NCBI GenBank assembly: GCA_902557575.1 | Contig: CACEAR010000001.1 | Location: 406,674-470,673, forward strand | Length of the DNA: 64,000 nt | Direction of reading: 5' to 3' | Source of the DNA: an uncultured SAR86 cluster bacterium | GTDB taxonomy: Bacteria > Pseudomonadota > Gammaproteobacteria > Magnimaribacterales > D2472 | In this document: one piece after another, positions 1 through 64,000 of the stretch | How positions within the stretch are numbered: position 1 is the first letter of the stretch | How the letters are laid out: each line of letters begins with the position of its first letter | Program-made: the position numbers and the translations under genes | Notes under the pieces: model-generated | The model's database searches: none | What the model saw: only the letters and a program-made list of their open reading frames with translations | What the model was told of the DNA's origin: nothing

Positions 1-729
1 TCCTTTTATTGACACTTCACCAGATGAAAAAGAAATAATTTCTCCTATTTTTTTTTCTAGTAGAAGCTCACCAGAATCATTTATTCCTAAATATTTTCCT
101 TTAATGATCTCATCATTCCTAGCAACAGAAATGATGGCATCGTTATGTATGCAAGACTGATTCCAAAGATTCTTCCAATCATTGAGACCGTCACTAAACA
201 GAGCCTCAAATTTTACTAATATCTTATTAATGATTTTATCTCTCAAGTTTTTACCATTGAGATCTCCGAAATCTCCCCACCAAGTTTCTTTTTTATCTAA
301 CTCAAGATTTATTCCAATACCAACTATGGCTTTTGTATAGTTAGAAAAAACCTCCTTTTCAACTAATATTCCTCCTATTTTCTTTTTTTCAAACACAAGA
401 TCATTTGGCCACTTAAGCTTGATTGAATCTAGATTAAATACTTCTGTGAGGACATCTTTAACCAAAATACCTGTAGCAATACTTATTGGTACATCGAATT
501 CTCTATCCGCAAAGGCTATGGAAAGAGAAATATTGCCCTCTGGACTGTGCCATTTCTTTCCTTTTCGGCCTTTCCCCTTAGCTTGCTTATCTGCAGTTAT
601 TACTAGAATATCTTTATTTGAACTTATTCTTTTGCACTCATCATTAGTTGAGTCTATTAATTGATGAGTTTTGAGCTCAAAATTAGCCAAATTTAGGCCT
701 TTTAGGATAATTTCCTCATTAAATTGCAT
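1..729 (-). CDS. birA: Biotin-[acetyl-CoA-carboxylase] ligase, no N-terminal HTH; 3' end runs off the window
   Basis: Manual translation from ATG at 729: MQFNEEII...IDSTNDE...ADKQAKGKGRKGKKWHSPEG...LKWPNDL...KIGGILVE...VGIGIN...SGEVSIKG; open to position 1. Confidence 0.93.
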   Translation of the reverse strand, partial: MQFNEEIILKGLNLANFELKTHQLIDSTNDECKRISSNKDILVITADKQAKGKGRKGKKWHSPEGNISLSIAFADREFDVPISIATGILVKDVLTEVFNLDSIKLKWPNDLVFEKKKIGGILVEKEVFSNYTKAIVGIGINLELDKKETWWGDFGDLNGKNLRDKIINKILVKFEALFSDGLNDWKNLWNQSCIHNDAIISVARNDEIIKGKYLGINDSGELLLEKKIGEIISFSSGEVSIKG

Positions 730-745
730 GAAAATAAAAAATTAG

Positions 746-774
746 TTGACTTAATGCTATTCTAGATCAAAAAT
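746..774 (+). promoter_or_regulatory. Putative sigma70 promoter for tRNA-Tyr
   Basis: TTGACT-N17-AAAAAT followed by ACACTCC, 14 nt before tRNA; -10 imperfect. Confidence 0.45.
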
Positions 775-788
775 ACACTCCTTTAAAT

Positions 789-873
<85 letters not shown>

Positions 874-878
874 TTTCT

Positions 879-918
879 AACCCTTTTTTTTAGTATATTT
901 TTTTATCAAAAAAAGGTT
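879..918. terminator. AT-rich inverted repeat with T/A tracts after tRNA-Tyr, possible terminator or processing hairpin
   Basis: AACCCTTTTTTTT ... AAAAAAAGGTT arms; weak stem. Confidence 0.3.
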
Positions 919-953
919 GAGTTTATGGACTTTTAGAGGGATAATACGCCACC
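917..953 (+). promoter_or_regulatory. Sigma70 promoter for tRNA-Thr-tuf with GC-rich discriminator
   Basis: TTGAGT(917-922)-N17-GATAAT(940-945)-ACGCCACC. Confidence 0.65.
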
Positions 954-977
954 TTAAATTTTGGAACTGTAATTCGG

Positions 978-1052
<75 letters not shown>

Positions 1053-1082
1053 TTATTGGCAATTTTTTTAGAGAGGCAAAAA

Positions 1083-2273
1083 ATGGCAAGAGAAAAGTTT
1101 GAAAGAAATCTACCACACGTTAATGTGGGAACAATTGGTCACGTTGACCACGGAAAAACTACTTTAACAGCAGCATTAACTAAGGTTTGTGCTGAAGTTT
1201 ACGGTGGTGAAGCAGTTGCATTTGATGGAATTGATAATGCTCCTGAAGAAAGAGAAAGAGGTATAACAATTGCTACATCTCACGTTGAGTATGTATCAAA
1301 TGCTAGACACTATGCACACGTTGACTGTCCAGGTCACGCAGACTATGTAAAAAATATGATTACTGGTGCTGCACAAATGGATGGGGCAATTCTTGTTGTA
1401 AGTGCAGCTGATGGTCCAATGCCTCAAACAAGAGAGCACATTCTTTTAGCAAGACAAGTTGGTGTTCCAAAGATTGTAGTATTTCTAAACAAAGCTGACC
1501 AAGTTGATGATCCTGAACTTCAGGAATTGGTTGAAATGGAAATAAGAGAGCTATTAAATGAGTATGAATTCCCAGGTGATGACACACCTATCATTACTGG
1601 AAGTGCATTAAAAGCTCTAGAAGGAGACACTTCAGATATTGGTGTTCCAGCTGTTCAAAAATTAGTTGAAGAACTTGATGTTTCAATACCTGAACCAGCA
1701 AGAGATACAGACAAGCCTTTCTTAATGCCTGTTGAAGACGTTTTCACTATCTCAGGAAGAGGAACAGTTGTAACTGGAAGAATAGAAACTGGTATTGTTA
1801 AAACTGGAGATGCTCTTGAAATAGTCGGTATTAATGATACAACTGAAACAACATGTACTGGTGTCGAGATGTTTAGAAAATCTCTTGATGAAGGAAGAGC
1901 CGGCGAGAACTGTGGTGTTCTTCTTAGAGGTATAGATAGAGATGCAGTTGAAAGAGGGCAAGTTTTATCTGCTCCTAAATCAATTACACCGCATACAGAA
2001 TTCGAAGCTGAAATTTATGTACTTTCAAAGGATGAAGGTGGAAGACACACTCCATTCTTTAAAGGCTATAGACCTCAGTTTTATTTTAGAACTACTGATG
2101 TTACAGGTGCCTGTGAATTACCAGATGGGGTTGAGATGGTAATGCCAGGTGATAACGTCAAAATGACAGTAACACTGATTGCTCCTATTGCTATGGACGA
2201 AGGTCTTAAGTTTGCAATACGTGAAGGTGGGCGAACAGTTGGTGCTGGAGTTGTTGCTAAGATCATTAAGTAA
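1083..2273 (+). CDS. tuf: Elongation factor Tu
   Basis: [37 protein letters not shown]-terminal EGGRTVGAG; start trimmed from ORF 1056. Confidence 0.99.
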
Positions 2274-2289
2274 AAGAATTTAAGCGATT

Positions 2290-2324
2290 GCCAAGACATG
2301 GAAGTCTTGGCGCGCCTTTTTTTT
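2290..2324 (+). terminator. Intrinsic terminator-like hairpin after tuf
   Basis: GCCAAGAC-ATGGAA-GTCTTGGC, then GCGCC and T8. Confidence 0.55.
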
Positions 2325-2349
2325 AATGGGGAAAGTAAATAACGTTTTT

Positions 2350-2425
2350 AGGCCAGTAGCTCAATTGGTAGAGCACCGGTCTCCAAAACCGGGGGTTGGG
2401 GGTTCAATTCCCTCCTGGCCTGCCA
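2350..2425 (+). tRNA. tRNA-Trp(CCA)
   Basis: AGGCCAG/CTGGCCT+GCCA, anticodon arm CCGGT-CTCCAAA-ACCGG; canonical position before secE. Confidence 0.97.
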
Positions 2426-2449
2426 ATGAGGAAGAGTTTAGGAAGAATT

Positions 2450-2812
2450 ATGAGTAAACAAGAGTCATTTAAATTCTTAGACAAAGCAAAGTGGTTAATT
2501 TCATTATCCTTCTTTGTAGTCGCTGTTGTTGGCAACAGTTATTACACAGAAGTTGCATTTCTTTATAGAGTTTTGGGCGTTGTTGGTCTTATTGGCCTCG
2601 GCATACTTTTCATGGCACTGACTGATTTTGGAAAATCGTCAATAAAACTTATGGCAGAATCAAGAACTGAGTTAAGAAGAGTTGTTTGGCCTACAAGGGT
2701 TGAAACAACTCAGACATTTTTAATTGTTTTTATCTCTATCCTTGTTCTTGCATTACTTTTATGGGGATTAGAGTCTTTATTAAGCTGGTTAACAAAACTA
2801 ATTTTAGGATAA
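2450..2812 (+). CDS. secE: Preprotein translocase SecE (3-TM form)
   Basis: ESRTELRRVVWPTRVET motif; start trimmed to ATG 2450 past the tRNA. Confidence 0.95.
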   Translation: MSKQESFKFLDKAKWLISLSFFVVAVVGNSYYTEVAFLYRVLGVVGLIGLGILFMALTDFGKSSIKLMAESRTELRRVVWPTRVETTQTFLIVFISILVLALLLWGLESLLSWLTKLILG

Positions 2813-2815
2813 GAG

Positions 2816-3343
2816 ATGGAGTGGTTTGTAGTTCAAGCATATTCAGGATACGAACAGAAAGTTAAAGCTGCTATGGAAGAAAGAATTATGTTGGCAGATC
2901 TAAAAGAGAAGTTCGGAGAAATTCTTGTACCTACTGAGCAGGTTGTTGAGCTAAAAAGCGGTGAACAGAAAAAAACAGAAAGAAAATTCTTCCCAGGATA
3001 TATCCTCATTCAAATGGAACTTGATGATGACACTTGGCAGTTAGTCAAACAAACTCCAAGAGTTTCAGGGTTTGTTGGAGGAACTAGAGAAAAACCAAGC
3101 CCAATCACTGATGCTGAAGTTAATAGCATTATTAATAGGATTGAAGTAGGCGAAGAAGCTCCTAGACCTAAAACTATGTTTGAACCAGGTGAAGTTATCA
3201 GAGTCTGTGATGGACCCTTTAACGATTTCAATGGCGTTGTAGAGGAAGTTGATTATGAAAGGAACTCAGTAAAAGTTTCTGTTCAGATTTTAGGGAGATC
3301 AACTTCTGTGCAATTAAATTTCATGCAAATAGAGAAAACTTAA
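2816..3343 (+). CDS. nusG: Transcription termination/antitermination factor NusG
   Basis: WFVVQAYSGYE, FFPGYILIQM, KOW GEVIRVCDGPF. Confidence 0.98.
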   Translation: MEWFVVQAYSGYEQKVKAAMEERIMLADLKEKFGEILVPTEQVVELKSGEQKKTERKFFPGYILIQMELDDDTWQLVKQTPRVSGFVGGTREKPSPITDAEVNSIINRIEVGEEAPRPKTMFEPGEVIRVCDGPFNDFNGVVEEVDYERNSVKVSVQILGRSTSVQLNFMQIEKT

Positions 3344-3778
3344 ATGGCTAAAAAGAAAAAAGTTGCAAATATTTTGAAATTACAAATACCCGCGGGAGCA
3401 GCTAATCCAAGCCCACCTGTTGGCCCTGCTTTAGGACAAGCGGGACTTAACATTATGGATTTTTGTAATGCATTCAATGATAAAACTAAAGATTCAGAGA
3501 AGGGCGTTCCTCTTCCAGTTGTAATAAGTGTTTATGAAGATAAATCCTTTGATTTTGTTGTTAAAACACCACCAGCAGCTGTGTTAATTAGAAAGGCTTT
3601 GAACATTCCTAAAGGAAGTGGAGAACCTAACAGAGAAAAGGTTGGAAAAATCTCAAGAAAACAACTAGAAGAAATTGCAAAAGCAAAAGAGCCAGATTTA
3701 AATGCCAATGATTTGGATAATGCGGTAAGAATTATTGCAGGTACAGCAAGAAGTATGGGAGTGGATGTAGAAATATAA
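3344..3778 (+). CDS. rplK: 50S ribosomal protein L11
   Basis: [26 protein letters not shown]. Confidence 0.99.
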
Positions 3779-3780
3779 TT

Positions 3781-4467
3781 ATGGTTACAAAAAAACAAAA
3801 AAGTATTCTAGAAAGCGTTGATAGCATGACTGATTACTCATTAAGCGATGCTGTGAAGATTCTGCAAGAACATAAATCACCAAAATTTGATGAGTCTCTA
3901 GATGTAGCTATCAAGCTTGGAGTTGACGGGAATAAATCTGATCAAAATGTTCGAGGAGCTTTAACACTTCCAAACTCTCTTGGTAAAGAAGTTGTTGTAG
4001 CTGTTTTTGCCGATGGTGATGCAGCTGAAGATGCAAAATCAGCCGGTGCTGATTTTATAGGTATGGATGATTTGAGTGAGAAGTTTACAAAAAATGAGAT
4101 CGCTGTAGATGTTGTAATCTCAACACAGGCAGCTATGAAAGTCGTTGGTAAGCTTGGCCAGGTTTTAGGACCAAAAGGGCTTATGCCAAATCCTAAAACT
4201 GGAACTGTTACTGATAATGTTGCCGATGCAATAAAGAATGCAAAATCTGGACAAGTTAGATTCAGAACTGATAAAAGCGGTATTGTTCATGGTTGCATAG
4301 GAAAAGTTTCATTTGATGATGGCAAGGTAAATCAGAATTTAACTGCACTTGTTGAAGAATTAAAAAGATTAAAACCAGCATCCGCCAAGGGTGTATATAT
4401 AAAAGGTATTTCAATTAGCAGCACAATGGGGCCAGGATTGAAATTAAATATATCGGAGCTGGCATAA
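3781..4467 (+). CDS. rplA: 50S ribosomal protein L1
   Basis: KFDESLDVA, LGPKGLMPNPKTGT, STMGPG. Confidence 0.99.
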   Translation: MVTKKQKSILESVDSMTDYSLSDAVKILQEHKSPKFDESLDVAIKLGVDGNKSDQNVRGALTLPNSLGKEVVVAVFADGDAAEDAKSAGADFIGMDDLSEKFTKNEIAVDVVISTQAAMKVVGKLGQVLGPKGLMPNPKTGTVTDNVADAIKNAKSGQVRFRTDKSGIVHGCIGKVSFDDGKVNQNLTALVEELKRLKPASAKGVYIKGISISSTMGPGLKLNISELA

Positions 4468-4513
4468 GTTTTTAGAGTTTTTTAAAACTCTAGATTGTTG
4501 CGTTTATTCGCAG

Positions 4514-4608
4514 CCGTCGAAGACCGTAGGTGCTTATTAGCTTAATTTCCTACGCAGGTGGTGACTCAATTGCATTAGCAGTTTGTCGCCAAAAATGACC
4601 GAAAGGTC
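4514..4608 (+). ncRNA. L10 leader (rplJ autoregulatory RNA)
   Basis: GAAGACCGTAGG...CTTAAT..CCTACG core typical of L10 leader, GGTGAC/GTCGCC stem, GACC-GAAA-GGTC hairpin before SD. Confidence 0.85.
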
Positions 4609-4624
4609 TAAATAGGAGAATTGT

Positions 4625-5155
4625 ATGGCATTAGCCAAAAATGAAAAAGAAAGGATTGTTGAGGAAGTAAAAGCTGTTGTTGCAGATGCATCTACATTGG
4701 TGATATCTGATGCAAGAGGTTTAAAAGTTTCTGAACTATCTGAAATAAGAAAGGAAGCAAACGAAAAAGGTGTGCATATTCAAGTGATAAAAAATTCACT
4801 TGCAAAGCTTGCATTTAAAGATACCGATTTTGGTTGCACAGAAGAGGCTCTCAAGGGTCCTTCATTATTTGCTTTTTCTTTTGCTGAGCCAGGAGCTGCT
4901 GCAAAGTTACTCAAAACATATGCTAAAAACTTCGAAGCTCTCGAAATTAAAGCATTATGTGTTGAGGGCCAACTGCTAGATGGAAGCCAAATTGATTTAT
5001 TGGCAACACTCCCATCAAGAGAAGAGGCTATTACTTTAATTGCATCAGTTCTTCAAGCACCCATGGGCAAGTTTGCTACTTTATTAAATGAAGTTCCAAG
5101 TAAGCTTGCAAGGGTTCTTGCTGCAGTTCGTGACAATAAACAGGCTAGTGCCTAA
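4625..5155 (+). CDS. rplJ: 50S ribosomal protein L10
   Basis: [20 protein letters not shown]; position before rplL. Confidence 0.98.
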
Positions 5156-5169
5156 ATCGGAGAATTATT

Positions 5170-5559
5170 ATGGCAACAATAAAATCTGAAGACATTCTTA
5201 AAGCGATTGAAGAAATGTCAGTTATGGAGTTAGTAGAGCTTATTTCTGCTATCGAAGAAAAATTTGGTGTTACTGCAGCTGCTGCAGTCGCTGCCGCACC
5301 TGCTGCAGCTGCTGGCGATGCTGCTGGTGGTGATGCTGCTGAAGAGAAAGACGAATTTGATGTTGTTCTTTCTGCAGCTGGCGACCAAAAAGTCCAAGTT
5401 ATTAAAGCAGTTAGAGCTATAACAGGTCTTGGTCTTAAGGAAGCTAAAGACTTAGTCGATGGCGCTCCAAATACTCTTAAAGAGGGTGTTAAAAAAGAAG
5501 AAGCTGAAGAAATGCTTAAACAGCTTTCAGAAGCTGGAGCTACAGCAGAACTTAAATAA
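5170..5559 (+). CDS. rplL: 50S ribosomal protein L7/L12
   Basis: [10 protein letters not shown] hinge, [16 protein letters not shown]. Confidence 0.99.
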
Positions 5560-5587
5560 TTTTACTAATACTTAAAGGGCAACATAT

Positions 5588-8500
5588 ATGTCATATAGCT
5601 ACACTGAAAAAAAGAGAATAAGAAAAAACTTTGGAAGATTCCCAAAAGTCATGGATCTACCAACCCTGACAGAAACACAGCTGAATTCATATGCTGAGTT
5701 TCTTCAAGCTGAGGTCGATCCCGATAAAAGGGAAAATAAAGGTCTAGAAGAAGTTTTTCAGTCTCTTTTCCCTATAACAAGTGTTTCTGGCAATGCTGCC
5801 CTTGAGTACGTCTCATATGAGCTTGGTAAAAATAGTTTTGATGTTCAAGAATGCCTCATTCAAGGACTAAGTTACTCAGCACCACTTAGAATTAAAGTAA
5901 GGCTTGTAATTTATGACAAAGAGTCTAACTTCGAAGAAGTTAAAGATGTAAAAGAAGGTGAAGTTTTTATGGGAGAGGTTCCTTTAATGACTTCAACAGG
6001 ATCCTTTATCATTAATGGAACAGAGAGAGTTGTTGTTTCACAGCTCCACAGATCCCCTGGTGTTTTCTTTGATCATGACAAAGGAAAAACTCACAGTTCT
6101 GGAAAAGTTTTATATTCTGCAAGAATTATTCCTTATAGAGGTTCTTGGCTAGATTTTGAATTTGATCCAAAAGATAGTCTTTTCTGTAGGATAGATAGAA
6201 AGAGAAAGATACCTGCAACTATTCTTCTAAAAGCATTGGAAATGACTACTGAAGAAATTCTGCAGTCATTCTTTGAAACGGAAACTTATACACTTGATAA
6301 ATCAAGAGTAAAAACTGAATTAAGGCCAGAGAGATTAAGAGGCGAAGTCCTTAGTGAAGACATAAAAGTTAAGAACAAAGTTATAGTCGAAGCTGGTAAA
6401 AGAGTTACTGCAAGACATGTTAAATTGCTCAGAGATTCTGGAGAGAAAGAAATTTCTTTTTCAAATGAATATCTTTTAGGAAAAGTTACTTCCAAAGATA
6501 TATTTGATGAGGAAACCGGAGAGGTTACTTTAGCGTGTAACAGTGAAATAGACGAAGCAGTGTTATCTCTTCTATCGGAAAAAAGCATAACAACAATTGA
6601 TACTCTCTATATTAATGAGTTAGAGAAGGGTCCATATATAGCAAATACGCTTAGAATTGATCCAACATCAAATAGGTTAGAAGCTCTTGTTGAAATATAT
6701 AGAATGATGAGACCTGGCGAACCACCAACTAAAGACTCAGCAGAAACTTTATTTAGAAATTTATTCTTTAACCCTGAAAGATATGATTTATCTGAAGTTG
6801 GAAGAATGAAATTTAATAGAAGGCTAAAAATAGAAGATGAAAGAGAGAATCCAAATGTGCTTGATCTCCAAGATATTATCTCTGTTATGAAAGGCATATT
6901 AGATATTAGAGACGGTCATGACTTTGTTGATGATATTGATCATCTTGGAAATAGAAGAGTCAGGTCTGTCGGAGAAATGACTGCCAACCAATTTAGAGTT
7001 GGGCTTATTAGAGTTGAGAGAGCTGTAAGAGAAAGATTAAGCATGGCTGAAGCAGATGAGCTTGGTCCTCAAGATCTTATTAATGCCAAACCGGTTACTG
7101 CAGCAATAAAAGAATTTTTTGGTTCAAGTCAGTTGTCACAGTTTATGGATCAAAATAATCCATTGTCTGAAATAACTCATAAGAGAAGAGTTTCTGCATT
7201 AGGTCCTGGCGGACTTACTAGAGAAAGAGCGGGCTTTGAGGTCAGAGATGTTCATCCAACCCATTATGGTAGAGTTTGCCCAATCGAAACACCAGAGGGA
7301 CCAAATATTGGTCTTATAAATTCCTTTGCCTCTTATGCAAGGACTAATTCTTATGGATTTATAGAAACTCCTTATAGAAAGGTTGTGAAGGGAACAGTTA
7401 CTGATGAGATTGTTTATTTGTCAGCCATTGACGAAGGCGAGCATATAATCGCTCAGGCCAATGCTACATTGGATAAAAAGAATAAATTTGTCGATGATCT
7501 AGTACCTGTTAGACACTCTAACGAGTTCGAACTGATGTCGTCAGATATGGTTGATTTAATGGATGTTTCGCCTCAGCAAGTAGTTTCGGTTGCTGCATCA
7601 TTAATTCCGTTTTTGGAGCATGATGATGCAAACAGAGCTTTAATGGGTTCAAATATGCAGCGCCAAGCAGTTCCTGTCTTAAGACCAGAGAAGCCTCTTG
7701 TTGGAACTGGTCTTGAAACAGTTGTTGCAAGAGATTCGGGAGTCTGTGTAGTTGCTAAGAATAAAGGGGTCGTTGAAAGCGTTGATGCAGGGAGAATCGT
7801 TGTTAGAGTCACAGATGCAAAAAATAAAACTGCTGAAGTTGATATTTACAATCTTGTTAAATATACAAGATCAAATCAAAATACCTGTATCAACCAAAGA
7901 CCACTTGTAAAGGTTGGCGATAAAGTTGTTGAAGGAGATATTCTTGCTGATGGACCATCTGTAGATAATGGAGAGCTTGCATTAGGACAAAACATTAGAA
8001 TTGCCTTTATGCCATGGAATGGGTATAACTTTGAGGACTCAATTCTTATTTCTGAAAAAGTTGCAAGAGAGGATAGGTTTACATCAATTCATATCCAAGA
8101 ACTAACTTGTGTTGCCAGAGATACAAAACTTGGTTCTGAAGAAATTACTGCTGATATTCCTAATGTTGGAGAAGGATCATTATCAAAACTTGATGAGTGT
8201 GGAATAGTCTATAAAGGTGCAGAAGTTAACCCCGGAGATATCCTTGTTGGTAAGATTACTCCAAAAGGAGAAAATCAATTATCTCCTGAAGAAAAACTTC
8301 TAAGAGCGATATTTGGAGAAAAAGCTTCTGATGTTAAAGATACATCATTAAGAGTTCCAACAAGCACAAAGGGAACTGTTATCGGTGTAGAAGTCTTTAC
8401 AAGAGATGGACTAGAAAAAGATGACAGAACTGTCTCCATTGAAGAAGAGCATTTAGCGCAAGCAAAAAAAGATGCTGATGATGAAACTAGGATTGTTCAG

Positions 8501-9658
8501 GAAGCAACAAAAATTAAAGTTTCTGGATTCCTTAATGGTGAAACAGTTACTAAGGCTCCTGGTTTAAAAAGAGGATCTAAGATCTCATTGGATGACCTTA
8601 AAGAAATGTCTTTAAACGATATTTTTTCAATAAGAACAAAAAAAGCTGATGTAAATACAAGGCTAGAGGAATCAGAGCAGGCTCTAAAAAAGGTTCTTAG
8701 TGAAATCAAAGATAGATTTAATGACAAAAAATCAAAGATTATAAGAGGTCATGACCTTGCTCCAGGCGTTATTAAAATAGTTAAAGTATTTTTAGCCATT
8801 AAAAGGAGAATACAGCCTGGCGATAAAATGGCAGGTAGGCATGGAAACAAAGGTGTTATTTCAGAAATAATGCCAATTGAGGATATGCCTTATGATGAGG
8901 ATGGTAACCCGGTAGATATTGTCTTAAATCCACTAGGAGTTCCATCGAGGATGAATGTGGGCCAGATTCTTGAAACGCATATGGGATGTGCTGCAAAAGG
9001 TGTCGGCAAAATCATTGATGACATGATAAAAAATAAAGAATCAAATGCAGATATCAGAAAATATCTTGAAACTTTGTATAACAAAGATGCTGCAAACCTT
9101 GAGGATCTTGGCTCTTTGACTAATGGAGATATTGATCAGTTAGCTAACAACCTCAGAGCTGGTGTTCCAATTGCATCACCAGTTTTTGATGGCGCTGCAG
9201 AATCTGAAGTTAAAAATATGTTAAAGCTTGCTGGTCTTCCTTCTTCTGGTCAATTTACTTTATTTGACGGAAGAACAGGTAGGAAATTTGATCGTCCAAT
9301 TACTGTTGGTTATATGTACATGATTAAACTCAATCATTTAGTTGACGATAAAATGCATGCAAGATCAACCGGATCATACTCATTGGTCACACAACAACCA
9401 TTGGGTGGAAAAGCTCAGTTTGGAGGTCAAAGATTTGGTGAAATGGAAGTCTGGGCACTAGAGGCTTATGGTGCAGCTTACACTCTACAAGAAATGTTAA
9501 CAGTTAAGTCTGACGATGTTTCTGGTAGAACTAAGATGTACAAAAATATTGTTGATGGCTCATTACAGATGGATGCAAATATTCCTGAATCATTTAATGT
9601 TCTTACAAAAGAGATTAGATCATTGGGAATTAATATTGATTTAGATACAGAAGAATAG
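5588..9658 (+). CDS. rpoB: RNA polymerase beta subunit
   Basis: [48 protein letters not shown]. Confidence 0.99.
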
Positions 9659-9668
9659 GAGAAATATT

Positions 9669-12600
9669 TTGAAAGAATTACTTAACTTATTGCAATCAAA
9701 CCAAGACGATTTTTCATCTATTTCTGCTGGCTTGGCATCTCCACAAATGGTTAGATCATGGTCATTTGGCGAAGTAAAAAAACCTGAGACTATTAACTAT
9801 AGAACCTTTAAACCTGAAAGAGATGGTCTCTTCTGCGCAAAGATTTTTGGACCAATCAAAGACTATGAGTGTGTTTGCGGTAAATATAAGAGAATGAAGC
9901 ACAGAGGAGTAGTGTGTGAAAAATGTGGTGTAGAAGTCACTCTAGCAAAGGTAAGAAGAGATAGAATGGGTCATATTGAGCTAGCAGCTCCAGTTGCTCA
10001 TATATGGTTCTTAAAATCATTACCTTCAAGAATAGGTCTTCTCCTTGATGTAACTTTGAGAGAAATTGAGAGAGTTCTATATTTTGAGAGTTTTATAGTA
10101 ACTGATCCAGGAATGACTGATTTAGAAACTGGAGACATTCTTACTGAAGAAGAATACATTGAAGCTTATGACCAATATGGTGATGAGTTTAAAGCTGGAA
10201 TGGGTGCAGAAGCAGTTAAATTATTACTCGAAGAGCTCGATATAGAAGAAGAGATAAGAATTCTTAGAGAAGAAATTCCTCAAACAAACTCTGAAACAAA
10301 ACTAAAAAAGATCTCAAAAAGATTAAAGCTGCTTGAGGCATTTAAGGCTTCTGGCAACAAGCCAGAGTGGATGATAATGGATGTTCTTCCAGTATTACCT
10401 CCAGACCTAAGACCGCTCGTGCCTCTTGAAGGAGGAAGGTTTGCTACTTCTGATCTTAATGATCTATACAGAAGAGTAATTAACAGAAACAACAGATTAA
10501 AAAGATTATTGGAGCTAAATGCACCTGACATCATTGTAAGAAATGAAAAAAGAATGCTTCAAGAATCAGTTGATGCTCTTCTTGATAATGGAAGAAGAGG
10601 AAGAGTTATAACTGGAACTAATAAAAGACCTCTAAAGTCTCTTGCTGATATGATCAAAGGTAAGGGTGGAAGGTTTAGACAAAATCTTCTTGGTAAGCGA
10701 GTTGATTACTCTGGAAGATCTGTAATTGTGTCTGGGCCAAATCTAAAGCTTCACCAATGTGGATTACCAAAAAAAATGGCATTAGAGCTATTCAAACCAT
10801 TTGTCTACGGAAGGTTGGAGCATAAAGAGCTAGCAACGACAATTAAAGCTGCTAAGAGGCTTGTTGAAAGAGAGACCCCAGAGGTTTGGGAAGCTCTAGA
10901 AGAGGTTATCAGAGAGCATCCAGTTCTATTAAATAGGGCTCCAACATTGCATCGTCTTGGTATTCAGGCATTTGAACCTCTATTAATTGAGGGTAAGGCT
11001 ATACAGCTTCATCCATTGGTATGTGTTGCTTATAATGCAGACTTTGATGGCGATCAGATGGCTGTCCATGTTCCATTAACAGTTGAAGCTCAACTTGAGG
11101 CTAGAGCGTTAATGATGTCGACTAATAATATTCTTTCTCCCGCTGATGGAGCTCCAATTATTAATCCAACTCAGGATGTTGTTCTTGGTCTTTACTACAT
11201 GACAAGAGAGAAAGTTAATTCTCATGGAGAAGGAAGAGTATTTTCAAACCCTGATGAGGTTCAAAGAGCTTTTGAATCTGAACAAATAGATCTTCATGCA
11301 AAAATAAAAGTAAGAATAGAAAATGCTGAGAAGGGTGTTTTTATTGAGGATACTACCGTTGGAAGAACCCTTATCTGGAGAATCACACCAATTGAAGTTG
11401 GATTCGACAATGTAAATAAAACACTAGACAAAAAAGCAGTTTCGTCGCTTATTGATCTTTCCTACAGAAAAGCTGGTTTGAAGAAGACTGTAATTTTTGC
11501 CGATCAATTAATGTACCTTGGCTTTGACTTCTCAACTAGATCAGGCTCATCGATTGGTGTCGATGATTTTGTTATTCCTGAAGAGAAATATGAAATTGTA
11601 GACAAGGCAGAGGATGAGGTTAAGGAAATTGAGAACCAATTCTCATCTGGGCTGGTAACTAGAGGTGAAAGATATAACAAGGTAGTTGATATATGGTCTA
11701 GAGCAAATGAAAGAGTTGCTAAGGCAATGATGGAAAAAATTAGCAAAGACAGTGTTGAGGATTCTGATGGTAATGAAGTTGAACAAGCTTCTTTTAATTC
11801 AGTATATATATATGCTGATTCAGGAGCTAGAGGATCACCGGCTCAAATTAGGCAGCTATCAGGTATGAGAGGACTAATGTCAAAACCAGATGGCTCAATT
11901 ATTGAGACTCCTATTACTGCAAACTTCAGAGAAGGTCTTTCTGTTCTTCAGTACTTTATCTCAACTCACGGAGCAAGGAAGGGTCTGGCAGATACAGCAT
12001 TAAAAACTGCAAACTCAGGCTATTTAACAAGAAGACTATGTGACGTATCAATGGATTCAGTTATTACTGAAGAGGATTGTGGTACAGAGGATTCAATAGA
12101 AATGAATGCAATTATTGATGGCGGTGAAATCATTCAAGATCTCACTGACAGAATTCTTGGAAGAGTAATTGCTGAACCTATTCTTGATAATGAAGGAAAT
12201 GAACTTTTCCCTAAAGATACTCTCATTGATGAAGATGCATTGCTGAAGATCGAACCACTAAATCTTTCAACGCTTAAAGTTAGGTCACCGATGACATGTG
12301 AATCCAGTTTCGGTGTTTGTGCTAAATGCTATGGTAGAGACTTAGCAAGAGGACATCTTGTTCACAGAGGTGAAGCTGTAGGTGTGGTTGCTGCGCAATC
12401 AATTGGAGAGCCAGGTACGCAGTTAACTATGAGAACCTTCCATATTGGGGGAGCTGCTTCAAGCTCATCCGAGGATGATTCAATAATTAGCAGAAACGAT
12501 GGATCTGTAATTTTTTCAGATGATATCAAAAGCGTTAAGAATAAAGATAAGCTAGAAGTTGTTATTTCAAGAAATTCAACTTTATCAATTTCTGATAATC

Positions 12601-13901
12601 AAGGAAAGATCGTTGAGCAATACAAGATACCTTATGGTTCTACTTTATTAGTTGCTAACAATGCTAAAGTAGAGCTTGGACAAAAAATTGCTACATGGGA
12701 TCCATATACTCGTCCAATAATTTCAGAAGCTTCTGGAAAGGTAAAATTTGCTGATATAGAAGAAGGTGTATCAGTTAGAGCTTCAACTGATGAATTAACT
12801 GGATTAAGTAGTATCGAAGTTATTGATGGTTCTGAGAGGCCTTCAGCTGGTAAGGATTTAGTTCCATCAGTCAGCCTTACAGATGGTAGAGGGAAACAAT
12901 TAACACATCCTGAAAATAATCAACCATTTACATATGCTTTGCCTGCTTCAGCATTATTAAATCTTGAAGATGGTCAAAAAATAACTGCTGGTGAAGTTAT
13001 TGCAAGGATTCCACTCGAAGGGTCTAAAACTAAAGATATTACAGGTGGACTTCCAAGAGTTGCTGACTTATTTGAAGCTAGAACGCCAAAAGATGCGGCT
13101 GTTCTCGCAGAAGAGTCAGGAATGGTTTCCTTTGGTAAAGAAACCAAAGGAAAAGTTAGACTTGTTATTACTCCAGATGGAGCCTCTAAAAAGTCTCAAA
13201 ATGTAGAAATGCTAATACCTAAACATAGAACGCTCTCAGTGTTTGAAGGTGAGAGAGTAGAAAAGGGTGACATTGTCAGTGATGGTCCATACAGTCCTCA
13301 TGATATTTTAAGACTTAAAGGTATACCTTCTCTTACAAATTTCATTGTAAATGAGATTCAACAAGTCTATAGACTTCAAGGAGTTTCTATAAATGATAAG
13401 CACATTGAAACTATTCTCAGACAAATGCTAAGAAAAGCATTAATTGTTGATGGCGGTGATACAAAATTCATCCAAGGCGATCAAGTGGAATATGCTGAGT
13501 TAGTTGAAGCTAATAAAATGGCAGAATCTAATGATCAACAGCCAGCAACATATGAAAGAGTTTTATTAGGAATTACAAAAGCGTCCCTTGCAACAAATTC
13601 ATTTATATCTGCAGCATCTTTCCAAGAGACAACAAGAGTCCTTACAGAAGCAGCTGTTACTGGAAAGAAAGATGGTTTAAGAGGCCTTAAAGAGAATGTT
13701 GTTGTTGGAAGACTTATCCCTGCTGGGACTGGTATGGATTTCCATGACAAGCTAAAAACTAAATCACCTGATTCAGATGAATATACTCTCTCTTCAGATG
13801 ATCTTGAAGCAGCTCTCAGACAGGAGATTCAAGATACTAATACTGAGGCTGAAGAACAATCTGAGCCTGAATCTGAAAAACCAGTTGACGATAACGAATG
13901 A
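9669..13901 (+). CDS. rpoC: RNA polymerase beta' subunit (TTG start)
   Basis: [12 protein letters not shown], Zn finger CVCGK...[21 protein letters not shown]. Confidence 0.99.
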
Positions 13902-13919
13902 GCTATATAGAATCACGGC
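13885..13919 (+). promoter_or_regulatory. Sigma70 promoter for rpsL-rpsG-fusA overlapping the rpoC 3' end
   Basis: TTGACG(13885-13890)-N17-TAGAAT(13908-13913)-CACGGC. Confidence 0.75.
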
Positions 13920-13934
13920 TTTTAGATAATTAAT

Positions 13935-14779
<845 letters not shown>

Positions 14780-14782
14780 GAA

Positions 14783-16876
14783 ATGGCTAGAGAAACTGAA
14801 TTAAGTAAATATAGAAATATCGGTATTTGTGCTCACGTTGATGCAGGTAAGACTACAACAACGGAAAGAGTGCTTTTCTACACAGGTCTATCTCATAAGA
14901 TAGGAGAAGTTCATGATGGTGCAGCTACTATGGACTGGATGGAGCAAGAGCAAGAGAGAGGTATAACAATTACCTCTGCTGCAACTACTTGTTTTTGGAG
15001 CGGAATGGAGCAACAGTTTCCAAAGCATAGAATAAATATTATTGATACACCGGGACACGTTGATTTCACAATTGAAGTTGAAAGATCCTTAAGAGTTTTA
15101 GATGGTGCAGTAGTTGTGTTTTGTGGTACATCTGGTGTTGAGCCTCAATCAGAAACTGTTTGGCGTCAATGTAATAGATATGAAGTACCTAGAATTGTTT
15201 TTGTTAACAAAATGGATAGAGCTGGTGCTGATTTTGAAAGAGTCGTTGATCAAGTAAGAGAAAGACTTGGATCAACAGTGGTTCCCATACAATTGAATAT
15301 AGGCGCTGAGGACGATTTTAAAGGCGTTGTAGATTTAATTAGAATGAAAGCAATTTACTGGAATGAAGATGACCAAGGCCTTACTTTTGACCTTGAAGAA
15401 ATTCCAGAGGATCTTAAAGCTAGATGTGATGAGCTAAGAGAGCAGATGTTAGAGACAGCTGCTGAGGCAAATGAAGAATTGATGGAAGCTTATCTTGAGA
15501 GTGGAGAGCTTACAGAAGATCAAATAAGAGAAGGACTAAGATTGAGGACTCTCAACAATGAAATAGTTCTTGCTATGTGTGGTTCTGCATTTAAAAACAA
15601 AGGTGTTCAAGCGGTGCTTGACGCGGTGATTGAGTTTTTGCCGGCTCCAAATGAAGTTGCAGCAATTCAGGGTGTCCTTCCAGGTGAGGAAGAAAAAACT
15701 GACTCTAGGTCTTCTTCAGATGATGAGCCATTCTCAGCTTTAGCTTTTAAAATAGCTACAGATCCATTTGTAGGAACATTAACATTTATCAGAGTTTACT
15801 CTGGTGTTCTATCCGTTGGTGATGGAGTGGTCAATTCAACACGAAGCAAAAAAGAGCGTGTTGGAAGAATGGTGCAAATGCATTCTAACAGCAGAAATGA
15901 AATCAAAGAGATCCGAGCTGGAGATATTGCTGCCTGTATTGGCCTTAAAGATATTACTACTGGTGATACCCTATGCGACACGAAAGATCAGATAATTCTT
16001 GAAAAAATGGACTTTCCAGAGCCAGTTATTTCTGTAGCTGTGGAACCAAAATCTAAGCCAGACCAAGAGAAAATGTCATTAGCTCTTCAAAAACTAGCTA
16101 AAGAGGATCCTTCTTTTAGAGTTCATACAGACGAAGAATCGGGCCAAACAATTATTTCTGGAATGGGAGAACTTCATTTAGACGTTCTAGTCGATAGAAT
16201 GAAAAGAGAGTTTTCTGTTGAAGCTAATATTGGTAAACCTCAAGTTGCCTACAGAGAGACTATTAAAGAAACAATAGATATTGAAGGTAAATTTGTTCGT
16301 CAGAGTGGTGGTAAAGGGCAATATGGCCATGTTTGGCTAAAGTTAGAGCCTTTGGGTCTTGATGATGACTACGAATTTGTCGACGAAATAGTTGGTGGAG
16401 TAGTACCAAAAGAGTACATTCCTGCTGTCGATAAGGGAATTCAAGAACAAATGCAAAATGGTGTAGTTGCCGGTTATCCATTACTAGCTTTAAAAGCAAC
16501 ACTATATGATGGCTCTTATCACGATGTCGACTCAAGTGAGATGGCATTTAAAATCGCCGGGTCTATGGCTTTAAAAGAAGGTGCACTTAAAGCAAAACCA
16601 GTTATCCTTGAACCAATTATGAAAGTTGAAGTAGTAACTCCTGAAGAGCATATGGGAGATGTAGTTGGTGATTTAAACAGAAGAAGAGGAATAATTTTAG
16701 GAATGGATGAGATACCTTCAGGTAAAACTGTTCAATCAGAGGTTCCTTTATCAGAGATGTTTGGTTATGCAACAGATTTAAGGTCTCAAACCCAAGGAAG
16801 AGCGAGTTTTTCAATGGAATTTCTTAAATATGCAGACGTTCCATCAAGCATTGCAGAAGAGCTAAAAACGGCTTAA
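14783..16876 (+). CDS. fusA: Elongation factor G
   Basis: [36 protein letters not shown]. Confidence 0.99.
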
Positions 16877-16907
16877 TTTTTTTATTAAAATAAATATTGT
16901 TTTTTTG

Positions 16908-16944
16908 TTGACATATTAGGCTCTAGAGACCTAAAATACGCCAC
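16908..16944 (+). promoter_or_regulatory. Sigma70 promoter of the S10 cluster with GC-rich discriminator
   Basis: TTGACA(16908-16913)-N18-TAAAAT(16932-16937)-ACGCCAC. Confidence 0.75.
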
Positions 16945-16993
16945 ATTTTGCATTTTGCGAGATATTTTTAATAGAGGAATTTTAGTTTAAATA

Positions 16994-17305
16994 ATGGAAA
17001 ATCAGGCTATAAGAATAAGACTAAAAGCTTTTGACTATAGACTTATTGATGCCTCTACTAGACAAATCGTAGAAACCGCAAAAAAGACAGGCGCAGTGGT
17101 AAAAGGTCCGATTCCACTGCCTGTTAAAAAAGAGAGGACCACTATATTGATTTCGCCGCATAAAGATAAAGATGCTAGAGATCAATATGAAATAAGAACT
17201 TATAAAAGGCTCTTAGATATTATTAAGCCAACAGATAAAACTGTTGATGCATTAATGAAACTAGATTTATCTGCAGGTGTTGATGTGCAGATAAGCATTA
17301 GCTAA
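16994..17305 (+). CDS. rpsJ: 30S ribosomal protein S10
   Basis: [33 protein letters not shown]. Confidence 0.99.
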
Positions 17306-17307
17306 GA

Positions 17308-17349
17308 GTAAACGCGTAAGCGGCCATAGAGGGTTTTAAGCCCCGTAAT
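17308..17349 (+). ncRNA. Candidate cis-regulatory RNA mimicking 23S rRNA H18-H20 (putative L4/L24-binding r-leader) in the rpsJ-rplC spacer
   Basis: AAA-CGC-GTAA-GCG-GCCATAGA-GGG-TTTTAA-GC-CCC-GTA; 20 of 34 nt G+C over 17313-17346; architecture matches rRNA GGAA-stem-GNRA-stem-GCGAUACA-GGGUGACAGCCCCGUA (from memory). Confidence 0.7.
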
Positions 17350-17361
17350 AAGGAGAATAAA

Positions 17362-17988
17362 TTGAGTTTAGGCTTAATTGGAAAAAAATCGGGAATGTCT
17401 AGGGTCTTCCAAGAAGATGGAGACTCAATTCCAGTATCTATTGTTTCTGTATTTGGTAACTATGTCGCAGGTATCAAAACGAAAGAATCTGACGGTTACG
17501 ACGCTGTTCTTGTCTCAAAAACTGAAAACAAAAAAAATCGCTCTAAATCACAAAAAGAGTTTTTCGCTAAAGTAAATGTTACTCCTGGAACACTCAATGA
17601 ATTTAAGTTAAGTGAGAATTCTGATCGAAACATTGGTGATCATCTTACAGCAGACCTATTTGAAGTGGGACAACATGTTGATGTAACTGGAACATCTAAG
17701 GGTAAAGGATATGCCGGAGTTATAAAAAGGCATAACTTTAAGATGCAAGATGCTACTCATGGTAATTCACTATCCCATAGAGCACATGGATCTATAGGAC
17801 AATGTCAGACTCCTGGAAGAGTATGGAAGGGTAAAAAGATGTCTGGTCACATGGGAAATGAAAGAAAAACTATTCAAAACTTAGAAATCATCAATGTTGA
17901 TGTTGAAAATAATCTTCTATTTATTAAGGGAGCTATACCAGGCTTTAATGGCTCAAAAGTAACAATCAAACCATCGATTAAGAAATGA
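17362..17988 (+). CDS. rplC: 50S ribosomal protein L3 (TTG start)
   Basis: GLIGKKSGMS, SKGKGYAGVIKRHNF, HGNSLSHRAHGSIG; SD AGGAG at 17351-17355. Confidence 0.98.
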   Translation: MSLGLIGKKSGMSRVFQEDGDSIPVSIVSVFGNYVAGIKTKESDGYDAVLVSKTENKKNRSKSQKEFFAKVNVTPGTLNEFKLSENSDRNIGDHLTADLFEVGQHVDVTGTSKGKGYAGVIKRHNFKMQDATHGNSLSHRAHGSIGQCQTPGRVWKGKKMSGHMGNERKTIQNLEIINVDVENNLLFIKGAIPGFNGSKVTIKPSIKK

Positions 17989-18596
17989 AGTTAAGCGTAT
18001 TGTCCACATCAAAAAGTAAGAAAGAAGATATCGTTCTTTCCGATGCTTTTGTTAAAGACTATAACGAATCTTTAGTTCATCAAGCAGTTGTAACCTATCT
18101 TGCTGGCATGAGACAGGGTTCTCATAAGCAGAAGAACAGATCTGAAGTAAGAGGCGGTGGAAAGAAGCCATATAGACAAAAAGGAACTGGTAGAGCAAGA
18201 GCTGGAACCATTAGGAGTCCGATTTGGAGAGGTGGAGGAGTTACATTTGCTTCAAGACCCAGAGATTATTCAAAAAAAATAAATAAGAAAATGTATAAAG
18301 CTGCATTGAGGTCAATTTTTTCTGAGCTTCTCAGACAAGAAAAGCTTATTGCAATAGAGCATCCAAAAATAAAGAATCCAAAAACAAAGGAAATGGTAAG
18401 TTTCTTATCTAAACTATCGTTAGAGAATGTACTAATTATCACTGATGAAATTGATAAGAATTTACATTTAGCATCTCGAAACATTCCTCATGTGAATGTT
18501 GTCACAACCGCTGAAATTAATCCGGTTATGTTGCTTAAGCCACATAAGGTTGCAATTACACCTGCAGCTTTTAAGAAGATAGAGGAGCTTATCTAA
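17985..18596 (+). CDS. rplD: 50S ribosomal protein L4
   Basis: KPYRQKGTGRARAGTIRSPIWRGGG. Confidence 0.99.
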   Translation: MKLSVLSTSKSKKEDIVLSDAFVKDYNESLVHQAVVTYLAGMRQGSHKQKNRSEVRGGGKKPYRQKGTGRARAGTIRSPIWRGGGVTFASRPRDYSKKINKKMYKAALRSIFSELLRQEKLIAIEHPKIKNPKTKEMVSFLSKLSLENVLIITDEIDKNLHLASRNIPHVNVVTTAEINPVMLLKPHKVAITPAAFKKIEELI

Positions 18597-18889
18597 TGGA
18601 TATGAAATTATATAAAGTTCTTAAAGCCCCTCATATAACTGAACAATCTTCTCAACTCAGCCAAGATTTAAAGCAAATTGTTTTTAAAGTCGATAAAGGA
18701 GCTAACAAAAGAGAAATTAAGAAAGCTGTAGAAAATCTTTTCAATGTAACGGTTGTCAAAGTAACGACTTCAGTTGTTAAAGGTAAGACTAAAAGAAATA
18801 GATTTGGAGTTTATAAAAGATCTGATTACAAAAAGGCCTTTGTGTCTTTGAGTCCTGATTCTGATATTCAATTCGAGGGAGTGAACTAA
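18596..18889 (+). CDS. rplW: 50S ribosomal protein L23
   Basis: [28 protein letters not shown]. Confidence 0.98.
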
Positions 18890-18890
18890 G

Positions 18891-19721
18891 ATGCCTGTTC
18901 AAAAAGCAAAACCAACTAGCCCAGGTAGAAGATTTGTTGTCTCTCTTAAGAAAAACAATTTGCATAGAGGTAAGCCTTTCAAAGGCCTTATAGAGCCAAA
19001 ATCTAAGAAAGGTGGAAGAAATAATAACGGAAGGATAACCGTAAGACATCAAGGTGGAGGTCATAAGCGTCATTACAGAGTAATTGACTTTAAGAGGAAT
19101 AAGCTTGATATACCAGCTATTGTCGAAAGAATTGAATACGATCCAAACAGATCAGCTAATATTGCACTTCTTAAATATGCTGATGGAGAGAGAAGGTATA
19201 TTTTATGTCCCAGTAAAATGGAAATAGGTACAGAAATTATTTCCTCCGATAAAGCCGATATTAAGGATGGTAACTCGCTTAAATTAAAGGATATTCCTCT
19301 TGGCACAAATATTCATTGTGTAGAAATGAAACCTGGTAAAGGTGGACAGATAGCAAGAAGTGCTGGGACTTCTGCAAGACTTGTAGCAAAAGAAGGAATC
19401 TACTCAACCTTAAGATTACAATCAGGAGAGATGAGGAAAGTTCTTTCTGATTGCAGAGCTACTCTTGGAACAGTATCAAATCAAGAGAATAATCTTAAGT
19501 CTATTGGAAAAGCTGGTGCAAACAGATGGAGAGGAAAGAGACCAACTGTAAGAGGTGTAGCTATGAACCCTATTGACCACCCACATGGTGGGGGTGAGGG
19601 AAGAACATCAGGTGGAAGACATCCTTCTACTCCATGGGGTGTTCCAACTAAGGGATACAAAACTAGAAAGAATACGAGATCTGATAACTTAATTGTCAGA
19701 AGAAGAGGTAAGAGGAGCTAA
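18891..19721 (+). CDS. rplB: 50S ribosomal protein L2
   Basis: [26 protein letters not shown]. Confidence 0.99.
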
Positions 19722-19723
19722 TA

Positions 19724-19996
19724 ATGCCAAGATCACTTAAAAAGGGACCATTTATAGACTTATCTTTGCAGAAAAAGGTAGATGCTGCGATAGCTAATAA
19801 TGATAAGAAGCCTATAAAGACTTGGTCAAGAAGGTCTATGATCTCGCCTACAATGGTTGGTCTTACGATCGCTGTTCATAATGGAAGACAACATGTTCCC
19901 GTTTACATAAATGAAGACATGGTTGGTCATAAACTCGGTGAATTTGCATTAACTAGAACTTTCAAAATGCATTCAGGAGATAGAAAGGCAAAATAA
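19724..19996 (+). CDS. rpsS: 30S ribosomal protein S19
   Basis: [24 protein letters not shown]. Confidence 0.99.
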
Positions 19997-20334
19997 TGGA
20001 AACTAGAGCATATTTAAAAGGAACCAGATTATCGCCACAAAAGGCTGGTCTTGTTGCGGATGTAATTAGAGGTAAAACCATTCAAGAAGCAATGGACTTC
20101 CTTTCGTTCAGCAAAAAGAAAGGCTCAGAAGTTATGAAAAAATTACTTGAGTCTGCAATTGCGAACGCTGAGCATAATGAGAATGCAGACATAGACAAAC
20201 TTTTTGTTAAGTCAGTAATAGTTAATCAAGGATTGAGATTGAAGAGAATGAAACCAAGGGCAAGGGGAAGAGCAGACAGAATTATAAAGCCAACTTGCCA
20301 TATAGAAATTATTTTAGCGGACGGAGAAGCTTAA
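19996..20334 (+). CDS. rplV: 50S ribosomal protein L22
   Basis: [19 protein letters not shown]. Confidence 0.99.
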
Positions 20335-20990
20335 TGGGTCAGAAAGTACATCCAACAGGAATGAGACTTGGAATTATCAAGAAGCATAATGCTAATTGGT
20401 ATGCAAAAGGTAAAGATTATCCAAAATTCTTAAATGAAGATCTTAAGGTAAGAGAGTTCATTGGTACTAAGCTTAAATTCTCATCAATCAGCAAAGTTGA
20501 ATTAGATAGATCTGCTCAAGCTTATGTTGTGAATATCCACTCATCGAGACCGGGAATAATTATCGGTAAAAAGGGTGAGGAAATAGAAAATCTTAAAAAA
20601 CAAATTAAAAAAATTGTTAATCTTCCGACACAAGTAAATATAAAGGAAGTAAGAAAGCCTGATTTAGATGCAACAATACTTGCTGAATCAGTTGCCCAAC
20701 AACTAGAGAGAAGAGTCCAATTTAGGAGAGCTATGAAAAGAGCTGTCCAAAGCGCATTAAGACAAAGTGCTAAAGGCGTAAGGGTAGAAATCTCTGGAAG
20801 GTTAAATGGTGCTGAGATTGCCAGAACTGAATGGTACAGAGAGGGCAGAGTTCCTCTTCATACTTTAAGAGCTGATGTGGATTATGGAACTGCTGAAGCC
20901 TTAACTACATATGGGATTATTGGAATAAAAGTTTGGGTCTATAAGGGCGAAATTATTGGAGATCCAATTAAAGAGGGAGTGAGCAGTTAA
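20334..20990 (+). CDS. rpsC: 30S ribosomal protein S3
   Basis: [21 protein letters not shown]; start trimmed (TAATG overlap). Confidence 0.99.
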
Positions 20991-20995
20991 GTATT

Positions 20996-21406
20996 ATGTT
21001 ACAACCAAAACAAACAAAATATAGAAAAATGCATAAAGGCAGGAACAGAGGCCTTGCTCAAAATGGTAATACTGTTGCATTTGGAAGATTTGGACTAGTT
21101 GCACAAACTAGGGGAAGAATTACATCTCGTCAAATTGAGTCTGCAAGAAGAGCCATGACAAGATATGTAAAGAGGGGCGGAAACATTTGGATACGAATAT
21201 TTCCCGATAAACCAATAACAAAGAAACCACTTGAAACCAGAATGGGTAAGGGTAAAGGAAATGTTGAGTATTGGGTTGCTCTTGTTCAGCCAGGAAAGGT
21301 TTTGTATGAAATGTCTGGTGTTAGTGAGGAAGTTGCAAGAGAGGCATTCAGACTGGCTAGTGCAAAGCTTCCAGTTAAGACTGTGTTTAAGGAAAAAGAG
21401 AATTAA
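20996..21406 (+). CDS. rplP: 50S ribosomal protein L16
   Basis: [18 protein letters not shown]. Confidence 0.99.
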
Positions 21407-21408
21407 AA

Positions 21409-21627
21409 ATGGCTAATAAAGAATTAGATAAGTTAAGAGGTATGTCAGTTTCTGATCTCAATAAGAGTCTTGAAACTATATATAAAGAACAGTTTGAGGA
21501 TAACTTAAAACTTAAGACTGGCCAGCTAAATGAAACACATAAAATTAGCCTAAACAGAAAACAGGTGGCAAGAATTAAAACGGTTATATCTGAGAAAAAT
21601 AATGCAGGTGATGAAAATGGAAAATAA
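21409..21627 (+). CDS. rpmC: 50S ribosomal protein L29
   Basis: [10 protein letters not shown]; position between rplP and rpsQ. Confidence 0.95.
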
Positions 21628-21877
21628 GAATCCAAGAATATTATCAGGAGTTGTTGTAAGCAATAAAGCTGATAAAACTATCACCGTTAAAGTGGAAAGA
21701 AAAGTTAAACATCCTTTATATGGAAAGATAATGAGAAGATCTACTAAAGTTCATGCCCATGACGAAAACAATGTTGCAAATATCGGCGATTTCGTATCAG
21801 TAAAAGAGTGTAAGCCTTTTTCAAAAACAAAGACTTGGATTTTAGAGGAATCAGATTCAAGTGGAGGCGATTCCTAA
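21617..21877 (+). CDS. rpsQ: 30S ribosomal protein S17
   Basis: [23 protein letters not shown]; exact start uncertain (21611 or 21617). Confidence 0.97.
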
Positions 21878-22245
21878 TGATACAAATGCAATCAATACTT
21901 AATATTGCTGACAATAGCGGAGCTAGATCTGTGATGTGCATAAAGGTCCTTGGGGGCTCCAAGAGACGCTATGCAAACGTCGGGGACATTATTAAGGTTG
22001 CTGTTAGAGAAGCTATACCTACTGGCAAAGTAAAAAAAGGACAAGTGGTAAATGCTCTTGTGGTCAGAACAAAGAAAGGAGTAAGAAGAAGAGATGGATC
22101 ATTAATAAAGTTTGATGAAAATGCTGCAGTTCTTCTTAACCAGCAAAACGCACCTATTGGTACAAGAGTTTTTGGACCAGTTACTAGAGAGTTGCGGTCT
22201 GGTAATTTTATGAAAATCTTATCACTTGCACCGGAGGTTCTTTAA
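21877..22245 (+). CDS. rplN: 50S ribosomal protein L14
   Basis: [28 protein letters not shown]. Confidence 0.99.
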
Positions 22246-22572
22246 ATGAAAAGTAATGTAAGAACAAGACTTAAAACTGGTGATGAGGTTGTAGTTATTG
22301 CAGGTAGAGATGTGGGTAAGACTGGAACGATTACAAGTATCAAGAAAAATAAAGCTTTTGTTACAGGTATTAATATTGTGAAAAAGCATACCAAGCCAAA
22401 TCCTCAGTTAGGGATTACCGGCGGGATTGTTGAACAAGAATCACCAATTGATTTATCAAATATACAAATATGGGACTCAAAAACAAAAAAGGGTTCTAGG
22501 ATCTCAATGAAAATAGATGAGAAGACAGGGAAGAAAGAAAGACTTAACAAAAAAACAGGAAAAGTAGTATAA
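22246..22572 (+). CDS. rplX: 50S ribosomal protein L24
   Basis: KOW GDEVVVIAGRDVGKTG, ESPIDLSN. Confidence 0.98.
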   Translation: MKSNVRTRLKTGDEVVVIAGRDVGKTGTITSIKKNKAFVTGINIVKKHTKPNPQLGITGGIVEQESPIDLSNIQIWDSKTKKGSRISMKIDEKTGKKERLNKKTGKVV

Positions 22573-22575
22573 AAA

Positions 22576-23115
22576 ATGGCTAGTTTGGATCAAAAATATA
22601 AAGACGAAATTGTGCCTATACTCAAGGAAAGGCTTGGGGAAAGCAATGTCATGGCTTTGCCAAAACTTACAAAAATAGTTATCAACATGGGTGTTGGACA
22701 AGCTGTAAATGATAAGAAGCATCTTACAAATGCTGTTGATGATCTTCAATCAATTTCAGGTCAAAAACCACTTGTAACTAATGCAAGAAAATCAGTTGCA
22801 AGTTTTAAAATCAGAGAGGGTTGGCCTATGGGATGTAAAGTTACTCTAAGAGGTAAAAGAATGTATGACTTCGTTGAAAGGCTTATCAATGTTGCTATTC
22901 CTAGGGAAAGAGACTTTAGAGGACTAAATCCAAAATCATTTGATAAACAAGGAAATTATAGTTTTGGGATTAAGGAACAAATAATATTCCCAGAAATAAA
23001 CTATGACAACATAGATCAAATTAGAGGTATGGATATTTGTGTTAATACATCAGCAAATAACCCTGCTGATGCAAAAGTTTTATTGGAAGAATTGAACTTC
23101 CCATTTAAGAAGTAG
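22576..23115 (+). CDS. rplE: 50S ribosomal protein L5
   Basis: [26 protein letters not shown]. Confidence 0.99.
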
Positions 23116-23120
23116 GAATT

Positions 23121-23426
23121 ATGACTAGAAAATCACTTATAGCGAGAGAAAACAAAAGAATGAAAACGGTTGCTAAATATGCAACTAAAAGAGCTGAACT
23201 CAAAAAAACTTTTTTAGATATGAGTAAGACAGATGAGGAAAGATTTGAAGCATATAGAAAATTACAAAAGCTTCCTAGAAACGCTAGCCCATCAAGAGTT
23301 CAAAGAAGATGTTCAATTACTGGGAGACCACATGCTGTTTATAGAAAGTTTGGTCTGAGTAGAATTAAATTAAGGGAAGCCGCTATGCGTGGCGATATTC
23401 CTGGATTAGTTAAATCAAGTTGGTAA
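23121..23426 (+). CDS. rpsN: 30S ribosomal protein S14 (long, non-Zn form)
   Basis: [26 protein letters not shown]. Confidence 0.98.
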
Positions 23427-23433
23427 ATATATT

Positions 23434-23829
23434 ATGAGTTTTCAAGATCCTATATCAGATTGTCTTAACAGAATAAGGAATGGCCTCATGAGAGGTAAAG
23501 ATTCTGTTATCGTTCCTTATTCTAAGATAAAGCATGACTTAGTTAATGTATTAATTGAGGAAGGATATTTAAATTCTTGTGAAAAGATTGATAACGGCGG
23601 CAAAGATGAGATTAGTGTCAATCTTAAATACTTTAATGGAAAACCTGCTATTAAAGATCTAAAGAGAATTTCTAGACCAGGTCTAAGAAAATACTCAGGA
23701 ACTAAAGATCTATCTAATGTTAAAGCTGGTTTAGGTATTTACGTTTTATCTACGAATCAAGGCTTAATGACTGACAGAGCTGCAAAAAGCAAGAATGTTG
23801 GTGGTGAGATTTTGGTGGAGGTTTTTTAA
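23434..23829 (+). CDS. rpsH: 30S ribosomal protein S8
   Basis: DPISDCLNRIRNG, ISRPGLR, STNQGLMT. Confidence 0.99.
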   Translation: MSFQDPISDCLNRIRNGLMRGKDSVIVPYSKIKHDLVNVLIEEGYLNSCEKIDNGGKDEISVNLKYFNGKPAIKDLKRISRPGLRKYSGTKDLSNVKAGLGIYVLSTNQGLMTDRAAKSKNVGGEILVEVF

Positions 23830-24372
23830 ATGTCTAGAGTTGCTAAACAACCTATTACTATTCCAGAAGGCGTCAAGGTTGAGCTGAATGATAATTTAGT
23901 TTCAGTCTCAGGCAAAAATGGTTCCATGGAATTTGAGCTAGTTAAAGATGTGACAGTAGATATTTCTGAAAATGAAGTCTTAGTTTCTTATGGAGACTAT
24001 CAAGAATCAGTTGCTATGGGTGGAACTACAAGAGCTATCTTAAACAATATGGTTGTGGGAGTTTCTCAAGGTTTTGAAAAGAAATTGGAGTTAGTTGGAG
24101 TTGGTTATAGGGCAAAAGCATCAGGTAAGACTTTAGATTTAACTTTAGGTTTCTCTCATCCAATTAAATATGAGCTTCCTGAAAGTGTAAGCGCAGAAAC
24201 TCCGTCACAAACAGAAATAGTCCTTAAAAGTCATGATAAGCAAGTCTTAGGACAAGTTGCTTCGGAAATTAGGGCATTTAGACCACCTGAACCTTATAAA
24301 GGAAAAGGTGTTAAATATTCGGATGAGAGAATTAAGAGAAAAGAAGCTAAAAAAGCTGCAGGTGGTGCCTAA
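23830..24372 (+). CDS. rplF: 50S ribosomal protein L6
   Basis: MSRVAKQP, LGFSHP, PEPYKGKGV. Confidence 0.99.
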   Translation: MSRVAKQPITIPEGVKVELNDNLVSVSGKNGSMEFELVKDVTVDISENEVLVSYGDYQESVAMGGTTRAILNNMVVGVSQGFEKKLELVGVGYRAKASGKTLDLTLGFSHPIKYELPESVSAETPSQTEIVLKSHDKQVLGQVASEIRAFRPPEPYKGKGVKYSDERIKRKEAKKAAGGA

Positions 24373-24719
24373 TGAGTATTAAGAATAAATCAAGGCTAAG
24401 AAGAGCTAAAAAAACAAGAATGAGAATAAAATCTCAGGATCTTCCAAGGCTTACTGTATTTAAATCCTCTCAGCACATTTATGCACAAATAATTGATTCG
24501 AGTGGGGCAAGAGTCTTAGCTGCAACCTCAACGCTTGATAAGAGCATTAAATCAAAAGGTAGAAGTGTGCAATCTGCTAAGGAAGTTGGAGAGAAGATTG
24601 CTGATTTATCTATAAAGAATGGTATTAAGAAAGTTATTTTTGATAGATCAGGATATAGATATCACGGAAGGATAAAAATGATTGCTGAGGCAGCAAGAGA
24701 AAAAGGTTTGGAGATATAG
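24372..24719 (+). CDS. rplR: 50S ribosomal protein L18
   Basis: [19 protein letters not shown]. Confidence 0.98.
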
Positions 24720-24723
24720 CAAT

Positions 24724-25233
24724 ATGGCAAAGGAAATAGCAAATATGAACCAACAAGGAGACTTACTTGAAGAAAAGCTAGTTCAAGTAAATAGGGTTGC
24801 TAAAGTTGTAAAAGGTGGAAGAATTTTTGGCTTCACTGCACTTACTGTTGTTGGGGACGGCAAAGGTAAGGTTGGTTTTGGAAGAGGTAAAGCTAAAGAA
24901 GTTCCAATAGCAATCCAAAAAGCTATGGAAAATGCCAGAAGAAGTATGGTAGATGTTGAGTTAAATGGATCTACTATTTGGTATCCGGTGAAAGCTAAAC
25001 ACGGGTCTGCAAATGTTTACATGCAGCCTGCTGCAGAAGGTACAGGTATTATTGCAGGTGGTGCCATGAGAGCAGTTCTTGAACTCGTTGGAGTCCAAAA
25101 TGTTCTAGCTAAATGTTACGGTTCAACTAATCCTGTTAATGTTGTTATGGCTACAATAAATGGCCTCAAATCAATGGAATCTCCTGAAACGGTTGCCGAA
25201 AGAAGAGGTAAGAAAGTAGAGGAAGTGCTATGA
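24724..25233 (+). CDS. rpsE: 30S ribosomal protein S5
   Basis: [20 protein letters not shown]; start trimmed. Confidence 0.99.
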
Positions 25234-25415
25234 CTGCAAGCAAAACTATCCAAGTAAAACTTATAAAGAGTGGCATTGGCAGAATAAAGAAACATAAGCT
25301 ATGCATTCAAGGGCTAGGATTTAAAAAATTGAATCAAGTTGTAACTGTCGAAGATACACCAAGTAACAGAGGTATGATTAATAAGATTTCAGATATGGTT
25401 GAGGTAGTTGGATAA
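25230..25415 (+). CDS. rpmD: 50S ribosomal protein L30
   Basis: [18 protein letters not shown]. Confidence 0.97.
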
Positions 25416-25416
25416 G

Positions 25417-25860
25417 ATGACTAAAGAAAATAATACACTTTCCCTAAACTCTCTTGCTAATGATGGCACTAAATCAAATAGAAAACGTGTAGGAAGAGGT
25501 ATTGGTTCAGGTAATGGGAAAACAGCTGGAAGAGGCCACAAGGGTCAAAAATCTAGGTCTGGAGGATCTATACCTAGATGGTTTGAAGGTGGGCAAATGC
25601 CACTCCAGCAAAGACTACCAAAATTTGGTTTTTCTTCTAGAGTGAACAATCTATCGACAGATATCAATTTAAGAATGCTTGATGGAATGAAGGAAGTAAG
25701 TTTAGAGATTCTCAAAGAGAAAAAGCTTGTTAATAAAAAGATTAATAAAGTAAAAATCTATGGTGATCATAAGCTTTCAAAAGCATTAAATGTAAATGGG
25801 CTAAGTGTTACTAAGGGCGCACTTAAATCAATTGAGGAATCCGGAGGCAAGGTTAGCTAA
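25417..25860 (+). CDS. rplO: 50S ribosomal protein L15
   Basis: RVGRGIGSGNGKTAGRGHKGQ, FEGGQMP. Confidence 0.98.
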   Translation: MTKENNTLSLNSLANDGTKSNRKRVGRGIGSGNGKTAGRGHKGQKSRSGGSIPRWFEGGQMPLQQRLPKFGFSSRVNNLSTDINLRMLDGMKEVSLEILKEKKLVNKKINKVKIYGDHKLSKALNVNGLSVTKGALKSIEESGGKVS

Positions 25861-25862
25861 TA

Positions 25863-27158
25863 ATGGCAAATAGTAGCATGTCAGATTTATGGAAAAGGAT
25901 TAGGTTTGTAATCCTAGCGATAGTCATATACCGAATTGGTACCCATATTCCAATTCCCGGTATTGATCCTCAAAGATTAGAAGACTTATTTACTCAAAAT
26001 CAAGGAACCATTCTTGAGATGTTTAATTTGTTCTCCGGTGGAGCTTTAGAGAGAATGAGTGTTTTTGCCTTAAATGTAATACCTTATATTTCTTCTGCAA
26101 TTATCATGCAGCTATTTTCTAACTCTATACCATATTTGCAGGAGCTTAAAAAGGATGGCCAGGCAGGAAGAAACGCCATAACTCAATTTACTAGATATGG
26201 AACAGTTTTACTTGCTCTTATTCAAGCATCTGCACTTGCATTCACTCTAAATGCATCTGGTCTTAAATACTTAGATATACCTTTCATATCTTTCTACATA
26301 TCTACCGTAGCTTCTGTTGTTGCTGGAACAATATTCCTAATGTGGTTAGGAGAACAGGTTTCGGAAAGAGGAATTGGAAACGGTATATCCATAATTATTG
26401 CTATAAGTATTTTGTCAGGAATGCCTGGAGCTATTGGTCAAGCTCTTGAGCAATCAAGACAGGGTGATCTAAACATATTACTTCTTATCGGTATTGGTGT
26501 ACTAGCTATGGCAGTTATTGCGGCAGTGGTATTTATAGAAAGAGGCCAAAGAAGGATTACTGTTAACTATGCACAAAGACAACAAGGCAGAAAGATGATG
26601 CAAGCACAAGCAAGCCACTTACCTTTTAAGGTAAATATGGCTGGTGTTATACCAGCTATATTTGCAAGTACATTCTTGTTGTTCCCTCAATCATTAACTC
26701 AATGGTTTGGCCAAGGTGATCCATCTGGATTTTTGCAATCACTTACCCTTGCGCTTAATCCTGGTCAGCCTTTATATGTATTAGTATTTTCGGCCCTAAT
26801 TATATCGTTCTGCTTTATTTGGCTTGCACTTACATTTAATACTCGAGAAGTGGCTGATAATCTGAAAAGATCAGGAGCTTACATACCAGGCATAAGACCT
26901 GGTGAGCAAACTTCAAACTACATTGATAGTGTATTAGCTCGATTAACAGTTTTTGGAAGTATCTATCTCACACTAATATGTTTAATGCCACTTGCTTTAA
27001 TTAATTTTGCTGGAGTTTCTTTTTATCTTGGTGGAACTTCAATCTTAATTATTGTAGTGGTTTTAATGGATTTTATGTCTCAAGTTCAATCTCATATGAT
27101 GTCTAGTCAATATGCATCTGTTATGAAGAAAGCAAATTTAAAGAATTATAGAAGGTAA
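25863..27158 (+). CDS. secY: Preprotein translocase SecY
   Basis: [33 protein letters not shown]. Confidence 0.99.
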
Positions 27159-27160
27159 CT

Positions 27161-27277
27161 ATGAAAGTAAGAGCATCAGTTAAGAAAATTTGTAGAGACT
27201 GCAAAATAGTCAGAAGGAAAGGTGTTTTATTTGTAATTTGTAAAACTGACCCAAAACATAAGCAAAAACAAGGTTAA
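27161..27277 (+). CDS. rpmJ: 50S ribosomal protein L36 (Zn-ribbon form), missing from ORF track
   Basis: Manual translation [38 protein letters not shown]. Confidence 0.98.
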
Positions 27278-27282
27278 ATATT

Positions 27283-27639
27283 ATGGCAAGAATAGCAGGT
27301 GTAAATATTCCAGAAAATAAACACATAGAGATTTCTCTTACTCATATTTTCGGCATTGGTAGAAAGAGGGCGCAAGATATCTGCGATGCCCTAGGCCTTG
27401 AATATTCTAAAAAGGTTTCTGATCTTTCTGAAGATGAGCTAGAAAAAGTAAGAGGAGAGGTTGCAAAATATACATTAGAGGGAGACTTAAGAAGAGAAGT
27501 CAGCGTAAACATTAAAAGACTAATGGACTTAGGAACCAACAGAGGAATTAGACATAGAAGAAAGCTTCCGACTAGAGGCCAAAGAACTAAGACTAATGCA
27601 AGAACAAGAAAAGGCCCTAAAAAGCCAATGAGAGGATAA
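27283..27639 (+). CDS. rpsM: 30S ribosomal protein S13
   Basis: [21 protein letters not shown]. Confidence 0.99.
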
Positions 27640-27642
27640 ATA

Positions 27643-28020
27643 ATGGCAAAAAGTAAAAAGACAAAAAGGGTAATAAGTGAAGGAGTGGCACACATTCACT
27701 CATCATTTAACAACACCATCATTACTATTACTGACAAGCAGGGCAATGCTGTATGTTGGGCTACTTCTGGAGGTTCCGGTTTTAGAGGCTCAAGAAAAAG
27801 CACGCCTTTTGCAGCTCAGATTGCTGCCGAAAAAGTTGGAACTGTTGCTAAAGAAGATTTCGGTATGACAAGTTTAGATGTAAAAGTTAAAGGCCCTGGA
27901 GCTGGAAGAGAGTCTGCAGTTAGATCATTAAATGCATGTGGTCTTAAGATAAAAAGCATAACTGACGTTACACCTCTTCCACATAATGGATGTAGGCCAC
28001 CAAAAAAGAGAAGAGTTTAG
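27643..28020 (+). CDS. rpsK: 30S ribosomal protein S11
   Basis: [24 protein letters not shown]. Confidence 0.99.
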
Positions 28021-28029
28021 GAGAGAATA

Positions 28030-28650
28030 ATGGCTAGATATAGAGGACCATCATTAAGGCTTTCGAGAAGAGAAGGCACAGATCTTTATTTGAAGAGCGG
28101 TGTTAGAGCTGTTGAATCTAAATGTAATATGGAAACTGCACCAGGAGTTCATGGGCTCAGAAGAGGTAGGTTGTCAGATTATGGATTACAGCTTAGAGAA
28201 AAACAAAAAGTAAGAAGGATGTATGGAGTTTTAGAGAAACAGTTTAGAAATTATTATAAGAAAGCTGCAAAGTCTAAAGGTAATACAGGTGAAAACCTCT
28301 TATCTTACTTAGAACAAAGATTAGATAATGTTGTTTATAGAATGGGATTTGGATGTACTCGTGCAGAGTCAAGACAACTTGTTTCTCATAAAGCAATACT
28401 CGTTAATGGCAGTACAGTAAATATACCTTCGTACCAAGTTCAGCCTGAAGATGTGATTGAAGTTAGAGAAAATAAGAAGAGCCAATTAAGAATCCAATCA
28501 GCTTTAGATCTAGCAGCACAAAGAGAAGAGTGCAATTGGCTTGAAGTAGATGCAAAGAATTTTAGGGGCGTATTTAAATCAGTACCAGATAGAACTGATC
28601 TAAGTACAGAAATAAATGAAAATCTTATAGTTGAGCTTTATTCAAAATAA
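28030..28650 (+). CDS. rpsD: 30S ribosomal protein S4
   Basis: [22 protein letters not shown]. Confidence 0.99.
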
Positions 28651-28667
28651 GAGGGTTAGAGGTAATT

Positions 28668-29633
28668 ATGCAAATATCAGTAATAGATTTATTAGTACCA
28701 ACCGAGATACAAGTCGAAAATGTTTCAGATACTGTATCGAAGGTAACGCTAGAGCCGCTTGAGAGAGGTTTTGGTCATACGCTAGGTAATGCCTTAAGAA
28801 GAATTCTTCTTTCATCAATGCCTGGTGCTGCTGTAACAGATGTTGTGATCGATGGTATTTCTCATGAGTATTCAACAATTGAGGGAGTTAGAGAGGACGT
28901 AATAGATATTCTATTGAATCTTAAAGATATGCCAGTCAAACTAATTGAAGGAAATGAAGCAGAACTTAAACTATCTGTTGATGGACCATGCGAAGTAACA
29001 TCTTCTTCATTCGAGGCCCCTGGAAATGTTGAGTTAACAGATGCCGATCATCATGTTGTTTCACTTGTAGATAAAATTAAATTAAATATGTCAGTTTTTG
29101 TTAGAACTGGAAGAGGTTATGAGCCTGCAGATATTAGAGATGATGAAAATAATACTGTAGGAGGCTTAAAAGTAGATGCTTCATTTAGTCCAGTAAAAAG
29201 AGTTTCTTATTCTGTAGAGAATGCAAGATTTGAGAAAAGAACAGACTTAGATAAATTAATACTTGAGTTAGAAACTGACGGAACTATTGATGCAAAAATG
29301 GCTATAGAGCATTCTGCAACTATAATGCAGCAACAACTTGCAGCCTTTGTTGATTTAGAAGCAATTGCGGAACAGGAAGCTAAAAAAGAGCAAAATGATT
29401 TTGATCCACTACTCCTAAGATCTATTGAAGAACTTGAGTTAACCGTAAGATCAACTAATTGTTTAAAAGCAGAAAGCATTTTCTTAATTGGTGATTTAAT
29501 TCAAAGATCCGAATTTGATCTTCTAAAAACACCTAATCTTGGTAAAAAATCTCTTAATGAGATTAAAGATGTCCTAGCTTCAAAAGGACTTTCTTTGGGT
29601 ATGGTGTTAGATAACTGGCCACCGATGGGTTAA
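28668..29633 (+). CDS. rpoA: RNA polymerase alpha subunit
   Basis: [41 protein letters not shown]. Confidence 0.99.
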
Positions 29634-29637
29634 AAAA

Positions 29638-30048
29638 ATGAGACATCAGAAATCAGGTAGAAAATTAAATAGAAACTCAGCGCATAGAAAAGCTTTGTTT
29701 AAGAACTTATCTCTTGCTCTTATAGAGCATGAGATTATTAAAACAACTGTTCCAAAAGCGAAGGAGCTAAAAAAGTATCTTGAGCCTTTGATTACTGTTT
29801 CTAAAAACGACTCAGTAGCAAATAGAAGAAGAGTTTTTGATAAGCTAAGATGTAAGAAATCAGTCGGCAAACTATTTGAAGAGATTGGTCCAAAATCATC
29901 TTCTAGACCCGGAGGTTATCTTAGAATAATCAAAGCTGGCTTCAGGCCTGGTGATAAAGCTGACATGGCTTTTGTTGAATGGGTTGATAGGTCAAGTGAA
30001 GATGCTGAAACTGAAGTACCTGAGCTTGAGGAATCTGAAGTTAGCTAA
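29638..30048 (+). CDS. rplQ: 50S ribosomal protein L17
   Basis: [25 protein letters not shown]. Confidence 0.99.
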
Positions 30049-32863
30049 GCATCCCTTTAAGGTATTTCCCTGTAAAAGATTTCTTATCTTTTGAAACTTT
30101 TTCTGGTGTACCACAAACAACCAACTCTCCACCCTGACTTCCTCCTTCAGGACCTAAATCAATAATCCAATCTGCGGTTTTAATTACATCTAAATTGTGC
30201 TCGATAACAATGATAGTGTTTCCTTGCTCTTTTAGCCTATGTAAAACTTTTAAGAGTAGTTCAATATCATGAAAGTGAAGTCCAGTTGTTGGTTCATCAA
30301 GAATAAATAGAGTTTTACCTGTACTTCTCTTTGACAGCTCTTTAGCAAGCTTTATTCTCTGAGCTTCTCCGCCCGAAAGGGTAGTAGCAGATTGTCCAAG
30401 AGTAATGTAGCCAAGACCTACATCGTTTAAAGTTTTGAGTTTATTCTTAATTGCTGGAATTTGATCAAAGAATGACAATGCATCCTCGACTGTCATACTT
30501 AAAACATCGCTTATATTCTTATCTTTATATTTTACTTCCAGAGTTTGATCGTTATATCTTGAACCATGACAAACATCACATGTGACATAAACGTCAGCTA
30601 GAAAGTGCATTTCCACTTTGATAAGACCATCTCCTTGGCAAGACTCACATCTTCCTCCTTTAACATTAAAGCTAAATCTTCCAGGCTTATATCCTCTTGC
30701 TCGCGCTTCAATAGTTTGAGCAAAAAGATCTCTAATATTTGAAAATAATCCAATGTAAGTTGCAGGATTGGAGCGTGGCGTCCTTCCTATCGGTGATTGA
30801 TCAATATCAATAACTTTATCCAGATGCTCAAGACCTCTTATTTCTTTACATTTAACTTCTTTTTTAAGATTTGCTCTATTAAGCATAAAAGAACTCATTG
30901 GAAGAAGAGTTTGATTTATTAGTGATGATTTTCCGGAGCCAGATACTCCTGTAACTGCAGTAAATAGCCCAATAGGTATCTCAATATCTATATTATTTAA
31001 GTTGTTAGCAAATGCAGACTTAATTTCAATAAATTTGTCCTGATGTTTTGACCTCTTTTTTGGGACTTTGATCTCTCTTTTTTTAGATAAAAATTTTGCA
31101 GTTATAGATTTTTTATCTTTAATAATTTTTTCAAAGTCTCCTTCAGCACATACTTTTCCACCATGAACTCCTGCGCCAGGGCCCATATCGATAATATAGT
31201 CAGCCTCACGCATTGCATCCTCATCATGTTCTACAACTATTACAGTATTGCCAAGGTCTCTTAAATTTTTAAGCGTTTCTATTAATTTCCCATTATCTCT
31301 TTGATGAAGTCCTATGCTTGGCTCATCAAGAATATATGTAACTCCCACCAAGCCGGAGCCAATTTGGCTAGCCAGTCTAATTCTTTGAGCTTCTCCACCT
31401 GATAAAGATTCTGCACTTCTATCTAGAGCAAGATATCCAAGACCAACATTCTCAAGGAACGAAAGTCTATCATTAATTTCTTTAAGTATTTTTTCAGAAA
31501 TCTTTTTTTTGTTACCAATAAGATTTAAGTCTGATACGAATTCGAGACTTTCATTTATCCGCATTTCAGTTATTTGATAAATGGGAGTATTTTCGATGAA
31601 GATATTTCTAGATTCTTTTCTTAGTCTAGAGCCATCACATGCATCACAATTTTTATCAGAAAGAAGTTTAGATAGCTCATTCCTCATAAATTCTGAATCT
31701 GTGTCTCTAAATCGTCTTTGCGTATTTACAATTACACCTTCGAACTTGTGTTTTCTGACCAATCTACTCCCACTTCGCCATCTTTTTGAAAAATCTATGA
31801 CATCATCACTTCCCCAGAGAATAATATCTTTATATTTTTCATCTAGATCTGACCACTTAGTTGTAAGCGAGAAATCATAATGCTTTGCAAGACACTTTAG
31901 TTGATAAAAATAAAATCTATTTCTTCTTGTCCACCCCTTAATGGCTCCATTAGTTATTGAGACATCCTCATCCGGAATAAGTTTTGAGGGATCAATATAT
32001 TGAATTATGCCAAGCCCATCACACGCATCGCATGCTCCAAAAGGGCTATTAAAAGAAAACATTCTTGGCTCAAGCTCAGGAATAGAATAACCACACTCTG
32101 GACATGAAAAATTTGTTGAAAATAGAATAGATTCATTCTTTCCATCAATAAAGTCTATTTCAATTATTCCATCAGAAAAGTTTGAGGCTGTCTCAACTGA
32201 CTCTGCTACACGTTGCCTAAATTCTTCATTATTTTTTATTACAAGCCTATCAACAACTGCTGAAATATTGTGTTTTTTATTTTTTTCTAACTCAGGAAAC
32301 TCATCTAATGAATAAATTTTTTCATTAACTTTAGCTCTCACAAAACCTTCTTGTCGAAGGTCTTCATAAACAGCAAGATGCTCTCCTTTTTTTCCTCTAA
32401 TTATTGGAGCAATAATCATTATTTTTTGGCCTTCCTCAAAACTACATATCTGATCGGTAATTTCAGAAATAGATTTAGCTTTTAGCTCAATGTCATGATC
32501 TGGACATTTAGGAGTACCAACTCGAGAGTAGAGAAGTCTTAAGTAGTCATAAATCTCAGTAACAGTTCCTACAGTTGATCTAGGATTATGAGACGCAGAT
32601 TTTTGCTCTATAGAAATAGCTGGAGAAAGCCCTTCAATTTGATCAACGTCAGGCTTTTCCATCATTGATAAGAATTGTCTGGCGTATGCCGATAGTGATT
32701 CAACATATCTTCTCTGACCCTCTGCATACAAGGTATCAAACGCTAAAGATGACTTTCCTGATCCAGATAATCCAGTAATTACAACAAGTTTATTTCTAGG
32801 AATATCAACATCAATATTTTTTAAATTATGAGTACGAGCACCTTTAATTGATATGCTTTTCAT
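30041..32863 (-). CDS. uvrA: Excinuclease ABC subunit A
   Basis: Two Walker A ([16 protein letters not shown]), two LSGGEAQR signatures, Zn fingers. Confidence 0.99.
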
Positions 32864-32920
32864 TTAAAATGTATGTAATAAGAAATATGGGTTAAACTTT
32901 TAATATTATAAGAGGTAAAT

Positions 32921-33361
32921 ATGAGTAGAGGTGTAAATAAAGTAATTTTAGTAGGTAATTTAGGTCAAAAACCAGACATGAAGTATACCCAAAGCAATAC
33001 CGCAGTAGCCAATTTAAGTTTGGCAACTTCGGAATCATGGAAAGATAAAGATAGCGGCGATTTAAAAACAAAAACTGAGTGGCATAGGGTTGTATATTTT
33101 GGAAAACTTGCTGAGATTGCAGAACAATATCTTGATAAAGGATCTAAAGTTTATGTTGAAGGCAAATTGCAAACAAGAAAATGGCAAGATCAGGCAGGAA
33201 ATGATAGATATACAACTGAGGTTCTAGGACAAGAGCTTACGATGCTTGATTCAAGAGGTGATTCTTCAGGATCCACCTTTGAAAATAATAACTCAGGTAT
33301 GAGTGAAGAGAATGTAAATCAAGACAGTGGCGAATTCTCAGAAGAAGATATCCCTTTCTAG
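32921..33361 (+). CDS. ssb: Single-stranded DNA-binding protein
   Basis: [18 protein letters not shown], acidic tail DIPF. Confidence 0.99.
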
Positions 33362-33364
33362 ACT

Positions 33365-34222
33365 TTGAATTACAAGCACATAAAATTTGAAACTCAAGAT
33401 TCGGTTGCTTTGATAAAGCTGAATCGACCAGAGAAACTCAATGCATTTACTTTAACTATGATGGAAGAGCTTTGTGATGCTTTTGATGTCATAGATAATG
33501 ATGACAAAATAAGAGCAACACTTATAACTGGTTCTGGAAGGGCATTCTGTGCAGGTGCTGATCTCTCAGGAGGAGAAAATAGCTTTGTCGATAAATTTGA
33601 TACATCTGAAGAATATCCTCAAGATCACAATAAAGATGCTGGTGGGATTTTAACACTAAGAATGTATAAGTCACTTAAACCAATTATAACGGCCTGTAAT
33701 GGACCAGCTGTAGGTGTAGGAGCAACTCTACAACTGGCAGCAGATATTAGAATTGCTTCAACCAGTGCAAGATTCGGATTTGTTTTTTTAAATAGAGGAA
33801 TTGTGAATGATGCCAGTAGCTCATGGTTCCTTCCAAAAATAGTAGGCATATCAAAAGCCTTAGAGCTTTGCTTCTCTGGAAAGATTATTGACGCTAACGA
33901 AGCCAAAGAGATTGGGCTTGTTTCATATATTTTCGAAGACGATGAAATGCTTGAGAAATCTCTATATTATTGCAAAGATCTTACCAAGAAATCTGCCCCT
34001 GTTTCAGTTGCGATGGCGCGAAGATTATTTTGGACTTCGCTTGGAGATAATGGACCTGATAGATCGCATGATTTGGAAAGTATTTTCATAAGCTCTAGAG
34101 GAAAGTCTGGAGATGCTAGGGAAGGAGTAACCTCATTTTTGGAAAAGCGACCTGCTGATTTTCCAAATTCAGTGTCAGAGGACTTGCCAAAAGATTTCCT
34201 AGAAAAAATTGAAAAAAAGTAA
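33365..34222 (+). CDS. Enoyl-CoA hydratase/isomerase (crotonase) family protein, TTG start
   Basis: LNRPEKLNAF, FCAGADL, NGPAVGVGATL, SSWFLP, DAREGVTSFLEKR. Confidence 0.9.
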   Translation: MNYKHIKFETQDSVALIKLNRPEKLNAFTLTMMEELCDAFDVIDNDDKIRATLITGSGRAFCAGADLSGGENSFVDKFDTSEEYPQDHNKDAGGILTLRMYKSLKPIITACNGPAVGVGATLQLAADIRIASTSARFGFVFLNRGIVNDASSSWFLPKIVGISKALELCFSGKIIDANEAKEIGLVSYIFEDDEMLEKSLYYCKDLTKKSAPVSVAMARRLFWTSLGDNGPDRSHDLESIFISSRGKSGDAREGVTSFLEKRPADFPNSVSEDLPKDFLEKIEKK

Positions 34223-34229
34223 TAGCTTT

Positions 34230-35438
34230 TTAATCCTTGCTAAAAACTAAACAAGCATTTGTCCCGCCAAATCCGAATGAATTGCTCATAAATGAATTAA
34301 TATTTTCATTGTTATCTTCAGTTACTAAATTAATATCACCAATTTCTTCTACTGCATCTTCAACATTTATTGAAGGAGAAATGAAACCTTCATTCATCAT
34401 TATCAATGAATAAATAACTTCTTGAGCTCCAGTTGCTCCTAGTGAGTGGCCTGTAAGAGATTTCGTTGAACTTAAGTAGGGATTTTGAGTACCGAACACC
34501 TCTTTAATTGCATTTATTTCAGCAATATCTCCTACCGGAGTACTTGTTCCATGTGCATTAATATAGTCTACTTCTTGTCCATATTGCGAGAGGGCTTCAC
34601 TCATGCATCTAGCAGCTCCTTCTCCAGAGGGTGCAACCATATCGTAACCATCTGAATTTGCACAAAAGCCTTTAAGAGTTCCATAAATCTTTGCACCTCT
34701 TTTTAATGCATTTTCTTTTTCTTCAAGTATTACCATCCCAGAACCACCTGCTATAACAAAACCATCTCTATTTTTATCAAATGGTCTTGATGCTAGCGTT
34801 GGCTGCTCATTAAATTTTGAACTTAATGCCCCCATTGCATCAAACAGAGATGATGACGACCAATGCTCATCCTCACCACCACCAGCAATCACAATATCCT
34901 GAAAACCGTTTTGAATAAGGTTTGCTCCGTGTCCAATACAGTGCGCGCTTGTCGAACAAGCCGAAGTAATAGAATAGTTAACACCTTTAATTTTTAATGC
35001 TGTTGATAAAACAGCAGAAACAGTGCTTCCCATTGCTTTAGGAACAGCATAGGGCCCAACTCTTTTTGGTCCTTTAGATCTAGTTATGTCTGCAGCCTCT
35101 ATTTGAATTGCAGAAGAAGCTCCTCCAGAACCAGCAACAAGACCAATACGTGGAGAAGATATATCATCTTCATTTAGCCCAGCATCCGTGAGAGCATCTT
35201 TAGCAGCGAGATAAGCATATGCAGATGCATTACCCATAAATCTTAAAACTTTTCTATCAATTAATGGCTTCAAATCTATATCAATAGATCCACATACATG
35301 GCTCCTAAAACCCATATCCACATATTCTTGATTTAATTTAATACCAGATTTGCCTGCCTTAAGATTTTTTGAAACAGTATCTAAATCGTTACCAATACAG
35401 GATATTAATCCCATTCCTGTAACAACAACTTCACGCAT
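34230..35438 (-). CDS. fabB: Beta-ketoacyl-ACP synthase I
   Basis: ITSACSTS (Cys), NAHGTST, GHSLGA, NSFGFGG; adjacent to fabA; start trimmed to MREVVVTG. Confidence 0.95.
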
Positions 35439-35439
35439 T

Positions 35440-35967
35440 TTAAAACTTGCTTGGGTCAGCAAAAAGGCCTACTTTTAGGTTATTTGCTGAATAAACATGT
35501 TTATCATCTACAAACATATCAGCATCAGAAAAACCAACTACAGCTCCACGATTTACAACTCTTTTTATATCAAGAACATAATTAACTTTTTTTGCTGTTG
35601 GAAGCACCTGGCCAAAGAATTTTACTTTTTCAGCTCCTAAAGCTCTTCCAATCCCAGGTAATTCACTCCAGCATAGAAAGAAACCTAGCAATTGCCACAT
35701 TGCATCAAGTCCAAGGCACCCTGGCATAACAGGATCTTCTTTGAAATGGCAATCAAAGAACCAGAGGTCAGGATTTACATCGAGCTCTGCATAAACCTCG
35801 CCTTTTGAATACTTACCACCAGTATTATTTATCTTAGTGATTCGATCAAACATAAGCATTGGATCAACTGGAAGCCTGCCATTGCCTTCACCAAACAGTT
35901 GACCAAATCCGCAATCAACAAGATCTTCTTTTGAATAGCAGTCTTTAGGTTTAAATACTTTATTCAT
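35440..35967 (-). CDS. fabA: 3-hydroxydecanoyl-ACP dehydratase/isomerase
   Basis: [31 protein letters not shown]. Confidence 0.97.
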
Positions 35968-36916
35968 ATCTATTTTTTAAGCTTTCAGACAAGTTTAACA
36001 TCTCATCACGAATTTCTTTATTAGATATCTTATTGATGCATTTACTAATTTCATTACTATAGCTTTGGATTAGAGAATTACATTTATTAAAAGCACTCGA
36101 AGAAGAAACAAAGTCTGCTACTTCCTCTACACTAAAGTCTTTATTTTTTAGTTTTTTTAAGATCTTTGAACTATCTTTTTTGCTTGAGCTTTTAAGCGCG
36201 AAATAGAGAGGATAAGTTATTTTATCCTCAAGGATATCTTGCATTTCTGGCTTTCCAATATTTCCTTTACTTATTCCGTAATCAAGCAAGTCATCTCTTA
36301 CTTGAAATACAATTCCAATAAGTTTTGCAGCTTTTGAAATATTCTCAATAAATGGTGTTGATTTACCAGAAAGCATTGCAGCACTTTTTGCAGAGGCTTC
36401 AAATAATCTTCCAGTTTTATAGTAACTAATTTTTTTCAGCTGCTGGAGCGAGGTAGCTAAATTATTTTTATTTGCAAGCTGCATTAATTCGCCCTCAGCA
36501 ATCTTATTGGTAGCAGAGCTTAGCTCATCAATTACTTTGAAATTTCCTATTTCATTCATAAGCATAAAAGCTTTGGAGTAAATAAAATCACCTATTAGCA
36601 CGCCGTGTGAGTTTGACCAAGCAATATTTACTGTTGTTCTGCCTCTGCGAAGATCAGAATTATCAATAATATCGTCGTGAACAAGCGTCGCAGTATGGAG
36701 AAGCTCAATGACAGAAGCAAGCTTTATTCTATCTTGTTGATTTTTATTCATTCCATAAGAGCTAATTAGGCTGATAGATGCTCGTACTTTTTTTCCAGAT
36801 TTATCAAAAATATAATCATAAAGGTCCTTTACTAAAGGCTCCTTACTTAAATTCTTCCTCATCAAGCTCTCAACTTTTTTGAGATCTTTTTTTAGATTTT
36901 TACTTAAATTTTGCAT
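35960..36916 (-). CDS. ispB: Polyprenyl (octaprenyl-like) diphosphate synthase
   Basis: [29 protein letters not shown]; divergent from rplU as in other Gammaproteobacteria. Confidence 0.9.
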
Positions 36917-36936
36917 GTTTACGATTTGGACTAAAA

Positions 36937-36942
36937 ATTATA
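36937..36942 (-). promoter_or_regulatory. Possible -10 for ispB-fabA-fabB
   Basis: Perfect TATAAT on minus strand 20 nt before ispB ATG; no clear -35. Confidence 0.35.
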
Positions 36943-37001
36943 CCTAACTATTGATAAATTCCGCATATCAGCGTATATTTTGCCAACTTTCGGATTTAAT
37001 A

Positions 37002-37319
37002 ATGTACGCAGTAATTGAAACAGGTGGTAAACAACACAAAGTAGAGGAGGGACAAACTCTTCTCATTGATCTTATTTCCGATGATAAGAAAAAGATCACT
37101 TTTGATAATGTTCTTCTATATTCTGATGATAAGACTGTCGAAATAGGGCAACCATACCTTTCAAATGTAAAGGTTACTGCTAAGATTGTTGAAGAAGTTA
37201 AAGGAACTAAATTATCAATTCTTAGATTTAGAAGAAGAAAGCATAGTATGCGTAAGCAAGGGCATAGAGCTAAATATACTAAGATTGAGATTGATAAAAT
37301 TAAACTTGAGAGTAAATAA
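37002..37319 (+). CDS. rplU: 50S ribosomal protein L21
   Basis: [19 protein letters not shown]. Confidence 0.99.
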
Positions 37320-37576
37320 TGGCACATAAGAAAGCTGGTGGTTCCAGTAAGAACGGTAGAGATTCCCAATCCAAGAGACTTGGAGTTAAGAGGTTTGGCG
37401 GTCAGCTTGTTAAGGCCGGTGAAATAATTATCAGACAACGAGGAACTAACACTCATCCAGGTGTAAATGTTGGCATGGGCAAGGACCATACATTATTTGC
37501 AAAAGAATCAGGTGTTGTTCAATTTACTTATAAAGGTCCCAGAAAGAGGAAAACTGTAAATATAGTTCCTCAGTAA
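37319..37576 (+). CDS. rpmA: 50S ribosomal protein L27
   Basis: [16 protein letters not shown]. Confidence 0.99.
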
Positions 37577-37580
37577 ATCC

Positions 37581-38567
37581 ATGAATTTCATTGACGAAGC
37601 TCTGCTTGAAATTAAAGCAGGATCCGGTGGTTCTGGTTGTCTGAGTTTTAGAAGAGAAAAATATATTCCCAGAGGCGGTCCTGATGGCGGGGATGGCGGC
37701 AGAGGCGGAGATGTTTTCCTTAAAGCTAATAAGAACATAAATACATTAGTCGATTTTCATCATAAAAAAGTTATTCAAGCCAAAAATGGCAGAAATGGTT
37801 CTGGTAAAAATATGAAAGGTCTAGATGGGGACTCTATTTTTTTATCAGTACCTCAAGGGACTGTTGTACTTGATGCAGATACTGGTGATTTAATAATTGA
37901 TTGCAACGAAGAAAGAGAGTATTTGCTTGCAAAGGGAGGCGATGGAGGCTTAGGTAATGCACGCTTCAAATCCAGTACAAACCAAGCGCCACGAAGAATT
38001 ACAAAAGGTGAAGATGGCGAATCCATAAATATAAAACTGGAACTCAGATCTTTAGCGGATGTTGGTTTAGTGGGATTCCCTAATGCTGGAAAGTCTACCT
38101 TTCTTAACACAGTCTCTTCGGCAAAGCCCAAGATAGCAGATTATCCTTTTACTACATTGAGACCTCACCTTGGAACAATTAAATACTCTGATAATAGTTT
38201 TGTAATTGCAGATATACCAGGAATTATAGAAGGTGCATCTGATGGCCACGGGCTTGGTATTAAGTTCTTAAAACATATATCAAGAACAGGAATCCTCCTT
38301 TTCTTTCTTGAAGCTTTTTCAGAAATTTCGGTACAGGATCAATTTCTGAAACTGAAGAAAGAATTAGGAGATTTTTCAGAAAAACTCTTAGAAAAAGAGT
38401 TTTATATAGTTGTTACAAAAATTGATTTAATTGATGAAGAAACTAGGTCCGAAACTTTGAATACTTTTAATGCAAAGGAATTTACAAATGTTTTTGGTAT
38501 TTCTTCAGTAACGGGTGAGGGCGTTCAAGAACTTCTTGACGATATATCAAAAAAGATTTTTATTTAG
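37581..38567 (+). CDS. obgE: GTPase ObgE/CgtA
   Basis: GGPDGGDGGRGG, GFPNAGKST, DYPFTTL, DIPG, TKID. Confidence 0.98.
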   Translation: MNFIDEALLEIKAGSGGSGCLSFRREKYIPRGGPDGGDGGRGGDVFLKANKNINTLVDFHHKKVIQAKNGRNGSGKNMKGLDGDSIFLSVPQGTVVLDADTGDLIIDCNEEREYLLAKGGDGGLGNARFKSSTNQAPRRITKGEDGESINIKLELRSLADVGLVGFPNAGKSTFLNTVSSAKPKIADYPFTTLRPHLGTIKYSDNSFVIADIPGIIEGASDGHGLGIKFLKHISRTGILLFFLEAFSEISVQDQFLKLKKELGDFSEKLLEKEFYIVVTKIDLIDEETRSETLNTFNAKEFTNVFGISSVTGEGVQELLDDISKKIFI

Positions 38568-38826
38568 AGATTTTTTTTACTGCAGCAGTTAGTCTACTCT
38601 TTGTTCTGGCAGCAGCATTTTTGTGAATAACTTTTTTTGAAGCGGCTGAATCGAGAACTTTTTCAGCAGTTTTTAAGAGGTCTGAAGCTTTTGCAGCATC
38701 ATTTTCTTCAATTGCATATCTGACAGCTTTAACTGCTGTTCTTGTTTGAGACCTTTGACTATGTCTAAGCTTATATCTAGCTTTATTTTGTCTAGCTCTC
38801 TTTTCTGCTTGTTTTGAATTAGCCAT
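38560..38826 (-). CDS. rpsT: 30S ribosomal protein S20
   Basis: MANSKQAEKRARQ, IHKNAAARTKSRL. Confidence 0.98.
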   Translation of the reverse strand: MANSKQAEKRARQNKARYKLRHSQRSQTRTAVKAVRYAIEENDAAKASDLLKTAEKVLDSAASKKVIHKNAAARTKSRLTAAVKKISK

Positions 38827-38849
38827 AAATTGTTTTAAAAAGTTGTGCA

Positions 38850-38878
38850 AGTTTAATCATCTGTGCTTAAAATGTCTA
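38850..38878 (-). promoter_or_regulatory. Sigma70 promoter for rpsT
   Basis: TAGACA-N17-TAAACT on minus strand. Confidence 0.6.
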
Positions 38879-38888
38879 CCCCTGCAGG

Positions 38889-39710
38889 TTATTTCGTTAA
38901 TAACCTCTTAAAAGCTTTATCAAGGATCTTTCTTGGAATGAGATTCAACATTTTATCTGTTATGCCAGCAACTACATATCTTGGTTTAGGATTCTTAGAG
39001 TTAACAATTCTCTCAACTTTTTTGGCTACTCGATGAGCTGGAATAGCTATTCTTCTTGCTCTTTTAAGAGTGCCATCCATTTTTTTTATTGCTGATGTAT
39101 ATTCTGTATTTTTATATTGTTCTTCCTTCTCATTTTTTTCAAATTTATCCCAAATTGATGATTCAATTGCACCAGGACCAATTACAACTACTTTGATATT
39201 ATGAATTTGAAGCTCTCTGCGCATTGATTCAGAAATTCCTTCAAGTGCAAATTTACTGCCACAATATGAACCCTGCATTGGAAGACCAATTTTACCTGCC
39301 ATTGAGCTAATATTAATTATAGTTGCTGACGTAGATTTCTTAAGGATTGGCAGGAATGATTGCGAGCAATTTAATGGTCCCATTACATTGACTTCAAAGA
39401 CCGTTCTAACTTCATCAGATTCAACATACTCCATAGGGCCTGAAATATTAATACCTGCATTATTTACGAGACAATTTAAACCATTTTTACCCAAATGAGA
39501 TTCAACTAAATTAGCCGCCTCCCTAATTGCATTAATATCTGTGACATCAAAGATAAGAGGAGTGAAATTTTCTCCACATATATCTGTTAGTTTATCTCCA
39601 TCATTTTGATTTCGTACACTACCGAAAACTTTCCAACCAATTTGTGAGAAGTGTTGACATATTGCAGCTCCAATTCCTGAAGAAGATCCTGTAACTAATA
39701 TAGATTTCAT
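38889..39710 (-). CDS. Short-chain dehydrogenase/reductase
   Basis: TGSSSGIG, NNAG, YCGSK; substrate unknown. Confidence 0.93.
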   Translation of the reverse strand: MKSILVTGSSSGIGAAICQHFSQIGWKVFGSVRNQNDGDKLTDICGENFTPLIFDVTDINAIREAANLVESHLGKNGLNCLVNNAGINISGPMEYVESDEVRTVFEVNVMGPLNCSQSFLPILKKSTSATIINISSMAGKIGLPMQGSYCGSKFALEGISESMRRELQIHNIKVVVIGPGAIESSIWDKFEKNEKEEQYKNTEYTSAIKKMDGTLKRARRIAIPAHRVAKKVERIVNSKNPKPRYVVAGITDKMLNLIPRKILDKAFKRLLTK

Positions 39711-39729
39711 ATAATCATTTTAAACTAAA

Positions 39730-40080
39730 TGGTGGAGGCGGCGGGAATTGAACCCGCGTCCGTTAGTCCTTCAACCTCACTTCTACATGCTTAGCTCATT
39801 CTATTATCATTTGTCTTGATAACCCGAAGAGCAGGACATCAAGATAGATCTCGATTTAAGTTTCATCAAGTTATGCTCGAGAAACAAAACTTAACTAGGC
39901 TACGTAAATGACTGCTGTTTCAGACCGTAACCATTCTTTACAGCAGGTTTAGCTATTTAAGCAGCTAAAGCGTAGTTGTCGTTATTTGCAACTAAAATTT
40001 TGAAGTAATTTTTACAAGAAAACTTCATTCTTGACATGCGCTTTGGAATCCAATAAAAACGTCGAATCCTATTCGCCCCC
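39730..40080 (-). ncRNA. ssrA: tmRNA; tag peptide (A)ANNDNYALAA encoded at 39989-39957
   Basis: 5' GGGGGCG pairs with 3' CGCCTCC-ACCA including G3-U; GGATTCGAC; T-loop GGTTCAATTCC; GCA AAT AAC GAC AAC TAC GCT TTA GCT GCT TAA. Confidence 0.97.
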
Positions 40081-40093
40081 AAAAAGGGATGAA

Positions 40094-40099
40094 ATTATA
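40094..40099 (-). promoter_or_regulatory. Putative -10 for ssrA
   Basis: Perfect TATAAT 13 nt upstream of the mature 5' end; no good -35. Confidence 0.45.
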
Positions 40100-40104
40100 C
40101 AATA

Positions 40105-40560
40105 TTATTTATTTTTAAGAGAAGATTTTAGTGTCCTTGCCTGGTCTCTTTTCCAATCTCTTTCTTTAATATCCTGTCTTCTGTCATATGATTTTTTACC
40201 CTTTCCAACTACGATATCGCATTTAACAAGATTGTTTTTCCAATACATTTTTTTTAAAACGCACGTAAGACCCTTTTTCTTAACAGAATCATCTAATTGG
40301 AATATCTCTTTTTTATTTAATAAAAGTTTTTTTGATCTTGTGGGATCAAGGTTTTCATTTTTCAGTGAACTAGGTGGATCAATTTTAAGGCCAATAAGCC
40401 AAGCTTCATCCTTAATTAGCCGCACATAGGAATCTTTAACGTCAACTCTTCCTTCTCTGAGAGATTTAACTTCCCAGCCCTTAAGCATAATCCCTGCCTC
40501 GAAAGACTTAATAAAAGTAAAGTTCCTTGAAGCATTTTTATTAGTGACAATTGCGGTCAT
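40105..40560 (-). CDS. smpB: SsrA-binding protein
   Basis: FEAGIMLKGWEVKSLREG, RSKKLLL, GKGKKSYDRR. Confidence 0.97.
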   Translation of the reverse strand: MTAIVTNKNASRNFTFIKSFEAGIMLKGWEVKSLREGRVDVKDSYVRLIKDEAWLIGLKIDPPSSLKNENLDPTRSKKLLLNKKEIFQLDDSVKKKGLTCVLKKMYWKNNLVKCDIVVGKGKKSYDRRQDIKERDWKRDQARTLKSSLKNK

Positions 40561-40606
40561 AACTTATAATTTTAACTTAGAATCAATAGACGCAATAAGA
40601 TTATAT

Positions 40607-41038
40607 ATGCCTTTAAAAACCATTCAATTTTACGGATATCTTGGAGTACTTCCATTTATACTTTTTACGATAGCGCCATGGCTTAGTTCTGATTTTTCTG
40701 AAATCTCACTGAAGGCAATCTCATTTTATGGCGGAGTAATTATTTCATTCTTGGGTGGGACAGCCTGGGGATGGACTCCAAATAGTTTGGCTAATATAAG
40801 ATTTGGCATAGCATGCACATTTATAAATTTGGTAATCATATTTTTTGTTTTTCAAAACTTTCTTATTGCTCTACTGATCTGCTTTTTAACATTTCCATTA
40901 TTTCTTTATTACGAAACTAATAACAACTCTAGTTTTAAAAATGACAGTGAATATGCCGAAATGAGAAGGATTCTTACTTTATTAGTAACAATCTGCTATT
41001 TTATATGTCTTGCATTTGTTTTTAACCCATACACCTAG
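40607..41038 (+). CDS. DUF3429-like small membrane protein
   Basis: GYLGVLPF...FYGGVIISFLGGTAWG pattern, about 4 TM helices; start trimmed to ATG 40607 to avoid overlap with smpB. Confidence 0.7.
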   Translation: MPLKTIQFYGYLGVLPFILFTIAPWLSSDFSEISLKAISFYGGVIISFLGGTAWGWTPNSLANIRFGIACTFINLVIIFFVFQNFLIALLICFLTFPLFLYYETNNNSSFKNDSEYAEMRRILTLLVTICYFICLAFVFNPYT

Positions 41039-41050
41039 CTGGAGGCAATA

Positions 41051-42388
41051 ATGGAACAGTTAAAATCTCATGGAAAATGGTCAGGAAAGTGGACCTTCAT
41101 TTTAGCAGCTACTGGCTCTGCTGTTGGATTGGGAAATATATGGGGATTTCCTTATATGGCTGGCACTAATGGTGGTGGAGCATTTGTTTTAATTTATTTA
41201 GCATGTATTTTAATAATAGGCTTACCAATTATGATGGCTGAAATAGTAATTGGAAGAAGAGCATCTAGCAGTCCAGTTAACTCAATGAAGTCTGCAGCTT
41301 TAGACTCAAATAGATCTTCTAATTGGCAGCTTATAGGTTGGGGCGGACTTGTTGCTGGTATTTTAATACTATCCTTTTACAGTGTCCTAGCTGGCATTTG
41401 TATAAATTATATTTTTATTTCAGCTCTTCCTGATTTACAACTATCTTCTGAAGAGCAGTTCAGCATTACTACATCTTCAGCCTCTAATTTACTGATTTGG
41501 CATACTGTTTTTATATTAGTTACTGCAGGAGTTATAGCTAGTGGGATTAAAAATGGAATTGGGAGATTCGTAAGAGTTCTTATGCCTCTTCTTGGTTTCA
41601 TTTTGATTCTAATGGTTTTAAATGCGGTTATAAATGGTGATTTTCTAAGAGGTCTACAGTTCCTATTTAGTCCTGATTTCAGTCAGGTAAATCCTCAGAC
41701 ATTCTTAAGCGCCATGGGGCAAGCTTTTTTTAGTTTAAGTTTAGGTATGGGAGCAATCATGACATATGGAGCATATATGTCAGATGATCAAAAAATATTA
41801 AGTACCTCAATAACCGTTGGTGGCTTAGATACACTTGTTGCTCTAATGGCAGGCCTTGCAATATTCCCAATAATCTTTGCATCAGGACTTGAAGTAAATA
41901 GTGGTGGAGTTGGACTAGTGTTTATAACACTTTCACAAACATTCGAAACAATGTTTTTGGGGCAAGTTTTTGGACCTTTATTTTTTATACTGCTTGTTAT
42001 TGCTTCACTGAGTTCCTCTATATCTTTATTGGAGCCAAGCGTAGCCTACTTTTCAGAAAAGAATATTATTTCAAGAAAGAGTGCCGCATTCATCTTTGGC
42101 TTTTTAGCATGGTTTCTTGGAATAGGAAGCGTCCTCAGTTTTAATATTTTAAGCGACTTCCAACTCCTCGGAGATAGAACAATCCTTGATTCTATTGTTT
42201 TTATAGGAAATAACTTACTTTTACCTTTAGGCGGGCTTTTTGTAGCAATTTTTGTAGGTTGGTTTATGAAAAAAGAACTCATTCAAGAACAATTGCAATT
42301 AAGCGATGGATTTTTAAATACTTGGTACTTCTTTATAAGGTTTGTGGCCCCAATTGCAGTGGGAGCGATTTTAATTACACAAATATGA
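41051..42388 (+). CDS. Sodium-dependent transporter, NSS/SNF family
   Basis: AATGSAVGLGNIWGFPY, GGGAF, GQAFFSLSLG; about 12 TM. Confidence 0.95.
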   Translation: MEQLKSHGKWSGKWTFILAATGSAVGLGNIWGFPYMAGTNGGGAFVLIYLACILIIGLPIMMAEIVIGRRASSSPVNSMKSAALDSNRSSNWQLIGWGGLVAGILILSFYSVLAGICINYIFISALPDLQLSSEEQFSITTSSASNLLIWHTVFILVTAGVIASGIKNGIGRFVRVLMPLLGFILILMVLNAVINGDFLRGLQFLFSPDFSQVNPQTFLSAMGQAFFSLSLGMGAIMTYGAYMSDDQKILSTSITVGGLDTLVALMAGLAIFPIIFASGLEVNSGGVGLVFITLSQTFETMFLGQVFGPLFFILLVIASLSSSISLLEPSVAYFSEKNIISRKSAAFIFGFLAWFLGIGSVLSFNILSDFQLLGDRTILDSIVFIGNNLLLPLGGLFVAIFVGWFMKKELIQEQLQLSDGFLNTWYFFIRFVAPIAVGAILITQI

Positions 42389-42391
42389 TTA

Positions 42392-42838
42392 ATGAAAAGA
42401 AATTTCGAAGTAACTCGTATTCTTCCTTTTAAGCACACTCTAGTATTTGAGCAAGTAGCAAACTTTGAAAGGTATGAACAATATTTACCCTTTTGCAATG
42501 CATCAAGGTCATTAAATACTGACAACAAAGATTTTTCTCAAATTGGCGAGCTTGAATTTGAGATTGCCGGCGTGAGTTATAAAATTAAGTCAGGAAACGT
42601 TATCGAGGATGAAAGAATTCTGATAACTCAAATTAAAGGACCATTTGAGGAAATGAATGCTTCTTGGGATGTCGAACATCTAAATGATAAAAGTTGTAGC
42701 ATTTCATTTAAAGCTAATGCAAAGGTTCCTTATTTTTTAGGGATCATCTTAAGTGACTCAACAGTAGAAAAATTTGTAAATGTTTTTCTTGATAGCTTTG
42801 TTAATGATTTAGCTGCAAGAAATAAAACAGAGAACTAA
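42392..42838 (+). CDS. ratA: RatA/PasT-like Coq10 START (SRPBCC) protein
   Basis: VFEQVANFERYEQYLPFC, KGPF...W; position between smpB and bamE. Confidence 0.75.
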   Translation: MKRNFEVTRILPFKHTLVFEQVANFERYEQYLPFCNASRSLNTDNKDFSQIGELEFEIAGVSYKIKSGNVIEDERILITQIKGPFEEMNASWDVEHLNDKSCSISFKANAKVPYFLGIILSDSTVEKFVNVFLDSFVNDLAARNKTEN

Positions 42839-42849
42839 AAAAAGAAATT

Positions 42850-43173
42850 CTATTCTGAAACAATTTTCCAAGATGATAAAAGATTTTTGTCATCAAAGAT
42901 TACAACAAGTTTCTTTTCAACAATCTTCTCATCTCCAATCGTAATAAGATTTAAGTAATCCCATCTGTTTGAGTGAAAAGGATCTTTTATCATTGGCGAA
43001 CCCAAAATGAACTGCACTTGATCCATTGATTGGCCGACTTGAAGCTTTTCAATATCCTCTTCTTCAAAAATATTACCTTGAGTAACAGGTACTTTATAGA
43101 AACTGAAAGATGAACAGGAAGAAATTAAAAAAATTAGTAGAAATGCAGTTGAAACTTTTAGATTTTCTTTCAT
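42850..43173 (-). CDS. bamE: Outer membrane lipoprotein BamE (SmpA/OmlA)
   Basis: Lipobox LISSC, TQGN, QVQFILGSP, RWDY; start likely the second ATG (43173) because TATAAT lies only 2 nt before ATG 43182. Confidence 0.92.
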   Translation of the reverse strand: MKENLKVSTAFLLIFLISSCSSFSFYKVPVTQGNIFEEEDIEKLQVGQSMDQVQFILGSPMIKDPFHSNRWDYLNLITIGDEKIVEKKLVVIFDDKNLLSSWKIVSE

Positions 43174-43219
43174 AATATTCATCGATTATACTAAAGGAAG
43201 TAAATTAATCTATAACTTT

Positions 43220-43630
43220 ATGAGCACACAAGACGCTGTTAAAAAAGCTGGACTTAAAGCAACTTTACCAAGAATGTTGATACTTGAGGTATTGGCTAAA
43301 ACTATTGATAGTGAAGTTCATCTAAGCGCAGAAGATATTTATAAAGATCTTCTCACGAGTGGTGACGATGTTGGCTTAGCAACTGTTTATAGAGTTCTAT
43401 CACAATTTGAATCAGCTGGAATAGTTACCAGGCATAACTTTGAAGAGGGACACTCAGTCTACGAGATGACCCAAGATCATCATCATGACCATATGGTTTG
43501 CGTTGATACTGGAAAAACTATCGAGTTTCATGATTCAGAAATTGAAAAGAAACAGGATGATATTGCAGCTTCTCACGGGTATGAGATTGTAGATAGAAGT
43601 TCAGTTATTTTCGTCAAAAAGACTGATTAA
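43220..43630 (+). CDS. fur: Ferric uptake regulator
   Basis: GLKATLPR, HLSAEDIY, GLATVYRVL, HHHDHMVC. Confidence 0.97.
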   Translation: MSTQDAVKKAGLKATLPRMLILEVLAKTIDSEVHLSAEDIYKDLLTSGDDVGLATVYRVLSQFESAGIVTRHNFEEGHSVYEMTQDHHHDHMVCVDTGKTIEFHDSEIEKKQDDIAASHGYEIVDRSSVIFVKKTD

Positions 43631-43636
43631 AAAAAG

Positions 43637-43664
43637 CTTGAAGTAATTCCACAAATCCCTATAT
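43637..43664 (+). promoter_or_regulatory. Sigma32 heat-shock promoter for grpE-dnaK-dnaJ
   Basis: CTTGAA-N14-CCCTATAT versus consensus CTTGAA-N13/14-CCCCATNT. Confidence 0.85.
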
Positions 43665-43682
43665 ATCTTCTAGGGAGAAAAT

Positions 43683-44201
43683 ATGTCTAAAGAAAAGAAT
43701 GAAGATATCACAGATGATATTCATTCCGAATCTGAAACTGATGAACTTGAGGAGTCCAATGAAGTTTCAGATGAAGAAAGAATACCTGAATTAGAAGACA
43801 CGATACTTAGATTAAGAGCTGAACTTGATAATTCACAGAAGCGTTCTGTAGTTGAAGTTGAGAAAGCTCATAAATATGGTGTTGAGAAATTGCTTTTAGA
43901 GTTATTGCCTGTTGTAGATAATTTAGAACACGCTTTAAAGAATCTAAGTAAGGATGTTTCTGACTCTGATAAAGAGGGTATTGAGCTAACACTTAAGTCT
44001 TTTGAGTCTGCTCTTGATAAATTTGGAATTAGTCCTATTTATCCCATTAGTGAGGATTTTGATCCTATTCAGCACGAGGCTGTCTCTGTAGTTAAGGATG
44101 GAAAACATGCTGACAACAAGATTGTTGAAGTGATGCAAAAGGGATGGAAACTTCATGAGAGAGTTATTAGACCAGCAAGAGTTGTGGTCGTAAAAAATTA
44201 G
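43683..44201 (+). CDS. grpE: Nucleotide exchange factor GrpE
   Basis: LRLRAELDN, LLPVVDNLE, FDPIQHEAV, RPARVVV. Confidence 0.97.
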   Translation: MSKEKNEDITDDIHSESETDELEESNEVSDEERIPELEDTILRLRAELDNSQKRSVVEVEKAHKYGVEKLLLELLPVVDNLEHALKNLSKDVSDSDKEGIELTLKSFESALDKFGISPIYPISEDFDPIQHEAVSVVKDGKHADNKIVEVMQKGWKLHERVIRPARVVVVKN

Positions 44202-44210
44202 AGGAAATTT

Positions 44211-46133
44211 ATGTCAAAAATAATAGGAATAGATTTAGGTACAACAAATAGTTGTGTTGCTGTTGTAGAGGGGCAACAGCCAAAAGTTATTGAAAATTCA
44301 GAAGGTGGAAGAACCACTCCTTCAGTTATTGCTTATACTGATGGTGATGAAGTTCTTGTTGGAACACCTGCCAAAAGACAGGCTGTAACCAATCCTGAAA
44401 AAACTCTATATGCCATTAAAAGATTAATTGGAAGAAGGTTTAGCGATGATGTTGTTAAAAAAGATGCTGATATGGTTCCTTACAAGATCATCAAAGCAGA
44501 CAATGGTGATGCTTGGGTTGGGGTAGATGACAAAAAATTAGCACCACCACAAGTTTCTGCAGAAATACTCAAGAAAATGAAAAAAACTGCTGAAGATTAT
44601 CTTGGCACAGATGTTAAGGAAGCAGTTATAACTGTCCCAGCTTATTTTAATGACTCCCAAAGACAGGCCACTAAAGATGCCGGGAAGATAGCAGGCTTAG
44701 AAGTTAAGCGAATAATTAATGAACCAACTGCAGCTGCATTGGCCTATGGCCTTGATAAAGGTAAAGGAGATTCAGTTATTGCTGTATATGACCTTGGTGG
44801 CGGAACTTTTGATATTTCGATAATTGAAATATCGGAAGTTGATGGCGAACATCAGTTTGAGGTGCTATCAACAAATGGAGATACTTTCCTTGGAGGAGAG
44901 GATTTTGATTTAAGACTGATAGACTTTTTTGTTGAAGAGTTTAAAAAAGATTCAGGGTTTGATTTGAAAAGTGATCCGTTAGCTCTTCAAAGATTGAAAG
45001 AGGCTGCCGAAAAGGCAAAAATAGAATTATCTTCTTCAGAGCAGACTGAAGTTAATTTGCCTTACATTACTGCGGATGCTAGTGGCCCAAAGCACTTTGT
45101 TCAAAAAATTACCAGGGCTAAGTTAGAGTCATTAGTTGAAGATTTAGTTGATAGAAGCATATCTCCTCTTGAAACAGCATTAAAAGATGCAAAACTCACA
45201 AAGGATAAAATTGATGACATTCTTCTTGTTGGCGGTCAAACCAGAATGCCTCTTGTTCAGAAAAAAGTTCAAGATTTTTTTGGAAAAGAGCCTCGAAAAG
45301 ATTTAAACCCTGATGAAGCTGTAGCAATTGGTGCAGCGATTCAAGGATCAGTTCTATCTGGAGATACAAAAGATGTACTTCTTCTAGATGTTACACCTTT
45401 AACGCTAGGAATAGAGACTCTTGGTGGGGTAGCAACACCTTTAATTGAAAAGAATACGACTATCCCAACTCAAAAATCACAAGTTTTTTCGACCGCTGAG
45501 GACAACCAAACTGCTGTTACAGTTCATGTAATCCAAGGTGAAAGAAAACAGGCAGCTCAAAACAAATCATTAGGGCAATTTAACCTTACTGATATACCTC
45601 CAGCAGCAAGAGGAATGCCTCAAATCGAAGTTTCTTTTGACTTAGATGCTAATGGTATTTTGAATGTTTCAGCAAAAGATAAAAATTCTGGCAAAGAGCA
45701 ATCCATAGTCATTAAAGCTTCAAGTGGATTATCAGATGAAGACATTGAAAAAATGGTAAAAGATGCTGAAGCAAATGCTGAGGATGATGCTAAGTTTGAA
45801 GAGCTCGTAAAAGTTAAAAATAATGCAGACATGCTATGTCATGCTACAAGAAAAACAGTTTCTGATTCGGGTGATAAATTATCAGATGAGGAAAAAGAAC
45901 AAATTGAAGTTGCGGTTAAAGGTCTTGAGGACGCAGTTAAAGCAGAAAATGTTGAGCAAATTGAAGAAGCGACTAAAGCATTGAATGATGTGTTAACTCC
46001 TCTATCATCAAAACTTTATAATCAACAGCAAGATGGTCAGCCTAATACCTCAGAAGGCACTGAAGATTCTCAGAGCAGTGACGACAATACGGTTGAAGCT
46101 GACTTTGAGGAAGTTCAAGAAGAGGATAAGTAG
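44211..46133 (+). CDS. dnaK: Chaperone DnaK
   Basis: [24 protein letters not shown]. Confidence 0.99.
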
Positions 46134-46148
46134 TAATACTTCTTTACC

Positions 46149-47258
46149 ATGTCAAAAAGAGACTATTACGATGTTTTGGGAGTCTCTAAAAGCGCTTCGG
46201 ACTCAGAGTTAAAAAAAGCTTTTAAAAAGCTTGCCATGAAGTATCATCCTGATAGAAATCCTGATGATGATTCAGCAGCAGAAAAGTTCAAAGAAGCTGC
46301 CGAAGCATATGATGTTTTATCTGATCCACAAAAAAAATCTACATATGATCAATTCGGTCATGCTGGAGTTCAGGGGATGGGCGGTGGTCCAAACTTTAAT
46401 GACATGAATTTTTCTGATATTGGAGACATATTTGGAGATATTTTTGGAGATATATTTGGAGGTGGAAGGTCAACAACAAGAAGAGCTAGAAGGGGTCAAG
46501 ATCTTCAATATAATCTTAGTCTATCTCTAAAAGACGCTGTTTTAGGAACAAAGATTAAAATCAAAGTGCCAGTTCAATCACAGTGTAATGATTGTTCTGG
46601 AACTGGAGCAAAGCCTGGAACTAAACCCAAAGTTTGTCCAGCATGTGGAGGCACAGGCCAAATTAGAATGCAACAAGGTTTTTTTTCACTTCAACAAACA
46701 TGTGGAACTTGTGGAGGAACTGGCCAAGTTATTTCTGAATTTTGTTCGACATGTTCAGGAAAAGGAACTATTGAGAAGGTAAAAACTTTATCAGTAAATA
46801 TTCCTGCTGGAGTAGATACTGGAGACAGGGTTAGACTATCTGGAGAGGGAAACTGGGCAAGAGATGCACAGCCTGGAGATCTATATGTTGCTGTGCGAGT
46901 CGATGATCATCCTATCCTCGAAAGAGATGGCAAAGATTTATTCATAGAAGCTCCTATACCTTTTTATAAAGCTATCACAGGAGGCTCAATTGAAATTCCA
47001 TCTTTAGAAAAGAATATCTCACTTAAAATTCCACCATATACTCAAACTGGAAAAATTTTTAGAATTAAAGGTAAAGGTGCTAGTCACATAAGATCGAGAG
47101 GTAGGGGTGATCTATTATGCAGAGTAATTGTTGAAATACCCACAACACTTGATAAAAAACAACTTAAAGCACTTGAAGAATTTTCAAAATCAACAGATGA
47201 AAGCAAGAATTTCCCTGGCACCGATCAATTCAAAAAGGTATTCAAAGAGTTAGATTAA
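46149..47258 (+). CDS. dnaJ: Chaperone DnaJ
   Basis: HPD motif, DIF repeats, four CxxCxGxG. Confidence 0.99.
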
Positions 47259-47266
47259 ATTTCTCT

Positions 47267-47300
47267 TTGATTTATGCATCATTTTCTATAAAATACACTA
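47267..47300 (+). promoter_or_regulatory. Sigma70 promoter for rpsB-tsf
   Basis: TTGATT-N16-TAAAAT-ACACTA. Confidence 0.6.
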
Positions 47301-47306
47301 ACTTTT

Positions 47307-47384
47307 AATCACGAAAGCCTTATTAAAGATTGATTTGGGTGCTTTTTTTAAAGTTTTTCAATTATAGGCTGGAGAAATAACCCA
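47307..47384 (+). ncRNA. S2 leader (t44-like rpsB autoregulatory RNA)
   Basis: AGCCTTAT/ATAGGCT stem enclosing GGGTGC, followed by TGGAG..ATAACCCA, the hallmark motifs of rpsB leaders. Confidence 0.75.
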
Positions 47385-47395
47385 GGAGGAAAAAT

Positions 47396-48385
47396 ATGAG
47401 TATTGTCTCAATAAAAGACCTGCTTCAGGCAGGTGTTCATTTTGGTCATCAATCAAGATTCTGGAATCCAAAAATGGAAGAATATATATTCGACACCAGA
47501 AAAAAAATAAGCATTATCAATTTAGAAACAACCCAAAGTCAGTTAAATGCAGCTGCATCAAGAGTTGAATCTATTTGCTCAAGAGGAAACAAATTACTAT
47601 TTGTAGGAACAAAAAGATCAGCAAGCAAATCAATTAGAGAAAAAGCATCATCACTTGGCCTTCCTTATGTAGATAAAAGATGGCTTGGTGGAACACTGAC
47701 AAACTGGAAAACTATTCGAAGCTCGATCAGAAGGCTATCGGATTTAGAGGAAATGATGTCATCAGGCAGGATAGAAAAACTTTCAAAAAAAGAGGCACTT
47801 GAGATTTCAAGAGAGCATCAAAAACTAATGGAATCTATTGGTGGTATTAAAAACATGAAAGGGCTTCCAGATGCCTTATTTGTTATCGATGTTAAACATG
47901 AAAAAATTGCAGTAACTGAAGCTCAAAAAATGGGAATTCCAGTTATTGGTCTTGTTGATACAAACTCTAACCCTGAAGGTATAGATGTTGTTATTCCTGG
48001 AAACGATGACGCAATCAGATCAATTAAGTTAGTCCTTGAAGTCATTGGTGAGGCTTGTGAGAGAGGTCTAGAATCAAAACAAGGTTATGCTCCAGAAACA
48101 TCTAGCGATGAATCAGTTCCAGTTATACATAAAGTAAGTGAAGTAAAAATTACTTCAGGTAAAGCTTTAAATCTAGTCGATGAAGCAACGAAAGATGATT
48201 TTTTACCTGAAGAGAGCATTGAAGAAACTAATGTTGAAGATGATAAACAAGAGTCAGAAAATCAAGAAAATGCAGAAGTAACTAATGAGACTTCCCCTAA
48301 CGAGGAAACAGAAGTTAAGAGTGATGTTTCTGAAGAGGAACCAAAAGAAGAGAAAGCTGAAGAAAGCGAAAAAGGAGAAACCTAA
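47396..48385 (+). CDS. rpsB: 30S ribosomal protein S2 with ~100 aa acidic tail
   Basis: [27 protein letters not shown]. Confidence 0.99.
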
Positions 48386-49248
48386 TGGAAATAAAGGCAT
48401 CCCAAGTAAAAGAACTAAGAGAACTTTCTGGTGTTGGAATGATGGAATGCAAAAAAGCCTTAGTAGAAGTTGAGGGAGATATAGAAAAAGCTTTGGATCT
48501 TCTTCGTTCTAACAGTGCTCTCAAGGCTGAAAAGAAATCGGCTCGTGTGGCAGCAGATGGCGTAATAAAAGTTCATGTTTCAGAAAATTATGCAACTATG
48601 GTTGAAATCAACTCTGAAACTGATTTTGCTGCTAAAGATGATAGTTTCATTGAGTTTGCAAAGAATATCGAAGAAAGACTTGTCAGCAAGAAATATCTTG
48701 ATGTAGAAGATTTAAAGAAGGATGTTGAGGAAGATCGACAAAAACTTGTTCAGTCAATCGGAGAAAATATTCAAGTAAGAAGATTGGCTACCCAAGAATT
48801 TGATAGTTCAAAAAAGGTCGGGACTTATCTTCATTCTGATAACAAACTTGCTGCAATGGTTTTATTAAAAGAAGAAAATGATGAACTCGGAAGAGATATT
48901 GCTATGCATATTTCTGCTTCAGCTCCTTTATCAATAAATGAAGATGGGGTTGATAAAGAAGTTCTTGAAAGAGAGACAAATATTTTTGAATCTCAAGCAA
49001 AGGAGTCAGGCAAAGACGAAAATATCATGCAAAAAATGGTTGAAGGAAAGATAAAAAGATTTCTTAAAGAAGTTACACTACTTTCTCAAGACTTTATAAA
49101 GGATCCTGATACCTCTATTTCAAAACTCCTTGAAAATAGCGATAATGAGGTAATCTCATTTGAAAGATTCAAAGTTGGTGAGGGCATAGAAGTATCTTCA
49201 AAAGATTTTGCAGAGGAGGTTGCTGAACAACTTAATAAAGATGGCTGA
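48385..49248 (+). CDS. tsf: Elongation factor Ts
   Basis: VKELRE..GVGMMECKKAL, EINSETDFAA, FERFKVGEG. Confidence 0.99.
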   Translation: MEIKASQVKELRELSGVGMMECKKALVEVEGDIEKALDLLRSNSALKAEKKSARVAADGVIKVHVSENYATMVEINSETDFAAKDDSFIEFAKNIEERLVSKKYLDVEDLKKDVEEDRQKLVQSIGENIQVRRLATQEFDSSKKVGTYLHSDNKLAAMVLLKEENDELGRDIAMHISASAPLSINEDGVDKEVLERETNIFESQAKESGKDENIMQKMVEGKIKRFLKEVTLLSQDFIKDPDTSISKLLENSDNEVISFERFKVGEGIEVSSKDFAEEVAEQLNKDG

Positions 49249-49954
49249 TTTAAAATACTCAAGACTTCTTGTAAAGTTCAGTGGCGAATCTGTTGCAGGT
49301 GAAGAGGGGATTGGCATTGACCCCAAAATTTTAGACTCAATGGCCGTATCAATTAAATTATGCAAAGAGCTTGGCGCCGAAATTGGGATAGTCATAGGTG
49401 GAGGAAACTTATTTCGAGGAGAAAGGCTAAGTCAATCTGGAATGGATAGAGTTGCTGGGGATCATATGGGAATGTTAGCAACTGTGATGAATGGAATTGC
49501 CTTGAGGGATGCTCTTGAAAGGGCCAATGTTAAAACAAGAGTTATGTCAGCTCTCTCAATTTCAGGACTTGTTGAGCATTTTGATAGAAGAAGAGCTATT
49601 CAGCTTCTTAAAGATGGATACGTAGTTATATTTACTGCGGGAACTGGAAATCCTTTTTTTACAACTGACACTGCAGGTTGTCTTAGGGCGGTAGAAACTC
49701 AATCAGATATTATGCTAAAAGCTACTAGAGTTGATGGTGTATATTCAGCTGATCCCGAGAAAGATCCAAATGCCAAGTTTTATAAAAATATTTCTTTTGA
49801 AGAAGCAATTTCAAAAAATCTTCGAATTATGGATGGCACAGCTCTGACGCTAGCAAAAGATCATAAGCTGCCAATTAAAGTATTTAATTTGAAGGATGAG
49901 AACTCGCTATCATCAATTGCTAAAGGGGAAGATATAGGAACATTAATATCATGA
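49241..49954 (+). CDS. pyrH: UMP kinase
   Basis: KFSGES, GGGNLFRG, GTGNPFFTTDT, IMD. Confidence 0.98.
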   Translation: MADLKYSRLLVKFSGESVAGEEGIGIDPKILDSMAVSIKLCKELGAEIGIVIGGGNLFRGERLSQSGMDRVAGDHMGMLATVMNGIALRDALERANVKTRVMSALSISGLVEHFDRRRAIQLLKDGYVVIFTAGTGNPFFTTDTAGCLRAVETQSDIMLKATRVDGVYSADPEKDPNAKFYKNISFEEAISKNLRIMDGTALTLAKDHKLPIKVFNLKDENSLSSIAKGEDIGTLIS

Positions 49955-50505
49955 ATACAATAAAAGATGAGACTACTGAAAGAATGCAAAAGTGTATGGA
50001 TTCTTTATCAAATCAATTTAATAAAATTAGAACTGGAAGGGCTAACCCTTCTATATTGGACTCTGTAAAAGTTGATTACTATGGTAATCAAACGCCTATT
50101 AATCAAACTGCAAATATAAGCGTTGAAGAAAATAGAACATTAGTAATATCTCCATGGGATAAGACACTAATGCCAGAAATCGAAAAGGCCATAATTTCTT
50201 CTGATCTTGGATTAAACCCAAGCTCATCTGGCGATCTCATTAGAATAACAATGCCAGCTCTTACTGAAGAAACTAGGCAAGACTATATTAAACAAGCTAG
50301 GACTGAGGCTGAAAATGCAAGAATTTCTATAAGAAGTGTTAGACGCGATAGTAATCAAACCGCTAGAGATTTAAACACGAAAAGCGAGCTTTCTGATGAT
50401 GAATTAAGAGATTTGGAGGTAGAAATCCAAGAAATCACAGATAAATTTATATCTATGATAGATGATCAACTTAAGCATAAAGAAGACGATTTAATTCAAA
50501 TCTAG
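49951..50505 (+). CDS. frr: Ribosome recycling factor
   Basis: IRTGRANPS, PALTEETR. Confidence 0.98.
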   Translation: MNTIKDETTERMQKCMDSLSNQFNKIRTGRANPSILDSVKVDYYGNQTPINQTANISVEENRTLVISPWDKTLMPEIEKAIISSDLGLNPSSSGDLIRITMPALTEETRQDYIKQARTEAENARISIRSVRRDSNQTARDLNTKSELSDDELRDLEVEIQEITDKFISMIDDQLKHKEDDLIQI

Positions 50506-50513
50506 TCATAAAA

Positions 50514-51200
50514 ATGAACCTGAAAAATATAGCTATCATTATGGATGGTAATGGGCGTTGGGCAAAAAAAAATAATCTTCAAATTAAAGAAGGTCATGCT
50601 AGGGGAGTATCAGCACTCAAGGAAATAGTTAAGGAATCAGTTAATCAAAATATTGAATCTCTTACGGTTTATGCATTCAGCACGGAAAATTGGAAAAGAC
50701 CAAAGTCTGAAGTCAAAGCCATAAACAATCTTATTGTTAATAGTATTAATAATGAGCTGGATGAATTAATTGAGCAAAAGGTAAAAGTCAGATTTTTTGG
50801 CGATTATTCTAATTTCGGCAAAAAAACTTATGAAAAAATCAAATTTGCTGAAGAGAAATCTTTCAGTAATAAACCTAAACTAAGACTAAATGTAGCACTT
50901 GGTTATGGTGGTAAAATGGATATTATTAATATCGCAAGAGAGGTATCTAGATTGAAAATTAAAGCATCTGATATCAATGACCATACAATTAATGAATTAT
51001 CGCAAGTTCCTGAATCCAGCATTGATTTACTAATTAGGACTGGAGGAGATACAAGGATAAGCAATTTTCTTTTATATCAAATAGCTTATTCTGAGATCCA
51101 TTTTGTTAGAAAACTCTGGCCAGATTATTCAAAACAGGATTTTAAAAGAAACATAAACAAATATTTTAATTCGGAGCGAAGATTCGGTGAGCGAACTTAA
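50514..51200 (+). CDS. uppS: Undecaprenyl diphosphate synthase
   Basis: IIMDGNGRWA, YAFSTENW, RTGG..RISNFLL. Confidence 0.97.
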   Translation: MNLKNIAIIMDGNGRWAKKNNLQIKEGHARGVSALKEIVKESVNQNIESLTVYAFSTENWKRPKSEVKAINNLIVNSINNELDELIEQKVKVRFFGDYSNFGKKTYEKIKFAEEKSFSNKPKLRLNVALGYGGKMDIINIAREVSRLKIKASDINDHTINELSQVPESSIDLLIRTGGDTRISNFLLYQIAYSEIHFVRKLWPDYSKQDFKRNINKYFNSERRFGERT

Positions 51201-52014
51201 ACAAGAATTTTTACAGCGTTCAATAACTGCAATTTTTATTTCAGCTATTGTTATCACTTTGATACTTTACTCATCAAATCTGATTTTGAATATTTTCATA
51301 TCTATACTTTCTTTGGCTTTGTTCCTCGAATGGATGTCAGTTTCAAAATCAAGTAATGGAAAGAGATTAATTTTTTTAATATTGTTTATTATCTTAATAA
51401 GCGCTAATCATTATTTTGGAGGATTATTTGAACCAATATCATTTATAACAATGTTGGGAATAACGGTTTGGATTGTAGTTGCTTATCAAATATTCTTTAA
51501 ACAAGGGCGTTTATCTTCAAATTTTGCATTTAATAATTTTTGGATTGGTTTGCTATTAATATCCGCTTTTTGTTTGGTATGTTTTCAATTAGTAACCGGA
51601 TCTAGAATATTTCTATTAGCAGTTATTTTTAATATTGCAGTTTTTGATACCGGTGCATATATTATTGGTAAAAACCTAGGAAAAAATTCATTTCTTCCCA
51701 AGCTAAGCCCTAACAAAACCATCGAAGGATTAATCGGCGGCCTCATGTCTAGTTTATTTTTTGTTATATGTGCATACTTATTCCTAGAAGAGGTTTCTCT
51801 TGTACTCGCACTAACAATGATTCTTTCAATCCCATTCGCATTATGCGGAGACTACTTTTTTAGTTTTTTAAAAAGAAAGGCAGATGTTAAAGATACAGGT
51901 AGTATTCTCCCTGGGCATGGAGGCTTACTCGACAGAGTTGATTCTCATTTAGCGGCTATTCCAATGACTTTATTTTTTTCACTTCTCTTACATACGGCAG
52001 GATCATACTTTTGA
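51187..52014 (+). CDS. cdsA: Phosphatidate cytidylyltransferase
   Basis: DTGAY, LSPNKTIEG, KDTGSILPGHGGLLDRVDS. Confidence 0.96.
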   Translation: MSELKQEFLQRSITAIFISAIVITLILYSSNLILNIFISILSLALFLEWMSVSKSSNGKRLIFLILFIILISANHYFGGLFEPISFITMLGITVWIVVAYQIFFKQGRLSSNFAFNNFWIGLLLISAFCLVCFQLVTGSRIFLLAVIFNIAVFDTGAYIIGKNLGKNSFLPKLSPNKTIEGLIGGLMSSLFFVICAYLFLEEVSLVLALTMILSIPFALCGDYFFSFLKRKADVKDTGSILPGHGGLLDRVDSHLAAIPMTLFFSLLLHTAGSYF

Positions 52015-53159
52015 AAAAGATATTCATTCTTGGTGCATCTGGGAGTATTGGAGAAAATGCTTTATCTGTTATCGACTCAAACAAAGAAAACTTTGAACTA
52101 GTAGGCATTTCGGTAAACAGCAATGTTGAAAAGGCTAATAAGATTATTAAAAAGCATAATCCAAAATACATTTACATAAATGATAAATCAGCAATAGAAA
52201 ATATACTAAAAACGGAAGATACAGTTATTTGTGAAGATGAGAAAGAGCTTTCCGATATCTTCAATTCAAGTGATGTTGATATTGTAATCTCAGCCATATC
52301 AGGTTTTGCTGGAATTAAGTCGACTTTCCATGCAGCAAAATCAGGTAAAAAGATCCTTCTTGCCAATAAAGAAAGTATTGTGGCAGGCGGATCATTACTG
52401 ATGGAAACAGTAAGAGAAAATAATACCGAACTAGTCCCAATTGATAGCGAGCATAATGCTATCTTCCAATGCTTACCTGAATCTAGATCAACACAAGATG
52501 TTAAGCAAATAGTCATTACCGCCTCAGGAGGGCCCTTTCACGGAAGGAATATAGATGAACTCAATAATATTGGAGTCCAAGATGCACTCAATCACCCTAA
52601 CTGGGAAATGGGATCAAAGATTTCTATAGATTCAGCTACTCTTGTGAATAAGTGTTTGGAACTCATTGAAGCATGCTATTTATTTGATATGGATGAGAGC
52701 TTCTTTGAGCTTGTAATCCATCCCGAGAGCATTGTTCATTCGATAGTTACATTTAATGATGGATCTTCAATTTGCCAAATGAGTAATCCAGATATGCGTG
52801 TACCTATTGCTAATGCAATGTCAGATGATAAAAGACTTTCAATCCCGTTCCAGCCCATTGATTTTAATAATCTCAAGCTTAACTTTGAAAGCTTTCCAAA
52901 TGACAGAGCTGAAATTGTTAATTTGGCAAGAGAGGCTGTTCGAGAAGATAGCTCAAAGGGAATTTATTTTAATGCTGCCAATGAGATTGCAGTAGAAAAT
53001 TTTCTAAAGAAAAGGATTACATTTAGACAAATATATGAGGTAATTTTACGAACTTTTGATACAAAAGAGATGTCAAAGTTTAATAGTATTGAAGATATTT
53101 TTGAAATTGATAAGGAGGCACGCAATATATCTAATATGGTGATAAAATCACTAACTTAA
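52011..53159 (+). CDS. dxr: 1-deoxy-D-xylulose 5-phosphate reductoisomerase
   Basis: LGASGSIG, LANKES, PIDSEHNA, HPNWEMGSKISIDSAT. Confidence 0.97.
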   Translation: MKKIFILGASGSIGENALSVIDSNKENFELVGISVNSNVEKANKIIKKHNPKYIYINDKSAIENILKTEDTVICEDEKELSDIFNSSDVDIVISAISGFAGIKSTFHAAKSGKKILLANKESIVAGGSLLMETVRENNTELVPIDSEHNAIFQCLPESRSTQDVKQIVITASGGPFHGRNIDELNNIGVQDALNHPNWEMGSKISIDSATLVNKCLELIEACYLFDMDESFFELVIHPESIVHSIVTFNDGSSICQMSNPDMRVPIANAMSDDKRLSIPFQPIDFNNLKLNFESFPNDRAEIVNLAREAVREDSSKGIYFNAANEIAVENFLKKRITFRQIYEVILRTFDTKEMSKFNSIEDIFEIDKEARNISNMVIKSLT

Positions 53160-53166
53160 AACACTT

Positions 53167-54501
53167 ATGATAACTATAATTGCTTTTCTAATTCTTTTGG
53201 GTGTCCTTGTTGTAATTCATGAGGGCGGCCATTTCTTTGTTTTAAGAATGTGCAAAGTCCATGTTGATAGATTTTCAGTTGGCATGGGCCCAGTTATTTA
53301 TAAAAAGAAAGATAAAAAAGGGACTGAATTTGCTCTATCAGCATTACCTCTTGGAGGCTATGTGTCATATTTATCGAAGAAAGCTCTAGATGCTGAACCT
53401 GAAATGAAAAAAAACTTTACTGATGAGCAATTAGATAACTTATTCGAAACAAAACCTAAGTGGCAAAGAGCAGCTGTAATGTTTGCTGGCCCTCTTGCTA
53501 ATTTTATTCTTGCAGTATTTATATTTACCTTCATATTTTCATCCCAGCAAACGGTAAAACCAATTTTTCTTGTTGATGGTGAATATGTTTCTAGTTCTTC
53601 TATATCTGGTGACATTAATAAAAACGATATTCTTGTTTCCATAAATGGTGAAAAAATCTCAAATCCTACAGAATACAGACTTGCACTCTTAGCTAATGCT
53701 GGTCTAACTGGTGAAATAAATGCAGGCTTTTTAAATGCTAAAAGTTCTGAGGCATACTATAGAAATATAAGTGTTGTAGAATTTTTAAGTAATTCAGAAC
53801 AACAACAAGAACCAGAAAAGTTCTTTCCAATCGGGATAACATCTTACATATCTCCAGAAATTGGCTCACTCTCTAGGCAGGGACCAGCATCGCTTGCTGG
53901 AGTTATGGCAGGTGATAAAATATTAGAAATAGATGGTAAAAGCGTTAATCATTTTGCAGAGGTTTCAGATATCCTCACATCTTCATCTAATAGTAATGTT
54001 AATCTTGTAATTCAAAGAAATGGAGAAATAAAAAACTTTTTTATAAACACTGAAATCTCTGAAGCTGGTACTCCAATTCTTGGCATTTCAGCTGCATACA
54101 AAAGATCTATTTTTGAAGCTTTCACAAAGTCAGTCAGAGATACATATAATCTAAGTGTGAAAACACTTCTATTTATAGGAAAAATGATTACTGGAAATAT
54201 GGGTGCAGAAAATCTTAGCGGTCCTGTTGGAATTGCAAAGATGTCTGGTGAAGCATTTAGTGCAGGCTTTTTACCTTTTCTATATTTAATGGCTATTTTA
54301 AGCATTAGTTTAGGTGTGCTGAACTTGCTGCCAATTCCTGTTTTAGATGGCGGGCAACTTACCATGCTTGCGATAGAGGCGATAAGAGGAGAACCACTTC
54401 CTGCAAGAGTTGAAAATTTTGCATATACTCTAGGCGCATTGATGGTAGGATTTCTTCTAGTCTTTGCTGTAACAAATGATATTTTTAGGTGGGTAGGTTG
54501 A
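53167..54501 (+). CDS. rseP: Intramembrane zinc metalloprotease RseP
   Basis: HEGGH, AGPLAN, PDZ domains, NLLPIPVLDGG. Confidence 0.97.
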   Translation: MITIIAFLILLGVLVVIHEGGHFFVLRMCKVHVDRFSVGMGPVIYKKKDKKGTEFALSALPLGGYVSYLSKKALDAEPEMKKNFTDEQLDNLFETKPKWQRAAVMFAGPLANFILAVFIFTFIFSSQQTVKPIFLVDGEYVSSSSISGDINKNDILVSINGEKISNPTEYRLALLANAGLTGEINAGFLNAKSSEAYYRNISVVEFLSNSEQQQEPEKFFPIGITSYISPEIGSLSRQGPASLAGVMAGDKILEIDGKSVNHFAEVSDILTSSSNSNVNLVIQRNGEIKNFFINTEISEAGTPILGISAAYKRSIFEAFTKSVRDTYNLSVKTLLFIGKMITGNMGAENLSGPVGIAKMSGEAFSAGFLPFLYLMAILSISLGVLNLLPIPVLDGGQLTMLAIEAIRGEPLPARVENFAYTLGALMVGFLLVFAVTNDIFRWVG

Positions 54502-56921
54502 TGAAAATCTTAAAGCGCCTAATTTCTTTCGTATTACTTCTAAACATAACTACCGTTTTAGCTTTTGAAGAATTTATCGTTAACGATATCCGAATAGCTG
54601 GTCTTCAGAGAGTCTCAACGGGAAGTATTTTTAACACAATACCAATTTCTGTTGGAGATAAAATTGATGATCGAAAGATTGTAGATATAACAAGAGCACT
54701 TTTTGCTACAGAGCAATTTGATGATATTCAAATAGGAAGAGATGGAAATGCATTAATAATAACTGTTGCAGAAAGACCATCAATATCTTCAATTGATATT
54801 TCTGGTAACAGTGCGCTTAAAACTGAAATATTACTTGAAAGTTTTGATGGTATTGGAATAACAGAAGGACAAGTTTACAAAAGGTCAACGCTTGAGAGAA
54901 TGAAAGCCGAGTTAGTAAGATCTTATTCCTCTCAGGGTAGATATGGAGCAGGAGTAGAAATATATGAAACGCCTCAACCTCGAAATAGAGTTTCTATTTC
55001 AATTGAAATAGATGAGGGAGAGAGCGCAAAGATAGATGGCATCACAATTCTAGGAAACAATATTTTTTCTGATGAGGATTTACTTGATGTAATGGAGTTA
55101 AGTGAAGGCAGCTGGTTGTCTTTTCTCTCAAATGATGACCAATACTCAAGAGAAAAGCTCCAAGGCGATCTCGAAAACCTTGAGTCATATTATCTTGATA
55201 GAGGATATTTACAGTTCTCCATTGAATCAAGCCAGGTTAGCATCTCAAGGGATAGAAGCAGTATTTATATTACATATATTATTTCGGAAGGCCCTAAGTA
55301 CACGATCAGCGATGTAAAAATTGTTGGTGATATGCCTATAAATGAGGAACTTATTGATCCTATAATTGAAACCCAAAAAGATATCACATATTCTCAAGCC
55401 CAAATTACACAAATTGAAGAGATTTTCACAAGTCTCCTTGGAAATGAGGGTTATGCATTTGCATCTGTTAAGGGGCAGCCAGATATAGATGAGGAAATGC
55501 TCGAGGTTGATTTAAGTTTTGTTATCGACCCAGGTAAAAGAACTTACACAAGAAAGATTTTATTTGAAGGAAATGAAATTACTCAAGATGATGTTTTAAG
55601 ACGAGAGATGAGGCAATTTGAGGGAGCTTGGGCATCTGATGACAAAATTGAGCAGTCCAGAGTTAGACTGGAAAGGCTTGGATTCTTCAAAGAGGTGAAC
55701 GTCGAAACAGTTCCCGTTCCAGGCACTGATGATCAAATTGACGTTAAATTTAGAGTTGAAGAAGAGACAACAGGTAACGTTGGAGGAAATTTAGGTTATA
55801 GTGATTTTGGTTTAATGATTGGATTCAATCTGCAGGAGAGAAACTTCCTTGGAACAGGAAACTCAGTGGGTATTGCAATAAATAAGAGCATTTACCAAGA
55901 GGTTTATAATCTATCTTTCTATGATCCTTATTACACAATTGATGGAGCAAGCAGGGGTTATAGCCTTTATTATAGAAAAACAGACTATGGTGAATTCAAC
56001 ATAGCTAACTACACTAGTGACTCTCAAGGTCTCGGTATACAGTTTGGATATCCTATATCAGATACTCAGAGAGTAGGCTTAAATTTAACTTATGATAAAA
56101 CAGAAATTGATCAAGGAACTTTACCAGTAAGAGACATTCTTGATTTCCTCCTAGAGGAAGGTAACTCTTTCCAAACTGTCTCTGCCCAAGCTGTATGGTC
56201 AAGAATAACTCTTAATAGAGGTATGTTCCCAACAGATGGCGCATCTACTGAAGCATTATTTTTAGCTACTTTGCCTTTGAGTGATATTAATTACTATAAA
56301 TTAAATATAAGACAAAAATTTTATCAACCATTAAATGTATGGGATCTTGTTTTTGGCTTCCAAGGAGAAATTGGATATTTAGCTCCTTATGGGGATACAG
56401 ATAATGTTCCATTCTTCCAACATTTTTATGCAGGAGGTCCAAGATCATTGAGAGGGTTTGAGTCGAACACTCTTGGTCCTAGAGCTACTCCCTCACCATG
56501 TTATGGGTTTGATACAGTTAATGACTTATGCCCACCTTTAATAGACTCTAATTTTGATGGAATTCCTGACAGTCCCGCATATAATCAGAGCATCATTTAT
56601 CAAAGAGATGATCCAATTGGAGGTGACGTAAAAATAGAGGGAAGTATGCAGTTGATATTTAAACTTCCAATGGTTGAAGACCAGCGATCAATGAGAACAG
56701 CTTTCTTTTTTGATTTTGGTAATGTTTTTGCAATGGAATGTAGGGAATATCAAGTAAGCTGCTACAAACCAAGCATTGATGAATTGAGATACTCAATAGG
56801 AGTTGGGTTAACCTGGATAACAGGGTTTGGCCCAATGAGTTTTGCGATCTCAAAGCCATATAATGAAGACAGGTTTGAGAGGACTGAAGAGTTTCAATTT
56901 ACTATTGGAACTGTGTTTTAA
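54501..56921 (+). CDS. bamA: Outer membrane protein assembly factor BamA
   Basis: Signal peptide, POTRA repeats, LRGF motif, C-terminal FQFTIGTVF. Confidence 0.98.
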   Translation: MKILKRLISFVLLLNITTVLAFEEFIVNDIRIAGLQRVSTGSIFNTIPISVGDKIDDRKIVDITRALFATEQFDDIQIGRDGNALIITVAERPSISSIDISGNSALKTEILLESFDGIGITEGQVYKRSTLERMKAELVRSYSSQGRYGAGVEIYETPQPRNRVSISIEIDEGESAKIDGITILGNNIFSDEDLLDVMELSEGSWLSFLSNDDQYSREKLQGDLENLESYYLDRGYLQFSIESSQVSISRDRSSIYITYIISEGPKYTISDVKIVGDMPINEELIDPIIETQKDITYSQAQITQIEEIFTSLLGNEGYAFASVKGQPDIDEEMLEVDLSFVIDPGKRTYTRKILFEGNEITQDDVLRREMRQFEGAWASDDKIEQSRVRLERLGFFKEVNVETVPVPGTDDQIDVKFRVEEETTGNVGGNLGYSDFGLMIGFNLQERNFLGTGNSVGIAINKSIYQEVYNLSFYDPYYTIDGASRGYSLYYRKTDYGEFNIANYTSDSQGLGIQFGYPISDTQRVGLNLTYDKTEIDQGTLPVRDILDFLLEEGNSFQTVSAQAVWSRITLNRGMFPTDGASTEALFLATLPLSDINYYKLNIRQKFYQPLNVWDLVFGFQGEIGYLAPYGDTDNVPFFQHFYAGGPRSLRGFESNTLGPRATPSPCYGFDTVNDLCPPLIDSNFDGIPDSPAYNQSIIYQRDDPIGGDVKIEGSMQLIFKLPMVEDQRSMRTAFFFDFGNVFAMECREYQVSCYKPSIDELRYSIGVGLTWITGFGPMSFAISKPYNEDRFERTEEFQFTIGTVF

Positions 56922-56982
56922 ATTTATTAGTGTTTTTCATGCAATTTAATATAGAATATACGAACTTAAAAAGGGGCTTATT

Positions 56983-57516
56983 ATGAAAAAATTAGTTACA
57001 TATATTGCTTGTATAGGATTTGTAGGCTTATTTTCTGTAACGGCATCAGCACAGAATGTTGCCGTAATAGATACACAAGCAGCAATTCTTCAAACACAAG
57101 TTGCTCAAGATGCTTTCAAAGCGCTTGAAGAAGAAAGTGAATATGCATCAATGGTTGAGCAAGCTCAAGAGCTTCAGGCAGACAGACAAAGTTTAGTTGA
57201 ATCACTTCAAAAAGATGCAGAAACTCTTTCAAATGAAGAAATTGCTGAACTTCAAAAAGATATTCAAGAAAAAACAACAGATCTTGAATTTGTTTTAGGA
57301 AAAATACAGGCTAAACAAAATGAGACTATTCAAACTGTTGCTGCTCAATTAAATCCCGCTATGATGCAAATCATAAATGATCTTATTGTTGCAAAGAAGA
57401 TTCAATTATTACTTGGTGCTGATCAGGCTTTATATTTTGATGGCTCTGTAAGCATTACCGAACAAGTAACAGATGCGCTAGATGGAGCTGCAAATGCAGA
57501 ACCAGAATCTAACTAG
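56983..57516 (+). CDS. skp: Periplasmic chaperone Skp/OmpH
   Basis: Signal peptide, VAVID, coiled-coil body, position between bamA and lpxD. Confidence 0.85.
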   Translation: MKKLVTYIACIGFVGLFSVTASAQNVAVIDTQAAILQTQVAQDAFKALEEESEYASMVEQAQELQADRQSLVESLQKDAETLSNEEIAELQKDIQEKTTDLEFVLGKIQAKQNETIQTVAAQLNPAMMQIINDLIVAKKIQLLLGADQALYFDGSVSITEQVTDALDGAANAEPESN

Positions 57517-58457
57517 TGTCTGGATCTGAGAATAAGAAATACTCAATTAAATTCATCTCCGAATATATCGATGCTTCGATAATCGGAGATGCTGATTTAC
57601 AGATTGATAATATTGCAACCCTAGATAGTGCTGTTCAGGGCTGCGTAACTTTTTTAGCTAACTCAAAATACAATAAACTTTTAGAAAGCACAAAAGCTTC
57701 AGCCGTAATAGTTAAAGAAGGCATTAAAACAAACAATGAAACTACTCTCCTAGTATGCTCTGATCCATATCTTGCTTTTGCAAAACTATCAAAGCTTTTT
57801 AGTGATGAGATTGATTTCTCAAATGGATCTTTTCAAAACAGTGTCTTTATTCATGATTCTGTAAATTTGGGTAAAGATGTCAAAGTTGGTCCTAACGTTT
57901 ATATAGGTGAGAATTGTAAAATTGGTGATAAAACAGTCATTTACCCAAATACGACAATACTTAAAGATGTTTCAATTGGGCAAGATTGCATAGTTCATCC
58001 AAATTCTGTTTTAGGCTCAGATGGATTTGGTTTTGCGCCTGAAAACGAAAGCTATCAAAAGATAGAACAGCTTGGCGGTCTTGATATTGGAGATAATGTT
58101 GAAATCGGTGCAGGATGCACAATTGATAGAGGCGCAATTTCTAATACAATGATCTTCGATGGGGTCAAATTAGACAATCAGATACATATTGCTCATAACG
58201 TTTCTTTGGGGTCTAACTCAGCAATAGCAGCCTGTTGTGCAATAGCTGGATCAACTAAGATAGGAAAAAATTTTAAAATGGGAGGCCTTTCTGGTGTTCT
58301 TGGGCACCTTGAGATTTGTGATGATGTAACCGTTGGTGCACATACTCTAATCACAAAGAGCATAAAGTCATCTGGAAATTATATTGGTATTATGCCCGCT
58401 CAAAATCATATGAATTGGTCAAAGTCAGCTGTTTTTATTAAAAAAAGAGGTAAATAG
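57516..58457 (+). CDS. lpxD: UDP-3-O-acyl-glucosamine N-acyltransferase
   Basis: DPYLAFA, hexapeptide repeats, GSDGFGF, KLDNQIHIAHNV. Confidence 0.96.
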   Translation: MSGSENKKYSIKFISEYIDASIIGDADLQIDNIATLDSAVQGCVTFLANSKYNKLLESTKASAVIVKEGIKTNNETTLLVCSDPYLAFAKLSKLFSDEIDFSNGSFQNSVFIHDSVNLGKDVKVGPNVYIGENCKIGDKTVIYPNTTILKDVSIGQDCIVHPNSVLGSDGFGFAPENESYQKIEQLGGLDIGDNVEIGAGCTIDRGAISNTMIFDGVKLDNQIHIAHNVSLGSNSAIAACCAIAGSTKIGKNFKMGGLSGVLGHLEICDDVTVGAHTLITKSIKSSGNYIGIMPAQNHMNWSKSAVFIKKRGK

Positions 58458-58898
58458 ATGATTCTTTCTGGTGAAGAGATACAAAAGTATCTTCCGCATA
58501 GAGATCCATTTCTTTTTATAGACGAAGTAATTTCTCTTGAAGAAGGCGATAACATTCATGCTGTAATGCATGTAAAAGATGAAAATGTATTTTTAGAGGG
58601 TCATTTCCCTGGTAATCCTATTGTGCCTGGAGTAATTCTAATAGAAGCTATGGGTCAAGCATCGGGAATTCTTGGCTTTAAGACCATGAATAAGACTCCT
58701 GAAGAAGGTTCAATTTATGTAATAGCCGGAGTAGATAAAGCAAGATTTAGGCAAAGAGTATTACCTGGAGATAAAGTAGATATTTTCAGTAAAGTTCTTG
58801 GCAGCACGAGAGGAATCTGGAAATTTGAGTGTTTTGCTGAAGTTAATGGAAAATTGGTATGTTCTGCTAATATATTATGTGCAGAGAGAAAAAAATAA
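58458..58898 (+). CDS. fabZ: 3-hydroxyacyl-ACP dehydratase
   Basis: LPHRDPFLFID, GHFPGNPIVPGVILIEAMGQ. Confidence 0.97.
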   Translation: MILSGEEIQKYLPHRDPFLFIDEVISLEEGDNIHAVMHVKDENVFLEGHFPGNPIVPGVILIEAMGQASGILGFKTMNKTPEEGSIYVIAGVDKARFRQRVLPGDKVDIFSKVLGSTRGIWKFECFAEVNGKLVCSANILCAERKK

Positions 58899-59675
58899 AT
58901 GTCTATTCACGAATCCTCAATAATACATCCTTCTGCCGAAATCGATGAAAATGTTGAAATCGGACCTTTTTGTATTATAGGAGAAAAAGTTAAAATAAAG
59001 TCTGGTTCAAAACTGCTCTCTCATGTAGTTTTGAAGGGACCAACAACTGTTGGAAAGAATAATGTTTTTTATCAGTTCTGTACTATAGGTGAAGATACTC
59101 CAGATAAGAAATTTAAAGGTGAAGAAACAACTCTAGAAATTGGAGATCATAATATCTTTAGAGAGGGTGTAACTGTCCATAGAGGAACTGTCCAAGATAA
59201 AAGCACAACTATAATTGGCAACAAGAATTTATTTATGGCATACGCTCATGTTGCTCATGATTGCATTGTTGGTAGTGATAATGTTTTTGCTAATAATGCA
59301 GGCATAGCCGGTCATGTAACTGTAGGCAATAATGTGACAATTGGTGCTTTAACCACTATTCATCAGTTTTGTCAGATGGGGGACTACTCTTTTGCGGGTA
59401 TGAATGCTTCAATCACAATGGATGTACCTGCATACATAAAAGTAGCATCAAATCCTGCAAGGGTTGTCGGTCTTAATTCAGTAGGAATGGAAAGAGGAGG
59501 TATTGATCAGGAAACAATAACCATTCTTAAAAAAGCATATAAAACCATCTATAGAAAGGGATTTAATCTTAAGGATGCAATAGAGAAAGTTGAATCTATG
59601 GAGTCCAATGATCTCCAAGAAGTCCAAAACTTTTTAGACACTATTAAATCTTCAGAAAGAGGCATTCTCAGGTAG
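58899..59675 (+). CDS. lpxA: UDP-N-acetylglucosamine acyltransferase
   Basis: Hexapeptide repeats, TVHRGT, HVAHDC, TIHQFC. Confidence 0.98.
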   Translation: MSIHESSIIHPSAEIDENVEIGPFCIIGEKVKIKSGSKLLSHVVLKGPTTVGKNNVFYQFCTIGEDTPDKKFKGEETTLEIGDHNIFREGVTVHRGTVQDKSTTIIGNKNLFMAYAHVAHDCIVGSDNVFANNAGIAGHVTVGNNVTIGALTTIHQFCQMGDYSFAGMNASITMDVPAYIKVASNPARVVGLNSVGMERGGIDQETITILKKAYKTIYRKGFNLKDAIEKVESMESNDLQEVQNFLDTIKSSERGILR

Positions 59676-60791
59676 GTGAAAGATTCTATTAAGATAGGAA
59701 TTGTTGCTGGAGAGCATTCCGGCGATATTCTAGGGGAAAACCTTCTTAAAGCTCTAAAAAAAATAAAAAATGTAGAAATTTATGGCGTTGGGGGCCCAAA
59801 AATGGAAGATCAGGGCCTCAAATCAGCTTTTGACTTTAACAATTTAAATATAATGGGCCTTGTAGATCCCATTCTCAACTATTCCAAGATCATGTCTTAT
59901 AAAAATGATCTCTGTAATTTATTCATAAAAGAAAAGATAGATGTTTTTATAGGCATTGATTCGCCAGATTTTAATATGCAAATCCAAAAAAGATTAAAAA
60001 AAATTTCAAAAATAAAAACAGTTCAACTCGTTACACCTTCTATTTGGGCTTGGAGAAAGGGGAGACTGAAGAATATCAAAAAATATACTGACCTCAGTGC
60101 TTCATTATTTAAATTTGAACACGATTTTTATAAAAAACATGGCTTAAATAATATTCTTTTAGGTCATCATTTCTCAGAACTTAAACCAAACAAGACATCA
60201 GATGTTCTAAAGAAATTTAAACTTGATAAGGATAAAAAATATATAAGCGTTATGCCTGGTAGCAGAAATTCAGAAATAAAGAATATGATGCCAACTTACA
60301 TAGAATTTATGCAACTCTATGATGGCTTGAATGAAAATACGCATTTTCTAATACCTGTTGTGAATCATGATGATCTTGAGCATATTGATTCATATTTGAA
60401 AGACTCAAAAATCAAATACACAATAGAGGTAAATGCCGCAAATGAATTTTTGTCTTTATCAGAATTTTCAATTGTTACTTCCGGAACAGCTTCTTTGCAA
60501 TCTTGTGTTTTAGGAGCTCATCCAATTATTTGTTACAAAACGTCATTTTTTAACCATTTCATTATTTCAAGAATGATTCAAACAGAAATAATTGGTCTGC
60601 CCAATCTTCTTCTTTCGCAAAGATTTTTTCCTGAGCTGGTTCAAACAGCTTGTACTCCTCAAAACATACTTTTAGAAACACAAAAACTTAAAATAAATAA
60701 ATTTTTACTCGATCAAAAGACTAACCTTATTATTAAAAACCTTAAAGGAGTTGGTTTTGATTCCTTGGCAGAAGAAGTAGCTATTTTATAA
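59676..60791 (+). CDS. lpxB: Lipid-A-disaccharide synthase
   Basis: VAGEHSGDILG, GIDSPDFN, PSIWAWR, PGSRNSE, SGTASL. Confidence 0.96.
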   Translation: MKDSIKIGIVAGEHSGDILGENLLKALKKIKNVEIYGVGGPKMEDQGLKSAFDFNNLNIMGLVDPILNYSKIMSYKNDLCNLFIKEKIDVFIGIDSPDFNMQIQKRLKKISKIKTVQLVTPSIWAWRKGRLKNIKKYTDLSASLFKFEHDFYKKHGLNNILLGHHFSELKPNKTSDVLKKFKLDKDKKYISVMPGSRNSEIKNMMPTYIEFMQLYDGLNENTHFLIPVVNHDDLEHIDSYLKDSKIKYTIEVNAANEFLSLSEFSIVTSGTASLQSCVLGAHPIICYKTSFFNHFIISRMIQTEIIGLPNLLLSQRFFPELVQTACTPQNILLETQKLKINKFLLDQKTNLIIKNLKGVGFDSLAEEVAIL

Positions 60792-60795
60792 ATAA

Positions 60796-61332
60796 ATGAT
60801 TGCTGGTGTTGATGAGGTTGGTAGGGGCTGTCTTGCTGGACCAGTAGTAGCTGCATCTGTAATACTAAAGAGGCCAATAAAAGGCCTTATGGACTCAAAG
60901 AAACTTTCTTCAAAAAAAAGGGAGCATTTAAGTCAGGTAATAATAGAAAATTCCATATTTGCTATAGGAGTTGCAGATAATATAGAGATTGATCAAATTA
61001 ATATCTTACAAGCTTCCCTGTTAGCAATGCAGAGATCATTAGAAAAGCTAGATGTAAAACCAAAAAAAGTATTAGTTGATGGCGATCATATTTTTAAAAC
61101 TCCAATTGAAATAGAGTCTATTGTGGGAGGAGATAATTTGATACCATCAATCAGTGCAGCTTCTATAGTAGCAAAGGTATATAGAGATAGGTTAATGATG
61201 ACGTATAGTAGAGAATTTCCAAATTATGGGTTTGATAAACACAAAGGATATCCAACAAAACTCCATAAAGAAATGCTTAAAAGATATGGATTAACAAGAA
61301 TTCATAGAAGAACTTTTAAAGGTGTAAATTAA
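60796..61332 (+). CDS. rnhB: Ribonuclease HII
   Basis: AGVDEVGRGCLAGPVVA, DSKKL, AASIVAKVYRD. Confidence 0.98.
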   Translation: MIAGVDEVGRGCLAGPVVAASVILKRPIKGLMDSKKLSSKKREHLSQVIIENSIFAIGVADNIEIDQINILQASLLAMQRSLEKLDVKPKKVLVDGDHIFKTPIEIESIVGGDNLIPSISAASIVAKVYRDRLMMTYSREFPNYGFDKHKGYPTKLHKEMLKRYGLTRIHRRTFKGVN

Positions 61333-64000
61333 TGAATGGATCATTTGCTCATTTGAGGGTTTCATCAGAATACAGCATATTTAAAGGACTCTTATCTATT
61401 GAGAAACTTGTTGAAAAAGCAAAATCTTTTGGTATGCCAGCAATAGCATTAACTGATCATTCCAACATGTTTGGACTCGTCAAATTTTTTAAGAAATGTG
61501 AAAAGGAGGGTATAAAACCTATAAGCGGATCTACGCTCAATATTGCAAGATCTCAAGAAGAAAGGCCGTATGAGTTTTTATGTTTAGCTAAAAATCTAGA
61601 TGGACAAAAGAATCTAATGCATGGACTTTCAAAAGCGAGTAGAAACCAAACAAAAGCCATTATATATGATGATTTCTTGAATATTTGCAATGATATTTTT
61701 GTAATAACAGGATCTGAAAATTCTGAAATTTTTTCACTAATACTTAATGATAAGGAAGATGAGGCAGTTAAGCTTATTGAGAAATATAAATCAGATTTTC
61801 AAAATAATTTAGTAATTGAGATTCAAAATACTGGTAAGGAGAGTCATAAGATCTTTATGGCTTCTATCTTGCCTATTGCCTCAAGGCTAAGCATTCCTGT
61901 AATAGCAACAAATGATGTTTTATTTGGAGATAGAGAAGACTTTGAAATCCATGAAACTAAGGTATGCATAAACAGCGGCAAGACACTAAACGACCCAAAC
62001 AGAGAAAAAATTTACTCTGAGGAACAGTACTTTAAATCTCAGGATGAGATGCAAGAATTATTTAAAGATTTTCCGGAGGTTCTTTCAAATACTCTTGAAA
62101 TTGCGAAACAATGTAACTTAAGTTTAGAGCCAGATGGGTATTTTTTGCCTGAATATCCAGTTCCTGAGGGACAAAACTTTGATTCTCACTTAAAGAGCTT
62201 GGTTGAAGAAAATCTAAACAACCTTACTGCTAAATTTGCTAATGATCAGGTAGAAGAGTATAAGGCTAGAGTTAAATATGAACTAGACCAAATAAAAACG
62301 ATGGGATTCTCCAGTTATTTTCTAATTGTTTATGATTTTATAAAGTGGTCCAAAAATAATGATGTTCCTGTTGGTCCTGGAAGGGGATCAGGAGCAGGCT
62401 CTTTAGTTGCTTATTGCTTAGGAATTACAGCTCTTGATCCTATTAAACATGGCCTTCTTTTTGAAAGATTTTTAAATCCAGAGAGAATATCTATGCCCGA
62501 CTTTGACATAGACTTTTGTATGGAGAAGAGAGATAAAGTTATTGAGTATGTTAGTTCAAAGTACGGCAAAGATGCTGTATCACAAATTGTAACTTTTGGA
62601 ACAATGGCCGCCAAAGGAGTTGTCAGGGATGTTACCAGAGCGCTTGGTAAACCATATAGTCTTGGAGATAGAATCTCTAAAATGATACCTTTTGAGATTG
62701 GAATGACTCTTGAAAAGGCAATATCGAGACAGCCAGTGCTTAAGCAAGCCATTAAAGATGATGATGAGGTTCAGGAAATTATGAATCTATCTTTTAAATT
62801 AGAAGGCGGCATTAGAAACATTGGAAAACATGCTGGAGGAGTTGTAATTGCTCCAGGATCGCTAGCAGACTTTTCTCCAATATATTTTGATAGCGATACA
62901 TCTTCAGTGCTCACACAATTTGATAAAGATGATGTTGAAAAAATTGGACTAGTTAAATTTGATTTTTTAGGGCTAAGGACCCTTACAATCATTGATAAGG
63001 CAATCAAATCAATAAATGATGATCTAGCCTCAAAAAATGAAGACCCTTTGGATATATCAAATTTAGATTTAAATGACTCTAAGGTTTTTGAACTCTTATC
63101 TGCTGGAAAAACTACTGCAGTTTTTCAACTAGAATCTCCAGGCATGAAGGATCTTATTAAAAGACTTCAGCCAACAAAATTTGAAGAAATAGTTGCTCTT
63201 CTTGCATTGTTTAGACCAGGACCATTGGATTCTGGCATGCATGATGAATTTGTAAATAGGAAGAATGGTAAAGTGCCTGTCACATATCCTCATAAATTGC
63301 TTGAACCTGTTTTATCTGAAACATATGGCGTAATCCTCTACCAAGAGCAAGTTATGGAATCTGCTAGAGTTCTAGCAGGATACTCGCTTGGGCAAGCTGA
63401 TATTCTCCGACGAGCAATGGGTAAAAAACAAGTAGAGGAAATGGATAAGCAAAGGACTATTTTTGTTAATGGTTGTAAAAATAACAATATTAAAGAAGAC
63501 CTAGCAAATAAAATATTTAATTTAATTGAAACTTTTGCTGGTTATGGCTTTAATAAATCTCATTCGGCGGCCTATGCTTTGTTGTCATTCCAGACAGCAT
63601 ATCTTAAAACATATTACCCCGAATATTTTATGGCAGCTGTTCTTTCTTCGGCGCAAGGAAATACTGACAAGATAAGCTCAATCATAAAAGAATGCAAAGA
63701 TATGGGTATAAACGTCTTAAGCCCGAATATATTAACAAGCGGAACAAATTTCTTTGTTAATCCAAAAAAACAAATTGAATATGGGCTAACTTCTCTTAAA
63801 GGCGTAGCGGAATCTTTTATCTATCACCTATCTGAGGTCAGAGAAAAAAATACTTTTAATAACTTACTAGATTTCTCCAAAAAAGTTAATGTAAAACTTG
63901 GTGGTAAGAAATCACTTGAATCTTTATCAAAAGCAGGAGCTTTTGATTCAATATGTGATTCAAGATCAATTGCCTTAGCTTGTATACCAGATATGTTAAA
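61332..64000 (+). CDS. dnaE: DNA polymerase III alpha subunit, truncated by window end
   Basis: Manual translation MNGSFAHLRVSSEYS, ALTDHSN, GPGRGSGAGS, PDFDIDF, KFDFLGL, YGFNKSHSAAY; AGAFD near the end is in frame. Confidence 0.98.
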   Translation, partial: MNGSFAHLRVSSEYSIFKGLLSIEKLVEKAKSFGMPAIALTDHSNMFGLVKFFKKCEKEGIKPISGSTLNIARSQEERPYEFLCLAKNLDGQKNLMHGLSKASRNQTKAIIYDDFLNICNDIFVITGSENSEIFSLILNDKEDEAVKLIEKYKSDFQNNLVIEIQNTGKESHKIFMASILPIASRLSIPVIATNDVLFGDREDFEIHETKVCINSGKTLNDPNREKIYSEEQYFKSQDEMQELFKDFPEVLSNTLEIAKQCNLSLEPDGYFLPEYPVPEGQNFDSHLKSLVEENLNNLTAKFANDQVEEYKARVKYELDQIKTMGFSSYFLIVYDFIKWSKNNDVPVGPGRGSGAGSLVAYCLGITALDPIKHGLLFERFLNPERISMPDFDIDFCMEKRDKVIEYVSSKYGKDAVSQIVTFGTMAAKGVVRDVTRALGKPYSLGDRISKMIPFEIGMTLEKAISRQPVLKQAIKDDDEVQEIMNLSFKLEGGIRNIGKHAGGVVIAPGSLADFSPIYFDSDTSSVLTQFDKDDVEKIGLVKFDFLGLRTLTIIDKAIKSINDDLASKNEDPLDISNLDLNDSKVFELLSAGKTTAVFQLESPGMKDLIKRLQPTKFEEIVALLALFRPGPLDSGMHDEFVNRKNGKVPVTYPHKLLEPVLSETYGVILYQEQVMESARVLAGYSLGQADILRRAMGKKQVEEMDKQRTIFVNGCKNNNIKEDLANKIFNLIETFAGYGFNKSHSAAYALLSFQTAYLKTYYPEYFMAAVLSSAQGNTDKISSIIKECKDMGINVLSPNILTSGTNFFVNPKKQIEYGLTSLKGVAESFIYHLSEVREKNTFNNLLDFSKKVNVKLGGKKSLESLSKAGAFDSICDSRSIALACIPDML

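Follow-up and report, generated by a model that had tools for sequence, protein, structure and literature searches.

A mimic of the 23S rRNA H18-H20 junction in the rpsJ-rplC spacer of SAR86 and other gammaproteobacteria, a candidate translational operator of the S10 operon

We analyzed a stretch of 64,000 nucleotides from an uncultured SAR86 cluster bacterium, and this whole stretch is called the window here. The window contains an S10 gene run that extends from rpsJ to rplV, and the features of this locus are listed in Table 1. The spacer between rpsJ and rplC occupies positions 17306-17361 (56 nt), since rpsJ ends at 17305 as read from the window sequence, and it is the sole junction longer than 2 nt in the run. 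That is, every junction checked from rplC/rplD to rpsS/rplV either overlaps or measures 2 nt or less. The ATGA overlap of rplC and rplD implies that the two genes are probably translationally coupled. The L3 protein encoded in the window shows 74% identity to the L3 of SAR86A, which places the organism (about 36% G+C) in the SAR86 clade of gammaproteobacteria.

The spacer RNA reads GAGUAAA-CGC-GUAA-GCG-GC-C-AUA-G-A-GGG-UUUUAA-GC-CCC-GUA-AUA-AGGAG-AAUAAA-UUG, and 20 of the 34 nucleotides at 17313-17346 are G or C. The initial annotation of this DNA had described the same layout with the same coordinates, and our reading of the window sequence agrees with it. The leader between the promoter-like site and rpsJ is about 50 nt long. 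Such a length leaves no room for an attenuator of the E. coli type before rpsJ, as the initial annotation had pointed out.

Table 1. Features at the rpsJ-rplC locus, in window coordinates.
Feature	Position	Strand	Basis or remarks
Promoter-like site TTGACA-18-TAAAAT before rpsJ	16908..16937	+	11/12 consensus positions; consensus match alone
rpsJ (S10)	16994..17305	+	ORF; as query matched S10 genes at 65-89% identity
Whole rRNA-mimic element	17307..17351	+	Extent of match to covariance model R1, model positions 1-53
AAA, junction strand J18/19 (23S A296-A297)	17310..17312	+	Aligns to GAA of the 23S model
H19-like hairpin CGC-GUAA-GCG	17313..17322	+	Keeps only 3 bp from the foot of rRNA H19
J19/20 strand GC-C-AUA-G-A	17323..17330	+	Pseudoknot 5' half 17323-24; lone pair C17325:G17329 closes AUA triloop; A17330
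H20-like hairpin	17331..17344	+	GGG/CCC stem 17331-33 with 17342-44; variable loop 17334-39; pseudoknot 3' half GC 17340-41
GUA, junction strand J20/18 (23S G338-A340)	17345..17347	+	Invariant in 26/26 members and 13/13 23S fragments
rplC Shine-Dalgarno AGGAG	17351..17355	+	3 nt past the GUA of the element
rplC (L3), UUG start at 17362	17362..17988	+	ORF; PF00297; gene directly controlled under the operator model
rplD (uL4), favoured candidate ligand	17985..18596	+	Start overlaps the rplC stop (ATGA)
rplX (uL24), possible co-ligand	22246..22572	+	In the contiguous spc cluster

In order to compare the spacer with 23S rRNA, we used a covariance model, R1, which was trained solely on 13 real 23S fragments covering the H18 base, H19 and H20. 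These fragments came from alpha-, beta- and gammaproteobacteria, Bacillota and Actinomycetota, and none of them was from SAR86, Halieaceae or Pseudomonas. Twelve of the 13 were found by searching for homologues of E. coli 23S, and the remaining one, from Aeromonas, was located through a BLAST search with the spacer. When both strands of the window were searched with R1, positions 17307-17351 ranked first with 15.2 bits and a rough E-value of 0.018, and the next match had an E-value of 0.8. Over 98 loci (418 kb), R1 detected at E<=1 exactly 25 spacer elements, all of them between rpsJ and rplC, and nothing else. The Pseudomonad copies obtained 45-56 bits (E-values, again rough, of 1e-12 to 1e-16) and aligned without a gap across 53/53 model positions. 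The scores were 15-33 bits for the SAR86 copies and 15-19 bits for those of Halieaceae. In addition, the core pattern of the element occurred once in the window and in 0/100 shuffles.

The likeness to 23S rRNA was also apparent from direct sequence comparison. We searched the 50-nt core of P. aeruginosa by BLAST in 7.3 Gb of plasmid sequences, among which many 23S genes are included. The best match was Burkholderia 23S H19-H20 (38/42 nt, E 3e-7), at the same coordinates as those found by homology to E. coli 23S. The window spacer gave nothing significant against the same 23S-containing collection; that is, significance was reached only by the longer Pseudomonad copy. We also scanned metagenome contigs for AUAGAGGGU-N3-6-AGCCCCGUA and obtained at least 120 loci. 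About 113 of the matches listed (at least 120) read ...CUGGAAAGG..GCC-AUAGAGGGUGAnAGCCCCGUA-GGCGAAA..., and each of the 12 pattern matches sampled was an LSU rRNA gene of Bacteria, Archaea or Eukarya. Judged from these matches, LSU rRNA carries the core string universally. Four matches among those listed were not rRNA, namely two further SAR86 spacers and one spacer from each of L135 and L155, two lineages not met before. The H18-H20 string that the initial annotation had quoted for E. coli 23S proved to be exact, since it matched at 100% in the annotated 23S of 5426/5426 complete E. coli genomes. These results indicate that the rpsJ-rplC spacer mimics 23S H18(base)-H19-H20 in both sequence and structure, and the proposal of such a mimic in the initial annotation is borne out by both the first rank of the spacer in the R1 search and the BLAST match of the P. 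aeruginosa core.

We considered whether the spacer is a fragment of an LSU rRNA gene or pseudogene. This was rejected because the match is confined to 45-53 nt between rpsJ and rplC and because the element is present in complete isolate genomes. The Rfam LSU models gave no match in the window, which thus carries no rRNA. The arrangement rrn-tRNA-tufB is found in Pseudomonas. In four SAR86 contigs, the 10 kb that precede tuf contained birA and no rRNA.

Then species-representative genomes were scanned with the S10 sequence of the window, and 80 loci were obtained. All of the 13 closest SAR86 genomes, the S10 of which is 84-89% identical, carry CGGCCAUAGAGGGU-(2-5 nt)-AGCCCCGUA in the rpsJ-rplC spacer, followed in each by AGGAG and a UUG start. 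The 25-nt core is unchanged in 15 further SAR86 sequences, the L3 proteins of which are 60-72% identical to that of the window. The SAR86 copies differ from one another in their flanks and in the loops of H19 and H20 while the 25-nt core stays constant. Among the loci of the S10 scan, the spacer measures 0-7 nt and lacks the element in the other SAR86 clades, and likewise in the other gammaproteobacteria, the alphaproteobacteria and the Bdellovibrionota of this set. The element is also absent from the loci of Acinetobacter, Aeromonas, Pseudoalteromonas, Legionella, Neisseria and E. coli.

In both L135 and L155, CACUGA(A)GAGG comes after the core, and then the AUG with which L3 (MAIGLVG) begins. 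L135 belongs to Halieaceae, because its L3 is 92-96% identical to those of Halioglobus and Seongchinamella. The element is found in the complete genome of Halioglobus maricola and also in a contig whose L3 is identical to that of Parahalioglobus. In P. aeruginosa, the spacer reads GUCGUGU-AA-CGCUCUGAAAUGGGCG-GCC-AUA-G-C-GGGU-GAA-AGCCCC-GU-ACAC-UCAAGAGG-N8-AUG, and nearly the same sequence is present in Stutzerimonas, Azomonas, Thiopseudomonas, Entomomonas and two further pseudomonads. The statement in the initial annotation that a similar string occurs in the rpsJ-rplC spacers of Pseudomonas was therefore correct. Among the sampled loci, the range of the element is patchy and consists of one SAR86 clade, Halieaceae, the gammaproteobacterium L155 and Pseudomonadaceae including P. 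aeruginosa. No second copy of the element, for example before rplX or rplD, was found in the window or in any examined locus.

To clarify which parts of the element are conserved as structure, we aligned 26 elements of the four lineages with MAFFT (alignment A1). One or two stems (L001, L155) are offset in this alignment, so that the pair counts are lowered, not raised. When the structure derived from rRNA was imposed on A1, 96.2% of the cells were paired, and the value was 28-61% when the 3' partners were slid by 1-3 columns. The covariation score was 0.143, compared with 0.051 in shuffles, and it was reached by 0/500 of them. Six pairs of A1 change on both sides. The H19 pairs (24-53, 25-52 and 26-51 of A1) are paired in 93.9% and show compensatory changes from C-G to U-A and from G-C to U-A. 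Halieaceae have a different and longer hairpin at the place of H19. Compensatory changes are also seen at the H18 base, which is GUGU/ACAC in Pseudomonadaceae and Halieaceae and UUUU/AAAA or UUGU/AUAA in most SAR86. Conservation and covariation in related spacers, which had been put forward as a check of the initial proposal, are thus both found.

Neither the pseudoknot nor the lone pair nor the H20 stem varies in any of the 26 members. The AA before the H19 stem is present in 26/26 members, and the J19/20 strand is equally constant save for A or C at its last position. Covariation gives support to H19 and the H18 base alone, because no core pair changes, and it neither backs nor contradicts the fold of the core. 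In the small set of 13 23S fragments, covariation is seen in H18, H19, H20, the pseudoknot 317-318/333-334 and the lone pair 319:323, and in the last three of these pairing is 100%. C17325-G17329 had been taken initially as a compensatory swap of the lone pair, but C:G is the commonest state in 23S (8/13 fragments), and a swap peculiar to the mimic was therefore rejected. The GNRA hairpin of the initial annotation stands for the window, where the loop is GUAA, and does not stand for the family, because the loop varies in sequence and length among SAR86 and is GNRA only in Pseudomonadaceae.

The window copy is the most reduced one of the family, with an H19 of 3 bp and almost none of the H18-base pairing that is retained in most relatives. 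In the mimics, the H20 loop between U and A consists of 2-5 arbitrary nucleotides, whereas in 23S every proteobacterial and actinomycete fragment has U-GAN-A there and the two Bacillota have UAANA. The distal part of H19 is deleted or replaced in the mimics while the junction strands (AA; GCC-AUA-G-A/C; GUA) are fixed. Such a pattern of freedom is what would be expected if selection acts only on the contacts with proteins and not on the other contacts within the ribosome. The CGC/GCG stem of SAR86 corresponds to the three outer H19 pairs (CGCUCUGGAAAGUGCG) of Burkholderia and Acinetobacter 23S. A U before the AA is common to every mimic lineage, whereas most 23S sequences have G at that position. 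The shared U and the correspondence of the SAR86 stem to the outer H19 pairs suggest that the element arose once by copying and was then trimmed.

We also examined the folding of single sequences. The spacers of the window and its SAR86 relatives folded no better than shuffles (MFE z +0.6 to +0.8), and those of Halioglobus and P. aeruginosa folded better (z -3.1 and -2.3, respectively). Thermodynamics of single sequences can therefore neither back nor disprove the element. Some relatives have an extra variable hairpin directly upstream of the element. The MFE structure of P. aeruginosa contained a long-range pairing over the start codon, GUCGUGU-ACAUGAC, which was discarded because it is not kept in all other Pseudomonad sequences.

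The position of the element relative to the translation start of rplC is regular. In all members the Shine-Dalgarno sequence begins 3-9 nt past the invariant GUA, and the spacing between it and the start codon is 6-9 nt. The start of rplC is UUG in 16/16 SAR86 members and AUG in the other lineages. In the MFE structures of several relatives, the closing helix runs into the Shine-Dalgarno sequence, for example in L002 (CUUUUGUA/UAUAAAAG) and Halioglobus (ACCU.../...AGGU). No terminator-like site was found in 16700-17600. An intrinsic terminator or attenuator was rejected for this reason; the H20 hairpin is followed by GUAAUAAGGAG. An S10 leader of the E. coli type was likewise rejected, in view of the position of the element after rpsJ, the leader of only about 50 nt ahead of that gene, and the lack of terminator-like sites in 16700-17600. 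The Shine-Dalgarno spacing, the weak UUG start, the absence of a terminator and the helix that enters the Shine-Dalgarno sequence favour a translational operator. Several features count against it. The rpsJ stop of SAR86 lies only 5-7 nt before the element, so that ribosomes terminating on rpsJ must melt it. The window copy is strongly reduced, scores modestly with R1 and gives no thermodynamic signal, covariation is limited to H19 and the H18 base, and the range of the element is patchy.

The rRNA site that the spacer resembles is well characterized. Nucleotides 281-359 of 23S rRNA form the H18/H19/H20 three-way junction, the primary binding site of uL4 and uL24, which is specifically bound only by these two proteins (PMC6426284), and the corresponding statement of the initial annotation is thereby confirmed. 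The Ka for this fragment is 1.5 per uM with uL4 and 0.06 per uM with uL24, and each protein enhances the binding of the other about 6-fold (PMC6426284). uL24 contacts both H18 strands and holds J18/19 and J20/18, and the term "molecular clamp" is used for the protein on the 23S junction (PMC6426284). In E. coli, uL4 is the established repressor of the S10 operon (PMC10931766, PMC3616713).

From these features taken together, we think that the element is most likely a feedback switch for the synthesis of ribosomal proteins. We consider it probable that it works as a translational operator, at which free uL4, possibly together with uL24, would block the initiation of rplC and the coupled downstream genes. 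When uL4 exceeds the free 23S rRNA, it would bind the copy in the mRNA, perhaps cooperatively with uL24. The junction clamped in this way would lie 3-9 nt upstream of the Shine-Dalgarno sequence, which the closing helix of relatives abuts or enters. The clamp may thus occlude or sequester the ribosome-binding site of rplC and prevent 30S initiation. In turn, rplD and the genes tightly coupled behind it would be repressed, whereas rpsJ would escape. Protein binding, the identity of the ligand and repression are what we infer from the sequences. Among the two proteins we favour uL4, because it binds the isolated fragment more strongly, it is the established repressor of the S10 operon, its gene directly follows rplC, and the H18 strands, which SAR86 has lost, are reportedly held by uL24. 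uL24 is plausible as a co-repressor by analogy with its cooperative binding to rRNA, and rplX is co-linear with the operator; the overlap of rpsQ and rplN leaves no room for a separate rplX promoter.

Other explanations of the conserved element have to be weighed. It is unlikely, in our estimation, that uL24 alone reads the operator, with rplX downstream in a fused S10-spc transcription unit and uL4 playing no part. uL24 makes more contacts with the same rRNA fragment than uL4 does (PMC6426284), rplX is co-linear and has no room for its own promoter, and J18/19 and J20/18, the strands that uL24 reportedly holds, are both invariant. However, the affinity of uL24 for the isolated fragment is about 25-fold below that of uL4, the H18 strands that it contacts are reduced or lost in the SAR86 copies, and elsewhere the established regulator of the S10 operon is uL4. 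Moreover, rplX is located about 5 kb downstream of the operator, whereas rplD is the next gene but one. We give little credence to a functional RNA that is not a protein-sensing repressor, such as an mRNA stabiliser, a processing site, an insulator between rpsJ and rplC translation, or a standby site that enhances the weak start. A conserved and structured element between two cistrons, and the extra variable hairpin just upstream of it in relatives, would agree with such roles. They need only a generic hairpin, however, and they leave unexplained both the invariant rRNA nucleotides of the junction, triloop and pseudoknot and the gapless match to 53 nt of 23S.

In place of a ribosomal protein, the copy could also be bound by another factor that recognises 23S domain I, for instance an RNase, a modification enzyme or a helicase acting in assembly. 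Factors of the SrmB type are reported to be targeted to this rRNA region through uL4 and uL24. This explanation is very improbable, because the 281-359 fragment is reported to be specific to uL4 and uL24 only (PMC6426284) and nothing links a factor of this kind to the S10 operon. Finally, the closeness of the Pseudomonad copy to real 23S (38/42 nt) suggests an origin by copying, and an rDNA fragment inserted once into the spacer might have persisted as a neutral relic. We find this hardly credible: the core is invariant across lineages that share only 50-70% L3 identity while the flanking positions of the spacer differ, compensatory changes keep H19 paired, and the element is kept in streamlined SAR86 genomes in which the other junctions of the S10 run are 0-2 nt.

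As an extension of the operator model, we tentatively propose, as a possibility that is on balance doubtful, that a 23S rDNA fragment (about nt 292-343) was captured into an ancestral gammaproteobacterial S10 operon and is now an obligate cooperative sensor of uL4 and uL24, and that SAR86 trimmed this copy to a minimal core of protein contacts. If this is true, the synthesis of L3, L4 and the fused S10-spc string would be tied to an initiation step of 50S assembly, and the SAR86 core would be the smallest RNA recognised by uL4 and uL24.

The element was then compared with known systems. It shares with the S10 leader of E. coli the operon, the presumed effector uL4, the competition between 23S domain I and mRNA, and repression of a promoter-proximal cistron that spreads by translational coupling. 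In contrast, the E. coli leader is upstream of rpsJ, is about 170 nt long with five hairpins and a terminator, and acts on both transcription and translation, whereas the present element comes after rpsJ inside the operon, is 45-55 nt long, has no terminator and copies the rRNA sequence itself. The E. coli leader is said, in work attributed to Stelzl et al. 2003, to resemble the rRNA site only in three dimensions. P. aeruginosa reportedly has no L4-responsive S10 leader, a result credited to Allen et al. 1999, which is consistent with what is described for its family. That is, the leader of the E. coli type is reported to be absent from Pseudomonadaceae (PMC3616713).

Compared with 23S H18-H19-H20 itself, the mimic has the same junction strands (AA, GCC-AUA-G-A, GUA), the GC/GC pseudoknot and the lone pair, together with the stem of H20 and the foot of H19, and the Pseudomonad copies additionally keep the 5' strand of 23S H19, the GNRA loop and the H18 base. 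It differs in its location outside an rRNA gene, in an H18 cut to 0-4 bp, in a freely varying H20 loop, in a U instead of the conserved G ahead of AA, and in H19, which is shorter in SAR86 and has given way to other hairpins in Halieaceae. The S7 operator in the rpsL-rpsG spacer (str) and the S8 operator at rplX-rplE (spc) are also internal to polycistronic r-protein mRNAs and mimic rRNA sites, and there too the upstream genes are spared and the downstream genes repressed via coupling (PMC2704228, PMC10931766). They concern other proteins, rRNA sites and operons, however, and are simple irregular hairpins, not a three-way junction with a pseudoknot. The L4 r-leader candidate of Archaeoglobi (Eckert and Weinberg 2020) resembles the element in its place directly before rplC-rplD-rplW-rplB, but it is archaeal, has an unrelated structure and was rated doubtful ('?') by its authors (PMC7247131). 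In the openly searchable literature, this was the sole published leader candidate found directly before rplC.

The present element lies in an r-protein mRNA next to a ribosome-binding site, resembles the rRNA site of two proteins whose genes both lie downstream of it, and is conserved with covariation, and these features point to an r-leader. A scan with Rfam 15 (gathering cut-offs or E up to 10) of the window and of the P. aeruginosa, Halioglobus and L155 sequences gave no family at the spacer, including L4-Archaeoglobi and the other r-leaders. The element is undescribed in the openly searchable literature; subscription-only literature was outside the scope, so that a prior description is possible. 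The impression in the initial annotation that this is not a described leader agrees with these searches. Taken comprehensively, every part of the earlier interpretation that can be tested by computation is supported, apart from the minor errors mentioned above.

For annotation, the element explains why one long spacer survives in streamlined genomes, and it can serve as the seed of a new RNA family. If the operator model is true, the element would be the most literal rRNA mimic among the operators of r-proteins, with 53 nt, a three-way junction and a pseudoknot. The series from the full Pseudomonas copy to the trimmed SAR86 copy offers a natural deletion series for what uL4 and uL24 need for recognition. 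How the S10 operon is controlled outside enterics, Vibrio and Pasteurellaceae became a question when P. aeruginosa was reported to lack an L4-responsive S10 leader. The element offers a testable answer to it, which would cover a genetically tractable pathogen and two abundant marine groups.

In the minimum-free-energy (MFE) fold of the Pseudomonas aeruginosa spacer between rpsJ and rplC, the segment ACAUGAC, which spans the start codon of rplC, is paired with GUCGUGU, the 5' strand of H18 in the copy of 23S rRNA helices H18 to H20 (the mimic). According to this predicted fold, the pairing would serve as an alternative closing helix, with the rplC AUG of P. aeruginosa sequestered in it. Inspection by eye of the sequences showed that it is present in several, not all, pseudomonads. 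The Halieaceae spacers have in common the segment GCAAGACCUGC, which precedes the start codon by about 90 nt, and in the MFE fold of Halioglobus (L203) this segment is paired with the Shine-Dalgarno (SD) region GAGAGGU. The modelled structure suggests that GCAAGACCUGC may be a lineage-specific anti-SD arm of Halieaceae, by which the H18-like helix is lengthened.

Each of the pseudomonads listed in the table also possesses a small hairpin between the rpsJ stop codon and the mimic. The sequence of this element differs in each genus, for example UGCC-UUC-GGCA, AAACC-N-GGUUU and CAGCC-N7-GGCUG, and a hairpin is formed in all of them. It may shield the mimic from terminating ribosomes, that is, function as insulation.

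In the public gene calls P0241 (290 aa) and P0242 (307 aa), both for L3 of the Pseudomonas type, the N-terminus is overextended by 80-95 residues. These calls presumably read through the rpsJ-rplC spacer, and the mimic can therefore hide inside mis-called ORFs. As a separate matter of annotation, PLSDB records including NZ_CP064203.1, NZ_AP026896.1, NZ_OL790696.1, NZ_CP119142.1 and others are whole chromosomes of 2-5 Mb, containing rRNA operons and full r-protein clusters. The label "plasmid" on these records is an annotation error of the collection.

Spacers of other kinds were also observed. Between rpsJ and rplC, Thiotrichaceae-like and other gammaproteobacterial genomes possess 330-626 nt, with a TATAAT-like box, UAUCGUAAGUC and GAUACUGCGAAAA as common blocks. 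Judging from the sequence, this arrangement looks like an internal promoter and a different conserved leader ahead of rplC. Two unrelated gammaproteobacterial MAGs have in common a spacer containing CUAUAAUGAUCGGCUCGCCC and two G+C-rich hairpins, which is another candidate rplC leader. Nothing matching either group of rpsJ-rplC spacers was found in Rfam. In Neisseria gonorrhoeae, at least 170 nt before rplC do not code for the S10 C-terminus; within this region lie a hairpin, GUCUGAAAGACAGG...CCUGUCCC, and a strong promoter-like motif, TTGACT-N17-TATAAT. The region is distinct from the mimic.

Features in the sampled loci (L-numbers) and in the SAR86 window
Feature	Location	Remark
GUCGUGU/ACAUGAC pairing, P. 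aeruginosa	L202 733-739 with 799-805	MFE
GCAAGACCUGC, Halieaceae	L203 685-695; L135 4334-4344; L208 391-401	
Hairpin directly 3' of rpsJ stop codon	L202, L204-L207, L209, L232	
Long rpsJ-rplC spacers	L022 562-898; L023 1841-2171; L024 355-980	
100-nt rpsJ-rplC spacer	L037 357-456; L041 2807-2907	
Region upstream of rplC, N. gonorrhoeae	L218 331-500	
fusA-rpsJ junction with putative S10 promoter	window 16877-16993	
tuf	window 1083-2273	sole tuf of window
rpsQ/rplN overlap	window 21875-21880	
tmRNA gene	window 39730-40080 (-)	Rfam RF00023, 178 bits

In the SAR86 window, which also carries a tmRNA gene, the putative S10 promoter and rpsJ lie directly 3' of fusA, with no tufA between them, and the tuf gene sits after tRNA-Tyr and tRNA-Thr. 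Because rpsQ and rplN overlap, the S10 and spc clusters of the window appear to be joined as one unit.
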